Part shown: piece after piece, positions 1-64,000 of the stretch | How positions within the stretch are numbered: the first letter of the stretch is position 1 | Layout of the letters: the number at the start of each line of letters is the position of its first letter | Assembly (NCBI GenBank): GCA_963766735.1 | Contig: CAVYBU010000004.1 | Coordinates: 192,001 to 256,000 of the forward strand | Source of the DNA: an uncultured Chloroflexia bacterium | GTDB taxonomy: Bacteria > Chloroflexota > Limnocylindria > Limnocylindrales > CSP1-4 | DNA length: 64,000 bases | Reading direction: 5' to 3' | Translations under genes and position numbers: made by a program | Notes under the pieces: generated by a model | Told to the model about the DNA's origin: nothing | What the model saw: the letters and a program-made list of their open reading frames with translations, nothing else | Databases searched by the model: none

Positions 1-1380
1 GCCGATGCCTTGATGGCCGCCGGGGTCAGCGGCGCCTGCCGATGGGTCGGGAAGATGGCCCCGTGAACCCCCGATGCCTCGGCAGTCCGGAGCAGCGTGC
101 CGACGTTCTGGGGGTCTTCGAGCGAATCGAGGACGAGCACCAGGGGCGGATCACCGCGCTGCACGGCCACGGCCAGGATGTCGTCCGGGGACGCCCATCG
201 GCGGGGAGCCACGACGAGCGCGATCCCCTGGTGCCCATCGAACCCGGCGACGGCCGTGAGCGTGCCGCCCTCGACCTCCACCACGGGGATGCGCAGGTTC
301 ATCGCGTGGAGCACCAGCTTCTCGAGCGCGAGACGGCGCTGCGGGACCACGAGCAGCCGCCTGGCCTCGCGCCGCGCCACGAACGCCTCCTCCACGGGGC
401 GCCGACCCGCGACGAGCTCGTCGTCGCCGGCAAGGGCCACGGCCGGGGCGATGACGGTCTCCGGGCGCCGTGTGTAGTCGGGTCGGTAGCCGGGCTCGGG
501 GCGCCCGGGTGCCGGCCGGGTCCGGCCGGGTCCGCCTGGGCCACCGGGGCGGCCACCAGGGCGACCGCCGTACGGGGGACGGCCCTGCCGCGCTCCAGGA
601 GGCGAGAACGGACGCGGTCCCGGGCGCACGGACGGCACCTGGCGGCGCGGGCTGCTCGAACCCGGCAAAGTCCGCGGCATGATCTGCCTCGGGCCCGGCG
701 AGGTCGTCGGGACGGGCCTCGGGCCGCGGCTCGTGCCAGGGTTCGGGCCTGGTGTCGCGAGATGGCTCGGGGCGGTCCTCCCACGGGCGGTCACGCCGGT
801 GATCCTCCCAGGGACGCTGAGGACGCCGATCGGGCGCGCGGTCCTGCCAGGGAGGCGTCGGGCGCTCGGGCGGAACGGCGTCCCAGGGACGAGGCCCGGT
901 CGGCCGCGCTGGCCCCGAGGGTCGGTCGCCGCCGCCCCGCGGTCCGGGACCTCGGAAGTCTCCGGGGCGGCCGCGTCCAGCAGGCCTGCCCGGGCCGTGT
1001 GCACCGGGGCCTCCGGGGCGTGCTCCGCCGGGCGGCCGGCTACCAGGTCGCGGCGGTTGACCCTCCCGGAACCCGAACCCGCCGCGATGCTGGTCGGCGG
1101 GTCCCCGATCGTCCGGCTGATGTGGGCCGCGATCCTCGCGCGGTCCACCGGGGCCGCGAGGCACGAAGCCGCCCGAACCCGCCGGCGGGAAGCCGCCGCG
1201 ACCGGCGGGCGGGAAGCCGCCGGGTCGCGGTCGCCCACCGGGGCCACCTGGCCTTCCGGGACCCCCTGGCCTGCCCGGGCCGCCGGGCCTCGGCCGGAAG
1301 GAGCCGGCGTGGCCGCCACCTGGGCCGTGGGTTCGCCTCGGGGGTCGGTCGTCGTCGCGGGGCGGCCGTCCGTCAGACAC
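1..1380 (-). CDS. rlmB: 23S rRNA G2251 2'-O-methyltransferase RlmB (TrmH/SpoU family), runs off the window start; probable long Pro/Gly/Arg-rich N-terminal extension joined through an apparent frameshift near 620-650
   Basis: A minus frame absent from the ORF track reads ELVAGRRPVEEAF...HQGIAL...LVLVLDSLEDPQNVGTLLRTAEASGVHG. It follows cysS as in the conserved cysS-rlmB order. A GTG at 1380 overlaps the cysS stop but is in another frame; an in-frame ATG lies at 680. Confidence 0.8.
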
Positions 1381-2782
1381 TGGTCGCCGCCACGAAGCGC
1401 CAGCGCTGTCCGTCGCGTGTGTCCTCGACGGCCACGCCCCGGGCCAGCAGCTCGTCCCGCAGGCGATCGGACGCGGCCCAGTCCCGGGCGGTGCGGGCGG
1501 CTGCCCGCTCGTCGAGCAGGATCAGCAGCTCCGGGTCCAGGCTGTCCGCGGCCGGCGTCGCGATGCCCAGGACCGTATCCAGCTCGCGGACGAACAGGGC
1601 CGCTCTCAGGGCGTCCCCGGTCGAGAGAACGCGGGCGTCGAGCCGGCGGTTCAGCTCCCTCACGCCCTCGAACAGCGCCGCGAGGGCCTCGGAGATGTTG
1701 AGGTCGTCGTCCAGGCCCGCCTCAAAGGCCGACCGGACGCCCTCGAGCATGCTGGACAGGCCTGGATCGTCCGGGTGGTCCTCGCGATAGGCGGCGAGCG
1801 CCGTCAGCAGGGCATCAATGCGTTCCACCGCCGCGGTAGCCGCCGGCAGGGAGTCGTCTGACCAGTTGAGCGGCGCCCGGTAGTTGACCGAGACCAACGC
1901 ATAGCGGATGGCTCGCGGGGACGCTCCGGACGCGATCAGGTCCGTGACCCTGGCGATGTTGCCGACCGACCGAGCCATCTTCTCGCCGCTCAGCCGGAGG
2001 TGGGCGCAGTGAAGCCAGGTCCCGACGAATGGCTGCCCGGTCGCGGCCTCGGACTGGGCGATCTCGTCCTCGTGATGCGGAAAGACGAGGTCCACGCCGC
2101 CGGTGTGGATGTCGAACGACGGCCCGAGATGGGCCATGCTCATCGCCGAGCACTCGATGTGCCAGCCCGGTCTCCCGGGGCCGATCTTGGTGTCCCACGA
2201 CGGCTCGCCGGGCTTGGGGCCCTTCCACAGCGCGAAGTCACGGACGTCGTCCTTCTCGTACAAATCGGCCTCGACCCGCTCCCCCACCCGCATCGCATCG
2301 GGGTCCAGGCGCGCCAACCGCCCATAGGCCGGCCACGACGCGATCCGGAAGAAGATCGAGCCGTCGGCGGTCGCGTAGGCGTGCCCCTTCTCGAGCAGCG
2401 TGCCGATGAGATCGGCGATCTGCGGGATGTGGTCGGTGGCCAGGGGCAGGACGTCCGGACGGCTCATGCCGAGGGCGTCGGCATCGGCCACGAATCGCTG
2501 CGCCCAGCGGTCTGCGAGGTCGGCCGTCGCGATCCCCTCGTCGGCGGCGCGGCGGATGATCCTGTCGTCGATGTCGGTGAGGTTCATCACCCACGTCACA
2601 CGGAGCCCGCGGTAGCGCAGGTAGCGAACCAGGAGATCCGCGAACAGGAACGACCGGAAATTGCCGATGTGGGCGGGGCCGTAGACCGTCGGCCCGCAGC
2701 TGTAGATGCGGACGTGGCCGGGCTCGAGCGGCTGGAGAGGACGGACCTCGCCGGAGAGCGTGTCCTGCAGGCGGATCGTCAT
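1373..2782 (-). CDS. cysS: Cysteine--tRNA ligase
   Basis: YSCGPTVY, HIGN, GRPGWHIECSAM, DIHTGGVDLVFPHHEDE, and KMARS as a KMSKS variant. Confidence 0.98.
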   Translation of the reverse strand: MTIRLQDTLSGEVRPLQPLEPGHVRIYSCGPTVYGPAHIGNFRSFLFADLLVRYLRYRGLRVTWVMNLTDIDDRIIRRAADEGIATADLADRWAQRFVADADALGMSRPDVLPLATDHIPQIADLIGTLLEKGHAYATADGSIFFRIASWPAYGRLARLDPDAMRVGERVEADLYEKDDVRDFALWKGPKPGEPSWDTKIGPGRPGWHIECSAMSMAHLGPSFDIHTGGVDLVFPHHEDEIAQSEAATGQPFVGTWLHCAHLRLSGEKMARSVGNIARVTDLIASGASPRAIRYALVSVNYRAPLNWSDDSLPAATAAVERIDALLTALAAYREDHPDDPGLSSMLEGVRSAFEAGLDDDLNISEALAALFEGVRELNRRLDARVLSTGDALRAALFVRELDTVLGIATPAADSLDPELLILLDERAAARTARDWAASDRLRDELLARGVAVEDTRDGQRWRFVAATSV

Positions 2783-3969
2783 ATCCCTCCCCAGACGGTT
2801 GCCACCGCGCGAGCCGAGATGGATCGCCCGGCACCCTCGTCCCCGGCCAGGTTGCCGGTCGACGCCTTGACGTTGACAGCGGCCTCGTCCACGCCAAGGA
2901 GCGCCGCGATCGCTGCCCGCATCTGTTCCAGCCGGGCACCGAGCCGCGGGCGCGCGCCGATGATCGTGAGGTCCACGAATGCTGGTCGATAGCCGGCTCC
3001 TGCAAGCCTGGCCACGACCTCGCGCAGCAACGCGTCGCTGGCAACGCCCCTCGGGGTCCGGGCGTCCGCGGGAAACAGGCGGCCGAGGTCACCCAGACCA
3101 GCGGCACCCAGCAGTGCATCGGCGACCGCATGGAGCGCGACGTCACCGTCCGAGTGACCATGGAGCCTCGGGGCGCCCCCGACCTCCACGCCGCCGAGAC
3201 GCAGCGACATGCCTGGTCCGAACGGGTGGCTGTCGTGTCCGAATCCGGTGCGAACGGGCGCGGACGCCAGCGCCCGCTCGACCCGGCGCAGATCGTCGGG
3301 CAGCGTCACCTTGATGTTCGCGGGTTCGCCGGGGATTGCATGGACGTCGATCTTACAGGCCTCAAGCAGGGCGGCCTCATCGGTGAACTCGCGGGGTCCC
3401 TCCGGCGGGAACGTCACCCACGCGTCGAGGAGCAATCCCCGCCGCGCGCCCTGCGGAGTCTGGGCCGCTGCGAGCGAGGAGCGATCCACGGTCTCGTGCA
3501 CGATGCCGTCCCCTACCCGCTTCAGGGTCTCCGCCACGGGCAGCACCGGGATGGCCGCACCGTGGCGGGCAGTTGCGGATGCCACGGCCTCGATGAGCGC
3601 GGTGGACACGAGAGGACGCGCTCCATCGTGGACCAGGACGGGGCGATCGCGCCCTGCCGGGTCCAGCCGGTCGAGCTGATGGACGCCGGCGGCCACGGAT
3701 GCCTGGCGGGTAGCTCCCCCGGCGACAACCGCGTCGACGTGCGGGGGAAGCCACGACGCGGAGGCAGTCTCCTCCACGCGGTCCGCGGAGGCGACGAGGA
3801 CGAGGCGCCCCACGACGGGCGACGCGGCCAGCGCCGCGAGGGTCCATGCCAGCAGCGGCCGTCCCGCCACGGGAGCCATCAGCTTGTCGGTGCCGGCCAT
3901 GCGACGGGATGAGCCGGCGGCAACCACCACGACGTCGACCGCGGGGCGCTCACCGGATCCGGACGCCAC
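2779..3969 (-). CDS. ispDF: Bifunctional MEP cytidylyltransferase / MEcPP synthase
   Basis: IspD motifs AAGSSRRM, VLVHDGARP, AQTPQ, NIKVT; IspF motifs GFGHDSH, GHSDGDVALHAVADALLGA, VNVKAST. Confidence 0.95.
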   Translation of the reverse strand: MASGSGERPAVDVVVVAAGSSRRMAGTDKLMAPVAGRPLLAWTLAALAASPVVGRLVLVASADRVEETASASWLPPHVDAVVAGGATRQASVAAGVHQLDRLDPAGRDRPVLVHDGARPLVSTALIEAVASATARHGAAIPVLPVAETLKRVGDGIVHETVDRSSLAAAQTPQGARRGLLLDAWVTFPPEGPREFTDEAALLEACKIDVHAIPGEPANIKVTLPDDLRRVERALASAPVRTGFGHDSHPFGPGMSLRLGGVEVGGAPRLHGHSDGDVALHAVADALLGAAGLGDLGRLFPADARTPRGVASDALLREVVARLAGAGYRPAFVDLTIIGARPRLGARLEQMRAAIAALLGVDEAAVNVKASTGNLAGDEGAGRSISARAVATVWGGI

Positions 3970-3970
3970 C

Positions 3971-5023
3971 TCAGTCCTGTCGAGGCTGGGCGAAGATCAT
4001 CCGACCGGCCACCGTCTGGAGCACGCGGGTGACGGTCAGGTCGACATCGCGGTCGATGAGGCGCGCGCCGCCCTCCACGACGATCATGGTGCCGTCATCG
4101 AGGAAGCCGACCCCCTGGCCAGCCTCCTTGCCCTCCTGGATGATCTTGACCTTCAGCTCCTCACCAGGCAGGACGGCGGGCTTGACCGCGTTGGCCAGCG
4201 AGTTGATGTTCATCACGCGCACGCCCTGGAGCTCCGCCACGCGGTTCAGGTTGAAGTCGTTGGTGAGCACCACCTGGCTCCGCCGTTTCGCCAGCTCCAC
4301 CAGCTTCGCGTCCACCTCGGCAATCCCGGGCGCCTCGTCCTCGACGACCTCGACCGGGGTCCGCAGGTCGCGCTGCATCCGGTTGAGGATCTCGAGACCG
4401 CGCCGCCCCCGGTTCCGGCGGAGCGTGTCGGAAGAATCGGCGATGTGCTGGAGCTCCTCGAGCACGAAGCGCGGTACCACGAGCGTCCCGTAGACGAAGC
4501 CCGACTCGACGATCTCGGCAATCCGGCCGTCGATCAGGACGCTCGTATCCACGACGATCCGCGGCTCGCCCTCCTGGCTCGCCTTCGCCTCGCCGGGGCG
4601 CCGGACGAGGCCGGCGCCTTCGGCGGCGGCGATGAGATCGAAACGCTTCGCGACGGTGAGGCCCATCATCCCGAGACCGAGGAACAGGGAGATGCCGAGC
4701 GGCAGCCAGGTGCCGAGCGGGCCCTCGATCTGGGCCAGCGGCAGGCCCAGCAGGAGGCCCAGCAGCAGGCCGATGAACAGGCCCAGGACTGCGGCCACGA
4801 ACTCCGCCGTGGACAGCTCCTGGACGCGGCCGACGAGCCAGGCCGCCGGCACGACCGTGAGGTACGGGAGCAGGGCGAAGCCGACCACGAGCCAGGCGAT
4901 CGTCCACGCGGCGAGGATGAACCCGCCGTACTCGACCCCCGTGAAGAGGCCGGTGGCGCTGGCCAGCCCGAGGCCGATGAAGGCGCCGAGTGCCGCCCCC
5001 AGGACCCGGATCGTCCGAATCAC
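3971..5023 (-). CDS. PIN/TRAM domain membrane protein (YacL-like)
   Basis: N-terminal TM helices; VDTSVLIDGRI, RGRRGLEIL, TNDFNLN, GVGFLDDGTMIVVE, GRMIFA; sits in the conserved clpC-radA-yacL-ispD order. Confidence 0.93.
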   Translation of the reverse strand: MIRTIRVLGAALGAFIGLGLASATGLFTGVEYGGFILAAWTIAWLVVGFALLPYLTVVPAAWLVGRVQELSTAEFVAAVLGLFIGLLLGLLLGLPLAQIEGPLGTWLPLGISLFLGLGMMGLTVAKRFDLIAAAEGAGLVRRPGEAKASQEGEPRIVVDTSVLIDGRIAEIVESGFVYGTLVVPRFVLEELQHIADSSDTLRRNRGRRGLEILNRMQRDLRTPVEVVEDEAPGIAEVDAKLVELAKRRSQVVLTNDFNLNRVAELQGVRVMNINSLANAVKPAVLPGEELKVKIIQEGKEAGQGVGFLDDGTMIVVEGGARLIDRDVDLTVTRVLQTVAGRMIFAQPRQD

Positions 5024-5120
5024 GCTGCTCCTCGATCGATGCGGCCGCCGCCCGGTCGTGCGTCCGGCGCAGGATGGCCGAGCCTAGCACGCGCCCGTGC
5101 GCGCCCGCACCCGCCGACGG

Positions 5121-6557
5121 TCATCTTCCGCGCGGAGAGGATGGCACGGGCTCCGCGAGTGCCGCGCGGATCGCCTCCGCGAGCGAGCCGACGACGATCA
5201 CCTCGATGCCGGAGAACGCCGCAGGACCCCCATGGCTCGAGCGCGGGATGATCGCCCGCGTGAACCCGAGGCGGGCCGCCTCCCGGAGCCGGCGGTCCAG
5301 CCCGCCGACGGCACGGAGCTCGCCCAGCAGCCCGACCTCGCCGATGGCCACGGTGCCGGTCACGAGCGGACGATCGCGAAGCGACGACGCCAGGGCGAGG
5401 GCGAGCGGCAGGTCAAGCCCGGGCTCGGTCACGGACAATCCGCCCGCGAGGTTGGCATAGACGTCGTGCCCGGACAGGGCGATGCCGGCACGCCGGCCGA
5501 GCACGGCCACCAGCAAGGCGAGCCGGTTGTGGTCCACGCCCGACGCGGTCCGGCGTGGCGTCGGCGCGGAGGTGGGGGCCACCAGCGCCTGGACCTCCAC
5601 GAGCAGCGGCCGGGAGCCCTCCAGGATCGGGGCGACGACGCTGCCCGGCGCCGGAGCGTCGTGCTCCGCCAGGAACGCGCGCGCCGGATCCACGACCTCC
5701 GCCAGGCCGCGGTCCCCCATCTCGAACACGCCGACCTCCTCGGTGGAGCCGTAGCGGTTCTTGGTCGCGCGAAGCAGCCGCAGCCCGCCGGTCCGGTCAC
5801 CCTCCACGGACAGGACGACGTCAACAAGGTGCTCGAGCGTCTTGGGACCGGCGAGCGTCCCGTCCTTGGTCACGTGGCCGACCAGGACGATGGGGATCCC
5901 GTCGGCCTTGGCAAGCTCCATGAGCCTGAGGGTGGCCTCCCGGACCTGGCCCACGCTTCCCGGGGGGCCGTCGAGCTCCTCCGAGGCCACGGTCTGCACG
6001 GAGTCCACGACCAGCAGCCCGGGGCGCTGCGCGCGGGCAAGATCCACGATGTGCCCGACGCCCGTCTCGGCGACCACGCTGACCGCCTCCGCGACCGGGC
6101 CCTCCGTGAGACCCAGACGAGCCGCGCGCAGCCGCACCTGGCGCACCGACTCCTCGCCCGTCGCGTAGAGAACGGTCGCCGGAGGGATGCGCAGGCCCAC
6201 AGCAGTGACGGCGCCCGTCGCCACGCCTTCGGCAACCTGGAGCAGGAGCGTGGACTTGCCGATCCCCGGCTCGCCCCCGAGCAGCACGACGGATCCGGCC
6301 ACCAGGCCGCCACCCAGGACGCGGTCCAGCTCACCGATCCCGATCGGACGGCGGACCTCGTCCGTGGCGTCATCGGCCCGGGCAAGGGGGACGGGGGCCG
6401 AGCCGGCCCGCGCGGCCGTCGGCCTGGGACGGGGCGTGTCGTGAACGACCGTCTCCACGAGAGTGTTCCACTCACCGCAGGTGCGGCACTGGCCTTCCCA
6501 CCGGAGCACGGCGGCCTCGCACGACTGGCAGACGAAGCGACTCTGGGTGCGGGCCAC
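5121..6557 (-). CDS. radA: DNA repair protein RadA/Sms
   Basis: C4 zinc finger CQSC..CRTC, Walker A GGEPGIGKST, KNRYG, Lon-like C-terminus. Confidence 0.97.
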   Translation of the reverse strand: MARTQSRFVCQSCEAAVLRWEGQCRTCGEWNTLVETVVHDTPRPRPTAARAGSAPVPLARADDATDEVRRPIGIGELDRVLGGGLVAGSVVLLGGEPGIGKSTLLLQVAEGVATGAVTAVGLRIPPATVLYATGEESVRQVRLRAARLGLTEGPVAEAVSVVAETGVGHIVDLARAQRPGLLVVDSVQTVASEELDGPPGSVGQVREATLRLMELAKADGIPIVLVGHVTKDGTLAGPKTLEHLVDVVLSVEGDRTGGLRLLRATKNRYGSTEEVGVFEMGDRGLAEVVDPARAFLAEHDAPAPGSVVAPILEGSRPLLVEVQALVAPTSAPTPRRTASGVDHNRLALLVAVLGRRAGIALSGHDVYANLAGGLSVTEPGLDLPLALALASSLRDRPLVTGTVAIGEVGLLGELRAVGGLDRRLREAARLGFTRAIIPRSSHGGPAAFSGIEVIVVGSLAEAIRAALAEPVPSSPRGR

Positions 6558-6575
6558 GGCTGGCGCGGACCGCCG

Positions 6576-9050
<2,475 letters not shown>

Positions 9051-9230
9051 GCGGCCGGCTCGTCTCTCCCTGGTCGCGGAGGCGACCTGAGGGCCATGCT
9101 AGCACCGGTGCCTCCGAGCGGCGATGACCCGTTCGAGCCGGCGTGGCCGGGTGGTACCGGGTGTCACCGGTCGTGCCGGTCCACGACCGCGAGGGAAAGC
9201 CGACCACCCCGAGACCGCGACGGAATCGAA

Positions 9231-9257
9231 ACGACCCGCCGGGGGCCGGCGGGTCGT
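9231..9257 (-). terminator. Probable intrinsic terminator of rpsA
   Basis: 12-bp inverted repeat acgacccgccgg/ccggcgggtcgt with a short T run on the minus strand, 35 nt after the rpsA stop. Confidence 0.6.
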
Positions 9258-9291
9258 GGGAGTAGACGAAGGGGGCAGGATCTCCGGGCGA

Positions 9292-11562
9292 TCAGCCGGG
9301 CTTGGTCTCGGACTCGGCGGCCTCGACGGCTTCGGCGATGGCCTCGGCCTCGATGACCTCCTCGGCCTCGATGACGACCTCGGCCTCGACGGCTTCGGCG
9401 ATGGCCTCGGCCTCGATGACCTCCTCGGCCTCGATGACGACCTCGGCCTCGACGGCTTCGGCGATGGCTTCGGCCTCGATGACCTCCTCGGCCTCGATGA
9501 CGACCTCGGCCTCGACGGCTTCGATCACCGCATCGGCCTGGGCGTCCTGGGCGGCCTCGATGACGACCTCGGCCTCGACGGCTTCGGCAATGGCTTCGAC
9601 CTTGTCGGCCTCTGCGGCCTCGATCAGGGCCTCGGCCTCGACGGCATCCTCGACGCCGCCTGCAGCGACCGCATCGATGACTTCGTCGTCCACGATGACC
9701 CGGGCGACGGCGTCAGCCTGGGCGTCCTCGGCGGCTTCGATGACCTCCTCGGCCTCGATGGCTTCGGCAATGGCCTCGGCCTCGATGACCTCCTCGGCCT
9801 CGATGACGATCTCGGCCTCGACGGCCTCGGCAATGGCTTCGGCCTCGACGGCTTCGGCGGCCTCGATGACCTCCTCGGCCTCGATGACCTCGATCACTGC
9901 GTCAGCCTGGGCGTCCTCGGCGGCCTCGATGACCTCCTCGGCCTCGACGGCCTCGGCAACGGCGTCTGCGACGGCGTCGGCATTCGCGGGAGCCGGCGTG
10001 CCCGCTGCCTCCGCCGCGGCCAACTGGTCGCGGACGAGGGCGAACTTCGCGGCGAGGGTCGTGTCGATCCCGCCTTCCGGCTCCGACTGGGCGTCAGACG
10101 GCGAGTAGCTGCGATCCGGCCGCTCGCGTCGCTCGCGTCGCTCGCGTCGCTCCCCACCACCGACCGCGCTGGCACCCGTGGCAGCCGGCTGGCTGCCGGG
10201 CTCCGGCATCGAGCGAACCGGCGGCTCCTCGGCCTGCTTGAGGCTGAGTCCCAGGCGGTGCCGCTCGGAGTCCAGGCTGATGATCTTGAGCTTGAGGACC
10301 TGGCCCTCGTGGACGACGTCGCCCGGGTGAGCCACGCGCTGGTGCGACAGCTCGCTGATGTGGATCAGGCCCTCGAGGCCCTCGCGGACCCGGACGAAGG
10401 CGCCGAAGTTCACGAGCTTGGTGACCGTGCCGTCGATGACGTCGCCGACCTTGAAGTCCGCGACGGTCGACTCCCACGGATCGGGCTGCAGGCGGCGGAT
10501 CGAAAGGCTGATCCGGCCCCGCTCGTGGTTGATGTCGATGACCTCGGCCTCAACCTCTTCACCGACCTTGTAGCCGGACTCGGGGTTGTTGACCTTGTTC
10601 CACGAGAGCTCGCTCTTGTGGACGAGGCCGTCGATCCCACCGAGGTCGATGAAGATTCCGAAGGGTGCGATCGAGCGCACGCTGCCGGTGACCTTCTGGC
10701 CGACCTGGAGGCTGCTGAACAGCTCGTCCCGCTTCTCGCGACGCTCCTCGTAGAGAGCCACCTTCTCGGACAGGATGAGCCGGTTGGCCTTGCGGTTCAC
10801 CTCGAGGATCTTGAGCCGCAGCTTGCGGCCGACGTACGGCTGCAGCTTCTCGGCGATCTCCTGCGCGGCATCGCGGGGCTGCTCGTTCTGCGGCCGACGG
10901 GGGAAGTCCACGATCTGGCTGATCGGTACGAAGCCACGGATCCCGCAGTCGACGATCAGGCCGCCCTTGTTGTGGTCGATGACCGGGGCATCGATGATCG
11001 TGCCCACCTCGAACTGCTCCTGCATCGCGCGCCACTTGCGCTCGAGTCCGGCGCGGCGGAGCGAGAGGACAACGTGGCCCTCGGGCGATTCCGGCTGGAG
11101 GACGTACACCAGGACCACGTCGCCGATGGCGAGCTCAGGCTGCGACTCCGCGTTGCGTCCGTACAGCTCGCGGTTGCTGACCACGCCCTCGGACTTGGCA
11201 CCGATATCGACCAGCATCTCGTCCTTGTCGATGCGGACGATGGATCCTTCGACGACGTCGCCGTGCTTGAAGCTCTTGATGTCCGAGTCCTGCTCCGCGA
11301 GGAGCTCCTCCATGGTGGTCGGCTCGGGGCCGGTCCTGCGCACGGGGGGTGCGGGCACCTCGTCCTCGGGGTCCTCCTCCGCGGCGGGCGGCGCGGAGGC
11401 TGCCTCGTCGTCGGCGGGGACTTCGGGTTCGGGGCTGGTCTCGGTGATGGCGGGCTCGTCGGCGGCGGCGGTGGCCTCGACGGTCTCTTCGGACGCCGGG
11501 GCGTCGACAGAGGCTGCGGCCTCCGGCGCCGGCGCGGTCCCGCCCTGCTGCTCTTCGGTCAA
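9292..11562 (-). CDS. rpsA: 30S ribosomal protein S1 (4 S1 domains) with acidic N-terminal and long repetitive acidic C-terminal extensions
   Basis: S1 motifs GDVVEGSIVRIDKDEMLVDIGAKSEG, FGIFIDLGGIDGLVHKSELSW, FGAFVRVREGLEGLIHISELS; TTG start with AGGAG upstream. Confidence 0.95.
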   Translation of the reverse strand: MTEEQQGGTAPAPEAAASVDAPASEETVEATAAADEPAITETSPEPEVPADDEAASAPPAAEEDPEDEVPAPPVRRTGPEPTTMEELLAEQDSDIKSFKHGDVVEGSIVRIDKDEMLVDIGAKSEGVVSNRELYGRNAESQPELAIGDVVLVYVLQPESPEGHVVLSLRRAGLERKWRAMQEQFEVGTIIDAPVIDHNKGGLIVDCGIRGFVPISQIVDFPRRPQNEQPRDAAQEIAEKLQPYVGRKLRLKILEVNRKANRLILSEKVALYEERREKRDELFSSLQVGQKVTGSVRSIAPFGIFIDLGGIDGLVHKSELSWNKVNNPESGYKVGEEVEAEVIDINHERGRISLSIRRLQPDPWESTVADFKVGDVIDGTVTKLVNFGAFVRVREGLEGLIHISELSHQRVAHPGDVVHEGQVLKLKIISLDSERHRLGLSLKQAEEPPVRSMPEPGSQPAATGASAVGGGERRERRERRERPDRSYSPSDAQSEPEGGIDTTLAAKFALVRDQLAAAEAAGTPAPANADAVADAVAEAVEAEEVIEAAEDAQADAVIEVIEAEEVIEAAEAVEAEAIAEAVEAEIVIEAEEVIEAEAIAEAIEAEEVIEAAEDAQADAVARVIVDDEVIDAVAAGGVEDAVEAEALIEAAEADKVEAIAEAVEAEVVIEAAQDAQADAVIEAVEAEVVIEAEEVIEAEAIAEAVEAEVVIEAEEVIEAEAIAEAVEAEVVIEAEEVIEAEAIAEAVEAAESETKPG
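9320..9990 (-). repeat. Intragenic tandem repeat, 63-bp unit (EVVIEAEEVIEAEAIAEAVEA), in the S1 tail
   Basis: Three near-perfect 63-bp copies at 9320-9508, then degenerate variants and AAEDAQADAV units up to ~9990. Confidence 0.92.
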
Positions 11563-11779
11563 GGTGATCCTGTCTCCTATGGTGGATTCGGCCCTCAGGA
11601 ATCACGAACGGCCGCCGAGTCACGCCCGGGGCCGCCTGGGGGAGGGAGATGGATCGTTGGTGACGTTGGCCGGCGGTCCGCTCCTTCGCTCACGAAACCT
11701 GAGACGTGCTCTTCAACTGTCCGTGCCCGTGGGGCCGCGTGAGTCTAGCACGGGGATTCCGCCGGTACAATCGCAACCC

Positions 11780-12658
11780 GTGCCCGAGTTGCCCGATCTC
11801 GACGTCGTTGCCGATGCCATTCACGCGGCCCTTGCGGGCCGGCTGGTCTCCGGCGCACGAGCCCTGAAGCCCCTTGCCATCCGGGGAACGCCCGCCGAGC
11901 TGGCCGCCCTCGAGGGTCAACGTGTCCTGCGAGTGAGGCGCACCGGCAAGTTCCTCGACCTGACGTTCGATCGGGATCGCGTGGTCGTGAACCCCATGCT
12001 GACCGGTCGATTCCAGCTCGCCGGACGGGGAGAGAAGGCGCCATCGGGCGTCGCGGTGGAGCTCGAGTTCACTCCCAGAGAGGGCGGCTGTCCCGCGGAT
12101 GCGGCGGCCTGGACCGCGGGCGCCGCGTGGATGCCGCCCGACGGCAACGCCGTCCTGATCCGCTACCGCGACCCGACCCAGATGGGCAAGGTCTACCTGC
12201 TGCCCGCGGGCGTGGAGCGGCCAGTGCCTGGCCGGGAACCGGGCCAGATGGGCCCCGACGCGCTCGATCCCGCCCTGACGCTCGAGATCTTCCGGGAGCG
12301 GATCCGCCGTCATCCCGGCGAGCTCAAGAACCTTCTCCGCAACCAGGCGTTCGTGGCGGGCATCGGAAACGCGTACTCCGACGAGATCCTGTTCGCGGCG
12401 CGGCTCCGGCCGTTCCGCAAGCGGTCGACGCTCGCCGCAGAGGAGATCGGCGACCTGTACGCGGCGATGCGGTCCACGCTGGAGTCGTCCCTGCTCCTGC
12501 TCAGGGACCGCGTGCCCCCGACGTTCGAGAAGCAGGTCCGCGATCACCTGGCCGTCCACAACCGTGGCGGTGAACCCTGCCCGCGGTGCGGGTCGACGAT
12601 CACGTCCGTGACGGCGGGCGGGTTCCCGACGGGGTATTGCCGGTCCTGCCAGCGCTGA
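11780..12658 (+). CDS. Fpg/Nei family DNA glycosylase/AP lyase
   Basis: N-terminal (M)PELPD, H2TH motif AGIGNAYSDEILF, C-terminal zinc finger CPRC..CRSCQ; GTG start 8 nt after TACAAT. Confidence 0.93.
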   Translation: MPELPDLDVVADAIHAALAGRLVSGARALKPLAIRGTPAELAALEGQRVLRVRRTGKFLDLTFDRDRVVVNPMLTGRFQLAGRGEKAPSGVAVELEFTPREGGCPADAAAWTAGAAWMPPDGNAVLIRYRDPTQMGKVYLLPAGVERPVPGREPGQMGPDALDPALTLEIFRERIRRHPGELKNLLRNQAFVAGIGNAYSDEILFAARLRPFRKRSTLAAEEIGDLYAAMRSTLESSLLLLRDRVPPTFEKQVRDHLAVHNRGGEPCPRCGSTITSVTAGGFPTGYCRSCQR

Positions 12659-12686
12659 TCGATCACCTTCCAGCGCTGATCGATCA
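12649..12686. repeat. 17-bp direct repeat CCAGCGCTGATCGATCA x2 at a convergent gene junction
   Basis: Copies at 12649-12665 and 12670-12686. Confidence 0.8.
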
Positions 12687-13532
12687 GGGGATGACCAGCA
12701 CCTGGCCAACCCTGATGAGCCTCGTGTCCGTGATGCCGTTTGCCTTTGCGATGGCCGTGACGGTGACGCCAAACCGCGCGGCGATGCTGCTCAGCGTGTC
12801 GCCGGACTTGACGGTGTAGCGCCGGACGGTCGACGCGCCCGGCGTCGGGCTCGGCCCGCCCGTCGCGCTCGCGGACGGCGGCGGCTGGGACGCAGGCGCC
12901 GGAGATTCGCTGGGCACCGCGGTGGGTGTCGCGGATGGTGATCCGCTGGCCACTGCGGAGGGAACGGCCGACGGCGTGGGACTTGATGATGGGCCGACGC
13001 CGATCACGCTGGACGCACCAGGGGATGAAGGCCCTGCCTGCGAGGGCCCGGAGGTCCGGGCGATCACCAGGACCAGGAAGGCGAGAACCATCAGGCCGAT
13101 GAGCAGCGCCTGGCCGCCCGTCCGCCCCGGCGCCAGGGGCAGTGCTCCCGTGCGACCGCGAGACGGCTCCAGGGCGAGGGGTATCGATCGGACGGCGGGC
13201 CACAGCAGCGACCCGGCCGCCCCGGGTTCGGGCCATACCGGATACCCGTCCGCCTTCGGCCCCGCGTGAGCAGCCATGTAGGTCGTGCAGCTCGCATGCT
13301 CCGAGGTGAGACACAGCTCCCGCTGCTTCCCGAGCGTGAGCGGCGCCGGCGGCCTGACCGCCCAGCAACGATGATCCCTGGATGCGTAGGCGCTCCGCCA
13401 CGCCGCATCGTCTGACACCAGCAGCGGACAGACGGCCATGACGGCGTCTGCGTCACGACGTCTCGTGGCCCTCGCGGCAGCCGGCGGCGATGCTGCTGGC
13501 TGCACCTGCGGCGCGTCTCCGGGATCGTTCAT
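12684..13532 (-). CDS. Membrane-anchored LysM domain protein with N-terminal Cys/His-rich domain
   Basis: C-terminal LysM YTVKSGDTLSSIAARFGVTVTAIAKANGI..IRVGQVLVIP, one TM helix, Ser/Pro/Thr linker; TATCCT 7 nt before the ATG. Confidence 0.9.
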   Translation of the reverse strand: MNDPGDAPQVQPAASPPAAARATRRRDADAVMAVCPLLVSDDAAWRSAYASRDHRCWAVRPPAPLTLGKQRELCLTSEHASCTTYMAAHAGPKADGYPVWPEPGAAGSLLWPAVRSIPLALEPSRGRTGALPLAPGRTGGQALLIGLMVLAFLVLVIARTSGPSQAGPSSPGASSVIGVGPSSSPTPSAVPSAVASGSPSATPTAVPSESPAPASQPPPSASATGGPSPTPGASTVRRYTVKSGDTLSSIAARFGVTVTAIAKANGITDTRLIRVGQVLVIP

Positions 13533-13594
13533 CCAAACGAGGATACCGCGCGTGCCGGGCGGGCCAGACCAGATGCGGCCCTTAAATGCAACAA

Positions 13595-13712
<118 letters not shown>

Positions 13713-13841
13713 TCGTATGCATCTGGTAGGTGACGGCAGCGGCCTTCGTCGATGCGACGAGGGCGCCAGTCGAAGGATCACGATTTGCCATTGGAGAACC
13801 GATCTCCCGGCACGCTGACCCCTGGTCAGGTGCTGGTATAG

Positions 13842-16899
<3,058 letters not shown>

Positions 16900-17040
16900 T
16901 CCGCCAGCATCTGACCAGGTGGTCAGTGCGGGACGGGATCAGATCGGGGTTCTCCTTGATTTCACGGCGAAATCATGATCCATAGACGCGCCGATCAGTC
17001 GATCGACGGCCTTTGACCTTCTTTACTGCCGTCATCTATC

Positions 17041-17056
17041 CAGTTGTTAAGGTGCA
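17041..17056 (-). promoter_or_regulatory. Spacer boxA-like antitermination element
   Basis: TGCACCTTAACAACTG, identical to the copy in the 16S leader (~19298-19313). Confidence 0.7.
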
Positions 17057-17320
17057 CCGCCGAGGCGGTTCTCGACGCCGGAGCCAGGCTCCCTTGTCGT
17101 TCCAGCGTTCCGCTGGTCGGTGAGCTCCCGGTGGAGCACACGGATCAGGGGATCGTTTCTGTATCGGACGCGTGACGACGGTTCGAGGACCAGCCTGCGA
17201 ACCGTCGGTGAGTTATCGCCTGGGTTGGGACCCGCGAGGGCCGTTCCCGGGGTTATCCCGGTCTATTCAATTGAGTGAGCCAGTCGGACGAGGTCTGTCA
17301 GGAACCTCCGCCGACAAGGT

Positions 17321-17396
17321 TGGTGGAGACGAGGAGACTCGAACTCCTGACCCTCTCCTTGCAAAGGAGATGCTCTGCCAGCTGAGCTACGTCCCC
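17321..17396 (-). tRNA. tRNA-Ala(TGC)
   Basis: GGGGACGTAGCTCAG, anticodon loop TT TGC AA, TTCGA, encoded CCA; in the rRNA spacer. Confidence 0.96.
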
Positions 17397-17420
17397 GAAA
17401 CCTGTGAGGTCTGCGGGAAG

Positions 17421-17497
17421 TGGTGGGCGCACCTGGACTCGAACCAGGGACCTCGGCCTTATCAGGGCCGCGCTCTAACCAACTGAGCTATGCGCCC
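17421..17497 (-). tRNA. tRNA-Ile(GAT)
   Basis: GGGCGCATAGCTCAG, anticodon loop CT GAT AA, encoded CCA. Confidence 0.96.
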
Positions 17498-17726
17498 TGA
17501 CGTGCCGGCCTTGCCGGTCAGGCAGGGCCGCCGCACCGTAACCCTTGAAGAGTGGTAGGAACAGGGCCGTTGGATCGTGCCCGGTACGGTGTCTCGCCAA
17601 GTCGCTGATCGATCTCCGGCTTGCACCGGCACACCCCACTTGGCTGGAGATGTGAACGATCGGGCGATCAACCTGGGAGCCATCAACGCCAGGACCTCAC
17701 CGTAATGGTCCTGACTCGGATCTCCC

Positions 17727-19221
<1,495 letters not shown>

Positions 19222-19349
19222 AACTCGATCTTGCGATCGAGTCAAATCTCAAGAGCTGATCCAGGCACGTTCTCGTGCTGAAGTTCCTACCACTCTTCAG
19301 TTGTTAAGGTGCAGCGCCCGGCCTTGACCGCCCGGAGCGCGGACTGCCT

Positions 19350-19479
19350 AGTGTGCCGCAGTTCGCCCCCGGTGTCAAACGGGGTTCGGGAGGTCTCCGC
19401 CGCTGTGGCGGAGGGCCATGTCGCCTCGAGTTGGTGAGGCGCGAGGACGGATGGTATGGCGGGTTTCTGGGCCTGTCAA
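19350..19479 (-). promoter_or_regulatory. Tandem rrn promoters P1 and P2
   Basis: TTGACA-17nt-TACCAT (~19479-19451) and TTGACA-17nt-CACACT (~19378-19350); boxA downstream. Confidence 0.75.
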
Positions 19480-19553
19480 ACACCCTTGCGCAGGGGTTCC
19501 GGCGTCCCTCCCGGGCAGTCTCCCACGGGTACCGTCCGAGCACGGCGGGTGGG

Positions 19554-19739
19554 TCAGATGGGGCTCTCCTGGACCACGAGAATGAACGCAGCGCCGCTCA
19601 CCCAGCAGAGCAGGCCGAGGGTCGCGGAAGGCTCGGCCCCGAGGAGGCCCACGCACACCACCCAGGCGACCAGCCCGAGGACCGCGGCGGCCACTGCCTT
19701 GGCCAGCCGCAGCAGGATCTCGAACACGAGCTCGCGCAT
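19554..19739 (-). CDS. Small two-TM membrane protein
   Basis: 61-aa hydrophobic ORF coupled to recR by a TGATG overlap. Confidence 0.65.
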   Translation of the reverse strand: MRELVFEILLRLAKAVAAAVLGLVAWVVCVGLLGAEPSATLGLLCWVSGAAFILVVQESPI

Positions 19740-20356
19740 CAGAGCGCCCGCCGGCCCTGGAGGGCCCGGATCAGGGTGACGTCGTCGGCGTACTCCAGGT
19801 CGCCACCCACGGGCAGACCGCGTGCGATGCGCGTGACGGAGCCCACCTTGCCCTCCAGTCGCTCCCCGAGGTACATAGCCGTGGCCTCGCCCTCGAGGGT
19901 GGGGTTGGTGGCCACGATGACCTCCTCGATGCGGTGCCCCTCCGCTGCGGCCTCATCAACCCGCTCCAGCAACTCGCGGATCCTCAGGCGATCGGGGCCG
20001 ATCCCGTCGATGGGGCTTATGGCGCCGTGCAAGACGTGGTAGCGACCGCGGAACTCCCCGGTCCGATCGATGGCGAGCACGTCGAGCGGCTCCTCCACGA
20101 CACACAGCTTCCCGGTGTCGCGGGCGGGATCCCGGCAGATGGGGCATTGCGGCGCGTCGCTGATGTTGAAGCAGCGGTCGCAGAACACGACCTCGTCCCG
20201 GACGGCCACGAGCGCGCGCGCGAGGGCACGCGCTTCCGCGTCGGGCGCGCGCAGCAGATGGTACGTGAGGCGCTGCGCTGTCTTGGGGCCGATTCCGGGC
20301 AGGCGCGCGAACGCCTCGATCAGGCGGGCGACGGGCTCGATGACGGCGCCGGCCAC
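19739..20356 (-). CDS. recR: Recombination mediator RecR
   Basis: LPGIGPKTAQRL, C4 zinc finger, Toprim motif ATNPTLEGEATA, TRIARGLPVGGDLEY. Confidence 0.98.
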   Translation of the reverse strand: MAGAVIEPVARLIEAFARLPGIGPKTAQRLTYHLLRAPDAEARALARALVAVRDEVVFCDRCFNISDAPQCPICRDPARDTGKLCVVEEPLDVLAIDRTGEFRGRYHVLHGAISPIDGIGPDRLRIRELLERVDEAAAEGHRIEEVIVATNPTLEGEATAMYLGERLEGKVGSVTRIARGLPVGGDLEYADDVTLIRALQGRRAL

Positions 20357-20366
20357 GGTCCCTCCG

Positions 20367-20675
20367 TCAGCCGAGTCCGGGGATGCGGAGTCCCGCGGTT
20401 ACCGCACCCATCTTCTGCTCGGCAAGCTCCCTCGACGAGCGCAGCGCGTCGTTGACGGCCGTCATGACCAGGTCCTGGAGCATGTCGACGTCATCCGGGT
20501 CCACGGCGGACGGGTCGATCACGAGGCCGATGAGGTCCTGCTTGCCCGTGACGGTCGCTCGAACTGCGCCCCCACCGGCCGAGCCTTCGATCGTCATCGT
20601 CTCGAGCTCGGCCTGGACGCGCGCCATCTCCTGCTGCATCTGCATCGCCATTCGCTGCAGGTTGCCCATGCCCAT
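20367..20675 (-). CDS. ybaB: YbaB/EbfC nucleoid-associated protein
   Basis: EGSAGGGAV, DPDDVDMLQDLVMTAVNDAL; dnaX-ybaB-recR order. Confidence 0.95.
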   Translation of the reverse strand: MGMGNLQRMAMQMQQEMARVQAELETMTIEGSAGGGAVRATVTGKQDLIGLVIDPSAVDPDDVDMLQDLVMTAVNDALRSSRELAEQKMGAVTAGLRIPGLG

Positions 20676-20778
20676 GCGTCTTGATCCTCCGGTTGGTGAC
20701 GTGGTTGTGAGGAGCGTCTGCTGTCAAGTCTGGCCGATGCGCGCCTCCGGTGCACGACACCCGCCCGACCGACGCCGA

Positions 20779-22449
20779 TCAGGTGACCTCGGGGGTGTCC
20801 GCCAGGTCCTCCGCGAAGATCCGGTGCGCCTCGGCCAGGATGTGCGCTGCGTCGGCATCGGCCGGGAGCGGTGGGATGAGGTCCAGATTCGTGGCAACGC
20901 AGCGGACGCCAACCGAGTGGTCCAGGAATGAGCTGAAGGCCTGCTCGAGGATGGGGCGGCGGCGCTCCGCGACGTCCTTCAGGAACGCCTTCTCCTCCGG
21001 GAAGCCGAGGGTGACGACATTGCCCTCAACGCCGATCGGCCGGCAGTCGATGATCAACGGCTTGACGGCCCGATTGAGATCGGTGATCTGTTCCACGAGG
21101 CGCACCCAGCCATGACGGAGGCGCTCAAGGTCGTCGGTGGGCACGCCGCCGGTACCAGGGACGGGGACGGGGACGGCGAGATCCGGATCCGGGTCCGGGG
21201 CGTGGTCGGGGGCGGGGACGGGGACGGACGTTTCCTCGACCTCGAGCACGGGCGCTGAATCGTCCGGTGCGTCCGGGGCTGGTGGTTCCGGGGGGGGCGG
21301 GGCCACCCTCGGCACAGGCCCCGGATCCCCGACGAAGTCCGTCCGGGCGGTGTCTGCGTGCGCGGGCGGTGCCGGAACGGTGTCTGCGTGCAAGGACGGT
21401 GCCGGGACCCGGGCGGTGGCCGGCTCGAGTAGCACCAGCTCCAGCTGGAGGCGCAGCCCGCCGGCACCGAGGCGCGTCGGATCGATGGACGAGAGCCGGC
21501 GTGCGGCCGCGGCGAGGACGGGCTCCACTGGCTCGCCCGCCGCGAGGCCGGCGACCAGGCGCTCGCGGAGGGCGTCCACGATCTGGTCCAGGAAGATGCG
21601 CAGGTCTCGGCCGCGCTCCTCCAGCTGATCCAGCAACGCGATGCCGGCGGCGGCGTCTCCGCTCGCGTAGGCGATGATGAACCGGCTCACCTGCTCGGAC
21701 TCGGCGAGGCCGAGCAGGTCCCGGACGGCATCCGCCTCGATCCTGCCGTCGGTGGATGACAGGAGCTGGTCGAGGATCGATTCGGCGTCCCGCATCCCGC
21801 CCGCGGCAAGGCGCGCGATGAGGCGCACGGCGTCCGGATCCACGTCGCGCCCGTCGGCCGCCAGAATCCGCTCCAGCTTGCCTCCGATCTCCACCATCGT
21901 GAGCCGCCGGATGTCGAACCGCTGGAGCCGCGACAGGATCGCCGGCGGGAAGTCCTGCGGGTGCGTTGACGCGAACATGAAGACGACGAACTCGGGTGGC
22001 TCCTCGAGCGACTTGAGCAGCGCGTTCCAGGCGTCCTTGGTGATCTGGTGGGCTTCGTCCAGGATGTAGACCTTGCGGGCGAGATCCTGTGGCGCGTACG
22101 CGAGGCGGTCCCGAAGATCGCGCACCGCGTCGATGCCGCGATTGGAGGCGGCATCGATCTCGACCAGGTCCAGCGCACGGCCCTCGCGGATGGCGATGCA
22201 CGGCTCGCAGGCATCGCAGGGGTCCGCGTTGGCACCCAGGTTCCGGCAGTTGAGCGCTTTGGCCAGGATCCTTGCCAGCGACGTCTTGCCGGTGCCGCGG
22301 GGCCCGGTGAACAGGATGGCGTGCGACACGCGCCCGGTGAGGACGGCGTTGCGCAGCGTTGCAACGACCGCCTCCTGCCCGACGATCTCCGAGAACGTCT
22401 GGGCTCGCCAGCGACGGTAGAGGGCCTGGTGGGGAGTCCCTGCGGTCAA
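20779..22449 (-). CDS. dnaX: DNA polymerase III subunit gamma/tau
   Basis: ALYRRWR, GPRGTGKT, zinc module, EIDAASNRG, DEAH; likely TTG start at 22449 with AGGAG, since the longer ORF would overlap the SRP RNA. Confidence 0.95.
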   Translation of the reverse strand: MTAGTPHQALYRRWRAQTFSEIVGQEAVVATLRNAVLTGRVSHAILFTGPRGTGKTSLARILAKALNCRNLGANADPCDACEPCIAIREGRALDLVEIDAASNRGIDAVRDLRDRLAYAPQDLARKVYILDEAHQITKDAWNALLKSLEEPPEFVVFMFASTHPQDFPPAILSRLQRFDIRRLTMVEIGGKLERILAADGRDVDPDAVRLIARLAAGGMRDAESILDQLLSSTDGRIEADAVRDLLGLAESEQVSRFIIAYASGDAAAGIALLDQLEERGRDLRIFLDQIVDALRERLVAGLAAGEPVEPVLAAAARRLSSIDPTRLGAGGLRLQLELVLLEPATARVPAPSLHADTVPAPPAHADTARTDFVGDPGPVPRVAPPPPEPPAPDAPDDSAPVLEVEETSVPVPAPDHAPDPDPDLAVPVPVPGTGGVPTDDLERLRHGWVRLVEQITDLNRAVKPLIIDCRPIGVEGNVVTLGFPEEKAFLKDVAERRRPILEQAFSSFLDHSVGVRCVATNLDLIPPLPADADAAHILAEAHRIFAEDLADTPEVT

Positions 22450-22486
22450 CGACGCTCCTGTGGCGGGCGTGGCGAAGCAAGACGAA

Positions 22487-22756
22487 GTGCCGTGCACCCC
22501 CCGTCGATCCGGACGCTCCCGCGCCCACCGACGTCTGCGACTCGGACCAGGCCGTTCCGCGGCACCCGGCGATCACCGCTGAGTGCTGCTTCCTTCCGGA
22601 CCTGACACGGTTCACGAGTCGCCGCTGCGCGGGACCCGGTCCTCAGCGTCACAAACGTCGTCGGCTCTCGAGAACACCGACCTCGGGGAGGAATTCAGCC
22701 CTGCTGGAGCGGATTGCAGGTACAGGGCACCGCTAGTTCCCCGCCTAGCACGGCAC
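22487..22756 (-). ncRNA. ffs: Large (Alu-domain) bacterial SRP RNA
   Basis: Helix 8 motif GTCAGGTCCGGAAGGAAGCAGC; 5' GTGCCGTGCTAGGCGGGGAA; paired ends; TATCAT -10 upstream; directly upstream of dnaX. Confidence 0.93.
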
Positions 22757-22816
22757 CGGGGATGATAGCAGCGGCCGGGCCAGCGGCCGGCGCGGGCCAG
22801 TGGCCGGTGAAGGGGC

Positions 22817-22904
22817 TGGCGGAGAGGGCGGGATTCGAACCCGCGATGGGTTGCCCCATACCGCATTTCCAGTGCGGCGCCCTAGGCCTCTAGGCGACCT
22901 CTCC
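22817..22904 (-). tRNA. tRNA-Ser(GGA)
   Basis: GGAGAGGTCGCCTAG, anticodon loop CT GGA AA, long variable arm, CCA. Confidence 0.94.
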
Positions 22905-22958
22905 GCGGAAAAGATACGGCCCGGCGGACCATTGCGCCGGGCCGTGCCGTTATGCAGG

Positions 22959-23044
<86 letters not shown>

Positions 23045-23146
23045 ACGCGAGAGGATACCAAAGGCGGCGCGACGGGCGGGTAGCGGGCGCGGCGCGGCGG
23101 GCAGGGTGGACCTGGCTCGGCCCCGCGAACGCCATCGCCCGGACGG

Positions 23147-23599
23147 TCAGGCGCCGGTTGCGGCGACGTCGACCGCGCCCAGCAGCTCCTCCGCCTCGTC
23201 CCGGCAGATCCCGGAGACCACGGCAAGCGGGCGGCCGAGCTGGGGGTGCTGCGCCAGCTGGATGACTGATCCGGCCGCGCCGTCGAACGGGTTCGGCACC
23301 GCGAAGACCAGCGCCGCCGCGTCGCACCCGAGCATCGCTCCCACGCACATGGGACATGGCTCGATCGTGGTGAAGATCGTGACGTCCGTGAGGCGCGGTG
23401 TGCCGAGCTTGCGGGCCGCGTCCCGCAGCACTGCGATCACCGCATGTGCAGTGGGATCATCCGTCTCGGCAACCCGGTTCGAACCGCGGGCGACCATCGC
23501 GTCGTTCATGACGGCAATGGCGCCGACGGCCGGGGCCCCCCGTGCCAGGGCCACCCGAGCCTCTGCGAGCGCCTCGCCCATGAACAGCTCGTAGTTCAT
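23147..23599 (-). CDS. tadA: TadA-family tRNA adenosine deaminase homolog with catalytic Glu replaced by Val (HAV)
   Basis: MNYELFMGEALAEA, DPTAHAVI, TIEPCPMCVGAM, GAAGSV; syntenic with tRNA-Ser/ffs/dnaX; ATG 7 nt after TATGAT. Confidence 0.88.
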   Translation of the reverse strand: MNYELFMGEALAEARVALARGAPAVGAIAVMNDAMVARGSNRVAETDDPTAHAVIAVLRDAARKLGTPRLTDVTIFTTIEPCPMCVGAMLGCDAAALVFAVPNPFDGAAGSVIQLAQHPQLGRPLAVVSGICRDEAEELLGAVDVAATGA

Positions 23600-23755
23600 G
23601 TGTCGGATCATAGCGACCGGGGTGGGCGGTAGGATGGTGAGGACACGCGTCGGGATCCCCGGCGCCCACCGCGTCGGACGCCAGCCGGAGCCCAGCCCGC
23701 GGCCGACAGAGTGAACCTCCCCCGGCCCACGGCCGGTGACATCAGCGGAGCCCCG

Positions 23756-24946
23756 ATGGCAGCAGCTCGACGAATCGGCATCCTCACCGGCGGCGGCGAC
23801 GTTCCCGGCCTCAACTCGGTCATCAAGAGCGTCGTCTACCGAGCGACGGAGCTCGGCTACGAGGTCATCGGTATCCGTCGTGGCTGGGAGGGCCTGACCC
23901 ACCAGCGACGGACCCTCGACCTTGATCCGGAATACGCCCGCGTGCTCAACCGGATCAACACCCGCACGATCGACCGGACCGGCGGCACCATCCTCCACAG
24001 CTCGCGGACGAACCCGCGCAAGGTGAGGACTGCGTCGCTCCCATCCTGGCTGGACGCGAAGTCGGTCGCGGACAAGCAGACCGCCGAGGGTATCTACGAC
24101 CTGACGGACCACGTCCTCGACACCATCTCTCACCTGGGCCTCACCCATCTCGTGACGATCGGTGGCGACGACACCCTGTCCTTCTCGTCCGTCCTGTACG
24201 AGCGCGGCCTGTCCCTGGTCGCCATTCCCAAGACGATGGACAACGACGTCAATGGAACCGAGTACTGCATCGGCTTCTCGTCCGCGATCACCCGCGCCAA
24301 GGAGGTCCTCAACCGCCAGAGGACGACGCTGGGCAGCCACGAGCGGATCGGCGTGTTCCGCATCTTCGGCCGCGACGCCGGTTTCACCGCCCTGTACACG
24401 GCGTACGTCACATCCACGCGCTGCGTGATCCCCGAATTCCCCTATGACCTCGACGCGCTCGCTGAGATCCTCAAGGATGACCACCGCAACAACCCCAGCC
24501 GCTACGCGGTGGTGATCACGGCCGAGGGCGCCATCTGGAAGGGCGCGCAGATCGCCGACGTCGGCGATGAGGACGCGTTCGGCCACCGGCACAAGGCCAA
24601 CATCGGCGAGGTGCTGGCTGACGAGATCAAGGCCCGCACGGGGATCGAGGCGGTGGCTTCGGAGCTGACCTACGACCTCCGCTCCGGCGAGCCGGACATG
24701 CTGGACTCGATGGTGGCGTCGACCTTCGCCAACATCGCGATGGACCTGCTGCGCGACGGCACGGCGGGGCGCATGGCCGCCATCAGGGACGGCAAGTATT
24801 CACACGTGTCCTTGGCCGAGACCGCGAAACCGCCGCAGCGTGTCCAGCTGCACGCCTACGACACGGAGCGGTTCCGCCCCAAGTACGGCGACCGCCTGGG
24901 GGACCCGCTCCTGCTGACCCCGGCCCTGGGGGCCGCAGAGGACTGA
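23756..24946 (+). CDS. pfkA: 6-phosphofructokinase, probably PPi-dependent
   Basis: ILTGGGDVPGLN, GGTILHSSR, IGGDDT, PKTMDND. Confidence 0.9.
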   Translation: MAAARRIGILTGGGDVPGLNSVIKSVVYRATELGYEVIGIRRGWEGLTHQRRTLDLDPEYARVLNRINTRTIDRTGGTILHSSRTNPRKVRTASLPSWLDAKSVADKQTAEGIYDLTDHVLDTISHLGLTHLVTIGGDDTLSFSSVLYERGLSLVAIPKTMDNDVNGTEYCIGFSSAITRAKEVLNRQRTTLGSHERIGVFRIFGRDAGFTALYTAYVTSTRCVIPEFPYDLDALAEILKDDHRNNPSRYAVVITAEGAIWKGAQIADVGDEDAFGHRHKANIGEVLADEIKARTGIEAVASELTYDLRSGEPDMLDSMVASTFANIAMDLLRDGTAGRMAAIRDGKYSHVSLAETAKPPQRVQLHAYDTERFRPKYGDRLGDPLLLTPALGAAED

Positions 24947-24983
24947 CCCATCCGCCCCGCGGCAGCGGGGCCCCGCCATTCCG

Positions 24984-25007
24984 ACGGGCCGCCGCCAGGC
25001 GGCCCGT
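24984..25007. terminator. GC-rich hairpin between convergent genes (possible terminator)
   Basis: 10-bp stem acgggccgcc-gcca-ggcggcccgt; no clear U-tract. Confidence 0.45.
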
Positions 25008-25011
25008 TCCG

Positions 25012-25893
25012 CTACCCGTCGAGGCCCGACAGGCTCCGGATGGCGCGCGCGAGGTTGGACATGTCCTCGTCGCCGTAGCCGCGTGCGACGAGCCCCGCCT
25101 CCAGCTGGGCCGCCAGCGATGACACGGGCAGCGTCGCCCCGACGGATCGGGCGAGCTCGAGGGCGATCGCCAGGTCCTTGAGGTGGAGTGACGTCCGGAA
25201 GCCGAGCGGGTAGTCGTTCGCGATCATCTTGCCGCTGCGGTTCTCGAGGATCCAGCTCCTGGCGACACCGCCGCCGAGGGCCGTCGCCACCACCTCGGGG
25301 TCGAGGCCCGCCTTCATCGCGAGGACCATGCCCTCGGCCACCCCGAGGTAGATCCCGGCGATCACGACCTGGTTGACGGCCTTGACTGCCTGGCCGCTGC
25401 CGGCCGGCCCGAACCGGGTGATCGTCTTGCCCATGGCAGCGAGGACGGGCTGGGCCCGCTCCACCGCTGACTCGTCACCCCCGACGAAGATCGTGAGCGT
25501 CCCGAGCTTCGCTCCCTCGGAGCCACCCGACACCGGGGCGTCCACGAAGGCGATACCTGCGTCCGCGAGGCGGGTGGCGAAGGTCCGGGTGGCGGCCGGC
25601 GAGATGGTGGAGCAATCGATGACGAGGCCGCCCGGGGCGAGGCCCGAGGCGATGCCGTCAGCGCCAAAGAGCACCGCCTCTACATCGGGCGTATCCGACA
25701 CGCAGACGACGACGACATCCGAGGCACGGCCGGCTTCCGCAGGCGTGGCGGCCTCCGTGACGCCCAGGTCCAGGAGCGCCGTCGCCCGACCGGGGGTCCG
25801 GTTCCACGCCGTGACCTCGAAGCCCGCCCGGCGCACGTTCGCGGCCATCGCCGCACCCATCGTGCCCAGGCCCACGAACCCGATATGGTCCAC
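25012..25893 (-). CDS. NAD(P)-dependent beta-hydroxyacid dehydrogenase (3-hydroxyisobutyrate DH / GarR family)
   Basis: GFVGLGTMG, DAPVSGG, GSGQAVKAVNQ. Confidence 0.92.
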   Translation of the reverse strand: MDHIGFVGLGTMGAAMAANVRRAGFEVTAWNRTPGRATALLDLGVTEAATPAEAGRASDVVVVCVSDTPDVEAVLFGADGIASGLAPGGLVIDCSTISPAATRTFATRLADAGIAFVDAPVSGGSEGAKLGTLTIFVGGDESAVERAQPVLAAMGKTITRFGPAGSGQAVKAVNQVVIAGIYLGVAEGMVLAMKAGLDPEVVATALGGGVARSWILENRSGKMIANDYPLGFRTSLHLKDLAIALELARSVGATLPVSSLAAQLEAGLVARGYGDEDMSNLARAIRSLSGLDG

Positions 25894-26041
25894 GACAACA
25901 GCTCCTCCTGCGAAGCTCCGAGGGTAGCGGGTTTGGAGGCGCGCTCGCCGCCCGCGGCGTCGAGGGCCAGATTCGGGGAGGATCAGGCGGAGATCGCGGC
26001 GTCCGCGACCGGGCTCACGGCCGCGGGGGAGTCACCGGCGA

Positions 26042-27376
26042 TCACGCACCGGGCGCGGCGCCGGCAGGTGATGATCCCGCGGGCGACGACCCGGCAGGTG
26101 GCCGATCCGTCCTGGCGCCCGACTCCGGCACCGGCAGGACCGGGGGCGTGAGGGCAAGCGGCTCCTCCCGCAGGGCCGGCAGCACGACGCGGTCCACGAA
26201 CCGCTCGGTGCTGTGGCCGTCGGCGACCTCGAAGGACTCGCGGGCAAAGGCACTAGCTCGCTCGACATCGAAGGACCCGGCCTTCACGTAGGCGGCGAGC
26301 TCGGCGGTCGTCTCGAACACCGGGCCCGGCACGCCACTCCGAAAGTCGAAGTAGAAGCCGCGCTCGTGCTCATACGCGTCGGAGTCCGGGGCGAGGAAGG
26401 CCATCGGGCGCTGCAGGAGTGCAAATTCGAAGATGGCACTCGAGTAGTCCGTGACCATGAGGTCCGCCACGAACATCAGCTCGTTCATGTCCGACCAGTC
26501 CGAGACGTCGATGGCGAAGCCGGACGTCGCCTCGGTCAGGGTGAGTTCGGTCCTGACGAAGGGGTGGAGTCGCATGAGCAGGACCCACTCGTCCGCCAGG
26601 GCGGCATGCATGACGGCGATGTCCAGCGAGTCGTCATAGCGCGCGGAGTGGACGGTGTCGCCGCGGAACGTGGGCGCGTAGAGCAGCACCTTGCGATCCG
26701 CGGGGATCGCATACCGGCTTCGGATGGCCGCGATCGCCTGCGCCTTGTGCGCCTCGTCGAAGAACAAGTCCGTGCGGGGATAGCCGAGCTCCGTCACGAA
26801 ACGCTCCAGCGGCTGACGGTAGGCCTCGATGTAGTGGACGGTCGCCTTGCCCGATGGCATGAGGCACACGTCGTAGTTGGAGTGGATCGGGACGCGCCTC
26901 ACCAGGTCCTCGTCGGCACCGAACCCCTTGTCAAGGACGCTGTAGCCGATCTTCTTGAAGGCGCCGGCCGCGTGCCATGTCTGCACCCGGATCGTGCCCG
27001 GCCGGGGCGTGATGACATACATGGGAAAGAAGTAGTCATCGACCACCAAGACCCGGCTGGTGGCCAGCGCGTAGCCAGACCGGTAGAGGTTGCGGAGAGA
27101 TCGAATCCGACGCCGCACGCTGCCGCCGGTGATCCGGTAGGCAAGCACGCGTACGGGGATCTGCGGCGTGCGACTCGCCAGCTCCTTCTCGATGTACACG
27201 AGGTTCCCGCTGAGTGTCGAGGTGCGCTGGCTTGCCAGCACGACGACCGGCCGGATGGGCATGAGGCGGCCCACAGCGAACCCGAGACGGACCGCCCAGA
27301 TGCGCACCGTCAGGGAGCCGAGGACCTTCCGCGGCCGCAGCCATCGGCGTCGCTCAGTGGGATCGGACACGGACAC
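26042..27376 (-). CDS. CDP-glycerol/ribitol polyol-phosphotransferase (TagB/TagF/TarL family)
   Basis: QTWHAAGAFKKIG, GYPRTD, LLYAPTFRG, RLHP, TDYSSAIFEF; GTG start with GAGGAG. Confidence 0.92.
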   Translation of the reverse strand: MSVSDPTERRRWLRPRKVLGSLTVRIWAVRLGFAVGRLMPIRPVVVLASQRTSTLSGNLVYIEKELASRTPQIPVRVLAYRITGGSVRRRIRSLRNLYRSGYALATSRVLVVDDYFFPMYVITPRPGTIRVQTWHAAGAFKKIGYSVLDKGFGADEDLVRRVPIHSNYDVCLMPSGKATVHYIEAYRQPLERFVTELGYPRTDLFFDEAHKAQAIAAIRSRYAIPADRKVLLYAPTFRGDTVHSARYDDSLDIAVMHAALADEWVLLMRLHPFVRTELTLTEATSGFAIDVSDWSDMNELMFVADLMVTDYSSAIFEFALLQRPMAFLAPDSDAYEHERGFYFDFRSGVPGPVFETTAELAAYVKAGSFDVERASAFARESFEVADGHSTERFVDRVVLPALREEPLALTPPVLPVPESGARTDRPPAGSSPAGSSPAGAAPGA

Positions 27377-27570
27377 GAATCGGGGCTCCTCGGGCGTGGT
27401 CGTCTGCGATGATAGTGCCACCGGGGGTGGCGGGTCCCGCGCGGCCGCCGCCGCGTTCTCCGCCAGAGATCGGGCACACTGTCGCGAACGCGACCGATCA
27501 AGGCAGACGACCCGCGACCGACGCCAGGGGTCGGACCGGGAGCGATCGGAGTGTATGGCCGGGAGGGGCA

Positions 27571-28257
27571 ATGACAACCGGGATGGTGGTGCTCGCAGGT
27601 GGCATCGGACGGCGGATCGGACGGCCGGTGCCGAAGCAGTTCCTGCTCCTCGGCGGCAAGCCTCTCCTCATCCACGTCCTGGAGAAGGCGCGGGCGATTC
27701 CCGAGATCGAGCGCGTGGTGATCGCCTGCCCGGCCGACCACCTCGACGCGACGCGGGAGCTCGTGGAGAACCATCGCATGGGGGCCAAGTTCAGCTGCGT
27801 CGTGGGCGGGGTGTCGCGCCAGGAGTCGTGCTACCTCGGCCTCTTGGCGCTGGGCGACGTCGACTCGGTAATCATCCATGAGGCAGTTCGACCGCTGGTG
27901 AGCGTGGACGACTTCCGGCGGCTGATGGACGCCGAGGACGCGAACGCCATGTTCGGCAGCCCGATCCCGTTCACTGTCCTCAAGGGTCACGACTACATCG
28001 AGAGCCTGCTGGAGCGGGATGAACTCGTGAACGTCCAGCTCCCCCAGAAGTTCGACCGGGTCCGGCTGCTGGCGGCGCACGAGGCCGCCCGCGCCGACGG
28101 CCGCGACTTCACGGAGGATGCAAGCCTGTTCTTCGTGTACGCGCATGAGCCGGTCCGGATCCTCCCGGGCATGGACCACAACATCAAGATCACGGTCCCC
28201 ACGGACACGGTGACGGCCGAGGCGATCTACGCCGACATCATCGGTCGGCGGTCCTGA
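27571..28257 (+). CDS. IspD/TarI family polyol-phosphate cytidylyltransferase
   Basis: LAGGIGRR, PKQFL, IHEAVRP, QLPQ, NIKIT; second IspD-like paralog in the window, located among TagB/F genes. Confidence 0.88.
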   Translation: MTTGMVVLAGGIGRRIGRPVPKQFLLLGGKPLLIHVLEKARAIPEIERVVIACPADHLDATRELVENHRMGAKFSCVVGGVSRQESCYLGLLALGDVDSVIIHEAVRPLVSVDDFRRLMDAEDANAMFGSPIPFTVLKGHDYIESLLERDELVNVQLPQKFDRVRLLAAHEAARADGRDFTEDASLFFVYAHEPVRILPGMDHNIKITVPTDTVTAEAIYADIIGRRS

Positions 28258-28259
28258 GC

Positions 28260-28964
28260 ATGGGCAAGGTCTGCGTCATAACCGGGGCGAGCCAGGGAAT
28301 TGGGCGCGCGGCCGCGGTCGAGATGAGCCGTCGCACCGATGTCGAGGTCATCGTCCTGGTGGCCCGCAGCGCGAGCGGGATCGCCGAGACGGCCGCGGCC
28401 ATGAGCCATGAGGGCAAGGTCATCCGCCGGCTGCCCTACGACCTGGGAGACCTCGACGGCGTCCCGTCGCTCGTGGAGGGCATCTGCGGGGAGTTCGGCG
28501 GGATCGACCTGCTGCTCAACATCGCGGGCTACGCAGAGCCCAAGTCGCTGCTCGACACGACGGCGAGCAACCTCGTTACGACCTTCACGATCAACGTCTT
28601 CGCGATGCTGGTGCTGATCCGGGAGATGGTCCGCTTCAATCAGGGCCGACCAGCCAAGATCCTCAACGTCGCCTCCACCGCGGGCATCACCGCCCGGCCC
28701 GGCTGGGTAGCCTACGCGGCGTCCAAGGCAGCCGTGGTCTCGCTCGGCGCGACGCTGGCCGAGGAGCTCGCCGGATCCGGCATCAAGGTGTACACGATCT
28801 CCCCGGGACGCACGGCAACCGAGCTGCGGCGGACGCTAGCGCCCGACGAGGACCCCTCCACGATCATGCAGCCGACGCAGGTCGCCCGGGTCATCCGGAC
28901 CCTGATGAGCGACGACGAGCTCACCCTGGACGGTCAGAACATCATCGTCCGCCAGCAGATGTGA
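28260..28964 (+). CDS. SDR family oxidoreductase (candidate pentulose-5-phosphate reductase)
   Basis: TGASQGIG, NIAG, YAASK; coupled to the TarI-like gene. Confidence 0.88.
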   Translation: MGKVCVITGASQGIGRAAAVEMSRRTDVEVIVLVARSASGIAETAAAMSHEGKVIRRLPYDLGDLDGVPSLVEGICGEFGGIDLLLNIAGYAEPKSLLDTTASNLVTTFTINVFAMLVLIREMVRFNQGRPAKILNVASTAGITARPGWVAYAASKAAVVSLGATLAEELAGSGIKVYTISPGRTATELRRTLAPDEDPSTIMQPTQVARVIRTLMSDDELTLDGQNIIVRQQM

Positions 28965-28971
28965 CCGGGGG

Positions 28972-30108
28972 ATGACCCGCCGGGAGTACTTGCTGGCTGC
29001 CGAGGTGTTGCGCGTCCTGGGATGGCTGTTCTCCTTCCTGCCGCTGGATCGCAGCCGCGTGGTCCTCGCGACGGCCCGCTATCCGGTCCTCGAGGGGAAT
29101 CTGCTGGCACTCGACAGGGCAATCCGCCGGCTGCGCCCGGACGTGCGGATCGTCCGCCTCCTTGAACCGTATGCATACGAGCTCGGTGGCAAGGTGCGCT
29201 ACCTCCTGCGGCTGGTGCGCGGGATGTACCACCTGCGCACCGCCGGGCTGGTAGTGGTGGACAACGCCTGGCTGCCCGTGCATGTGTCACCGCACCGGCA
29301 GGGCACGACGGTCGTCCAGGTCTGGCACGCGGCCGGAGCGCTCAAGCGGTTTGGGCTGGACGCCACCGTGCCGATGGCGGAGCCCGAGGCGGCGTTCATC
29401 CACCGCTACTACGACTACGCGATCGCCTCGGGCGAGGCCGGACGAGGCCCCTGGTCCCGCGCACTCCGGACGCCGCTCGAGCGCGTGCTCCCGCTGGGCA
29501 CGCCGAGGACCGACGAACTCTTCGATGGGGAGGCGCTCGAGGCCGCACGGACCCGTCTGCTCGCCGCCTACCCGGCGCTGGCGGGCCGGCGGATCGCCCT
29601 CTACGCTCCGACGTTCCGCGGTCGGGGGCGGGCGAAGACAGGCACGGCCGCGCTGGACGGCAGGCGGCTCCGCGAACGCCTCCCGGCCGAGTGGGCGCTC
29701 GTGGCCAAGACCCATCCGAACCTGGACCCGGCCACCCAGCCGCTGCCCGGGTTCGACGTGGTGGCCGACCCGGGTTCGGACATGAACGCCTGGCTCGCGC
29801 TGGCCGACGTCCTCGTGACCGACTACTCGTCGGCCATCTTCGAGTGGGCCCTGCTCCGGCGGCCGCTGGTCCTGCTAGTCGACGATCTTGAGGCCTACGA
29901 GAGGGATCCGGGCCTCTATCTCGACTATCGGACCCAGATGATCGGAGACGTGGTGCGCGACACGGACGCCGTGGCTGACGCCATCCTGGCCGGGCGCGTG
30001 GACGCCGCCGCATGGGACGCGTTCATCCGTGACAATCTGGGTGCCTGCGACGGGATGGCGAGTGAACGCTTCGTGGAGCGCTTCCTGCCGGCCCGACCAC
30101 CTCGATGA
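28972..30108 (+). CDS. CDP-glycerol/ribitol polyol-phosphotransferase (TagB/TagF family)
   Basis: QVWHAAGALKRFG, GTPRTD, LYAPTFRG, KTHP, TDYSSAIFEW. Confidence 0.92.
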   Translation: MTRREYLLAAEVLRVLGWLFSFLPLDRSRVVLATARYPVLEGNLLALDRAIRRLRPDVRIVRLLEPYAYELGGKVRYLLRLVRGMYHLRTAGLVVVDNAWLPVHVSPHRQGTTVVQVWHAAGALKRFGLDATVPMAEPEAAFIHRYYDYAIASGEAGRGPWSRALRTPLERVLPLGTPRTDELFDGEALEAARTRLLAAYPALAGRRIALYAPTFRGRGRAKTGTAALDGRRLRERLPAEWALVAKTHPNLDPATQPLPGFDVVADPGSDMNAWLALADVLVTDYSSAIFEWALLRRPLVLLVDDLEAYERDPGLYLDYRTQMIGDVVRDTDAVADAILAGRVDAAAWDAFIRDNLGACDGMASERFVERFLPARPPR

Positions 30109-30983
30109 CCGCCGGGGGAACGTCCATGACCCGCCACGAGCTCCTGGCCGCGCTTCATCGCCTGCTCCGCCCGCGAACCTACCTGGAGATCGGCGTGAAT
30201 GACGGTCGCAGCCTCGCGCTGGCATCGGTGCCTTCTATCGGGGTGGATCCGGCGTACCGGATCCGAGTCCGGCTCCACCAGGACGCCCATCTCGCGAAGT
30301 CGACCAGTGACGCGTTCTTCGCCCGGCGCGACCCACTGGCGCCCCTCCGGCCCGGGCCCCGGCGTCGCGGCCTGCGGCGCCGCCTGGCGCGCCTCATCGT
30401 GCGCCTCCGCCGGGACCCCTCACCCACCCTGGATCTTGCCTTCATCGACGGGATGCACTGGTTCGAGTTCGCTCTGCGCGACTTCATGAACATCGAGCGC
30501 CATGCCTCGCCGGGCGCGGTGATCGTGTTCGACGACGTCCTGCCGCGCACCGTCGAGGAAGCCGGCCGCAACCGCACGACCCAGTTCTGGGCCGGTGACG
30601 TGTTCAAGGTGGCGGACGTCCTGCGCACCTACCGTCCCGACCTTGTCATCCGGCTCGTTGACACCGAGCCCACCGGCCTGCTCCTTGTGCTCAACCCCGA
30701 CCCGATGAGCACGACGCTCGCCGACCGCTACGACGAGATCATCGCGGCGACCGTCGCCCCGGATCCCCAGCTCGTGCCGTCCGCCATCCTGACCCGGCAC
30801 GACGCCGTGAACCCGGAGATCCTGCTGGCCAGTGGCGCCTGGGAGGCGCTGATCCGCGCCCGGTCCGGCACGCTATCCCGCGCCGATCTGGCGGACGAGC
30901 TCCGCCGCTACCTGCCGTCCCCGGCGAGCTCGTCCGATGCTCGCGCCGGACTGGGCGGGCCGGGTCCGATCATCGACGCCTGA
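30105..30983 (+). CDS. Class I SAM-dependent methyltransferase (Methyltransf_24-like)
   Basis: YLEIGVNDGRS, DLAFIDGMH, VFDDV; alternative start at 30126. Confidence 0.85.
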   Translation: MTAGGTSMTRHELLAALHRLLRPRTYLEIGVNDGRSLALASVPSIGVDPAYRIRVRLHQDAHLAKSTSDAFFARRDPLAPLRPGPRRRGLRRRLARLIVRLRRDPSPTLDLAFIDGMHWFEFALRDFMNIERHASPGAVIVFDDVLPRTVEEAGRNRTTQFWAGDVFKVADVLRTYRPDLVIRLVDTEPTGLLLVLNPDPMSTTLADRYDEIIAATVAPDPQLVPSAILTRHDAVNPEILLASGAWEALIRARSGTLSRADLADELRRYLPSPASSSDARAGLGGPGPIIDA

Positions 30984-33037
30984 TGCCCAAGCCGGGCCTC
31001 CGGGCCTCGATCGTCATCCCGGTCTACAACCCCGGCCCGGCGATCGAACGCTGCATCGCATCCGTGCTCACGCAGACCCTGGCGACCGACGAGTACGAGG
31101 TCATCTTCGTCGACGACGGGTCCACCGACGGCACGCCGGCCGGCCTGGACGCCCTCGCCGCGGCTGACGCCCGGGTCTCGGTCATCCACACACCAAACTC
31201 GGGATGGGCCGGCCGGCCGCGCAACGTCGGGATCGATGCAGCGCGCGGGGCATACGTCCAATTCGTGGACCACGACGACGAGCTGACGCCAGAGGCGCTG
31301 GAGCGCCTCCTTGCGCTGGCAGAGAAGAACATGTCGGACATCGTGCTGGGCAAGGAGGCGAGCGACTTCCGGCCCGTTGCGGTGGGCGTGTTCCAGCGCA
31401 ATCGGGACCGCTGCACCATCGCCGATGCTCCCCTGATCCTCAACCTCACGCCGCACAAGATGTTCCGTACCGCGTTCCTCCGCGAGCACGGCCTGCGGTT
31501 CCCGGAGGGCCGGCGCCGGCTGGAGGACCAGCTGTTCGTGGTCCAGGCCTACTTCGCGGCCGACACGATCTCCATCCTGGCCGACCACGTCTGCTACCGA
31601 TACCGGGCGCGGGAGGATGGGGGCAACGCCGCGGACGTCCTGCCCGACCCGGCCGGCTACTACGCGAACGCCCACGAGGTCACGGATGTGGTGATGGCCA
31701 ACACCACGCCTGGCGAGCTGCGCGATCGACTCCTGGTCCGCTTCCTGCGCACCGAGGCGCTCGGGCGCCTGACCGACGCCCGGTTCACCGACTGCGAGCC
31801 CGACTACCGGACCGCGCTGTTCGAGGCAGCCCGGTCCTTCGCCCGCGACATCACGACCCCGGGCGCCATCGCGGCCCTCGAGACGCTCCAGGCGCTGCGC
31901 CTCCGCCTGCTCCTTGATGGCGATCTCGACGGGATGGTCCGCCTGGCCGAGCACACGACCGGGATCCTCGCGACGGCGCGGCTGGTGGACGCGAGCTGGC
32001 GTGGTTCGGCGATGTCACTCTCTTTGCGCTGCGGCTTGACGGGGTCCGACGGCACCCCGCTGATGCTGGCCAGGGACGATGACCGCTGGCACGTCCTGCC
32101 GTCGATGCCTGCCGAGCTCCGCACGGCGACAGGAGGGGTGCCCGGAGATCCCGCGCGGGCGCGCGTGACGATGACGGTGCGGGACCCGGCGACTGGAGCC
32201 GAATGGGTCCTTCGGGCATCGACAAGCCCATGCCTCCCGGCACCGAGTGAGGCGCACGACCCCAACGCTCCCGTCTCGGAACCGGGACCGGAAGGCCGAC
32301 CGCCGGGGAACGGCGCGCCGCAAGAGCCGATGGCAGTCGAGCTGGACGTCCATGCCACGCTTCTCCCGCGGCGGATCGCGGCCGGCAGGCACCTGCCCGA
32401 CGGATGCTGGGAGCTGAACGCCCGCATGTTCGTGGGCGGCCTTGACCACCGTTCGCGCGTGCGCCTGGCGGGGGTCTTCGCGCTGCCGCCGGATATTCGT
32501 GGCGCGGCGCCGGTGGTCACCTGGCTGAGCCACACCGAGGACGGCGTGATGACGGTCGAGACGGGCCGCGGCCCTGCTGCCGTGGCCCGGGCAGCCGCCC
32601 GCTGCGCGCCGGTCCTGGGACCAACGGATGGGCGCCGGCTCGAGCTGTTCATGCCGGCACGCGTGGCGCACGACGTCGACCGGATCGCGGCGGAGCTCGG
32701 GATCGTGGACGCCACGGGGCCCGTGTTCCAGCCCGCGGCGCTCGTCCCGGTCACGGGCGGCCTGCGCGCGGCAGCGACGTTCCGTCCGGTACGGGGGGCG
32801 GCGCATACGGCGCGGCTGGTGCTCCGGGTCGGGGGCGACCCGGCGGCGCAGGTTGACCTCGGGGTGGCCTCCGTCACGGCCCGCGGGCACATCCGGCCGG
32901 ACCGAGCGCCACTTGTGAGCTCCGTGCGCCTTGCCGCGTACCGCGTGCGCCGCGAGGCGCTCCGGACCCGGAGGCGCGCGGGTTCCGTCGTGCGGCGGTC
33001 GGTGCGCAGGTTGCGCGGACACCTGCGCGGCGCATAG
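30983..33037 (+). CDS. GT2 glycosyltransferase (TarS-like N-terminal domain)
   Basis: SIVIPVYN, VDDGSTD, NSGWAGRPRNVG, FVDHDD, LEDQLF. Confidence 0.88.
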   Translation: MPKPGLRASIVIPVYNPGPAIERCIASVLTQTLATDEYEVIFVDDGSTDGTPAGLDALAAADARVSVIHTPNSGWAGRPRNVGIDAARGAYVQFVDHDDELTPEALERLLALAEKNMSDIVLGKEASDFRPVAVGVFQRNRDRCTIADAPLILNLTPHKMFRTAFLREHGLRFPEGRRRLEDQLFVVQAYFAADTISILADHVCYRYRAREDGGNAADVLPDPAGYYANAHEVTDVVMANTTPGELRDRLLVRFLRTEALGRLTDARFTDCEPDYRTALFEAARSFARDITTPGAIAALETLQALRLRLLLDGDLDGMVRLAEHTTGILATARLVDASWRGSAMSLSLRCGLTGSDGTPLMLARDDDRWHVLPSMPAELRTATGGVPGDPARARVTMTVRDPATGAEWVLRASTSPCLPAPSEAHDPNAPVSEPGPEGRPPGNGAPQEPMAVELDVHATLLPRRIAAGRHLPDGCWELNARMFVGGLDHRSRVRLAGVFALPPDIRGAAPVVTWLSHTEDGVMTVETGRGPAAVARAAARCAPVLGPTDGRRLELFMPARVAHDVDRIAAELGIVDATGPVFQPAALVPVTGGLRAAATFRPVRGAAHTARLVLRVGGDPAAQVDLGVASVTARGHIRPDRAPLVSSVRLAAYRVRREALRTRRRAGSVVRRSVRRLRGHLRGA

Positions 33038-33154
33038 GGCCTGCCGGCGATGCTCATGGTCGGTACCCACGATCACGGGGACTCGACGGTGTCGGATACC
33101 GTGCCCGGGTCCGCGAGCCCTCTCGGGGACAGCCCGTTGTCGTACCATCCGCCC

Positions 33155-33847
33155 ATGAACGGGCTCGACATCAACCCTCGGCGCCTCGGCACGGGGCTGC
33201 TCGCCTTCGGCATGGCCGGCGTGATCCTCGCGGGGCTCATTGCCGCGGCCCTCGTCGGCGGCGCGATCGCCGCCCGCAACCTGGACGAGCGCCTGCTCGC
33301 GGACCAGGAGCGGATCGCGGCCTCGCTGACCCGGCTCACGCTCACGATGGACTCGCTGGCCGTCACGACGGATCACGCGGGCGAGACGCTGGCCACCTCC
33401 CGGGATGCCATCGCCCACGCGAGCGACCTCCTGGGCGACCTGTCCGCCGCGTCCGCCGACGTGGGGACCGCGCTGGACATCAGCATCCTGGGCAGCCAGC
33501 CGTTTGCGTCCGCGGCGGAGAAGCTCCAGGAGGTGGGGCGAGCCCTCGCGGTGTTCCAGCAGGATGCCCAGGCGCTTGCCCTGAACCTGGACGCGAATGC
33601 CACCGACGCCGCGACCATGGCCAATGAGATCCGGTCCATCAAGACGCAGGTCGCGGAGCTGGCGGCCATCGTGGCCGGCTTCGACCGGATCGACGAGATG
33701 GTGGGGCTCCTGATCGGAGGGATCGTGCTGGGCGCGCTGCTGACCGCGTGGGTGGGCCTGGCCGCCGCAGGGTGCGCCTGGGTGGGCTGGCAATTGCGCA
33801 GGACGACGCCAACGTCCCCCGCTGATCGCGCGGCGCCCGCCGGCTGA
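33155..33847 (+). CDS. Hypothetical membrane protein with a coiled-coil region between TM helices
   Basis: Hydrophobic N- and C-terminal helices; ATG at 33155 is 6 nt after TACCAT. Confidence 0.7.
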   Translation: MNGLDINPRRLGTGLLAFGMAGVILAGLIAAALVGGAIAARNLDERLLADQERIAASLTRLTLTMDSLAVTTDHAGETLATSRDAIAHASDLLGDLSAASADVGTALDISILGSQPFASAAEKLQEVGRALAVFQQDAQALALNLDANATDAATMANEIRSIKTQVAELAAIVAGFDRIDEMVGLLIGGIVLGALLTAWVGLAAAGCAWVGWQLRRTTPTSPADRAAPAG

Positions 33848-33929
33848 TCCGCGAACCAGGTGACCCCGCGGCATCGGCCGCCGGCCGGCTGAACCAGCGG
33901 CTCCCGCCGCCGGCGGCGATACTGGAGCC

Positions 33930-34871
33930 ATGGCAACGAAGGTCATCCTCGACGTCGACACCGGAACCGACGACGCGGTCGCGCTGATGATCGCGGCCCT
34001 CTCCCCTGCTCTGGAGCTCGTGGGCGCGACGGTCGTCAACGGCAACACCAACGTCGACAACTGCGTGGAGAACACGCTCCGCGTCTTCGAGTGGATCGGA
34101 CTGCCGGCAACGCCCGTCCATCGCGGCATGTCCCGCCCGCTCGCGCGCCCCCAGCCGACCCAGCTCAACCCGGCGTCCCGGATCCACGGGGACTTCCTGG
34201 ACCTGCCCCCGGCGACCATCGCGGCGGGCGCCACGCATGCCGTGGACTGGCTGATCGACACCTACCTGGCCTCCGACGGCGACATCACCCTCGTCCCGGT
34301 GGGACCCCTGACGAACATCGCGACCGCGATCCAGAAGGAACCGCGGATCCTCGGCAAGATCCCCGAGATCGTGCTCATGGGCGGCGCCCACGATCACGGG
34401 AACTCCACGGCGTCGGCGGAGTTCAACATCTGGCTGGACCCGGACGCGGCCCGGATCGTGGTCAACTGCGGGCGCCCGATCCGGATGATCCCGCTCGATG
34501 CCACGCACCGCGCGCTCGTCTCCAGCGACGACTGCAGGGCGCTGCGGGCCCTTGGCACGCCCGCCGGCGAGGCTGCCGCCCGCTTCACCGAGAAGCGGAT
34601 CGACGGCTACGACGCCACCCAGCCGATGCATCGCGCGGGCGCGGCGCCCGTGCACGACGCGCTCGCCGTGTGCGCGGTCATTGACCCGTCGGTGGTGACC
34701 ACCCACCACATCCCGGTGGACGTGGAGACCGGCGGTGAGCTGTCCGTCGGCAGGACGGTCTGCGACTTCCGGTTCCGCAGCGGGAGGCCCGCCAACGTGC
34801 ACTTCGCCATGGACGCGGACGAGCCGAAGTTCGTGCGGATGCTGCTGGACGTCCTGGGCCGGACTGCCTGA
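33930..34871 (+). CDS. Inosine/uridine-preferring nucleoside hydrolase
   Basis: LDVDTGTDDAVA, VGPLTNIA, MGG, AEFNIWLDP, VHDALA. Confidence 0.95.
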   Translation: MATKVILDVDTGTDDAVALMIAALSPALELVGATVVNGNTNVDNCVENTLRVFEWIGLPATPVHRGMSRPLARPQPTQLNPASRIHGDFLDLPPATIAAGATHAVDWLIDTYLASDGDITLVPVGPLTNIATAIQKEPRILGKIPEIVLMGGAHDHGNSTASAEFNIWLDPDAARIVVNCGRPIRMIPLDATHRALVSSDDCRALRALGTPAGEAAARFTEKRIDGYDATQPMHRAGAAPVHDALAVCAVIDPSVVTTHHIPVDVETGGELSVGRTVCDFRFRSGRPANVHFAMDADEPKFVRMLLDVLGRTA

Positions 34872-34987
34872 CGGACGAGACCTGGCCCGCAGGAGCGCGC
34901 CGGGCGCGGCGGGGCGCGGGGAGCTGGCGCGCGGGGAGCGGGCGCGCGGGAGCAAGCGCGCGGGGAGCGGGTGCCCGCAGATCCGGG

Positions 34988-36397
34988 CTACGGGCCGAGG
35001 TGGTACCCCATCCGGCGCGGCAGCTTCGCCACGAGGTCCGTGAGCCGGCCAACCTTGCCCGTGGCATCGAGCGCATCGTCCCGGCGGACCGTGGCCGCGT
35101 TGACCATGGCGGCGCCGACGCTGCGGAACGGCTGGGGCGGGAAGCGCCTGGGCTCCATGTCCACGAACGGGAGCCGGGTGGCATCGTCCTCGATGCCCAG
35201 GGCACGCGCTGCCATGATCCTGCCGAAGAGGTGGGCGGGCCCCACCCCATTGCCGGTGTAGCCGAGCGCGTAGTGGACGTTGCCGCCAGCCAGCGTGCCC
35301 GCGAATGGGGTGTGCGTGCTCGCGACATCGATCGGGCCGCCCCAGCGGCCCTCGATGGGGACGTCCCGGAAGCCCGGGAAGAAGCGGTGGATGGCGTCGA
35401 TCGCGTGCTGCGTGCCCTGCTCGTCGTTGTCGAAGTGCGGGCCGATCCTGCCCGTCCACGATCCCCGTTCTCCGCCGACGCCGAGGGCGATGCGGCCGTC
35501 GGGCGTGGTGCGCAGGTAGCGGAGCGCGGACCGGTAGTCGTAGATCGAGACCCCGGTGGTCCAGCCGATGTCGGCCAGCCTGTGCGGGGCGGGCGCCGTG
35601 ATCGCCATGAATGAAGCCCGGGGGACGATGCGGCGACCGAAGCCCTTCCAGGTCCCGGCCCAGGCGTTGATGCCCAGGACGGCCTGGCCGGCGTGCACCA
35701 CGCCGCCGGGCGTGACGGCCTCCAGGCGGGTGCCGGGTCGCAGGCTGGAGACCGGGGTGTGCTCGAAGATGCGGACGCCCGCCTCCATGCACACGCGCCG
35801 CAGGCCGCGAGCGAGGCGGGCTGGCTGGACGGTGCCGCCGTCGGCGACGAAGTGCCCGCCCTCGAACACCGGCGAGGTGCAGTAGCCGTCCATGTCGGCC
35901 TTCGTCAGCACGCGGTAGTGGTCCTCGATGCCGAGGCTCCGCGCGGTTGCGATGGGCTCCTCCCAGCCTCCGGACTGCGCGGGCGAGGAGGCGACCCCGA
36001 TGTACCCGTCCTGCCGGAACCAGGCGTCGACGCCGTGGCCGTCCATCCAGGCAGCCATCTCGTGGATCGTCCGTGCCCCCGCTTCGATGACCGCGAGGGC
36101 TCCGTCCCGCCCGAACAGGTCCACAAGGGTGCCGGCGTGGTCGTAGAAGCCGTTGATGAACCCGCCGTTGCGGCCGCTGGGCCCGAAGCCGCACTCGTCC
36201 TGCTCCAGGACGACGACCTTCACGCCCGGCCGCGTCTGCACCAGGTGCCAGGCGGCCCACAGGCCCGTGTAGCCACCGCCGATGATGACGACGTCCGTGG
36301 AGGTGTCGCGGTCCAGGGCCGGGGCCGGCTCACCCACGAACTCCGGGTGGGCCATGGCCTCCTTCAGCCACCAGCAGGTGCGGGCGATGTCGCTCAT
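34988..36397 (-). CDS. FAD-dependent oxidoreductase (DAO/PuuB-like)
   Basis: IIGGGYTGLW, GPSGRNGG, WGGPID, GYTGNGVG; ATG 7 nt after TACAGT. Confidence 0.9.
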   Translation of the reverse strand: MSDIARTCWWLKEAMAHPEFVGEPAPALDRDTSTDVVIIGGGYTGLWAAWHLVQTRPGVKVVVLEQDECGFGPSGRNGGFINGFYDHAGTLVDLFGRDGALAVIEAGARTIHEMAAWMDGHGVDAWFRQDGYIGVASSPAQSGGWEEPIATARSLGIEDHYRVLTKADMDGYCTSPVFEGGHFVADGGTVQPARLARGLRRVCMEAGVRIFEHTPVSSLRPGTRLEAVTPGGVVHAGQAVLGINAWAGTWKGFGRRIVPRASFMAITAPAPHRLADIGWTTGVSIYDYRSALRYLRTTPDGRIALGVGGERGSWTGRIGPHFDNDEQGTQHAIDAIHRFFPGFRDVPIEGRWGGPIDVASTHTPFAGTLAGGNVHYALGYTGNGVGPAHLFGRIMAARALGIEDDATRLPFVDMEPRRFPPQPFRSVGAAMVNAATVRRDDALDATGKVGRLTDLVAKLPRRMGYHLGP

Positions 36398-36504
36398 GGC
36401 TCTGACTGTAGCGGTGCCGGGCGCCGGCGGTCGGCCGGTTCCGGGGCGCGGGCCGGACATGAGACGACCCCGGAGCGTCGGCCGGGGTCGGCAGGGTCAG
36501 ATGG

Positions 36505-36580
36505 TGGCGCGCCCGGCGGGATTCGAACCCACGACCCCCAGCTCCGCAAGCTGGTGCTCTATCCACTGAGCTACGGGCGC
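36505..36580 (-). tRNA. tRNA-Arg(GCG)
   Basis: GCGCCCG TA GCTC AGTGGATA GAGC A CCAGC TT GCG GA GCTGG ... TTCGAAT ... CGGGCGC G CCA. Confidence 0.93.
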
Positions 36581-36593
36581 ACGATGTGCGATC

Positions 36594-36685
<92 letters not shown>

Positions 36686-36791
36686 ACTGCAGCGCGGCGC
36701 ATTCTAGCATCAGGCCGCGGCACCGATCCCCCGCACCGATCCCCCGCCGCCGGAGCCCGGAGCGGGGTCCCGCGATCGGCCGCTCGGTCCA

Positions 36792-37073
36792 TCAGGGCGT
36801 CGTTGCGTCGCCGGCATGGCCTGCGCCGTCCTCCACGTCGATCGCGACGAGGCGGAGCGCCCGCGGGTCCGCGGTCGGCAGGAAGTGGATCCGGGCGCCC
36901 TCGGCGATCGTCCCGGTGGCCGCCTCCTCGACATGTGATGCCACCGCTGCCTCGCTCGCGACGGCTTCGGGGCCGAGCTCCAGGCGGAGGTCGGTGATGC
37001 GGACGGCCCCGGCCGCGCGCGCTCGTTCGAGGGCCACCTCGATGATCCGCTCGGCGATGCCCGACTCGTGCAT
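36792..37073 (-). CDS. hypA: HypA/HybF-like nickel metallochaperone lacking the zinc-finger domain
   Basis: N-terminal MHESGIA, RITDLRLELG, GTIAEGARI, LRLVAIDVE; no Cys; TGATG coupling to the protease gene. Confidence 0.8.
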   Translation of the reverse strand: MHESGIAERIIEVALERARAAGAVRITDLRLELGPEAVASEAAVASHVEEAATGTIAEGARIHFLPTADPRALRLVAIDVEDGAGHAGDATTP

Positions 37074-37615
37074 CAGGATGACTGCCATGTCGACGCCCGG
37101 AGCAGGCCCAGGACGGCGTCCACGGCCTCCGGGAGGGCAGCCGCAACGGGCGGCGAGAGCGTCTCTCCGAACTCCTCCACGCGGTGGGCCACGATCCCCA
37201 CCACCATGATGTCGATCGGCAGATCGGCTCCCAGGGATCGGCCCGCAGCCAGGGCGACCCGCAGGGACGCATCGTGGGCGTTGTCAAGATGACCCGAGAC
37301 GTCGGGCACGAGCTCCTCGAGCGGCTGGACGAAGACGGCGCCGACCGGCCGGTCGTCGGCCCGAAGCGCATCGACGAGGATCGCGCGGCGGGCGCCCACG
37401 AGCCGCTCCATGAGCGAGAGCCCGCCCAACGACGCGCACCGGAAATCAACCGCCGGAGGCACCCGGCCGGCCGGGTGGCCTCCGTCAGCCTCATCGGCCC
37501 AGCGCCGTTCCACCTCCTCGACGACCCGCCATCCGATGCCGTCGTCGCCGAGAATCGGGTTGCCGATGCCGATGACGAGGACCAGCCCCGGCTGCGCCGG
37601 GGCGATGACTCGCAT
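37073..37615 (-). CDS. Hydrogenase maturation protease (HycI/HybD family)
   Basis: VIGIGNPILGDDGIG, ILVDAL, NAHD, LSPPVAAALP; start uncertain (37615 or 37687). Confidence 0.9.
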   Translation of the reverse strand: MRVIAPAQPGLVLVIGIGNPILGDDGIGWRVVEEVERRWADEADGGHPAGRVPPAVDFRCASLGGLSLMERLVGARRAILVDALRADDRPVGAVFVQPLEELVPDVSGHLDNAHDASLRVALAAGRSLGADLPIDIMVVGIVAHRVEEFGETLSPPVAAALPEAVDAVLGLLRASTWQSS

Positions 37616-37664
37616 CTCCGCCCCGGCTCGCGTCTCCGCCCCGGCAGGGACCCCGCGCGCCGAC

Positions 37665-39149
37665 TCAGTCGTCGCGGCGGATGACATCGACCACCGCCCC
37701 GGCCGCGTCCCGGATCGTGACTTCGAGCGGCATGCGGCCGGGAAGCGAGTGCGTGGCACAGCCGAAGCACGGGTCGTACGCGCGGAACGCCATCTCGATC
37801 CGGTTGAGGATCCCCTCACCCACCACCTGTCCGCCGTGGATCAGGCTGCGGGCCGCCCGCTCGATCGACATGCACATGGGGGCGTAGTTGTTCGTCGTCC
37901 CGACGATGAGGTTGACCTCCGTGAGGATCCCCCGCTCATCCGTCCGGTAGTGGTGGGTGAGCGTGCCGCGCGGCGCCTCCACGGTCCCGACGCCTTCGGT
38001 GGGGGTCGAGGTGGGAATGGATCGGACGTCGTCGGATGTGATCTCCGGGTCCGTCGCGAGCTCCACGAGCCGCTCCGCCGCGAACAGCATCTCGACCAGC
38101 CGGGCCCAGTGGGCGGCCAGGCGGCCGTGGACGGGCTGCTGGGGGCCACCGTTCGTCGGCGCCAGGGTTGCGAAGAAGCGCTCGTACTCGGCCTGCGCCT
38201 TGGGCGTTGCCATCCCGTCGGCCGCGTTGAGTCGGGACAGGGGCATCGCGGTGTAGATGCCCGAGTCCTTGCCGTCCACGAAGCCCTTCCAGCCGACCGG
38301 CTTGAGGTACGGGAACTTCAGGTACGTCCAGGGCTCGACGCGCTCTGCGATCCAGTCCCGGTAGTCGGCCGGATCGTACTCGCACAACTGCTCGCCGTCG
38401 GGCGCGACCACGCGCACCCGGCCGTCGTAGAAGTTGACCTTGCCGTTCGCGTCCACGAGGCCCATGTAGTAGGTCTCGTGACGGTACGTGTCACCCAGGA
38501 TGGCGTCCCGGTAGGCAGCATCACCCATGACGAGTGCATCGAAGACGCCGATGCTGAACTCCGAGAAATCGACCATCGAGCGGCCGATGGCCTCGATCTC
38601 CGCCCGCTGATCCTCCGTGATGCCCTTGGTCATCCCACCCGGGACAGCCGTGCAGGGGTGGACCGCCCGGCCGCCGATCATCTCGATGACGTGGTGGCCG
38701 GCCTTGCGGGCCCCGATGACGCGGGCTCCCGCCTCCGCTCCGACCTTGGCCAGGACGCCCAGGATGTTGCGCTCCGCGACCGGGGCGTCCGGCCCGACGA
38801 AGAAGTCCGGGCCGCCGAGGGCATAGAAATGCGTGGCGTGGTCGGTGACGTAGAACGCGGAGTAGAGGGCCTCGCGCAGGAGGCGGGCCGGCCGCGGCGG
38901 GGTGACCCCGTACACCGCGTCGGCCGCCTTCGCCGCGGCCATGTGATGCGCCTCGGGGCACACGCCGCAGATGCGGCTGGTGAGGGATGGCATCTCCTCG
39001 ACCGGCCGGCCCACGCAGAAGCGTTCGAAACCCCGGAGCTCGGGAACCTGGAAGTAGGTCCTCTGGACCTCGCCCGCGTCATCGAGGAAGATCTCGATCT
39101 TGGCGTGGCCCTCCAGGCGGGTGACCGGGTCGATCGTCAGGCGGGTCAT
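37665..39149 (-). CDS. mvhA: [NiFe] hydrogenase large subunit, group 3c type
   Basis: TRLEGH, RGFE, L1 RICGVCPEAHH, EAPRG, L2 DPCFGCATH, cleavable C-terminal tail. Confidence 0.93.
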   Translation of the reverse strand: MTRLTIDPVTRLEGHAKIEIFLDDAGEVQRTYFQVPELRGFERFCVGRPVEEMPSLTSRICGVCPEAHHMAAAKAADAVYGVTPPRPARLLREALYSAFYVTDHATHFYALGGPDFFVGPDAPVAERNILGVLAKVGAEAGARVIGARKAGHHVIEMIGGRAVHPCTAVPGGMTKGITEDQRAEIEAIGRSMVDFSEFSIGVFDALVMGDAAYRDAILGDTYRHETYYMGLVDANGKVNFYDGRVRVVAPDGEQLCEYDPADYRDWIAERVEPWTYLKFPYLKPVGWKGFVDGKDSGIYTAMPLSRLNAADGMATPKAQAEYERFFATLAPTNGGPQQPVHGRLAAHWARLVEMLFAAERLVELATDPEITSDDVRSIPTSTPTEGVGTVEAPRGTLTHHYRTDERGILTEVNLIVGTTNNYAPMCMSIERAARSLIHGGQVVGEGILNRIEMAFRAYDPCFGCATHSLPGRMPLEVTIRDAAGAVVDVIRRDD

Positions 39150-40213
39150 CTCTCGTTCCCTCCGGCCGCGCCGGCGAGAGCCGGCTCGGCAGTGGGCGTC
39201 ATCGCCGGTGGTTCGTGGCCGTTGCCGCCGGACGCAACCCGGCTCGCCCGCAGGATCGAGCGGGCCAGGCCGAACCGGTAGAAGGTCCCGAGCGGATCGG
39301 GCAGGCCGTCGAGGATCAGCTCGATGTCAGCGGGCTCGCGTGCGTCGAGGACCGAGGCGAACGCCGACAGGAGTCGAGCGCCCTGGTCCGTCACTCCGTC
39401 GGTCGCCCCGTAGCAGCCGATGCAGGGCGCGCCGGCCGCCGGGCAGAGCGCGCCGCAGCCGTCCCGGGTTGCGGGGCCGCTGCACGGGATGCCCTGCTCG
39501 AGGAGGCAGACCGCCGGGTCGAGGTGGGCCGTGGCCTGGATCCTGGTGAACGCGGAGATCTTCTTCACGTCACGCTCGCGGGCGCACTGGTCGCAGACGG
39601 TCGACGTCCCCGCGCCGATGACGCTGCCCTTGGGCGGCAGCTCGGCCCGACCGGCGAAGGCTGCGATCGCGAGATCGACGATCTCCGCGATGCGGGCCGA
39701 CTCGGGCGGACAGCCAGGCACGAAGTAGTCCACCTCGACGACCTGGTCCAGCGTTCTCAGGACCGGAGCGAGCGTCGGGATCCGGATCTCGCCCTCGGGC
39801 GCCATCCAGTTCGGCTCAGGCCGGACGTGGGCGGCGTTCTCGGTGCTGGACGTCTCGAAGGCGGTCGCCACCATGTCGCCAACCGAGGACAGGTTGGCCA
39901 GCCCGGGGATGCAGCCCTCCGAAGCACACGAGCCGAAGGCGACGAGGATCTTCGAGGTGCGGCGGAGGAGCTTCGCGAGATGAAGGTTCTCGTCGTTGCG
40001 GATGCTCCCCGAGAAGAACGTCAGGTCGATCGAGCCGTCCGGCAGCGCCTCCACGTCGGCGTACTTCGTGTCCATGACGCAGGGCCAGAACACGATGTCG
40101 AAGGCATTCGCGACGTCCACGATCTTCTCGTGGATGTTGAGCACGGCGATGTCGCAGCCGCCGCAGCTGGCGGCCCAGTACATCGCGAACCGGCGCTTGT
40201 CGTTGTCGCTCAT
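39146..40213 (-). CDS. mvhG: [NiFe] hydrogenase small subunit
   Basis: SCGGCD, AFGSCASEG, PGCPP, C-terminal Cys cluster PCSGP..CGALCP..PCIGCYG. Confidence 0.92.
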   Translation of the reverse strand: MSDNDKRRFAMYWAASCGGCDIAVLNIHEKIVDVANAFDIVFWPCVMDTKYADVEALPDGSIDLTFFSGSIRNDENLHLAKLLRRTSKILVAFGSCASEGCIPGLANLSSVGDMVATAFETSSTENAAHVRPEPNWMAPEGEIRIPTLAPVLRTLDQVVEVDYFVPGCPPESARIAEIVDLAIAAFAGRAELPPKGSVIGAGTSTVCDQCARERDVKKISAFTRIQATAHLDPAVCLLEQGIPCSGPATRDGCGALCPAAGAPCIGCYGATDGVTDQGARLLSAFASVLDAREPADIELILDGLPDPLGTFYRFGLARSILRASRVASGGNGHEPPAMTPTAEPALAGAAGGNER

Positions 40214-40785
40214 GCCGTCATCTCCGCGGGCTCGCCGACGGCCGCCGCGGCGGCCGGGACGGGATCGCCAGGACTGGCCGGGTCGATCTGCAGCGCGGCC
40301 GCGACGGCCTCGGGCAATGCCCGCCCGTCACGACCCCAGCCGAGGGGGCCGAGGGCGCGCACCTCCTCGACGATACGGCTCACCTCGGTGGCGAACCGCT
40401 GGCCTTCGGCCGCGCTGGCCCAGAGGAGCTGGAGCCGTGCCGGCTCGATGCCCATCGCCTCGGTCACCCGCCGGAGGAGGGTGAGCCGCCGGAGCAGCTT
40501 GATGTTCTGCTCGATGTAGTGGCACTCGCCCGGCCAGCAGCCGCTGATCATGACGCCGTCCGCGCCCTCCGCGAACGCTTTCAGGACGAAGGCCGGGTCC
40601 AGGCGGCCCGAGCACATGAGGCGGATGAGCCGGACGTTCGGCGGGTACTTCAGGCGGGCGGTGCCGGCCAGGTCCGCGGCCCGGTAGCTGCACCAGTTGC
40701 AGGTGAAGCCGATCATGACCGGCTCGAACGTGTTGCCGTTCGCCGGGGCGGGGCCGGCCGTGACGGGGGTCGTTGTCTTGCTCAT
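40210..40785 (-). CDS. mvhD: Hydrogenase iron-sulfur subunit MvhD/FlpD
   Basis: FTCNWCSYRAADLAG, RLMCSGR, GCWPGECHY, WASAAEG. Confidence 0.95.
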   Translation of the reverse strand: MSKTTTPVTAGPAPANGNTFEPVMIGFTCNWCSYRAADLAGTARLKYPPNVRLIRLMCSGRLDPAFVLKAFAEGADGVMISGCWPGECHYIEQNIKLLRRLTLLRRVTEAMGIEPARLQLLWASAAEGQRFATEVSRIVEEVRALGPLGWGRDGRALPEAVAAALQIDPASPGDPVPAAAAAVGEPAEMTA

Positions 40786-42812
40786 GCCGGCACCATCTCT
40801 CGCAGCTCACCGGTCGCCGAGACCATCAGGAGACCCTCGATCTGGGACAGGATCTGGGCATCGGAGAAGCCGGTCCCGCTGATCGCTCCGGCGGGACAAG
40901 CGGCCACGCAGGTTCCGCATCCCTGGCAGAGGGCCGAGTTCACCTCCGTGACCATCCGCTCCGCGTGGAACACGATCGCGTTGTAGGGGCACAGGTCGTT
41001 GCAGATCCGGCACCCGGAGCAACGGTCCTCGTCGACCGTCGCCCGGACGGGTTCGAGGGCCAACTCCTTCTGCTGGATCCGGCCCAGGATCCGCGCACCT
41101 GCCGCGGCACCGTTCGACACGCTGGCCGGGATGTCCCGCGGCCCGAGCGCGCAGCCGGCGGCGAACACGCCGTCCGTCATCGTGGCGACCGGGTCGAGCT
41201 TCGGGTGGCGCTCGATGACCCAGCCATCGGAGCTGCACGAGATCCCGAACAGCCGCGCGGTCTCCTTGGCGTCGGCAGGTGGCTCGAGGCCAGCCGACAG
41301 GATGACCATGTCCACCGGGATCCGTCGCTGCTGGCCGACGAGGGTGTCTTCCACCTGGATGATCAGCTGACCCTCGGCGTCCGCTTCGGCGGGCAGCCGG
41401 AGCGAGTCGGTCACCTCCGCGACGCGGCCCCGGACGAAGATCGTGCCTTCCTCCAGGACCCGCTGATAGAACTCGTCGTATGCCTTGCCGGGCGCGCGGA
41501 CGTCGATGTAGAAGTTGTAGACGGTGGCGTCCGTGTGGTCGCGGATCAGGTGGGCGAACTTCAGGCTCTGCATGCAGCAGATCGCCGAGCAGTAGCTGTT
41601 GAAGTTCCGGTCGCGACTGCCGACGCAGTGGATGATGCCGACCGACTTCGGCTCGGTGACCCCGTCGCGAAGCACGATCCGGCCGGTTGTCGGTCCCGCC
41701 GCGTTGCTCATCCGCTCGAACTCGAGGCTCGTGAACACGTTCGGGAGCCGGCCGTAGCCATACTGCTCAATCCGTCGCGGGTCGAACAGCTCGTACCCGG
41801 TGGCGAGGACGATGTTGCCCACCTCCACGACCACGTCGCGATCCACCTGGGTGAAGTCGATCGCATCCGTCGGGCAGAACTTCTCGCAGGCCTTGCAGGT
41901 CCCCTTCTCGAAGTACGTGCAGTTCGGGCCGTCGATCACCGGGTACTTCGGGACGGCCTGCGGGAAGGGCATGTAGGCGACCTTGCGGTAGCCCAGACCG
42001 GCTTCGAATGCTGTGTCCTGGACCCGGACCGGGCACTTCTCCTGGCAGATCCCGCAACCCGTGCACAGCTCCGTGTTGATGTAGCGGGCCCGCTCCTTGA
42101 TGGTGACCGTGAAGTTGCCGACATAGCCCTTGACGTCGGTCACCTCGCTCCACGTGTGGAGGGTGATGTTGGGGTGCATCCCCGCATCGACCATCCTGGG
42201 GGTGAGGATGCAGGCGGCACAGTCCAGCGTCGGGAACGTCTTGTCGAACTGGGCCATGTGGCCGCCGATCGATGGCTGGCGCTCCACCATGTGGACCGGG
42301 AAGCCGGCATCGGCGATCTCGAGCGCGGCCGAGATGCCCGAGATACCGCCGCCGACGACCAGCGTGGCGGGGTTGATCGGGACCCGCAGCGGTTCCAGCG
42401 GGACCATCTCGCCGACCCTCTGGACGCCGCCGGAGATGACGGCCTTCGCTTTCGCCGTGGCCGCAGACCGGTCGGAGTGGACCCAGCTGACCTGCTCCCG
42501 GATGCTCACGAGCTCGCACAGATACGGGTTGAGGCCCGCCCGGGCACAGGCGCCCCGGAAGGTCTTCTCGTGCATGTGCGGGGAGCAGGCCGCGACCACC
42601 ACGCGGGTCAGTCCGAGCTCCTTGATGTCCTCTTCGATCAGCTCCTGGCCCGACGACGCGCACATGAACTTGCTGTCACGAGCGATGACCACGCCCTGGC
42701 CGGCCAGCTCCTGGCCGGCCCACGCGCTGACCGCCTCGACGTCGACGGTCGCGGCGATGTTGCTGCCGCAGTGGCAGACGTAGACGCCGATCCTCTCCTG
42801 GGCGCTGCTCAT
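40782..42812 (-). CDS. hdrA: Heterodisulfide reductase subunit A (FAD, Fe-S)
   Basis: IGVYVCHCGSNIA, AACSP, GGGISG, DKTFPTLDCAAC, LEFER, HCVGSR..CSAICC, ferredoxin motifs; ATG at 42812 overlaps the hdrB stop. Confidence 0.95.
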   Translation of the reverse strand: MSSAQERIGVYVCHCGSNIAATVDVEAVSAWAGQELAGQGVVIARDSKFMCASSGQELIEEDIKELGLTRVVVAACSPHMHEKTFRGACARAGLNPYLCELVSIREQVSWVHSDRSAATAKAKAVISGGVQRVGEMVPLEPLRVPINPATLVVGGGISGISAALEIADAGFPVHMVERQPSIGGHMAQFDKTFPTLDCAACILTPRMVDAGMHPNITLHTWSEVTDVKGYVGNFTVTIKERARYINTELCTGCGICQEKCPVRVQDTAFEAGLGYRKVAYMPFPQAVPKYPVIDGPNCTYFEKGTCKACEKFCPTDAIDFTQVDRDVVVEVGNIVLATGYELFDPRRIEQYGYGRLPNVFTSLEFERMSNAAGPTTGRIVLRDGVTEPKSVGIIHCVGSRDRNFNSYCSAICCMQSLKFAHLIRDHTDATVYNFYIDVRAPGKAYDEFYQRVLEEGTIFVRGRVAEVTDSLRLPAEADAEGQLIIQVEDTLVGQQRRIPVDMVILSAGLEPPADAKETARLFGISCSSDGWVIERHPKLDPVATMTDGVFAAGCALGPRDIPASVSNGAAAGARILGRIQQKELALEPVRATVDEDRCSGCRICNDLCPYNAIVFHAERMVTEVNSALCQGCGTCVAACPAGAISGTGFSDAQILSQIEGLLMVSATGELREMVPA

Positions 42813-43828
42813 CGCGGAACCTCCCCGTGCTCGCCCGGCATCGCCGGCATCGGAAGACCCGTCTTCCTGGCTCGCGGCCTCCGTGGAGGTCCCCCCGCAC
42901 CGGCACCGACGGGTTCCTGCTCCTCGGTCACCGGGACCTCGATCCCGACCTTGGACAGCGCGGCCCGGGCGCTGACGATCTCCGTCCCGATGCCCAGCTT
43001 CGCCGCCGGGAACCCGAATGCGAGCCCGATGAGCTGCGTGAAGAACAGGATCGGCATGTGGTAGTTGACCTTGAGGGAGCGATTCATCTCCGCCTGATAG
43101 GCATCGACGTTCATCTGGCACATCGGGCACGACGTGACCATCAGGTCTGCGCCAGCCCGCTCGGCCGCATCCACCAGCCGGCGGATGAGCTCGAACCCGG
43201 TGGCGGGGCTGATCTGCGTCATGTGTCCGCCGCAGCAGGCCGTCCTGAGGGGAAAGTCGACGACCTGGGCACCAAGCGTGCGGATCAGGCGGTCGAAGTC
43301 CCGCGGATTCTCGCGCGAGCTCCAGCGGCGATCGAGGTCCGGCCGGGTCACGAGACAGCCGAGATACGGCGCGACCTTCAGGCCACCAAGCGGCCGGGTG
43401 ACCTGGGCGTGGACGGTCTCGATGCCGACGTCGTCGAAGATGACCTCGAGGAGGTGGCGGACGTCGATGGAGCCGGGTGTGTAGTGAAGGCCACCGGCCG
43501 CGAGGGCCGTGTTGACCGTGTCCGCCAGCGCCTGGTCCTCGCGCAGGTAGTTCTCCGTCTTGGCAAGGTTCATGAAGCACGCGCTGCAGGGGGCGACCAG
43601 CGTTCGCGACCCGTTCTTCTGCTTCTCCGCGAGGGCGAGGTTCCGTGACACCAGGGTGTGGGCACGGGTGGGGCTGACGCCCATGTACTCCGTGGCGCCA
43701 CAGCAGTTCCAGTCGTCGATCTCGACCAGCTCCAGCCCGAGGGGGCCGCTGATCGCCTCGAGCGAGTCGGCGTATGCCTTGGCGCTGGCGTCCATCGAGC
43801 AGCCCGGGTAGTACACGAACTGGTTCAC
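42809..43828 (-). CDS. hdrB: Heterodisulfide reductase subunit B
   Basis: Two CCG domains: YYPGC..NCCG..CSAC and YLGC..CCGG..CPMC. Confidence 0.94.
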   Translation of the reverse strand: MNQFVYYPGCSMDASAKAYADSLEAISGPLGLELVEIDDWNCCGATEYMGVSPTRAHTLVSRNLALAEKQKNGSRTLVAPCSACFMNLAKTENYLREDQALADTVNTALAAGGLHYTPGSIDVRHLLEVIFDDVGIETVHAQVTRPLGGLKVAPYLGCLVTRPDLDRRWSSRENPRDFDRLIRTLGAQVVDFPLRTACCGGHMTQISPATGFELIRRLVDAAERAGADLMVTSCPMCQMNVDAYQAEMNRSLKVNYHMPILFFTQLIGLAFGFPAAKLGIGTEIVSARAALSKVGIEVPVTEEQEPVGAGAGGPPRRPRARKTGLPMPAMPGEHGEVPR

Positions 43829-44409
43829 GCCTCGGCCTCCAGCTCTGCCGCGCGAGCGAGGATCTTCCGGAGTCCGTCGCGCCCCTTGATCGCCTTGGGC
43901 GGTCGGAGCCCCATGCGACCCTTGGCGACCATCCCGATCCCCATCGGGGCCATCCCGGGGAGGCGGGTCAGGTAGTGACGGAGGTAGTGGCGCGCGATGA
44001 GGCCCACCTCGTAGCTCCGCCCGTAGCGATGGATGTTGTCCACGAAGGTCCTCGAGAAGTCCGGCGCGACGGAGTCGGGGACGAGACCCTCACGGGCGGC
44101 CATCGCCTTGAGCCCGTACATGACGTCCGGGATGTGCACCTCCTGGGGGCAGCGCACGGCGCAGTAGTAACAGGAGACACACATCCAGGAGGTGTTGCTC
44201 CGGAGGACCTCGTCGCGCAGCCCCGCCCGGACCATCGCGAAGATCATCCGGGGGGTGTGGTCCATGTCGGCGGCCGACGGGCACGAACCCCCACAGGTCC
44301 CGCACTGGACGCACATCTCCAGGCGGGCCGTGCGCGGGATGACGGTCCGGACCTCGTCCTGGAAGGCCACGCCGCGTGGCGCCACTTGGACAGGCGTATC
44401 TGTGGACAT
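43825..44409 (-). CDS. hdrC: Heterodisulfide reductase subunit C
   Basis: CVQCGTCGGSCP and CVSCYYCAVRCP. Confidence 0.93.
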   Translation of the reverse strand: MSTDTPVQVAPRGVAFQDEVRTVIPRTARLEMCVQCGTCGGSCPSAADMDHTPRMIFAMVRAGLRDEVLRSNTSWMCVSCYYCAVRCPQEVHIPDVMYGLKAMAAREGLVPDSVAPDFSRTFVDNIHRYGRSYEVGLIARHYLRHYLTRLPGMAPMGIGMVAKGRMGLRPPKAIKGRDGLRKILARAAELEAEA

Positions 44410-44480
44410 CGCGAATCAAGCCTCCACAGTCTCGAGGAAGCCGCCCTGCAGCCACAACGCAGGGCGGCGGGATCACTTGG

Positions 44481-44888
44481 CTACATGGGCAGGCCGGAGC
44501 GACCGTCGCGGCCGAGCGCCGCGCGTGCGGCATCCTCCTTGTCGACGGAAAAGGCGACCTCGATGACCCCGGGCCGCCTCCCGATCACGAGGGCGCCCAG
44601 GATGTTCACGCCGGCCGCGGCCAGCGTCTCGGCCGTGTCGGCGAAGCCACCTGGCCGATCGGCGACATCGGCGACGACCATGTCGCCCTCGATGAAGGTG
44701 CAGCCGCGACGACGCAGGACGTCACGCGTCGCGTCGTCGTCGGACGTGGTGATGGACACGCTCGCCAGGGCTCCGGCGCTCGTGCTTGCGATGTTGCGGA
44801 TGTCGATCCCATCTGCGGCGAGGGCACGCGTCAGGCCCGCCAGCTCCCCCGGCTGGTTCGCGATCTGGACGACGAACTCCCGCGCCAT
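44481..44888 (-). CDS. Tandem ACT domain protein
   Basis: NQPGELAGL..GIDI and DRPGGFADT..GVNI. Confidence 0.85.
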   Translation of the reverse strand: MAREFVVQIANQPGELAGLTRALAADGIDIRNIASTSAGALASVSITTSDDDATRDVLRRRGCTFIEGDMVVADVADRPGGFADTAETLAAAGVNILGALVIGRRPGVIEVAFSVDKEDAARAALGRDGRSGLPM

Positions 44889-44953
44889 CGGCATCTCCCA
44901 CCTGTCCGGCGGCCCGTCAGGCGCGCCGGATGCATCTCTCCTGAGGAGTGTCT

Positions 44954-44979
44954 GCACTGGCCGTGGTCACGGCCAGTGC
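44954..44979. promoter_or_regulatory. Perfect 12-bp inverted repeat, candidate operator upstream of the ACT-hdr-mvh genes
   Basis: GCACTGGCCGTG-GT-CACGGCCAGTGC. Confidence 0.45.
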
Positions 44980-45111
44980 CGGGCGACCGGCGCCGTCCGG
45001 GCTAGGTGGCATTCAGGGTGGTGCGGCCAGCCACCAGCGGTGCGAACCGGCGGTGCGAACCGGCGGGCAGCGTGCGCGGCACTCCGGCAGGATTCTGGCC
45101 AGCCCGGGGGC

Positions 45112-45621
45112 TCAGTCCGCGCGGTCCGTTGCCATCCTGGCCACGGCACGGCTGACGACCGCCTCGGGGGCCTCCCCCGGGTGCGGGGTCGCCCAGCCGA
45201 AGGTGAACCGGACCTGGACGCAGGCCCGCGGGAGCAGGCTCGGCACCGACGCCCGGACACGATCCACGAAGTTGATCGCCGTGATCTCGTTCGTCTCCGT
45301 GAGCAGGATCCCGAACCGCCCCAGGCTGATCCGCGTGCAATGATCGCTGCCGCGGGCCAGCCGGCGGATGCACTGGGCGATCTCGCGGATGGTCTCCCGG
45401 GCGACCTCGTTGCCCCACGCCGCCTGGAGCTCGCGCACCCCGTCGATGTCCAGCAGGACGACCGTCAGCGGTCGCTCATACCGGGTGCTGCGGGCGAGCT
45501 CGCTCGAGAGGAGCTTCTCCCAGAAGACCGGCCCTTCCAGACCGGTCACCGGGTCCTCCCAGCCGGCCGGATCCGGGATCATCGCCTCCCGCGCGTTCAC
45601 GATTGCCTCGGACCCGGGCAC
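45112..45621 (-). CDS. Stand-alone degenerate GGDEF domain protein
   Basis: DPVTGL, LLDID, RGSD, RISLGRF in place of RxGGDEF; start uncertain. Confidence 0.8.
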   Translation of the reverse strand: MPGSEAIVNAREAMIPDPAGWEDPVTGLEGPVFWEKLLSSELARSTRYERPLTVVLLDIDGVRELQAAWGNEVARETIREIAQCIRRLARGSDHCTRISLGRFGILLTETNEITAINFVDRVRASVPSLLPRACVQVRFTFGWATPHPGEAPEAVVSRAVARMATDRAD

Positions 45622-45793
45622 GATGCTCTCCCATCCTGATGGGCCGCGTTCTCGGTTCCCGCGGCGCATACCGATGGTGGTGCGTGCATGCCCCGCCCGC
45701 CACCCGACGATCGTCCCCGGTCCCGCCGCGGAAGTCCTACCAGCGGCCCTGCCGGCGGCCCCCGGTGGGCATCCCTCCGGCCGTTCGATTTGG

Positions 45794-45822
45794 TTGACGC
45801 AGCGCGCTCGACGGGATACCGT
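45794..45822 (+). promoter_or_regulatory. Sigma70-type promoter of the aro leader/operon
   Basis: TTGACG-17nt-TACCGT. Confidence 0.65.
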
Positions 45823-45833
45823 CGGTGGCACCG

Positions 45834-45869
45834 ATGTACGCCATCTATCTCTTTACCTGCCCGGCATGA
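45834..45869 (+). CDS. Aromatic amino acid leader peptide MYAIYLFTCPA
   Basis: 11-codon ORF with two Tyr and one Phe, lying between the promoter and a terminator upstream of aroF. Confidence 0.72.
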   Translation: MYAIYLFTCPA

Positions 45870-45915
45870 CCGAGCCCGGAGCCTAGAGCCGGGAACGGCG
45901 GGTCGTGCCGGGCGA

Positions 45916-45942
45916 GCAGAGGTCATTGACCTCTGTTTTTTT
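45916..45942 (+). terminator. Attenuator intrinsic terminator
   Basis: GCAGAGGTC-ATT-GACCTCTGT with a T7 tract, 40 nt before aroF. Confidence 0.85.
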
Positions 45943-45982
45943 GTTCCCCCGCGGTACCCCCTCCTGAAGGAACCCTGACGAG

Positions 45983-47050
45983 ATGTTCGTGGTGATGCGC
46001 GCCGAGGCCACAGAGGCCGAGGTCAACGGCGTGAAGGGCCTGATCCTGGCCGAGGGCCTGACGCCGTTCGAGAATGCCGGGGCCGCCCGGACGGTGATCG
46101 CGGTGGTCGGCGAGATCGGCCGCCGGCGCGAGCCGCTGCGCTCGCGGCTGGAGGCGATGGCGGGCGTGGCGGCGGTGACCGCGATCTCCAAGCCCTACAA
46201 GCTGGTCTCGCGGGAGTTCCAGCCGGACAACACCGTGATCCGCATCCTCGACACGGTCATCGGGGACGGCTCGCTCACGGTCATGGCCGGACCGTGCTCC
46301 GTGGAGAGCCGCGAGCAGCTCCTGGAGACCGTGGACTTCGTGGTGGCCCACGGCGCGAACGTGATCCGCGGCGGGGCGTTCAAGCCGCGCACGAGCCCGT
46401 ACAGCTTCCAGGGCCTGGGCGTGGAGGGCCTCCGCTACCTCGCCGAGGCGCGGGAGCGGACCGGTATCCCCGTCATCACCGAGGTGATGGAGCCCAGCCA
46501 GGTGGACATCGTCGCCGAGTACGCCGACATCCTCCAGGTCGGGACCCGGAACATGCAGAACTTCTCGCTGCTGCTCGCGTGCGGACGGGCCGGGCGCCCG
46601 GTCATGCTCAAGCGTGGGTTCGGCGCCACGATCGAGGAGTGGCTGATGGCGGCCGAGTACATCGCCTCGGCCGGGAACGGCCAGATCATCCTGTGCGAGC
46701 GCGGGATCCGGACGTTCGAGACGTCCACCCGCAACACGCTGGACCTCACGGCGGTCCCGCTCCTCCACCACCTCACCCACCTGCCGGTCGTGGTGGACCC
46801 GTCACACGCCACCGGGAAGCGCTGGCTGGTGAAGCCGCTCGCCATCGGCGCCGTGGCGGTGGGTGCAGACGGGATCATGGTGGAGGTCCACCCGCGCCCG
46901 GAGGAAGCGCTCTCGGACGGCGAGCAGTCGCTCACCTTCGAGCTGTACGAGCAGATGATGCACGCCATCACCGGCGTCCACGCCCACGTGCGGGACCTCC
47001 ACGGCGACCTCGTCCCGGCGGACGACCCCGCCGGCAGCGGCCGGGCCTGA
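45983..47050 (+). CDS. aroF: DAHP synthase, type I-beta, with N-terminal regulatory domain
   Basis: [40 protein letters not shown]. Confidence 0.96.
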
Positions 47051-47054
47051 TCCG

Positions 47055-48449
47055 ATGATCGCAGAACCCGCGGGCACGCCGCCCGCGGACGGCGGGACGG
47101 CGCGCCCGCGCGGGGACGAGGACGACGTGCTCGTCGTCCGCCCGGCTGCACGCCTGCGCGGCCGGCCGGCGCTCCCGGGCGACAAGTCGATCTCCCACCG
47201 GGCCCTCCTCCTGGCGCTCCTGGCGGAGGGCGAGAGCCGGATCTCCGACGCCGGGGACGGTGCGGACGTCCGTTCCACGGCCGGCATCGTCGCGGCGCTG
47301 GGCGCAACGGTGGAGCGGGTCGCCGAGCGCGCCGGTCGCGTGGACTACCGGGTCGTGTCCCCGGGCGGGGCTGCCCTCCGGGAGCCCGACGGGATCCTCG
47401 ACTGCGGCAACTCCGGGACGACCATGCGCCTCGCTGCCGGGCTGCTGGCCGGGCGGCCGCTGTTCGCCGTGCTGGATGGCGACGGCTCGCTCCGCCGCAG
47501 GCCGATGGGCCGCGTGGTGGAGCCGCTGACCGCGATGGGCGCGTCCTTCGCCGGCCGTCAGGGCGCCACGCTGCTGCCGCTGGCGATCACGGGCCGTGAC
47601 CGTCTCACGGCCATCACGTACGCGACTCCCGTTCCCAGCGCCCAGGTGAAGTCAGCGATCCTCCTCGCGGCCCTGGCCGCGGATGGGGAGACGACGGTCA
47701 ACGAGGCCATCGCCACGCGGGACCACACCGAGCGCATGCTGCGCGCCCGCGGCGTGGCGCTCCACGAGGCCACCGGTGCCGACGGCCGCCACGTGATCAG
47801 TCTCGATGGTCCGGCGACCGTCCAGCCCATCGACGAGTCCGTCCCGTCCGACCCGTCCGGCGCCGCGTTCTGGCTCGTGGCCGCCGCGATGCACCCCGAT
47901 GCGGAGCTGCACCTCGAAGGGGTCAGCACGAACCCGACGCGCCGTGCCATCATCGACATCCTCAGGCGCATGGGCGCCGACATCGAGGAGCATGGCCGCC
48001 CGGCCCCCGGCGGGCAGGACGGCGAGCCCCTCGCAGACCTCGTGGTCCGGTCAAGCGAGCTTCGGGCGATCGACCTGTCCCCTGCCGACGTGGCGGAGGC
48101 CATCGACGAGATCCCGATCCTCGCCCTCGCCGCGACCTCGGCGGTCGGCACGACCCGCATCCGGGGTGCCGGCGAGCTCCGTCACAAGGAGTCGGACCGG
48201 ATCGCGGGGATCGCCGACGGGCTCACGGCCCTGGGCGCGCGGGTGCGCGTCACGGGCGACGACATCGAGATCGAGGGCGGCACGCGGCTCCGCGGCGCCG
48301 TCACCGAGACACATGACGATCACCGGCTCGCGATGACGTTCGCCATCGCCGGCCTCATCGCCCAGGGCGAGACCATCGTGCGCCGACCCGGGTCGGCGGC
48401 GATCTCGTACCCGGGCTTCTTCCGCGAACTCGAAGGGGTGCGAGCATGA
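47055..48449 (+). CDS. aroA: EPSP synthase
   Basis: PGDKSISHR, CGNSGTT, SAQVKSA, RDHTE, KESDR, DHRLAM. Confidence 0.97.
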   Translation: MIAEPAGTPPADGGTARPRGDEDDVLVVRPAARLRGRPALPGDKSISHRALLLALLAEGESRISDAGDGADVRSTAGIVAALGATVERVAERAGRVDYRVVSPGGAALREPDGILDCGNSGTTMRLAAGLLAGRPLFAVLDGDGSLRRRPMGRVVEPLTAMGASFAGRQGATLLPLAITGRDRLTAITYATPVPSAQVKSAILLAALAADGETTVNEAIATRDHTERMLRARGVALHEATGADGRHVISLDGPATVQPIDESVPSDPSGAAFWLVAAAMHPDAELHLEGVSTNPTRRAIIDILRRMGADIEEHGRPAPGGQDGEPLADLVVRSSELRAIDLSPADVAEAIDEIPILALAATSAVGTTRIRGAGELRHKESDRIAGIADGLTALGARVRVTGDDIEIEGGTRLRGAVTETHDDHRLAMTFAIAGLIAQGETIVRRPGSAAISYPGFFRELEGVRA

Positions 48450-49384
48450 CGAAACGCGTCGTTCTCATCGGCCATCCGGTCGCCCATTCCCTGTCGGAGG
48501 CGATGCAGCAGGCCGCCTTCGACTCTCTCGGCATCGACGCGCGCTACGAGACGTGGGATCGCAGCCCAGCCGAGCTCGCCGACGCGATTGCCGAGCTCCG
48601 GAACGAGGAGTTCCTGGGCGCCAACATCACGATCCCGCACAAGGAGCGGGTCGTCCCGCACACGGACCGCCAGGCCGACGAGGCCCACGTGACCGGTGCG
48701 GTCAACACGCTCACCAAGGAGGGCAGGAAGCTGGTCGGCCACAATACGGACGTGGCCGGGTTCAAGATCGCCCTGGACAAGCTGGTCGGCCGCCAGAAGA
48801 TGCCCCGTCACGCGGTGGTGCTGGGCGCCGGCGGCGCCGCCCGGGCCGTGGTCTACGGCCTGATCCGCGAGGGCTTCCAGCGGGTCGTGGTGTTCAACCG
48901 CCACCTGCACCGCAGCGAGGCCCTGGTCAAGCACTTCAGCCGCAGCGCGGCCCACATGGACCTGCGTGCTATGCCGTGGCACGAGAGCATCATCGAGTCG
49001 GAGCTGTCCAAGACGAAGGCGCTGGTCAACGCCACGTCCGTCGGCCTCATCGGGGACGAGTCTCCCATCCCGGCGGAGATCCTGACTCCGGACCTCATGG
49101 TCCTGGACCTTCTCTACGCGAACACCCGCCTGCTGCGCGACGCTGCGGCAGCCGGGTGCGTCACCGCCGACGGGGAGTTGATGCTTCTCCATCAGGGCGC
49201 GGACTCGTTCACCCTCTGGACCGGGCAGCCTGCGCCGCTCGACGCGATGCATGCCGCCCTCACCGAGGCCCGGGCACGCGGGATCACGTCGGCCGAGGGC
49301 GAGCCCTCTCCGTCGGCTCCCGGCGCCGCCGAGAGCGAGCCAGAGCCTCCGGCGCCCGACCCGGCCGCGCCGGCCGGGGCCTGA
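48446..49384 (+). CDS. aroE: Shikimate dehydrogenase
   Basis: HSLS, GANITIPHK, GAVNT, HNTD, GAGGAAR, NATSVG. Confidence 0.96.
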   Translation: MTKRVVLIGHPVAHSLSEAMQQAAFDSLGIDARYETWDRSPAELADAIAELRNEEFLGANITIPHKERVVPHTDRQADEAHVTGAVNTLTKEGRKLVGHNTDVAGFKIALDKLVGRQKMPRHAVVLGAGGAARAVVYGLIREGFQRVVVFNRHLHRSEALVKHFSRSAAHMDLRAMPWHESIIESELSKTKALVNATSVGLIGDESPIPAEILTPDLMVLDLLYANTRLLRDAAAAGCVTADGELMLLHQGADSFTLWTGQPAPLDAMHAALTEARARGITSAEGEPSPSAPGAAESEPEPPAPDPAAPAGA

Positions 49385-49415
49385 CACCGGGCCCGGGACG
49401 CGAGCAGGAGCACGC

Positions 49416-50636
49416 ATGGATCGCTTCCGGTTCATCACGGCCGGCGAGAGCCACGGCCCCATGCTGGGTGCCGTGGTGGAGGGCGTTCCCGCCGGACTCG
49501 CCCTGACCGAGGATGACCTCGCGGTCGATCTCGCGCGACGCCAGCGCGGGTACGGCCGCGGGGCCCGGCAGGCCATCGAGCAGGACCGGGCGCGGATCAT
49601 GGCCGGCGTCCGCCACGGGCGCACGCTTGGCTCGCCGATCCTGCTGGAGATCGACAACCGCGACTGGGCGAACTGGACGCGGGTCATGCAGGTAGCGCCG
49701 CTATCCCCCGAGGAGGCGGCCGAGCTCGAGACGATGGCCGTCGAAGGCAACAAGCGCGCCCGGCCCGTCACCGCCGTCCGGCCGGGCCATGCCGATCTCG
49801 CCGGAGCCCTCAAGTACGGCTTCGATGATGTCCGCAACGTGCTCGAGCGCTCGTCGGCTCGCGAGACCGCCGCCCGGGTGGCGGCGGGCGGCATCGCGCG
49901 CGCGTTCCTGCGCGAGCTGGGTATCGAGGTGTGGTCGTTCACCGCCGAGGTTGGCGGCGTCGCCGTGGACCCGGCCCGGGCGACACGGACCCGGGACGAG
50001 GCCGATGGCTCGCCACTCCGCTGCCCGGACCCTGAGGCCGAGGCGGCGATGGTCGCCCGGATCGACGAGGCGCGGTCCGCGGGCGATACCGTCGGCGGCG
50101 TGTTCGAGGTGGTCGTCCACGGGGCCCCGATCGGCCTGGGCAGCTACGTCCACTGGGACCGTCGCCTGGACGCGGCCCTGGCGGCGGCGGTCATGGGCAT
50201 CAACATCGTCAAGGGCGTGGAGCTGGGGCTGGGGTTCGAGCAGACCCGACGGTTCGGGTCCGCCGTCCACGACGTGATCGAGGGCCGGCGGCCGGACGGG
50301 ACGTGGATCCACCGGACGAACAACGCGGGCGGCCTCACCGGCGGCGTGACCAACGGCGAGCCGATCGTGATCCGTGGCGCGGTCAAGCCGATCTCCACGC
50401 TGGCCCGACCGCTCCCCACCGCAGACCTGCTGACGGGCGCGGCGGTGGACAGGGCCCACTACGAACGGAGCGACATCTCGGTCGTTCCCGCCGCCGGCGT
50501 CATCGGCGAGGCGATGGTCATGCTGACGCTCGCCGCCTTCGTCCTGGACAAGACAGGTGGGGACTCGATGGCCGAGGTGACCGGCAACCTGGCCCGGTAC
50601 CGCTCCCGGATCGCCGGCGCGGCCGACGAGGCCTGA
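49416..50636 (+). CDS. aroC: Chorismate synthase
   Basis: TAGESHG, RPGHAD, ERSSARET, KPISTL, ERSD. Confidence 0.97.
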   Translation: MDRFRFITAGESHGPMLGAVVEGVPAGLALTEDDLAVDLARRQRGYGRGARQAIEQDRARIMAGVRHGRTLGSPILLEIDNRDWANWTRVMQVAPLSPEEAAELETMAVEGNKRARPVTAVRPGHADLAGALKYGFDDVRNVLERSSARETAARVAAGGIARAFLRELGIEVWSFTAEVGGVAVDPARATRTRDEADGSPLRCPDPEAEAAMVARIDEARSAGDTVGGVFEVVVHGAPIGLGSYVHWDRRLDAALAAAVMGINIVKGVELGLGFEQTRRFGSAVHDVIEGRRPDGTWIHRTNNAGGLTGGVTNGEPIVIRGAVKPISTLARPLPTADLLTGAAVDRAHYERSDISVVPAAGVIGEAMVMLTLAAFVLDKTGGDSMAEVTGNLARYRSRIAGAADEA

Positions 50637-50645
50637 GGACCCGCG

Positions 50646-52301
50646 GTGGACCTCGTCCTGATCGGTCTGCCGGGGAGTGGCAAGAGCGCGGTCGGCCGCC
50701 GGCTCGCAGCCCGCCACGGGGCCGACTTCCTGGATCTCGACCACGAGATCGAGACGGCGTCGGGCATGACGGTCCCGGAGATCTTCGCCGCAGAGGGCGA
50801 GGCCGGCTTCCGACGACGCGAACGGCGGGCGGTGGCCGCTCTCGGCCCGGCGGACCGGACCCCGGATCTGTGCCGTGTGATCTCCCCCGGCGGCGGAGCG
50901 ATCCTCGACCCACGGAACCGTTGGGCGCTCTACCGGGGTCGCGTCGTGGCCTGGCTTGACGTCCGACCGGAGGTCCTCGCCCAGCGCCTGCGCCGCTCCC
51001 CCACCGTCAGGCCGCTGGTCCAGGGCGGGAACGAGCTCGGGCGTATCCGGACCCTCGCCGCGGATCGCGAGCGGTTCTATGGGGCCGCCAGCCGCGTCAA
51101 CGGCGTCGCCGAGATGGCCGGCGTGGTCAGCGCCGTGGAGCGGCTGCTGCATGCGGGCCCGGCCGCCTCGACCGCGTTGCTGCACGCGTCCACGAGCATC
51201 GGCGAGATCGTGATCGGCGAGGGGATCGCGGCCGCGGCGATCGGGACGACGCTCCGGCGACTGGACGCGCATCGGGCCCTGATCGTGTCCGAGCCCGGGG
51301 CGTGGGCGGCGTTCGGCGAGGGCGTCGCGACGGCGCTGCGCGCGGACGGCTGGCCGGTCGAGACGGTGATGCTGCCGACGGGCGAGGCCGCCAAGCGGAT
51401 TGCCGTGGTCGAGGAGGCGGCACGGGAGCTCGCCCGCCTCCGGGTGGAGCGGCGGGAGCCGCTGATCGCCATCGGCGGAGGGGCGCTCGGAGACCCGGCC
51501 GGCTTCCTCGCGGCGACCTACCTGCGCGGGGTGCCCTGGATCGGGGTGCCCACGTCGCTGGTGGCCCAGGTGGACTCCTCGATCGGCGGCAAGACGGGCG
51601 TGGACCTGCCGGAGGGCAAGAACCTCCTCGGGGCGTTCCACCAGCCGGCCGCCGTGATCCTGGACGTGGCGGCCCTGCGGACCCTGCCCGGGCGCCAGCT
51701 GCGGGCCGCCCTGGGCGAGATCGTCAAGATGGCGGCCCTGGGCGACGAGGCGCTGTTCGCCACGCTGGAGGCGGACGGGGAGGCCATCGCCCGTGGGGAT
51801 GGGGCGGCGTTCGCCGGCGGCGCCGTGGCCGAGGTCGTGGAGCGCGCCGGCTGGGCGAAGGTGGAGGTCGTGACCGCGGACGAGCGCGAGCAGGGCGCGA
51901 CGGGTGGGCGGATCGCGCTCAACCTGGGCCATACGGTTGCCCACGCGCTGGAGGCGGTCGACGGGTACGCGAACCTGCTCCACGGCGAGGCAGTGGCCTA
52001 CGGGCTGCGCGCGGCGACCCGGATCGGGACGGCCATGGGCGTGACGCCCCCGGAGCGTGCGGTGCGGATCGAGAGCCTGCTCGATCGCCTCGACCTCGGA
52101 CGGGCGCCGCTCCCCTACCCGCTCGAGGCCGTGCTGGCGGCGACCGGGACCGACAAGAAGCACGCGGGCGGACGGCTCCGGTGGGTGCTGCCAACGGAGG
52201 ATGGCATGGCGGTCCGGGACGACGTGCCGGGCGGGCTCGTGGAGACGGCCGTCGCGGGGATCCTGGCCGGGACTCCGGACGGAACGGGAGGTCGGGAATG
52301 A
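50646..52301 (+). CDS. aroKB: Bifunctional shikimate kinase / 3-dehydroquinate synthase
   Basis: GLPGSGKS, GEAGFR; GGGALGD, PTSLVAQVDSSIGGKT, LNLGHT, HGEAVA. Confidence 0.94.
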   Translation: MDLVLIGLPGSGKSAVGRRLAARHGADFLDLDHEIETASGMTVPEIFAAEGEAGFRRRERRAVAALGPADRTPDLCRVISPGGGAILDPRNRWALYRGRVVAWLDVRPEVLAQRLRRSPTVRPLVQGGNELGRIRTLAADRERFYGAASRVNGVAEMAGVVSAVERLLHAGPAASTALLHASTSIGEIVIGEGIAAAAIGTTLRRLDAHRALIVSEPGAWAAFGEGVATALRADGWPVETVMLPTGEAAKRIAVVEEAARELARLRVERREPLIAIGGGALGDPAGFLAATYLRGVPWIGVPTSLVAQVDSSIGGKTGVDLPEGKNLLGAFHQPAAVILDVAALRTLPGRQLRAALGEIVKMAALGDEALFATLEADGEAIARGDGAAFAGGAVAEVVERAGWAKVEVVTADEREQGATGGRIALNLGHTVAHALEAVDGYANLLHGEAVAYGLRAATRIGTAMGVTPPERAVRIESLLDRLDLGRAPLPYPLEAVLAATGTDKKHAGGRLRWVLPTEDGMAVRDDVPGGLVETAVAGILAGTPDGTGGRE

Positions 52302-52735
52302 CGCGCGTGCTGGTTCTCCAGGGACCCAACCTCAACCTGCTCGGGACCCGGGAGCCGGAGATCTACGGGCGCGAGACGCTGGATCAGATCCACGCAGGGC
52401 TGGCTGCGCGCGCCGCGGAGCTGGGGCTCGAGATCGCCTTCTACCAGTCCAACCACGAGGGCGATCTCATCGACCGTCTCCATGTCCGCGACTTCGACGT
52501 GTCGATCGTGAACGCGGCCGGCTACACGCACACCTCGGTGGCCCTCCGGGACGCCCTCCTCGCCATCGAGCGCCCCTTCTGGGAGGTCCACCTCTCGGAC
52601 CCCTGGACACGCGACGCGTTCCGGCAGGTGAACTTCCTGCACGACATCGCGACGGGTTCGGTCGTGGGGCAGGGTGCGCGCGGGTACCACCAGGCCCTCG
52701 AGGCGATCGCTGCCGGGCTCGGGGGCACGCCGTGA
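52298..52735 (+). CDS. aroQ: Type II 3-dehydroquinate dehydratase
   Basis: GPNLNLLGTREPEIYG, QSNHEG, HTSVALRDA, EVHLS. Confidence 0.96.
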   Translation: MTRVLVLQGPNLNLLGTREPEIYGRETLDQIHAGLAARAAELGLEIAFYQSNHEGDLIDRLHVRDFDVSIVNAAGYTHTSVALRDALLAIERPFWEVHLSDPWTRDAFRQVNFLHDIATGSVVGQGARGYHQALEAIAAGLGGTP

Positions 52736-53094
52736 CCCGGCGGAGCGGCGGCCATGGCGAGGCGCGGGACCGGCCGACACCGCAGGAGCGCGACGAGGCG
52801 GCGCTGGAGCTGTCCCGGATCCGGGACCAGATCGACCAGCTGGACCTGCGGATCGTGGCGCTGCTCAACGAGCGCGCGGTCCTTGGCCGTGCAGCCGGGC
52901 GGGCGAAGCACCTGGCCGGGCGGCGTGCGATCAAGGATCCGGAGCGCGAGCGCGAGGTGCTCCTGCGGGTCGCGATGGGCAACGCGGGGCCGCTGGCGCA
53001 GGCGGACCTCCTGTCGGTCTACCGGCGGGTGGTGGCCGTCACCCGTGGGCTTGAGTCGCGCGACCGGACCCATGACGGCCGATCCGGGGACTGA
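52732..53094 (+). CDS. Chorismate mutase (CM_2 family)
   Basis: LSRIRDQIDQLDLRIVALLNER, K, DPERE; GTGA overlap with the preceding gene. Confidence 0.88.
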   Translation: MTRRSGGHGEARDRPTPQERDEAALELSRIRDQIDQLDLRIVALLNERAVLGRAAGRAKHLAGRRAIKDPEREREVLLRVAMGNAGPLAQADLLSVYRRVVAVTRGLESRDRTHDGRSGD

Positions 53095-54109
53095 CCCGCC
53101 CAGGGCAGGGGTCGGAGACGTCGCGGTGGAGGACGACCCGCTCGGAGACATCGCGTCCGGGGACACCCTGCACGTCCCGGTCACCACGTCCGCGGCCCGG
53201 CCGGATCCGCGCGTGCTGCCCACCGGCCCCGTGACGCGGTTTGCACCGGCGCCCACGGGCTTCCTCCATCTCGGCCACCTCGTCAACGCGCTGTACACCT
53301 GGGGCATCGCCCGGGCCACGGGAGGACGGGTGATCCTGCGGATCGAGGACCACGATCGGCAGCGGTCGCGGCCGGCGTTCGAGACCGCGCTGCTGGACGA
53401 CCTCGAGCGGCTGGGGCTGGTCCCCGACGAACCGCCGATCGCCGCGTTCCGGGCCGGCCCGACTCACTACCGTCAGTCCACCGCGGGTCCGGTGTACCTC
53501 GCGGCGCTCGCGCGTTTGCGGGCGGACGGGCTCGTGTACGCCTGCGTCTGCTCCCGGTCGACCTTCGGCGCGTACACGGCCGAGCGGGGACGTCCGTGGA
53601 GTGGGATCGGATGCCCCGGCGGCTGTCGCACGCGTGCGCTCCCCGAGGAGGAGGGCACCGGCCTGCGGGTGGCCGTCGGTGCAGGCTCGGAGCGGTGGGT
53701 GGACCTCCTGGCCGGCCCGCTGGCGGACGAGCCTGCGGCCGGAGGTGACCTGCTGGTGCGGGACCGAGCGGGCAACTGGACGTACCCGTTCTGCGTGGTG
53801 GTCGATGACATGCGGCACGGTGTGGACCTCGTCATCCGCGGCCGTGACCTCCTGCACGCGACGCCCGCCCAGCTGCGGCTGGCGCGCATGCTCGGACGCG
53901 AGACGCCGCCGCGCTTCCTGCACCACCCGCTGGTCCGGCGGGCATCCGGGAGGAAGCTGTCCAAGGCGGAGGGCGACACGGCCGTGCGTGCGCTGCTGGA
54001 CGCCGGCGCCACGCCGGCCGGGCTGCTCGGACGCGCGGCCCACCTGGCCGGGCTGCAGGCGGACGAGAGTCCGATCGACCCGGGCGGCATCGGGACCATG
54101 TTCGCCTAG
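53072..54109 (+). CDS. gluQ: Glutamyl-Q tRNA(Asp) synthetase-like protein (GluRS catalytic domain only)
   Basis: RFAPAPTGFLHLGH, LRIEDHD, YACVCSR, VIRGRDL, KLSK; no anticodon-binding domain. Confidence 0.85.
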   Translation: MTADPGTDPPRAGVGDVAVEDDPLGDIASGDTLHVPVTTSAARPDPRVLPTGPVTRFAPAPTGFLHLGHLVNALYTWGIARATGGRVILRIEDHDRQRSRPAFETALLDDLERLGLVPDEPPIAAFRAGPTHYRQSTAGPVYLAALARLRADGLVYACVCSRSTFGAYTAERGRPWSGIGCPGGCRTRALPEEEGTGLRVAVGAGSERWVDLLAGPLADEPAAGGDLLVRDRAGNWTYPFCVVVDDMRHGVDLVIRGRDLLHATPAQLRLARMLGRETPPRFLHHPLVRRASGRKLSKAEGDTAVRALLDAGATPAGLLGRAAHLAGLQADESPIDPGGIGTMFA

Positions 54110-54211
54110 GCGGCCGACCCTGTTCGTCGCACACGGGATCCTCGGCGGAGGGCCTGGCAGCCAACGACGCTATGCTGGGGCGTACGAAAGAACGTCACTT
54201 GGAGGCTTGCC

Positions 54212-54538
54212 ATGAAGTTCATCCTCGGCCTGCTCACCGGGCTCGTCCTTGGCGCCGTGGGCACGGTTGCCTACTCGCTCCAGACCGGTCGCGACCTTCG
54301 CGAGGCGTTCGAAGAGGTCCGCTCCGACCTCGACCGCCGCGACTTCGATGCCCTCGGCTCGCGCCTGGAGGCACGGGTCTCGGAGCTCCAGACCCGCCTC
54401 GAGGAGCGGATCGCCCAGGTCCGGGACCATGCGGCGACGACGACCGGCGACATCGACATCGATCAGACTGTCGCGGAAGCCGGCGCTGCCGTGGCCGAGG
54501 GGGTCGAGTCGAAGGCCGAGGAGCAGGCAGGAGCCTGA
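54212..54538 (+). CDS. Small membrane-anchored coiled-coil protein (YtxH-like)
   Basis: MKFILGLLTGLVLGAVG, QTGRDLR; GGAGG RBS and TATGCT -10. Confidence 0.7.
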   Translation: MKFILGLLTGLVLGAVGTVAYSLQTGRDLREAFEEVRSDLDRRDFDALGSRLEARVSELQTRLEERIAQVRDHAATTTGDIDIDQTVAEAGAAVAEGVESKAEEQAGA

Positions 54539-54557
54539 CCCGATCCCTCGCCCGGAC

Positions 54558-56252
54558 CTAGCCTGAGCGGTCCCCGTCCACTGCCACCCCCGGGTCCGCC
54601 GCCAGCTCCGGCCCGCGGATCCACGCGTCGCCCGTGAACAGCTCCGGGCGGTGCGTCAGCACGACGACGGTGCGTCCCCGGGTTGCCGCGGGCAGGTCCG
54701 CGACGAACGTGTGGGCGGCGGCCTCGTCAAGGTGCTCCGTGGGCTCGTCCAGGATGAGCACGCGGACGTCCGCGAGGAGTGCCCGGGCGAGCGCGAGACG
54801 CTGGCGCTGACCGCCCGACAGCCGTGCACCATGCTCCCCCACGGCGGTGTCCAGGCCGGCCGGCAGCGCACGCACCCAGTCGAGCAGGCCGGCAGCCCGG
54901 AGTGCGATCTCCAGGGCCGCGGCATCCGCGCCCGGCCGCGCCAGGCGGAGGTTGTCGGCAAGGGTGGCGTCGAAGATGTGCGGGTCCTGCTCGCACAGGC
55001 CGACGGCACGGCGGACATCGTCGCCATCGAGCGTCCGCACGTCGGCCTCGATCTCCGCTCCCACCAGCCGCAGTGACCCGGCGGCCGGCTCCAGGAAGCG
55101 CAGGCAGGCGGCCGCGAACGTGCTCTTGCCGGAACCACTGGGCCCCGTGACCACGATCCGCTCACCCGCCCCGACGGCGAGGTCCATGCGGGACAGGGCA
55201 TCACGGGACGCACCCGGGTAGCGCAGCGTGAGGGCGTCCGCCTGGATCCCCAGGGGGCCGTCCGGCACCGGCTTGAGCGCCGTGGGCTCCGGAACGGGAT
55301 CCGGGCGCCGGAGGATGTCGTCGATGCGGGACGCCGAGGACGCCATGCCCGGCAGCTGCCTCGCGGCCCCGGCCAGCGGGACTGCGACCTCGTGGACGGC
55401 GATCGGCGTCAGGACGACCACCGCGAGCGCCACGCCACCGAGGCTCCCGTCGCGGACGGCGGCAATCCCCAGCAGCAGCGCGCTCCACACGGCCACGCCG
55501 CCCGCGAGGCCGGTGATGAGGCTGCCGATGCCGGCCCCCAGCGCAGACCGCCGTTCGGCTGCGGCCAGGCGCGCGTCGACCTCGGCCGCTGCCGCCAGGA
55601 CTCTCGGGGTCGCGCCCGCCGCCGTGATCTCCGGGGCGCCGTGCAGAAGATCCAGCGCCGTTTCGGCCAGCTCGCCGCGAATCGGGGCCAGCGACCGTTC
55701 CGTTCGACGGGCCACCCCACCGGCAGCCAGCGGTGCGATCAGCGCCGTGACGAGCAGCGTGGCCCCCAGGGCCACACCCGCCATCGGCACCAGCCCGGCG
55801 ATGAACAGCACCGCCCCCGCCGCCACGATCCCCACCGACGCGTACGGAAGCAGGACCCGGAGCCACAGGTCCGCGAGACCGTCCACGTCCCCGACCAGCC
55901 TGGCCAGGAGATCCCCCGACCGGAGCTCCACGAGACCCGCCGGTGCCAGGCGGATCAGTCGCTCGTAGACGGTTGCGCGCAACTCGGCCAGGACCCGGAA
56001 GGCGGCGTCGTGGGCGGCCACTCGCTCCGCGTACCGGAACACGCCGCGCGCGATCCCGAAGGCCCGGACCGCGGTGACCGCGAGCAGCAAGGCGAAGACC
56101 GGGGGCTGCTCGGCCGCCCGCGAGATCAGCCAGGCGGACGTCGCCGAGAGTCCAACCGCTGCACCCCCGGCACCCACGCCGGCGAGGACCGCGAGCAGGA
56201 GGCGCCCCGTGACCGGGCGGCCGATCCGCAGAACCACGATGAGCGGCCTCAC
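54558..56252 (-). CDS. cydC: ABC exporter subunit CydC
   Basis: SAWLISRAA, VRAFGIARGVFRYAER..HD, GPSGSGKS, LSGGQ, DEPTEH. Confidence 0.93.
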   Translation of the reverse strand: MRPLIVVLRIGRPVTGRLLLAVLAGVGAGGAAVGLSATSAWLISRAAEQPPVFALLLAVTAVRAFGIARGVFRYAERVAAHDAAFRVLAELRATVYERLIRLAPAGLVELRSGDLLARLVGDVDGLADLWLRVLLPYASVGIVAAGAVLFIAGLVPMAGVALGATLLVTALIAPLAAGGVARRTERSLAPIRGELAETALDLLHGAPEITAAGATPRVLAAAAEVDARLAAAERRSALGAGIGSLITGLAGGVAVWSALLLGIAAVRDGSLGGVALAVVVLTPIAVHEVAVPLAGAARQLPGMASSASRIDDILRRPDPVPEPTALKPVPDGPLGIQADALTLRYPGASRDALSRMDLAVGAGERIVVTGPSGSGKSTFAAACLRFLEPAAGSLRLVGAEIEADVRTLDGDDVRRAVGLCEQDPHIFDATLADNLRLARPGADAAALEIALRAAGLLDWVRALPAGLDTAVGEHGARLSGGQRQRLALARALLADVRVLILDEPTEHLDEAAAHTFVADLPAATRGRTVVVLTHRPELFTGDAWIRGPELAADPGVAVDGDRSG

Positions 56253-57955
56253 GGGACGGCCGCCGAAGGCGGGGCGGACGATGCCGCCGCCTGCTCGGGC
56301 ACCGTCGCGGCTGGGAGAGCCTCCCACCGGATCGCCACGGCCCGGTCCGCCCCGGCCACCGCGCCGGGCCGGTGGGCCACCAGCAGCACCGCGACGCCCC
56401 GGTCGGCCTCCGCGCGCACGGCCGCCAGCACGGCGGCCTCGGCCGTCTCGTCCAGGCCCGCCGTCGGCTCGTCGAGCAGCAGCACGGTCGCGCCCCGCAC
56501 GAGGGCGCGCGCGATCCCGACGCGGCGACGTTGCCCGCTCGAGAGGCCCCGCCCGCGCTCGCCGAGCACCAGTGCAGGCGCCACGTCGCCCAGCCCCACC
56601 GCCGCGAGGGCCGTCGCGACGTCGTCATGGGAGGCATCCGGTGCACCAAGCCGCACGTTCTCCGCGACGCTCCCGGCGAACAGGTACGGCGCCTGTGGCA
56701 CCCAGGCGACCGTCCGGCGCCAGCCATCGGCATCGAGGTCCCGGACGTCGGTCGTGGATCCGCCCGCCGCCACGACGAGCACCCGTCCCGCCGACGGCTC
56801 GAGCATGGCCAGGATCACGGCCAGGAGGGTGCTCTTGCCGGCACCGCTGGGGCCCGTGACCGCCACCACCTCGCCCGGCCGCACGACCAGCGACGCTCCC
56901 GCGGGCGCCGCCGCCTCACGCCCCGGCTGCTCGACCCACAGGTCCTCCACCGCCAGGCCGAGCGGCCCGTGGGGCACCGCCAGCCCCCGCCCGGGCGCCA
57001 CCTGCGGTGCGTCGATGATCGCGAAGGCCCCCGCGGCCGCCGCGAGCCCCTCCTCGCTCGCGTGGAACTCCGAGCCCAGGCGCCGGAGCGGCAGGTACGC
57101 CTCGGGCGCGAGGATCAGCGCGAACAGCCCGGCCTCCAGGGTCATCCCGCCGACGTCCAGCCTCAGCCCGATCCCCACGGCCACGAGCGCGATGGAGATC
57201 GTGGCCAGCAGCTCCAGGGTCAGCGCGGAGAGGAACGCCACCCGGAGCGTCGCCATCGTCGTGGAGCGGTACGTGTCGGTGATCCGCCGCAGGACGTCCA
57301 CCTGGGTCGCGGCCCCGCCGTAGGCGCGCAGGGTCGGCAGCCCCGCCACGACGTCCGTGAACCGGTGGGCGAGGCGCGCGAGCGCCGCCCAGCGCCGGGC
57401 GCGATGGGCCGCGGACATGCGCCCGATCAGCACCATGAACAGCGGGATCAGCGGCACCGTCAGCAGCACCGTCAGGGCCGCGATCCCGTCGATCGCGAAC
57501 AGGCACGCGATGACCGCCACCGGCACGGTCGCCGCGAGCCCCAGCTGCGGGAGGTACCGCCCGTAGTAGCCGTCGAGTGCGTCGAGGCCGCGGGTGGCCA
57601 GCAGGACCACCTCGCCACTTGCCTGCCCCGCCGCCCAGCGCGGCCCCAACCCCACCGCACGCGCCAGCAGCCGCTCGCGCAGGTCGCGCTTGACGATGCC
57701 GCTGATCCGCTGGGCGGCGACCTCCGAGAACCACCCCAGGAGGGACCGGGCGACCAGCACCAGGGCCAGCGCGGCCAGGGCCGGAGCGAGGTCCACCGCA
57801 TCCTCGCCGCCCATGAAGGCGCCCGCGAGGCATCGGGCCAGGAGCCCCGCCTGGGCGACCGCGAGCAGCGCGCTCGCGACGCCGAGCCCCACGGCCGCGA
57901 CGAGCCCGGACGTGGCCGCCCTCCCCGAGGCGAGGAGACGGCGGTGGAGGTTCAC
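56249..57955 (-). CDS. cydD: ABC exporter subunit CydD
   Basis: YYGRYLPQL, PLIPLFMVLIG, TLRVAFLS, APEAYLPLR, Walker A and B. Confidence 0.94.
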   Translation of the reverse strand: MNLHRRLLASGRAATSGLVAAVGLGVASALLAVAQAGLLARCLAGAFMGGEDAVDLAPALAALALVLVARSLLGWFSEVAAQRISGIVKRDLRERLLARAVGLGPRWAAGQASGEVVLLATRGLDALDGYYGRYLPQLGLAATVPVAVIACLFAIDGIAALTVLLTVPLIPLFMVLIGRMSAAHRARRWAALARLAHRFTDVVAGLPTLRAYGGAATQVDVLRRITDTYRSTTMATLRVAFLSALTLELLATISIALVAVGIGLRLDVGGMTLEAGLFALILAPEAYLPLRRLGSEFHASEEGLAAAAGAFAIIDAPQVAPGRGLAVPHGPLGLAVEDLWVEQPGREAAAPAGASLVVRPGEVVAVTGPSGAGKSTLLAVILAMLEPSAGRVLVVAAGGSTTDVRDLDADGWRRTVAWVPQAPYLFAGSVAENVRLGAPDASHDDVATALAAVGLGDVAPALVLGERGRGLSSGQRRRVGIARALVRGATVLLLDEPTAGLDETAEAAVLAAVRAEADRGVAVLLVAHRPGAVAGADRAVAIRWEALPAATVPEQAAASSAPPSAAVP

Positions 57956-58031
57956 GACGCGGCCTGGGACGTGCCCTGACCCTCGGCCCGGGGCATGGAC
58001 CGACTCCCGGCCGGGGACGCGGTCGAATGCC

Positions 58032-59033
58032 TCAGGGTGTCGCGGTCTCGCGGGAGACGGTGACGCGCTTGCGGAAGACCCAGTACGTCCACCCCTGGTA
58101 GACCAGGACCAGCGGCGTGAACACCACGGCCACCGCGGTCATGATCGTGAGGGTATACGGGGTCGAGGCCGCGTTGGTGGTCGTGAGGCTGAAGGCCGGG
58201 TCCGTCGAGGACGGCATCACGTCCGGGAACAGCGCCAGGAACAGGCTCGCCACGGCGAGCGCGATCGTGGCCGTGGAGCCGATGAACGCCCACCCCTCCC
58301 GGCGGAACCTCGCCGCGACCAGCGCGCCCACGAAGGCGATTGCCGCGATCACGGAGACGACGATCGAGAGCGTGGTGCCGGTCTGGGCGTTGGCCCAGGC
58401 GAGGAACGCGACGGCGACCACGGCCGTGGGCAGCCCCACCTTCGGCACCAGGCCGGCTGCGCGCTCACGGATCACACCGTCGGTCTTGAGGCTCAGGAAC
58501 ACGAGGCCGTGGGTGATGAACAGGAGCAGGGTGGTCAGGCCGCCCAGGAGCCCGAACGGGTTGAGCAACGTGAGCAGGCTCCCGGTGAACTCCTTGTCGG
58601 CGTCGATCGGGACTCCCGCCACGATGTTCGCGAAGGCGACACCCCACAGGACGGCCGGCAGGAGGCTGCCCACCGCGATCAGGACGTCCATGCGCCCGCG
58701 CCAGGCGAGATCGCCGCGCTTGTTGCGGTACTCGATCCCGATGCCCCGGATGATCAGCCCGACCAGGATCAGGAACAGGGCCAGGTAGAACCCTGAGAAC
58801 AGCGTGGCGTACCACTCCGGGAACGCCGCGAACATGGCGCCGCCGGCGACCAGGACCCACACCTCGTTCCCGTCCCAGACGGGGCCGATCGTGCGGATCA
58901 TCGCCCGCCGTTCGGGCTCGTTCCTGCCGATGACGTGAAGCAGGATGCCAACGCCGAAGTCGAAGCCCTCGAGAACGAAGTAGCCGATGAACAGGATCGC
59001 GATCAGCGCGAACCAGATGGTCGTGAGCTCCAT
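58032..59033 (-). CDS. cydB: Cytochrome bd oxidase subunit II
   Basis: LEGFDFGVG, PVWDGNEVW, FAAFPEWY. Confidence 0.97.
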   Translation of the reverse strand: MELTTIWFALIAILFIGYFVLEGFDFGVGILLHVIGRNEPERRAMIRTIGPVWDGNEVWVLVAGGAMFAAFPEWYATLFSGFYLALFLILVGLIIRGIGIEYRNKRGDLAWRGRMDVLIAVGSLLPAVLWGVAFANIVAGVPIDADKEFTGSLLTLLNPFGLLGGLTTLLLFITHGLVFLSLKTDGVIRERAAGLVPKVGLPTAVVAVAFLAWANAQTGTTLSIVVSVIAAIAFVGALVAARFRREGWAFIGSTATIALAVASLFLALFPDVMPSSTDPAFSLTTTNAASTPYTLTIMTAVAVVFTPLVLVYQGWTYWVFRKRVTVSRETATP

Positions 59034-59042
59034 GCCGTTCCC

Positions 59043-60449
59043 CTAGTACCCGAGCCCGAGCGCCGGCTCGGCCTCGTGCTCGAAGCCGCGATCAGACGTG
59101 GCCGGCGGCAGGCCCGCCCGCACGCGCCGCACGACCAGGCCCACCATCACCACCGCGAGCACGCCGTAGAGCAGCGTGAAGCCCACCATCGTGATGAGCA
59201 CCTCGGCGACGCTGGTGGTCGGTGAGACCCCGTTCGAAGTCCACATGAGGCCGTACACGATCCACGGCTGGCGGCCGATCTCCGTGAACAGCCAGCCGAA
59301 CGAGTTGGCGGCCAGGGGCAAGAACGGCAGGAGCGCCGCGACCAGCACCGTCCGCCCGGCCGGCGTGCGGCCCTTGCGCATCCGGAACAGGAACCAGGCC
59401 GCCGCGAGAGCCGCCAGCGCGCCCATCCCGATCATCCACCGGAAGGTCCAGTACGTCACCGGTGTGTTCGGGGTGTAGTCGCCGGGGCCGAACAGGGCCT
59501 CCTCCCGCGCCTGGATGTCGTTGATGCCCTCGACCTTGCCGTCGAAGGTGCCCGTGGCGAGGAACGAGAGGAGGTACGGGATCCGGATCGAGAACAGCTC
59601 CTCCGTGCCATCCGGGGTGCCGATCGTGAAGATCGAGAAGGACGCGGGCTGCTCGGTCTCCCAGAGCGCCTCGGCGGCGGCCATCTTCATCGGCTGCTGC
59701 TCGGTCATGATCTTGCCCTGGATGTCGCCCGTGATCGCGACCAGCAGGCCCGACACCAGCAGCATGACCGCGCCGGCCTTGGCGGCCGACCGGAAGGGCG
59801 CGGCTTCCTCGGGCCGCTCCCGATCCTTGAGCATGCGGTACATCGCGATCCCGGCGAGGAAGGCGCCGGTCGTCATGAACGCGGCCGAGATCGTGTGCGG
59901 GAAGGTGATCAGGTTCGTGCTGTTGGTGAGGAGGGCGAGGAAGTCGGTGAGCTCCGCGCGGCCGGTCGCCGGGTTGTACTCGTACCCGACGGGATGCTGC
60001 ATCCAGGAGTTGGCGGCCAGGATGAAGTACGCGGAGAGCACCGTGCCGACGGCGGCGATCCAGATCGTGGCCAGGTGGACCCGCTTGCTGAGGCGGTCCC
60101 AGCCGAAGATCCACAGGCCCAGGAACGTGGACTCGAGGAAGAACGCCAGCAGGCCCTCGATCGCCAGCGGGGCACCGAAGATGTCGCCCACGAAACGGCT
60201 GTAGCTGCTCCAGTTCATGCCGAACTGGAACTCCTGCACGATGCCCGTGACGAGGCCCAGGGCGAAGTTGATGAGGAACAGCTCGCCGAAGAACCGCGTG
60301 AGCCGCAGGTACGAGTCCTTGCCGGTCCTGTACCAGGCCGTCTGGAACCCGGCGACCGTGAACGCGAGGCCGATTGTCAGCGGGACGAACAGGAAGTGGT
60401 AGACGGTGACGATGCCGAACTGCCACCGCGCGAGCATCAGCGGATCCAC
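59043..60449 (-). CDS. cydA: Cytochrome bd oxidase subunit I
   Basis: ARWQF..HFLFVP, QEFQFGMNW, QPMKMAAAE, EIGRQPW. Confidence 0.97.
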   Translation of the reverse strand: MDPLMLARWQFGIVTVYHFLFVPLTIGLAFTVAGFQTAWYRTGKDSYLRLTRFFGELFLINFALGLVTGIVQEFQFGMNWSSYSRFVGDIFGAPLAIEGLLAFFLESTFLGLWIFGWDRLSKRVHLATIWIAAVGTVLSAYFILAANSWMQHPVGYEYNPATGRAELTDFLALLTNSTNLITFPHTISAAFMTTGAFLAGIAMYRMLKDRERPEEAAPFRSAAKAGAVMLLVSGLLVAITGDIQGKIMTEQQPMKMAAAEALWETEQPASFSIFTIGTPDGTEELFSIRIPYLLSFLATGTFDGKVEGINDIQAREEALFGPGDYTPNTPVTYWTFRWMIGMGALAALAAAWFLFRMRKGRTPAGRTVLVAALLPFLPLAANSFGWLFTEIGRQPWIVYGLMWTSNGVSPTTSVAEVLITMVGFTLLYGVLAVVMVGLVVRRVRAGLPPATSDRGFEHEAEPALGLGY

Positions 60450-60626
60450 GGGCTCTGGAACTCCTCCTGGGACGCGGCTGGTTCAGGAGGAGGGTGCCCG
60501 AAAGGCATCGCCGCGTGATCGGCCGAAGGACCCGAAGGGAGCCGCCCGCCGCAGGTCATGCGGGGGCCGAGGGTCCCGCGACCCGTCGGGCCGGTTGGCC
60601 GCCAGGCCCCTGGGGTCGCGCGGACC

Positions 60627-61280
60627 TCAGGCCGGGTCGGAACGGTCCTCGATCTCCCACGCGTGATCGAGGGCGTGCCAGGCGATTCGGCGCGCGGCGT
60701 ACCGGGGCGGCCACTTCTTCCCGGCGACGGGCGAGCCGTCCGAGGGACGGCGCAGGACGTCGAGGATGTCTTCGCGCATCGTCGTGATCGCGGCCGGATC
60801 GACCGGCCTGTGCTTGCGGCCCATCACGGCGGCGTAGGCAGCGTCGGCATCGATGACGTGCTGCACCACCTTGGAGCGGTCCCGGCCACCACCGCGCGGT
60901 CCCTTGCGGAGCGCCTCCGGCGCCTTCGCCGCGATCCGGTCGAACTCCACCCAGGACGCCTCGACCAGCGCAGCAAGGCGCCCGGCCGCCACCGCATCCA
61001 CCGGCGCCCGGTCCGACTCCGCGATGATCGCGGGGACACCGAACTCGGTGCTGGCGTTGCCCTCGGTACGCTCGACCACCTCGATGGCGAGGTCGTCAGA
61101 CGAGAATGCGAGGCCCGCCTCCGCCGCGACCTTCGCGTATCGGGGAACCGAGGCCAGCAGCGCCTCGGCGGCCATCTCCTCCGTCTTCCCGCCACGCGAG
61201 AGGCCGGGCCAGTCCAGGGCCGACACGAAGACCTTCTTCGGGGTGGACTCGACGAGGACGCGGATCGAGGTTCGGCTCAT
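60627..61280 (-). CDS. Conserved hypothetical protein
   Basis: Globular-looking ORF (ALDWPGLSRGGK, RRIAWHALDHAWEIEDR); ATG 7 nt after CATACT. Confidence 0.8.
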   Translation of the reverse strand: MSRTSIRVLVESTPKKVFVSALDWPGLSRGGKTEEMAAEALLASVPRYAKVAAEAGLAFSSDDLAIEVVERTEGNASTEFGVPAIIAESDRAPVDAVAAGRLAALVEASWVEFDRIAAKAPEALRKGPRGGGRDRSKVVQHVIDADAAYAAVMGRKHRPVDPAAITTMREDILDVLRRPSDGSPVAGKKWPPRYAARRIAWHALDHAWEIEDRSDPA

Positions 61281-61319
61281 GACGTCCAGTATGGCCGCCG
61301 CGGGCGATAGGCTGGTGCC

Positions 61320-62201
61320 ATGCCGACGATCTCGTTCTCGTCCGATCCCGCCGCGATCGACGTGGGCGAAGGCCTGTCGATCTCCGCCCGGTACTGGCGC
61401 GCGACGGCCGACCTGTGGACGCTGCCCGTGGCCATCGTGGCGGCTGTGACGGCGGTGGCGACATGGGTGATCGCGAGCTTCATGCCGGCTCCGGCGGCCC
61501 TGCCCACCGAGTACCTGCCGGACATGGACCTCCTTGCCACGATCGGGCCGTTCCTGCCGCAGCTGGTCGTGAGCACGATCATCATCGGCACGGCGACGAT
61601 GCTCGCGGGCTGGGTCTATCTCGCGATCGCCATCGCCGGCCTGCGCGGCTATCGGGTGATGCCCGGCTGGATCATCCGGCGCGGGGTGCGCGCCTTTGCC
61701 GCGGACCTGCTCGTCACCGTCGCCTTCGCGGCGATCTTCGGGCTCCTCGCGCTGCTCTCGCTCTCCGGCGGACTCGGCCTCGTCGCCATCATCGTGGTCA
61801 CGGCATTCGTGCCGGCGATCTACGTTTCGATCCGGCTGATCTTCTGGTCGCTGGCGATCTTCGACGGAGCCGACATCGTCGGCGGTCTCCACGCGACATG
61901 GAGGATCTCGCGTGGCGCGGTCGCCCGGATGCTGGGCTGGGGGCTCCTCGTCGGGGCCATCGGGTGGATGGTCCGCGCGGCGGCCGAATTCGTGACGACG
62001 CCCCTTGGGGACGCGAACCCGGTCCGGGCCGGGATCACGGCCGCGGCCACGGAGGCGTTCGCGGCATACGGAACGATCGCGCTCGCCGTCATCTACGAGA
62101 GCCAGCGCCGGCGGGCAATCCTGGCATCACCCGCGGCAGCGCCCGCGGGGCCCCCTCCATCGTCGAGCCAGGTCGGTCCGCCGCCCCCTCCTCCTCGCTG
62201 A
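61320..62201 (+). CDS. Multi-pass membrane protein
   Basis: About six hydrophobic segments; ATG 6 nt after TAGGCT. Confidence 0.8.
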   Translation: MPTISFSSDPAAIDVGEGLSISARYWRATADLWTLPVAIVAAVTAVATWVIASFMPAPAALPTEYLPDMDLLATIGPFLPQLVVSTIIIGTATMLAGWVYLAIAIAGLRGYRVMPGWIIRRGVRAFAADLLVTVAFAAIFGLLALLSLSGGLGLVAIIVVTAFVPAIYVSIRLIFWSLAIFDGADIVGGLHATWRISRGAVARMLGWGLLVGAIGWMVRAAAEFVTTPLGDANPVRAGITAAATEAFAAYGTIALAVIYESQRRRAILASPAAAPAGPPPSSSQVGPPPPPPR

Positions 62202-62219
62202 GAGTCGCCCGGCGGGAGA

Positions 62220-63065
62220 TCAGACGCGCGTCGCGGCCCGCAGCTTCATCACGAGCGACGCCAGGGCGGAGGTGTTCCGGCCGTCCGGGCCCAGGGCGTC
62301 CACCAGCGCAGAGGCGACGATGACTCCGTCCGCACCCGCCCTTGCGATCGCCCGAACGTGCGCCGGCTTCGACACCCCGAACCCGACCGCGACCGGCACG
62401 GGCGAGACCGCAGTCACGTCCCGGACCAGCTTCGCGACGCTGGTTGGCAGCGACGTCCGGGCACCGGTCACACCGACCAGGGAGACGCAGTAGAGGAACC
62501 CGCCGCTCCGGGCCGCGACGGCGGCACGCCTGGCAGGCGTGGAGGTCGGGGCAACCAGGTACACGACCGCAATACCGGCATCGGCGGCCACCGCCTCGAA
62601 CGGCCCGCCCTCGTCGGGGGTGAGGTCCGCCACGATGACGCCGGCAACGCCGGCCTTCGCCAGGCCGCGCGCCCGGTCCCGGCCATCGCCGCCGCCGATG
62701 AGCTGGTTCGCGTAACCCATCGCAACCACGGGAACGGCGGGGCGAGCCGCGGCGATCCGCGCGGTCAGGGCCAGCGACCGGTCGAACGTGGCGCCCGCCG
62801 CCAGCGCACCCTGGGACGCCCGCTGGAGCGTGGCCCCGTCCGCGAGCGGGTCCGAGTACGGCAGGCCGACCTCGAGCAGGTCCGCCCCTGCATCGATCGC
62901 CCCGCACGCGGCGGCAAAGGAGGCCTCCGCGTCCGGGTAGCCCGCCACGACGTACGGGATCAGGGCCGCGCGCCCATCGGCGCGGGCCCTGGCAAAGGCG
63001 GCCGCGATCCGGCGGGCACCGGCCGTGTCGTTGGTGTGGGCCGGGACCTGCGCCGTGAGGTTCAT
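62220..63065 (-). CDS. trpA: Tryptophan synthase alpha subunit
   Basis: [30 protein letters not shown]. Confidence 0.96.
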
Positions 63066-64000
63066 CGGACCCCCTCCCAGGGATCGACGTCGGCGAACCG
63101 CTCCAGCGCATCCATATCCTTGTCGCCGCGTCCCGAGAACCCGACCAGGATCACCGAGCCCTCCGCGTACGGCAGCCCGGATCCCTCGAGCCCGGCCAGC
63201 AGCTTCGGCAACGCAGCCACCGCGTGCGAGGTCTCGAGCGCGGGCAGGATGCCCTCGAGCCTGGTCACCGTCTTCATCGCCGCGATCGCCTCGCGGTCCG
63301 TGGCCGTCCCCACCTCCATCCGCCCGGCCTCGGCGAGCGCCGCCAGCTGCGGGCCGACGCCCGGGTAGTCCAGGCCGGCCGACGCGCTGTGCGCTTCGAC
63401 CACCTGCCCGTCGCGGTCCTGGAGCATCAGCGAGCGGGATCCGTGGAGGATCCCCGGCGTCCCGCCCACGATGGCGGCCGCGTGACGCCCGGTCTCCACG
63501 CCGTCGCCCGCGGCCTCGGCCACCGCCAGGCGAACGGCCGGCTCGCCGATGAACCGGGCCAGCAGGCCGATGGCGTTCGATCCGCCGCCGACGCAGGCGA
63601 GCGCGAGATCCGGCAGCCGGCCCTCCACGGCGCTCAGCTGGGCCGCGGCCTCGTCGCCGATGCGGCGTTGCAGGTCTCGCACGATCGTGGGGTACGGGTG
63701 CGGGCCCATCGCGCTGCCCAGGACGTAGTGCGTGGTCTCGACGTTGGTCACCCAGTCGCGCATCGCCTCGTTGACCGCGTCCTTGAGGGTGGCTGTGCCG
63801 GACGTGACGGACCGGACCTCCGTGCCCAGGGCCCGCATCCGGAGCACGTTCGGAGCCTGGCGGCGGATGTCCTCCTCGCCCATGAACACGACGCACGGCA
63901 GGCCGAGGAGGGCGCAGGCCGTCGCCGTCGCGACGCCGTGCTGGCCCGCGCCGGTCTCCGCGATGACGCGTGTCTTGCCCAGCCGGCGCGTGAGCAGCGC
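63062..64000 (-). CDS. trpB: Tryptophan synthase beta subunit (5' part outside the window)
   Basis: [43 protein letters not shown]. Confidence 0.97.

What the first reader, a model, noticed from the sequence alone, without database searches (positions are those of the whole stretch)
23147..23599. TadA with a Tad3-like inactive site (HAE to HAV) kept intact at its conserved locus
Seen: the deaminase motif reads DPTAHAVI (GTG where GAG is expected), while the zinc ligands (His, PCxxC) are intact. The ORF is full length, has its own TATGAT -10 box, and sits in the tadA-tRNASer-ffs-dnaX neighbourhood. Established: the Glu of H-x-E is the proton shuttle of CDA-fold deaminases, and Val at that position marks the non-catalytic eukaryotic Tad3/ADAT3 subunit. 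Inference: this is a bacterial pseudo-deaminase, either a tRNA-binding or regulatory protein kept after loss of I34, or the inert half of a Tad2/Tad3-like heterodimer. The tRNA-Arg(GCG) 13 kb away supports the first reading.
Basis: partly seen in the sequence, partly recalled or inferred. Interest (0 to 1): 0.85.

Follow-up and report, generated by a model that had tools for sequence, protein, structure and literature searches.

The report
Dead TadA kept after inosine loss
A soil and sediment bacterium (Chloroflexota, class Limnocylindria) keeps its tRNA-editing enzyme TadA in a form that has lost its catalytic residue and its tRNA-gripping helix, while its arginine tRNA no longer needs editing, so the gene seems to have taken on another, still unknown job.

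Summary
ORF 23147-23599(-) encodes a 150-aa TadA-fold protein reading DPTAHAVI, with Val54 (GTG, 23438-23440) where the proton-shuttle Glu belongs. The zinc ligands (His52, Cys82, Cys85) are intact. It sits at the tadA position, upstream of tRNA-Ser(CGA), tRNA-Ser(GGA), ffs and dnaX.

It is not an error or a decaying pseudogene. All 130 orthologous loci read (113 distinct CDS, two Limnocylindria families) carry Val or Ile. Pairwise dN/dS (median 0.31) matches that of canonical TadA in a sister family (0.33).

The Val form tracks the arginine tRNA anticodon. Val-form families carry a tRNA-Arg GCG pattern (85 of 94 genomes) and never the ACG pattern (0 of 94). The sister family has HAE TadA with tRNA-Arg(ACG). 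A streamlined family has GCG and no tadA.

The protein also lacks the C-terminal FFxxxR helix end, and several residues that contact the anticodon loop in S. aureus TadA are changed. This parallels eukaryotic ADAT3, but there is no active TadA partner in the genome.

Best reading: a catalytically dead, probably homodimeric zinc scaffold kept for an unknown non-catalytic role after an A34-to-G34 decoding switch. Similar Glu-less TadA groups turned up among relatives of Bacteroidota and of Omnitrophota/Planctomycetota TadAs. No report of such a protein was found in the papers searched.

The parts
23147..23599 (-). tadA* ORF: 150-aa TadA-fold protein with H52-A53-V54 and E80-P-C82-P-M-C85. It is the positional ortholog of tadA.
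   Evidence: AF2 model pLDDT 94. Foldseek TM 0.94 to TadA structures.
23438..23440 (-). Codon 54, GTG (Val), in place of the proton-shuttle Glu of the HxE motif.
   Evidence: No difference at this place in contigs of DNA runs X1 and X2. Val or Ile in 130 of 130 orthologous loci.
23345..23359 (-). Codons 81-85, PCPMC: the two zinc-ligand cysteines. They also lie in the predicted dimer interface.
   Evidence: E80, P81, C82, M84 and C85 are invariant in the 87-row alignment. Interface residues 82-88.
23147..23182 (-). Short, non-conserved C-terminal tail (residues about 140-150 plus the stop codon). It replaces the FFxxxR end of the canonical TadA C-terminal helix.
   Evidence: Tail residues 145-150 have pLDDT under 50.
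23607..23612 (-). TATGAT -10-like hexamer 7 nt before the ATG, with no Shine-Dalgarno sequence. This suggests a leaderless mRNA.
   Evidence: The consensus of 93 family-f1 upstream regions keeps TAtgaT at this spacing. The simple sigma-70 scan found no full -35/-10 pair.
22959..23044 (-). tRNA-Ser(CGA), immediately downstream of tadA*. No terminator-like site lies between them.
   Evidence: The same order is seen in 20 of 20 f4 loci.
22817..22904 (-). tRNA-Ser(GGA).
22490..22753 (-). ffs, bacterial large SRP RNA.
   Evidence: RF01854, 186 bits.
20779..22497 (-). dnaX (DNA polymerase III gamma/tau). The listed ORF start overlaps ffs, so the true start probably lies downstream.
   Evidence: TIGR02397, 358 bits, over its cut-off.
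36505..36580 (-). tRNA-Arg(GCG), anticodon loop UUGCGGA. It is the only decoder of CGU/CGC found and stands in place of the usual bacterial tRNA-Arg(ACG).
   Evidence: 70.7 bits. The GCG pattern is present in 85 of 94 f1+f4 genomes.
36594..36685 (-). tRNA-Ser(GCU), just upstream of tRNA-Arg(GCG).
   Evidence: The same pair lies next to tadA* in f4 locus L188. tRNA-Arg(gcg) also lies 1.3 kb from the tRNA-Ser pair in f2 genome G040.

Best explanation
This is the direct descendant of tadA, at the same locus, in a lineage that stopped using wobble inosine.

The ancestor of two Limnocylindria families changed its tRNA-Arg from A34 (edited to I34) to G34. It already had tRNA-Arg(UCG) and tRNA-Arg(CCG), so all four CGN codons stay readable without editing.

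Once freed from its essential job, TadA lost three things:
- the proton-shuttle Glu (now Val);
- several residues that contact the adenine or the anticodon loop;
- the C-terminal end of the helix that holds the anticodon stem-loop.

This happened on one long stem branch. What remains is a compact, acidic zinc-binding domain that most likely still forms the TadA-type homodimer. It has been held under purifying selection ever since. I therefore read it as a pseudo-enzyme with a new, non-catalytic role, not as a relic.

Shown by sequence and comparison:
- the substitutions and their fixation;
- the selective constraint;
- the match between TadA type and tRNA-Arg anticodon;
- the lack of a TadA paralog in the genome.

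Inferred, not shown:
- loss of deaminase activity and of anticodon-loop binding;
- the homodimer;
- the existence of a new function.

My guess for that function is binding of a protein or RNA partner. The likely surface is the newly conserved N-terminal helix (MNYELFM) and the helix-5 face (R132, E135, A136), carried on the zinc-stabilised dimer. This guess is weak.
For: **Identity and position**
- The fold and the best sequence matches are TadA.
- Canonical HAE TadA of sister family f3 lies within about 2-5 kb of the same tRNA-Ser genes on the same contig. This was seen in G159, G137 and G067.

**Fixation**
- All 30 genus loci have Val at the Glu position.
- Adding 80 named Chloroflexota and Limnocylindria loci gives 110 loci: HAV 101, HPV 8, HAI 1, Glu 0.
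- All 20 family-f4 loci read HAV, at 50-58% identity to the window protein.

**Selection**
- NG86 dN/dS across 113 distinct CDS has median 0.31 (6240 of 6328 pairs used).
- The control, 30 canonical f3 TadA genes, has median 0.33 (430 of 435 pairs).

**Single origin**
- The f1 and f4 Val proteins form one clade (SH-aLRT 97) on a stem of 0.72 changes per column, in a tree of 81 rows.

**Match with the tRNA, in the same 151 class genomes**

| Family | TadA state | GCG pattern | ACG pattern |
|---|---|---|---|
| f1 | Val form | 39/44 (plus the window's genome) | 0/44 |
| f4 | Val form | 46/50 | 0/50 |
| f3 | canonical HAE | 2/49 | 23/49 |
| f2 | no TadA hit (0/6) | 6/6 | 0/6 |

- All 30 top class loci read DPTxHAE and end in a FFxxxR-type (in one, AFxxxR) C-terminal helix. 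Of these, 28 are f3, one is f5, and one is a 3.4-kb contig of an f4 genome.
- ARAGORN finds tRNA-Arg(acg) in 6 f3 loci.

**Own genome (93.85% complete)**
- Arg tRNAs found: GCG 1, UCG 2, CCG 1, CCU 1, UCU 2, ACG 0.
- The single A34 call, tRNA-Pro(agg), has no Rfam tRNA match at E up to 1.
- There are only three CDA-fold genes: this one, a guanine deaminase (1wkq, E 3e-49) and an HGE cytosine-deaminase-like protein.

**Loss of the TadA tool-kit (111 Val-form against 77 HAE proteins)**
- E54 to V (frequency 1.00 against 1.00).
- R93 (0.97) to D (0.80).
- D103 (0.83) to N (0.78).
- K105 (0.78) becomes variable.
- N122 and H123 (0.90, 0.95) are lost.
- F143, F144 and R148 (0.99, 1.00, 1.00) are absent.
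- N41 (0.99) is Asp in 57%.
- These positions map to S. aureus R94, D104, K106 and N123 and to the E. coli F148/F149 pair (F149 is the one the paper names). Passages of PMC3711424 name them as anticodon-loop contacts. Passages of PMC8216470 say the C-terminal helix is essential for anticodon stem-loop binding and that N42 binds the adenine.
- The Val-form proteins are more acidic: median net charge -5 against -2, and -7 for the window protein.

**Dimer**
- A two-copy model scored 0.85, against 0.39 for the best of 3 controls.
- That mark was reached by 20 of 30 proteins solved as pairs of one chain and by 1 of 23 solved as single chains.
- The three runs agree in at least 98% of their contacts, and partner pLDDT is at least 90.
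- TadA homodimers are solved, so this pass may come from memory. It shows likeness, not binding.

**Decoding logic**
- Arg codon use in 1170 long ORFs is CGC 45%, CGG 36%, CGT 7% and CGA 5.7%.
- A G34 tRNA therefore pairs by Watson-Crick with the commonest Arg codon.
Against: - No activity or binding assay exists. Inactivity rests on what is known of the HxE Glu in CDA-fold deaminases.
- The gene can be dispensed with:
  - Family f2 (genomes of about 1.1 Mb) has none (0 of 24, 0 of 6).
  - Two f3 genomes with the GCG pattern, G064 (97% complete) and G110 (86%), have none either, also at the syntenic locus.
- dN/dS of about 0.3 is only moderate constraint. NG86 on 70% G+C genes underestimates dS.
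- No partner, ligand or operon gene points to a function. The proposed binding surface is inferred from conservation only, without mapping onto coordinates.
- The ACG pattern is strict: it found only 23 of 49 f3 genomes. Its silence in f1 and f4 is therefore weaker than the numbers look. Only the window's own genome had a full tRNA scan.
- Extra HAE TadA-like hits occur in 2 of the 94 f1+f4 genomes: G109 on a 3.4-kb contig, and an odd ORF in G156.
- Some tallies include genomes flagged as unpublished: G122, G154, G142, G151, G176 and G186. No conclusion depends on them alone.
Confidence: 0.7

Rival explanations
1. It is a neutral relic. The gene is a dead tadA that has not yet been deleted. 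It may persist only because its promoter and transcript also serve the downstream tRNA-Ser, ffs and dnaX genes.
For: - The gene was lost without trace in family f2 and in two f3 genomes that carry the GCG pattern.
- No terminator-like site separates it from tRNA-Ser(CGA).
- The Rhodothermus-like Val group looks only partly degraded.
Against: - The frame is intact in 130 of 130 loci, across two families that differ by about 50% in protein sequence.
- dN/dS (0.31) equals that of working TadA in the sister family (0.33).
- New invariant residues appear that canonical TadA lacks: M1-N2-Y3-E4-L5, E9, A34, M35, R63, A116, S129 and A136.
- A promoter role would not constrain amino acids.
Confidence: 0.1
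2. It is still an enzyme. The zinc site is kept because the protein deaminates, or otherwise hydrolyses, some other substrate, with another residue or water network replacing the Glu.
For: - His and both Cys ligands are invariant, as are D48, P49 and T50.
- The protein is under selection.
Against: - No newly conserved acidic residue was found apart from E4 and E9 at the start of helix 1. I did not measure their distance from the zinc site.
- The adenine contact N41 is relaxed.
- A86, next to the second Cys, becomes Val in three Glu-less groups. I read that as filling the pocket; this is inference.
- ADAT3 keeps the same zinc triad while inactive (passages of PMC8216470).
- The conserved motifs also lie in the predicted dimer interface, which explains their retention structurally.
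Confidence: 0.08
3. It is the inert half of a Tad2/Tad3-like heterodimer, paired with an HAE deaminase encoded elsewhere in the genome.
For: - Eukaryotic ADAT3 gives the precedent: Val for Glu, a shortened C-terminal helix and a retained zinc site.
- The genome does encode one HAE relative, with 38% identity over residues 15-124.
Against: - That relative is a full-length guanine deaminase (1wkq, E 3e-49) scoring 68.6 bits on the TadA model, against a cut-off of 150.
- Such a second hit is seen in only 14 of the 37 genus genomes, against 30 that hold the Val ortholog.
- No A34 tRNA exists for such a complex to edit.
- The heterodimer itself was not modelled.
Confidence: 0.04
4. It is an artefact: a sequencing or assembly error, or a contaminating contig.
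For: None found.
Against: - The same codon stands in contigs of DNA runs from two studies.
- Val or Ile is present in 130 of 130 loci from independent assemblies.
- The gene lies on a contig whose neighbourhood is conserved across the class.
Confidence: 0.005

Closest known systems
Bacterial tRNA adenosine(34) deaminase TadA (E. coli 1z3a, S. aureus 2b3j, B. subtilis 7cph)
   Same: - Same fold: TM 0.94, rmsd about 1 A.
- 31-39% identity, with an ungapped alignment to E. coli TadA residues 7-145.
- Same zinc ligands and a predicted TadA-like homodimer.
- Same locus relative to the tRNA-Ser genes, ffs and dnaX as canonical TadA in the sister family.
   Different: - Glu to Val in the HxE motif.
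- Anticodon-loop contacts changed: R94 to D, D104 to N, K106 to F, N123 to G (S. aureus numbering).
- The FFxxxR end of the C-terminal helix is absent.
- Below the NCBIfam equivalog cut-off, 103 against 150 bits.
- No tRNA-Arg(ACG) substrate gene in the genome.
Eukaryotic ADAT3/Tad3, the inactive subunit of the ADAT2/ADAT3 wobble deaminase
   Same: - Val at the Glu position.
- The His/Cys/Cys zinc triad is kept.
- The C-terminal helix is shortened.
- The protein is acidic overall. ADAT3's surface above its zinc pocket is reported as negative.

The ADAT3 features come from passages of PMC8216470.
   Different: - It is not related by descent. The protein is nested in bacterial TadA on the tree, and its fold match to ADAT3 is weaker (TM 0.83-0.84).
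- It has no N-terminal tRNA-binding domain (150 aa in all).
- It has no active ADAT2-like partner.
- No conserved C-terminal Asp caps the zinc site. The tail is variable and its pLDDT is under 50.
Decoding without TadA in Mollicutes (Yokobori et al. 2013, PMC3711424; abstract and passages read)
   Same: The same end state of the tRNA set: tRNA-Arg(ACG) replaced by tRNA-Arg(GCG) alongside tRNA-Arg(UCG), with no I34 needed.
   Different: - In Mollicutes tadA is lost, in reduced parasite genomes.
- Here the genome is free-living, 3.6 Mb and 70.6% G+C, and tRNA-Arg(CCG) is kept.
- The tadA gene is retained in an altered form under selection.
- Complete loss, as in Mollicutes, is seen only in family f2 and in two f3 genomes.
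Guanine deaminase GuaD (B. subtilis 1wkq), the nearest paralog in this genome
   Same: CDA fold of the helix-4 division, about 160 aa, dimeric family. It shares 38% identity with the window protein over residues 15-124.
   Different: - GuaD keeps HAE and ends in the family's C-terminal Tyr.
- The window protein matches TadA far better than GuaD: E 2e-26 against 6e-18.
- The window protein sits at the tadA locus.

Membership tests
TadA (tRNA adenosine(34) deaminase) | H(C)xE catalytic motif with the proton-shuttle Glu | tested here: not met
   The motif reads H52-A53-V54. Glu is absent in 130 of 130 orthologous loci.
TadA (tRNA adenosine(34) deaminase) | Zinc ligands His plus PCxxC, and the EPCxMC signature | tested here: met
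   H52, E80, P81, C82, M84 and C85 are invariant in the 87-row alignment.
TadA (tRNA adenosine(34) deaminase) | Score above the curated NCBIfam equivalog cut-off (NF008113, 150 bits) | tested here: not met
   103.1 bits. The control shows the model reaches its cut-off in only 6 of the 12 well-known genomes in which it matches (14 were searched), so this test is strict.
TadA (tRNA adenosine(34) deaminase) | Long C-terminal helix with conserved FFxxxR, needed for anticodon stem-loop binding | tested here: not met
   F143, F144 and R148 have frequency 0.99-1.00 in 77 HAE proteins and are absent or variable in 111 Val-form proteins. The role of the helix is taken from passages of PMC8216470.
TadA (tRNA adenosine(34) deaminase) | Cognate substrate gene tRNA-Arg(ACG) in the genome | tested here: not met
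   ARAGORN on all 35 contigs finds no ACG and one GCG. The ACG pattern matches 0 of 94 f1+f4 genomes. The genome is 93.85% complete.
TadA (tRNA adenosine(34) deaminase) | Orthology by fold, best match and conserved gene position | tested here: met
   The Val clade branches among TadA sequences on the tree of 81 rows. It has the same tRNA-Ser neighbours as HAE TadA in family f3.
TadA (tRNA adenosine(34) deaminase) | A-to-I activity on A34 | not testable with these tools
   This needs an enzyme assay or tRNA sequencing.
ADAT3/Tad3 (inactive deaminase subunit) | Val in place of the catalytic Glu, with the zinc triad kept | tested here: met
   The ADAT3 feature is taken from passages of PMC8216470.
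ADAT3/Tad3 (inactive deaminase subunit) | Shortened C-terminal helix whose tail caps the zinc site with an Asp as fourth ligand | tested here: inconclusive
   The helix is short: it ends at about residue 146, with no FFxxxR. The tail is not conserved and is modelled at pLDDT under 50, so capping is neither shown nor excluded.
ADAT3/Tad3 (inactive deaminase subunit) | N-terminal tRNA-binding domain | tested here: not met
   The protein is a single 150-aa deaminase domain that starts at helix 1.
ADAT3/Tad3 (inactive deaminase subunit) | Obligate heterodimer with an active ADAT2/TadA paralog | tested here: not met
   No second TadA in the genome. The two-copy model reached the mark: 0.85 against 0.39 for the best of 3 controls. 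That mark was reached by 20 of 30 proteins solved as pairs of one chain and by 1 of 23 solved as single chains. The pass may come from memory of solved TadA dimers.
ADAT3/Tad3 (inactive deaminase subunit) | Descent from the eukaryotic Tad2/Tad3 duplication | tested here: not met
   The sequence and fold matches are closer to bacterial TadA than to ADAT3: E 2e-26 against 1e-9, and TM 0.94 against 0.83. The resemblance is therefore convergent.

The most novel reading that the evidence does not exclude
Glu-less TadA may be a recurrent, previously unrecognised class of bacterial pseudo-deaminase.

On this reading, whenever a lineage gives up wobble inosine, tadA is either deleted or converted into a dead, helix-trimmed zinc dimer that takes on a new binding function. 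The conversion uses the same few changes each time: Glu to Val, Ile or Thr, Ala86 to Val, and loss of R93, K105, H123 and FFxxxR.

This seems to have happened in Limnocylindria and again in at least two other groups: one among Rhodothermus-like (Bacteroidota) TadAs and one or two among Omnitrophota/Planctomycetota-like TadAs.

It mirrors the ADAT3 state in a homodimeric setting. That would show that the inert-subunit form can arise and be kept without a catalytic partner, which bears on how the eukaryotic ADAT2/ADAT3 heterodimer arose.
Probability: 0.3. Interest if true: 0.85.

Novelty: new variant of a known kind. Interest (0 to 1): 0.72.

Why it matters
TadA is treated as near-universal and essential in bacteria, and wobble inosine in tRNA-Arg as a bacterial hallmark. 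Genome annotation takes a tadA-like gene as evidence for I34.

- **A counter-example in free-living bacteria.** A large, non-reduced soil and sediment lineage has moved to the G34/U34/C34 strategy that Yokobori et al. describe in Mollicutes, yet keeps the gene in a dead form. Presence of tadA therefore does not imply inosine. NCBI's own model already scores this protein under its cut-off, and one relative from another phylum is named only 'nucleoside deaminase'.
- **A bacterial parallel to ADAT3.** The protein shares Val for Glu, a trimmed helix and a retained zinc site. This gives a simple system for asking what a dead deaminase domain is good for, and which changes are needed to shut a TadA pocket.
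- **A natural series within one class.** Limnocylindria holds all three states: HAE with ACG, Val form with GCG, and no gene with GCG. That makes the order of events in losing a tRNA modification directly testable.
- **Engineering.** TadA is the scaffold of adenine base editors, so naturally inactivated variants that still fold and are predicted to dimerise may be useful as inert partners or controls.

Tried and rejected
- **tRNA-Pro(agg).** ARAGORN called an 80-nt tRNA-Pro(agg) on contig C30. It would have been an A34 tRNA, but no Rfam tRNA match appears at E up to 1 and it lies inside long open frames. I rejected it as a false call.
- **Tandem tRNA query.** I searched family f3 with the tRNA-Ser(GCU)-tRNA-Arg tandem as a DNA query. 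The pair is not kept there and the hits were mostly other tRNAs. I replaced this with two anticodon-specific patterns.
- **Heterodimer.** The idea of a heterodimer with the HAE paralog was set aside on the phyletic pattern and on the paralog's identity as guanine deaminase. The heterodimer was not modelled.
- **Zinc capping by the tail.** The model leaves residues 145-150 at pLDDT under 50 and the tail is not conserved. No conclusion.
- **Expression.**
  - One metatranscriptome library (X16) has low-depth contigs (2-3.5) over 23248-23345, 23316-23477 and 23513-23721. The other (X15) has none over the ORF.
  - Both cover ffs at depths in the hundreds to thousands.
  - Contigs cannot show transcription, and one of them runs past the predicted leaderless start. 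I use this neither for nor against expression or the leaderless reading.
- **Promoter scan.** The simple sigma-70 scan found no full promoter. The -10-only, leaderless reading rests on conservation.
- **P0087 in Chloroflexota.** A search of 401 Chloroflexota genomes with P0087 found only f4 proteins, at 47-49% identity. P0087 itself belongs with Rhodothermus-like TadA.
- **Other Glu-less groups.** I could not reach their genomic context or tRNA sets.
- **Literature.** Six searches and passages of five papers turned up no description of a bacterial Glu-less TadA. Supplementary tables were not viewable and might list such cases, notably those of PMC6063277 and PMC3239186.
Full report
**What is there**

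The window is part of a 3.62-Mb, 70.6% G+C genome in 35 contigs, 93.85% complete. Record titles of the closest loci place it in Chloroflexota, class Limnocylindria.

The minus-strand ORF 23147-23599 gives a 150-aa protein (P0001). Residues 48-55 read DPTAHAVI and residues 80-85 read EPCPMC. The Val54 codon is GTG, at 23438-23440.

- Pfam sees a CDA-type deaminase domain.
- The best NCBIfam model is the TadA equivalog, at 103 bits against a 150-bit cut-off.
- The best solved relatives are TadA proteins, at E 2e-26. The alignment to E. coli TadA residues 7-145 has no gaps and stops just before the end of the C-terminal helix.
- An AlphaFold2 model built on an 87-row alignment has mean pLDDT 94. 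It superposes on TadA structures at TM 0.94, on ADAT2 at 0.87 and on ADAT3 at 0.83-0.84.
- Downstream on the same strand lie tRNA-Ser(CGA), tRNA-Ser(GGA), SRP RNA and dnaX.
- A TATGAT hexamer stands 7 nt before the ATG, and there is no Shine-Dalgarno sequence.

The one qualification is that the protein is shorter than canonical TadA at its C-terminus.

**Not an error, not a decaying gene**

Contigs of two DNA runs from different studies cover codon 54 with no difference there. One of these runs may be the source sample.

Orthologs were found in 29 of 36 other species genomes of the same genus, at 70-93% identity. With the window's own copy that gives 30 loci, and all 30 have Val at the Glu position (27 PTAHAV, 1 PTSHAV, 2 PTAHPV).

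A scan of species genomes found 338 stretches encoding relatives. The best 80 were kept. Together with the 30 genus loci this makes 110 loci: HAV 101, HPV 8, HAI 1, and none with Glu.

A second family of the class (f4) has the same protein at 50-58% identity. All 20 f4 loci that I fetched read DPTAHAV and stand in the same position before the two tRNA-Ser genes.

Pairwise NG86 dN/dS over 113 distinct coding sequences has a median of 0.31 (6240 of 6328 pairs used), and 0.08-0.29 by dS bin in a 60-sequence subset. Thirty canonical TadA genes of the sister family, treated the same way, give 0.33 (430 of 435 pairs). NG86 is crude at this G+C content, so the control is the fair comparison. By that comparison the Val form is as constrained as working TadA.

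**The tRNA side**

ARAGORN on the whole genome made 62 tRNA calls. For Arg it finds GCG (1), UCG (2), CCG (1), CCU (1) and UCU (2), and no ACG.

The only A34 call was an 80-nt tRNA-Pro(agg). It has no Rfam tRNA match and lies inside long open frames, so I treat it as false.

The genome holds three CDA-fold genes in all:
- this one;
- a guanine deaminase (1wkq, E 3e-49);
- an HGE cytosine-deaminase-like protein.

So the genome has neither an active TadA nor a substrate for one.

**Family by family**

I searched the same 151 genomes of the class (at least 80% complete) three times: with the TadA model, with a tRNA-Arg pattern carrying GCG, and with the same pattern carrying ACG.

| Family | TadA-family hit | TadA type | GCG pattern | ACG pattern |
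|---|---|---|---|---|
| f1 (the window's family) | 39/44 | Val form | 39/44, plus the window's genome | 0/44 |
| f4 | 49/50 | Val form | 46/50 | 0/50 |
| f3 | 47/49 | canonical HAE | 2/49 | 23/49 |
| f2 (genomes about 1.1 Mb, same order as f1) | 0/6 (and 0/24) | none | 6/6 | 0/6 |

- The f3 hits score higher (130-157 bits) and reach the end of the profile.
- All 30 best class loci read DPTxHAE and end in LLxxFFxxxR, or AFxxxR in one. Of these, 28 are f3, one is f5 and one is a short contig of an f4 genome.
- ARAGORN finds tRNA-Arg(acg) in six f3 loci.
- The two f3 genomes with the GCG pattern are G064 (97% complete) and G110 (86%). They have no tadA anywhere. At the syntenic place before tRNA-Ser(CGA) they carry other genes and no remnant.
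- An f2 genome likewise has no remnant between its tRNA-Arg(gcg) and tRNA-Ser(cga).

The class therefore shows three states:
1. HAE with ACG.
2. Val form with GCG.
3. No gene with GCG.

There are caveats.
- The ACG pattern is strict and misses half of f3.
- The genomes are related, so these are not independent counts.
- Six genomes in the tallies are flagged as unpublished.

**One origin, then constraint**

In a maximum-likelihood tree of 81 TadA-family proteins, the f1 and f4 Val proteins form one clade (SH-aLRT 97). The clade sits on a stem of 0.72 changes per column, which is long beside the median end branch of 0.14. I used the quick search and did not remove the catalytic column.

A burst of change followed by constraint is what a change of function looks like. 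By the taxonomy codes f2 shares an order with f1, so its lack of the gene is best read as later loss. That step is inference.

**What was lost and what was gained**

I compared 111 Val-form proteins with 77 HAE proteins column by column. P0001 residue i corresponds to S. aureus TadA residue i+1 and E. coli TadA residue i+5. This offset is checked on H, E, the two Cys and N42 as quoted in PMC8216470.

Changes in the Val clade:

| P0001 position | Canonical residue (frequency) | Val clade |
|---|---|---|
| 54 | E (1.00) | V (1.00) |
| 41 (adenine contact) | N (0.99) | Asp in 57% |
| 23 (first V of EVPV) | V (0.94) | variable |
| 93 | R (0.97) | D (0.80) |
| 103 | D (0.83) | N (0.78) |
| 105 | K (0.78) | variable |
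| 122, 123 | N (0.90), H (0.95) | lost |
| 143, 144, 148 | F (0.99), F (1.00), R (1.00) | absent |

Passages of Yokobori et al. 2013 name S. aureus Arg94, Asp104, Lys106 and Asn123 and E. coli Phe149 as contacts with the anticodon loop. Passages of Dias et al. 2021 state that TadA's long C-terminal helix is essential for stem-loop binding.

The Val proteins are also more acidic. Median net charge is -5 against -2, and the window protein is -7 with pI 4.6.

Some positions became invariant only in the Val clade:
- the N-terminus MNYELFM;
- E9, A34, M35 and R63;
- F76 (from Tyr), V86 (from Ala) and L90;
- A116, S129, R132 and A136.

The motifs shared with real TadA, DPTAH and EPCxMCxGA, lie in the predicted dimer interface (residues 43-50, 55-70, 82-92 and 106-122).

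The dimer interface comes from a two-copy model.
- It scored 0.85, against 0.39 for the best of 3 controls.
- That mark was reached by 20 of 30 proteins solved as pairs of one chain and by 1 of 23 solved as single chains.
- The runs agree in at least 98% of their contacts, and pLDDT is at least 90.

TadA dimers are solved, so this pass may come from memory. It shows likeness, not binding.

**How it most likely works**

*Decoding.* G34 reads CGC and CGU, U34 reads CGA (and CGG), and C34 reads CGG. In 1170 long ORFs of this genome, CGC is 45% of Arg codons, CGG 36%, CGU 7% and CGA 5.7%. A G34 tRNA thus pairs by Watson-Crick with the commonest codon. f3 genomes already carry tRNA-Arg(UCG) beside ACG, so one A-to-G change in the anticodon was enough to make TadA dispensable. 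That ordering is inference.

*The protein.* Without the Glu and without most of the loop contacts, I expect neither deamination nor TadA-style binding of an anticodon loop. The zinc site and the dimer interface are kept as scaffold. The newly fixed N-terminal helix and helix-5 residues are my candidate for a new binding surface. Its partner is unknown.

I put about 0.7 on the reading of a selected, non-catalytic pseudo-deaminase. Rival readings get about 0.1 for a neutral relic, 0.08 for a still-active enzyme, 0.04 for a heterodimer subunit, and effectively zero for an artefact.

**Comparison with what is known**

The protein is a TadA by descent, fold and position. It fails four defining tests:
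- the catalytic Glu;
- the equivalog score;
- the C-terminal helix;
- the presence of a substrate tRNA.

It works like ADAT3 in three ways: Val for Glu, a kept zinc triad and a shortened helix. It is not an ADAT3, because:
- it has no N-terminal domain;
- it has no active partner;
- it shows no conserved capping Asp;
- it has bacterial ancestry.

The tRNA end state matches the one described for some Mollicutes. There, however, tadA is deleted and the genomes are reduced.

Six literature searches and passages of five papers gave no report of a bacterial Glu-less TadA. Supplements could not be read.

**Seen in passing, and bearing on novelty**

Among the best 150 of 11,326 hits in a library of 1.84 billion representatives, 100 read HxE, 35 HxV and 3 otherwise. 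Twelve showed no motif.

Following up two outliers showed further Glu-less groups outside Chloroflexota.
- Six HAV proteins form one clade (SH-aLRT 96) nested among Rhodothermus- and Longibacter-like HAE TadAs. The other 112 of the 119 listed relatives that show the motif read HAE, and 2 show none.
- A second group reads HPI, HAV or HAI. One member is named 'nucleoside deaminase [Candidatus Omnitrophica]'.
- A related pair reads HAV and HAT. Both groups sit among Planctomycetota-like HAE TadAs.

In all of these groups most of the same canonical sites (V23, N41, R93, K105, H123, F143, F144, R148) are relaxed, and their HAE neighbours keep them nearly without exception. Ala86 to Val recurs in three of the groups.

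I could not reach their genomes, so their tRNA-Arg anticodons are unknown.

**Verdict**

The finding is real, and its main interpretation holds. I classify it as a new variant of a known kind and consider it of good interest to people working on tRNA modification, pseudo-enzymes and the origin of ADAT2/ADAT3. What the protein now does remains open.

Noticed in passing
Proteins P0087, P0152, P0154, P0159, P0163, P0180; P0124, P0271, P0272; P0307, P0352 (not in the window): Other Glu-less TadA groups occur outside Chloroflexota. One (HAV) is nested in Rhodothermus/Longibacter-like TadA. One or two (HPI/HAV/HAI and HAV/HAT) sit among Omnitrophota/Planctomycetota-like TadA. Most of the same canonical contact sites are relaxed in each, and Ala86 to Val recurs in three groups. 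Their tRNA sets could not be reached.
   Followed up: partly
Genomes G064 and G110 (family f3); loci L214, L215, L219, L220: Two species inside the otherwise canonical family carry a tRNA-Arg GCG pattern and have no tadA, also not at the syntenic locus. This looks like separate, more recent switches that ended in outright loss.
   Followed up: partly
G109:C60:1472-1915 (L117/L199); G156:C3:150930-151301 (L225); G190:C1:2492528-2492947 (L224): Stray HAE deaminases occur in Val-form genomes. G109 has a canonical TadA on a 3.4-kb contig, which may be contamination. G156 has a TadA-like ORF with a garbled second half. G190 (same genus as the window) has a distinct HAE nucleoside-deaminase paralog without FFxxxR.
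   Followed up: partly
window 62581-62675 (-): ARAGORN calls a 95-nt tRNA-Ala(ggc), far longer than a normal tRNA-Ala. It may hold an insert or be a false call.
   Followed up: no
Whole genome G000, e.g. C2:79612-79702: The tRNA list includes tRNA-Ile(tat), which is unusual for bacteria (recalled), and tRNA-SeC. It also has three copies each of Trp, His and Asp, and a 91-nt tRNA-Arg(tcg). Some of these may reflect the 4.2% contamination estimate.
   Followed up: no
window 23600-23650 and upstream regions of loci L007-L116 and L177-L196: Family f1 has a conserved TATGAT/TATCAT 7 nt before the ATG and no Shine-Dalgarno sequence, which suggests a leaderless mRNA. Family f4 has a TAGACT about 40 nt upstream and a GGAGG-type Shine-Dalgarno sequence. 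The same gene thus has two kinds of start region.
   Followed up: partly
window 22615-22721 (ffs): Contigs of two RNA libraries join 22615 to 22721, skipping 105 bases of the SRP RNA, at high depth. These are probably relatives with a shorter SRP RNA rather than processing.
   Followed up: no
window 22916-22945 (-): A terminator-like G+C-rich hairpin with a T-run lies between the two tRNA-Ser genes. None lies between tadA* and the first tRNA-Ser.
   Followed up: no
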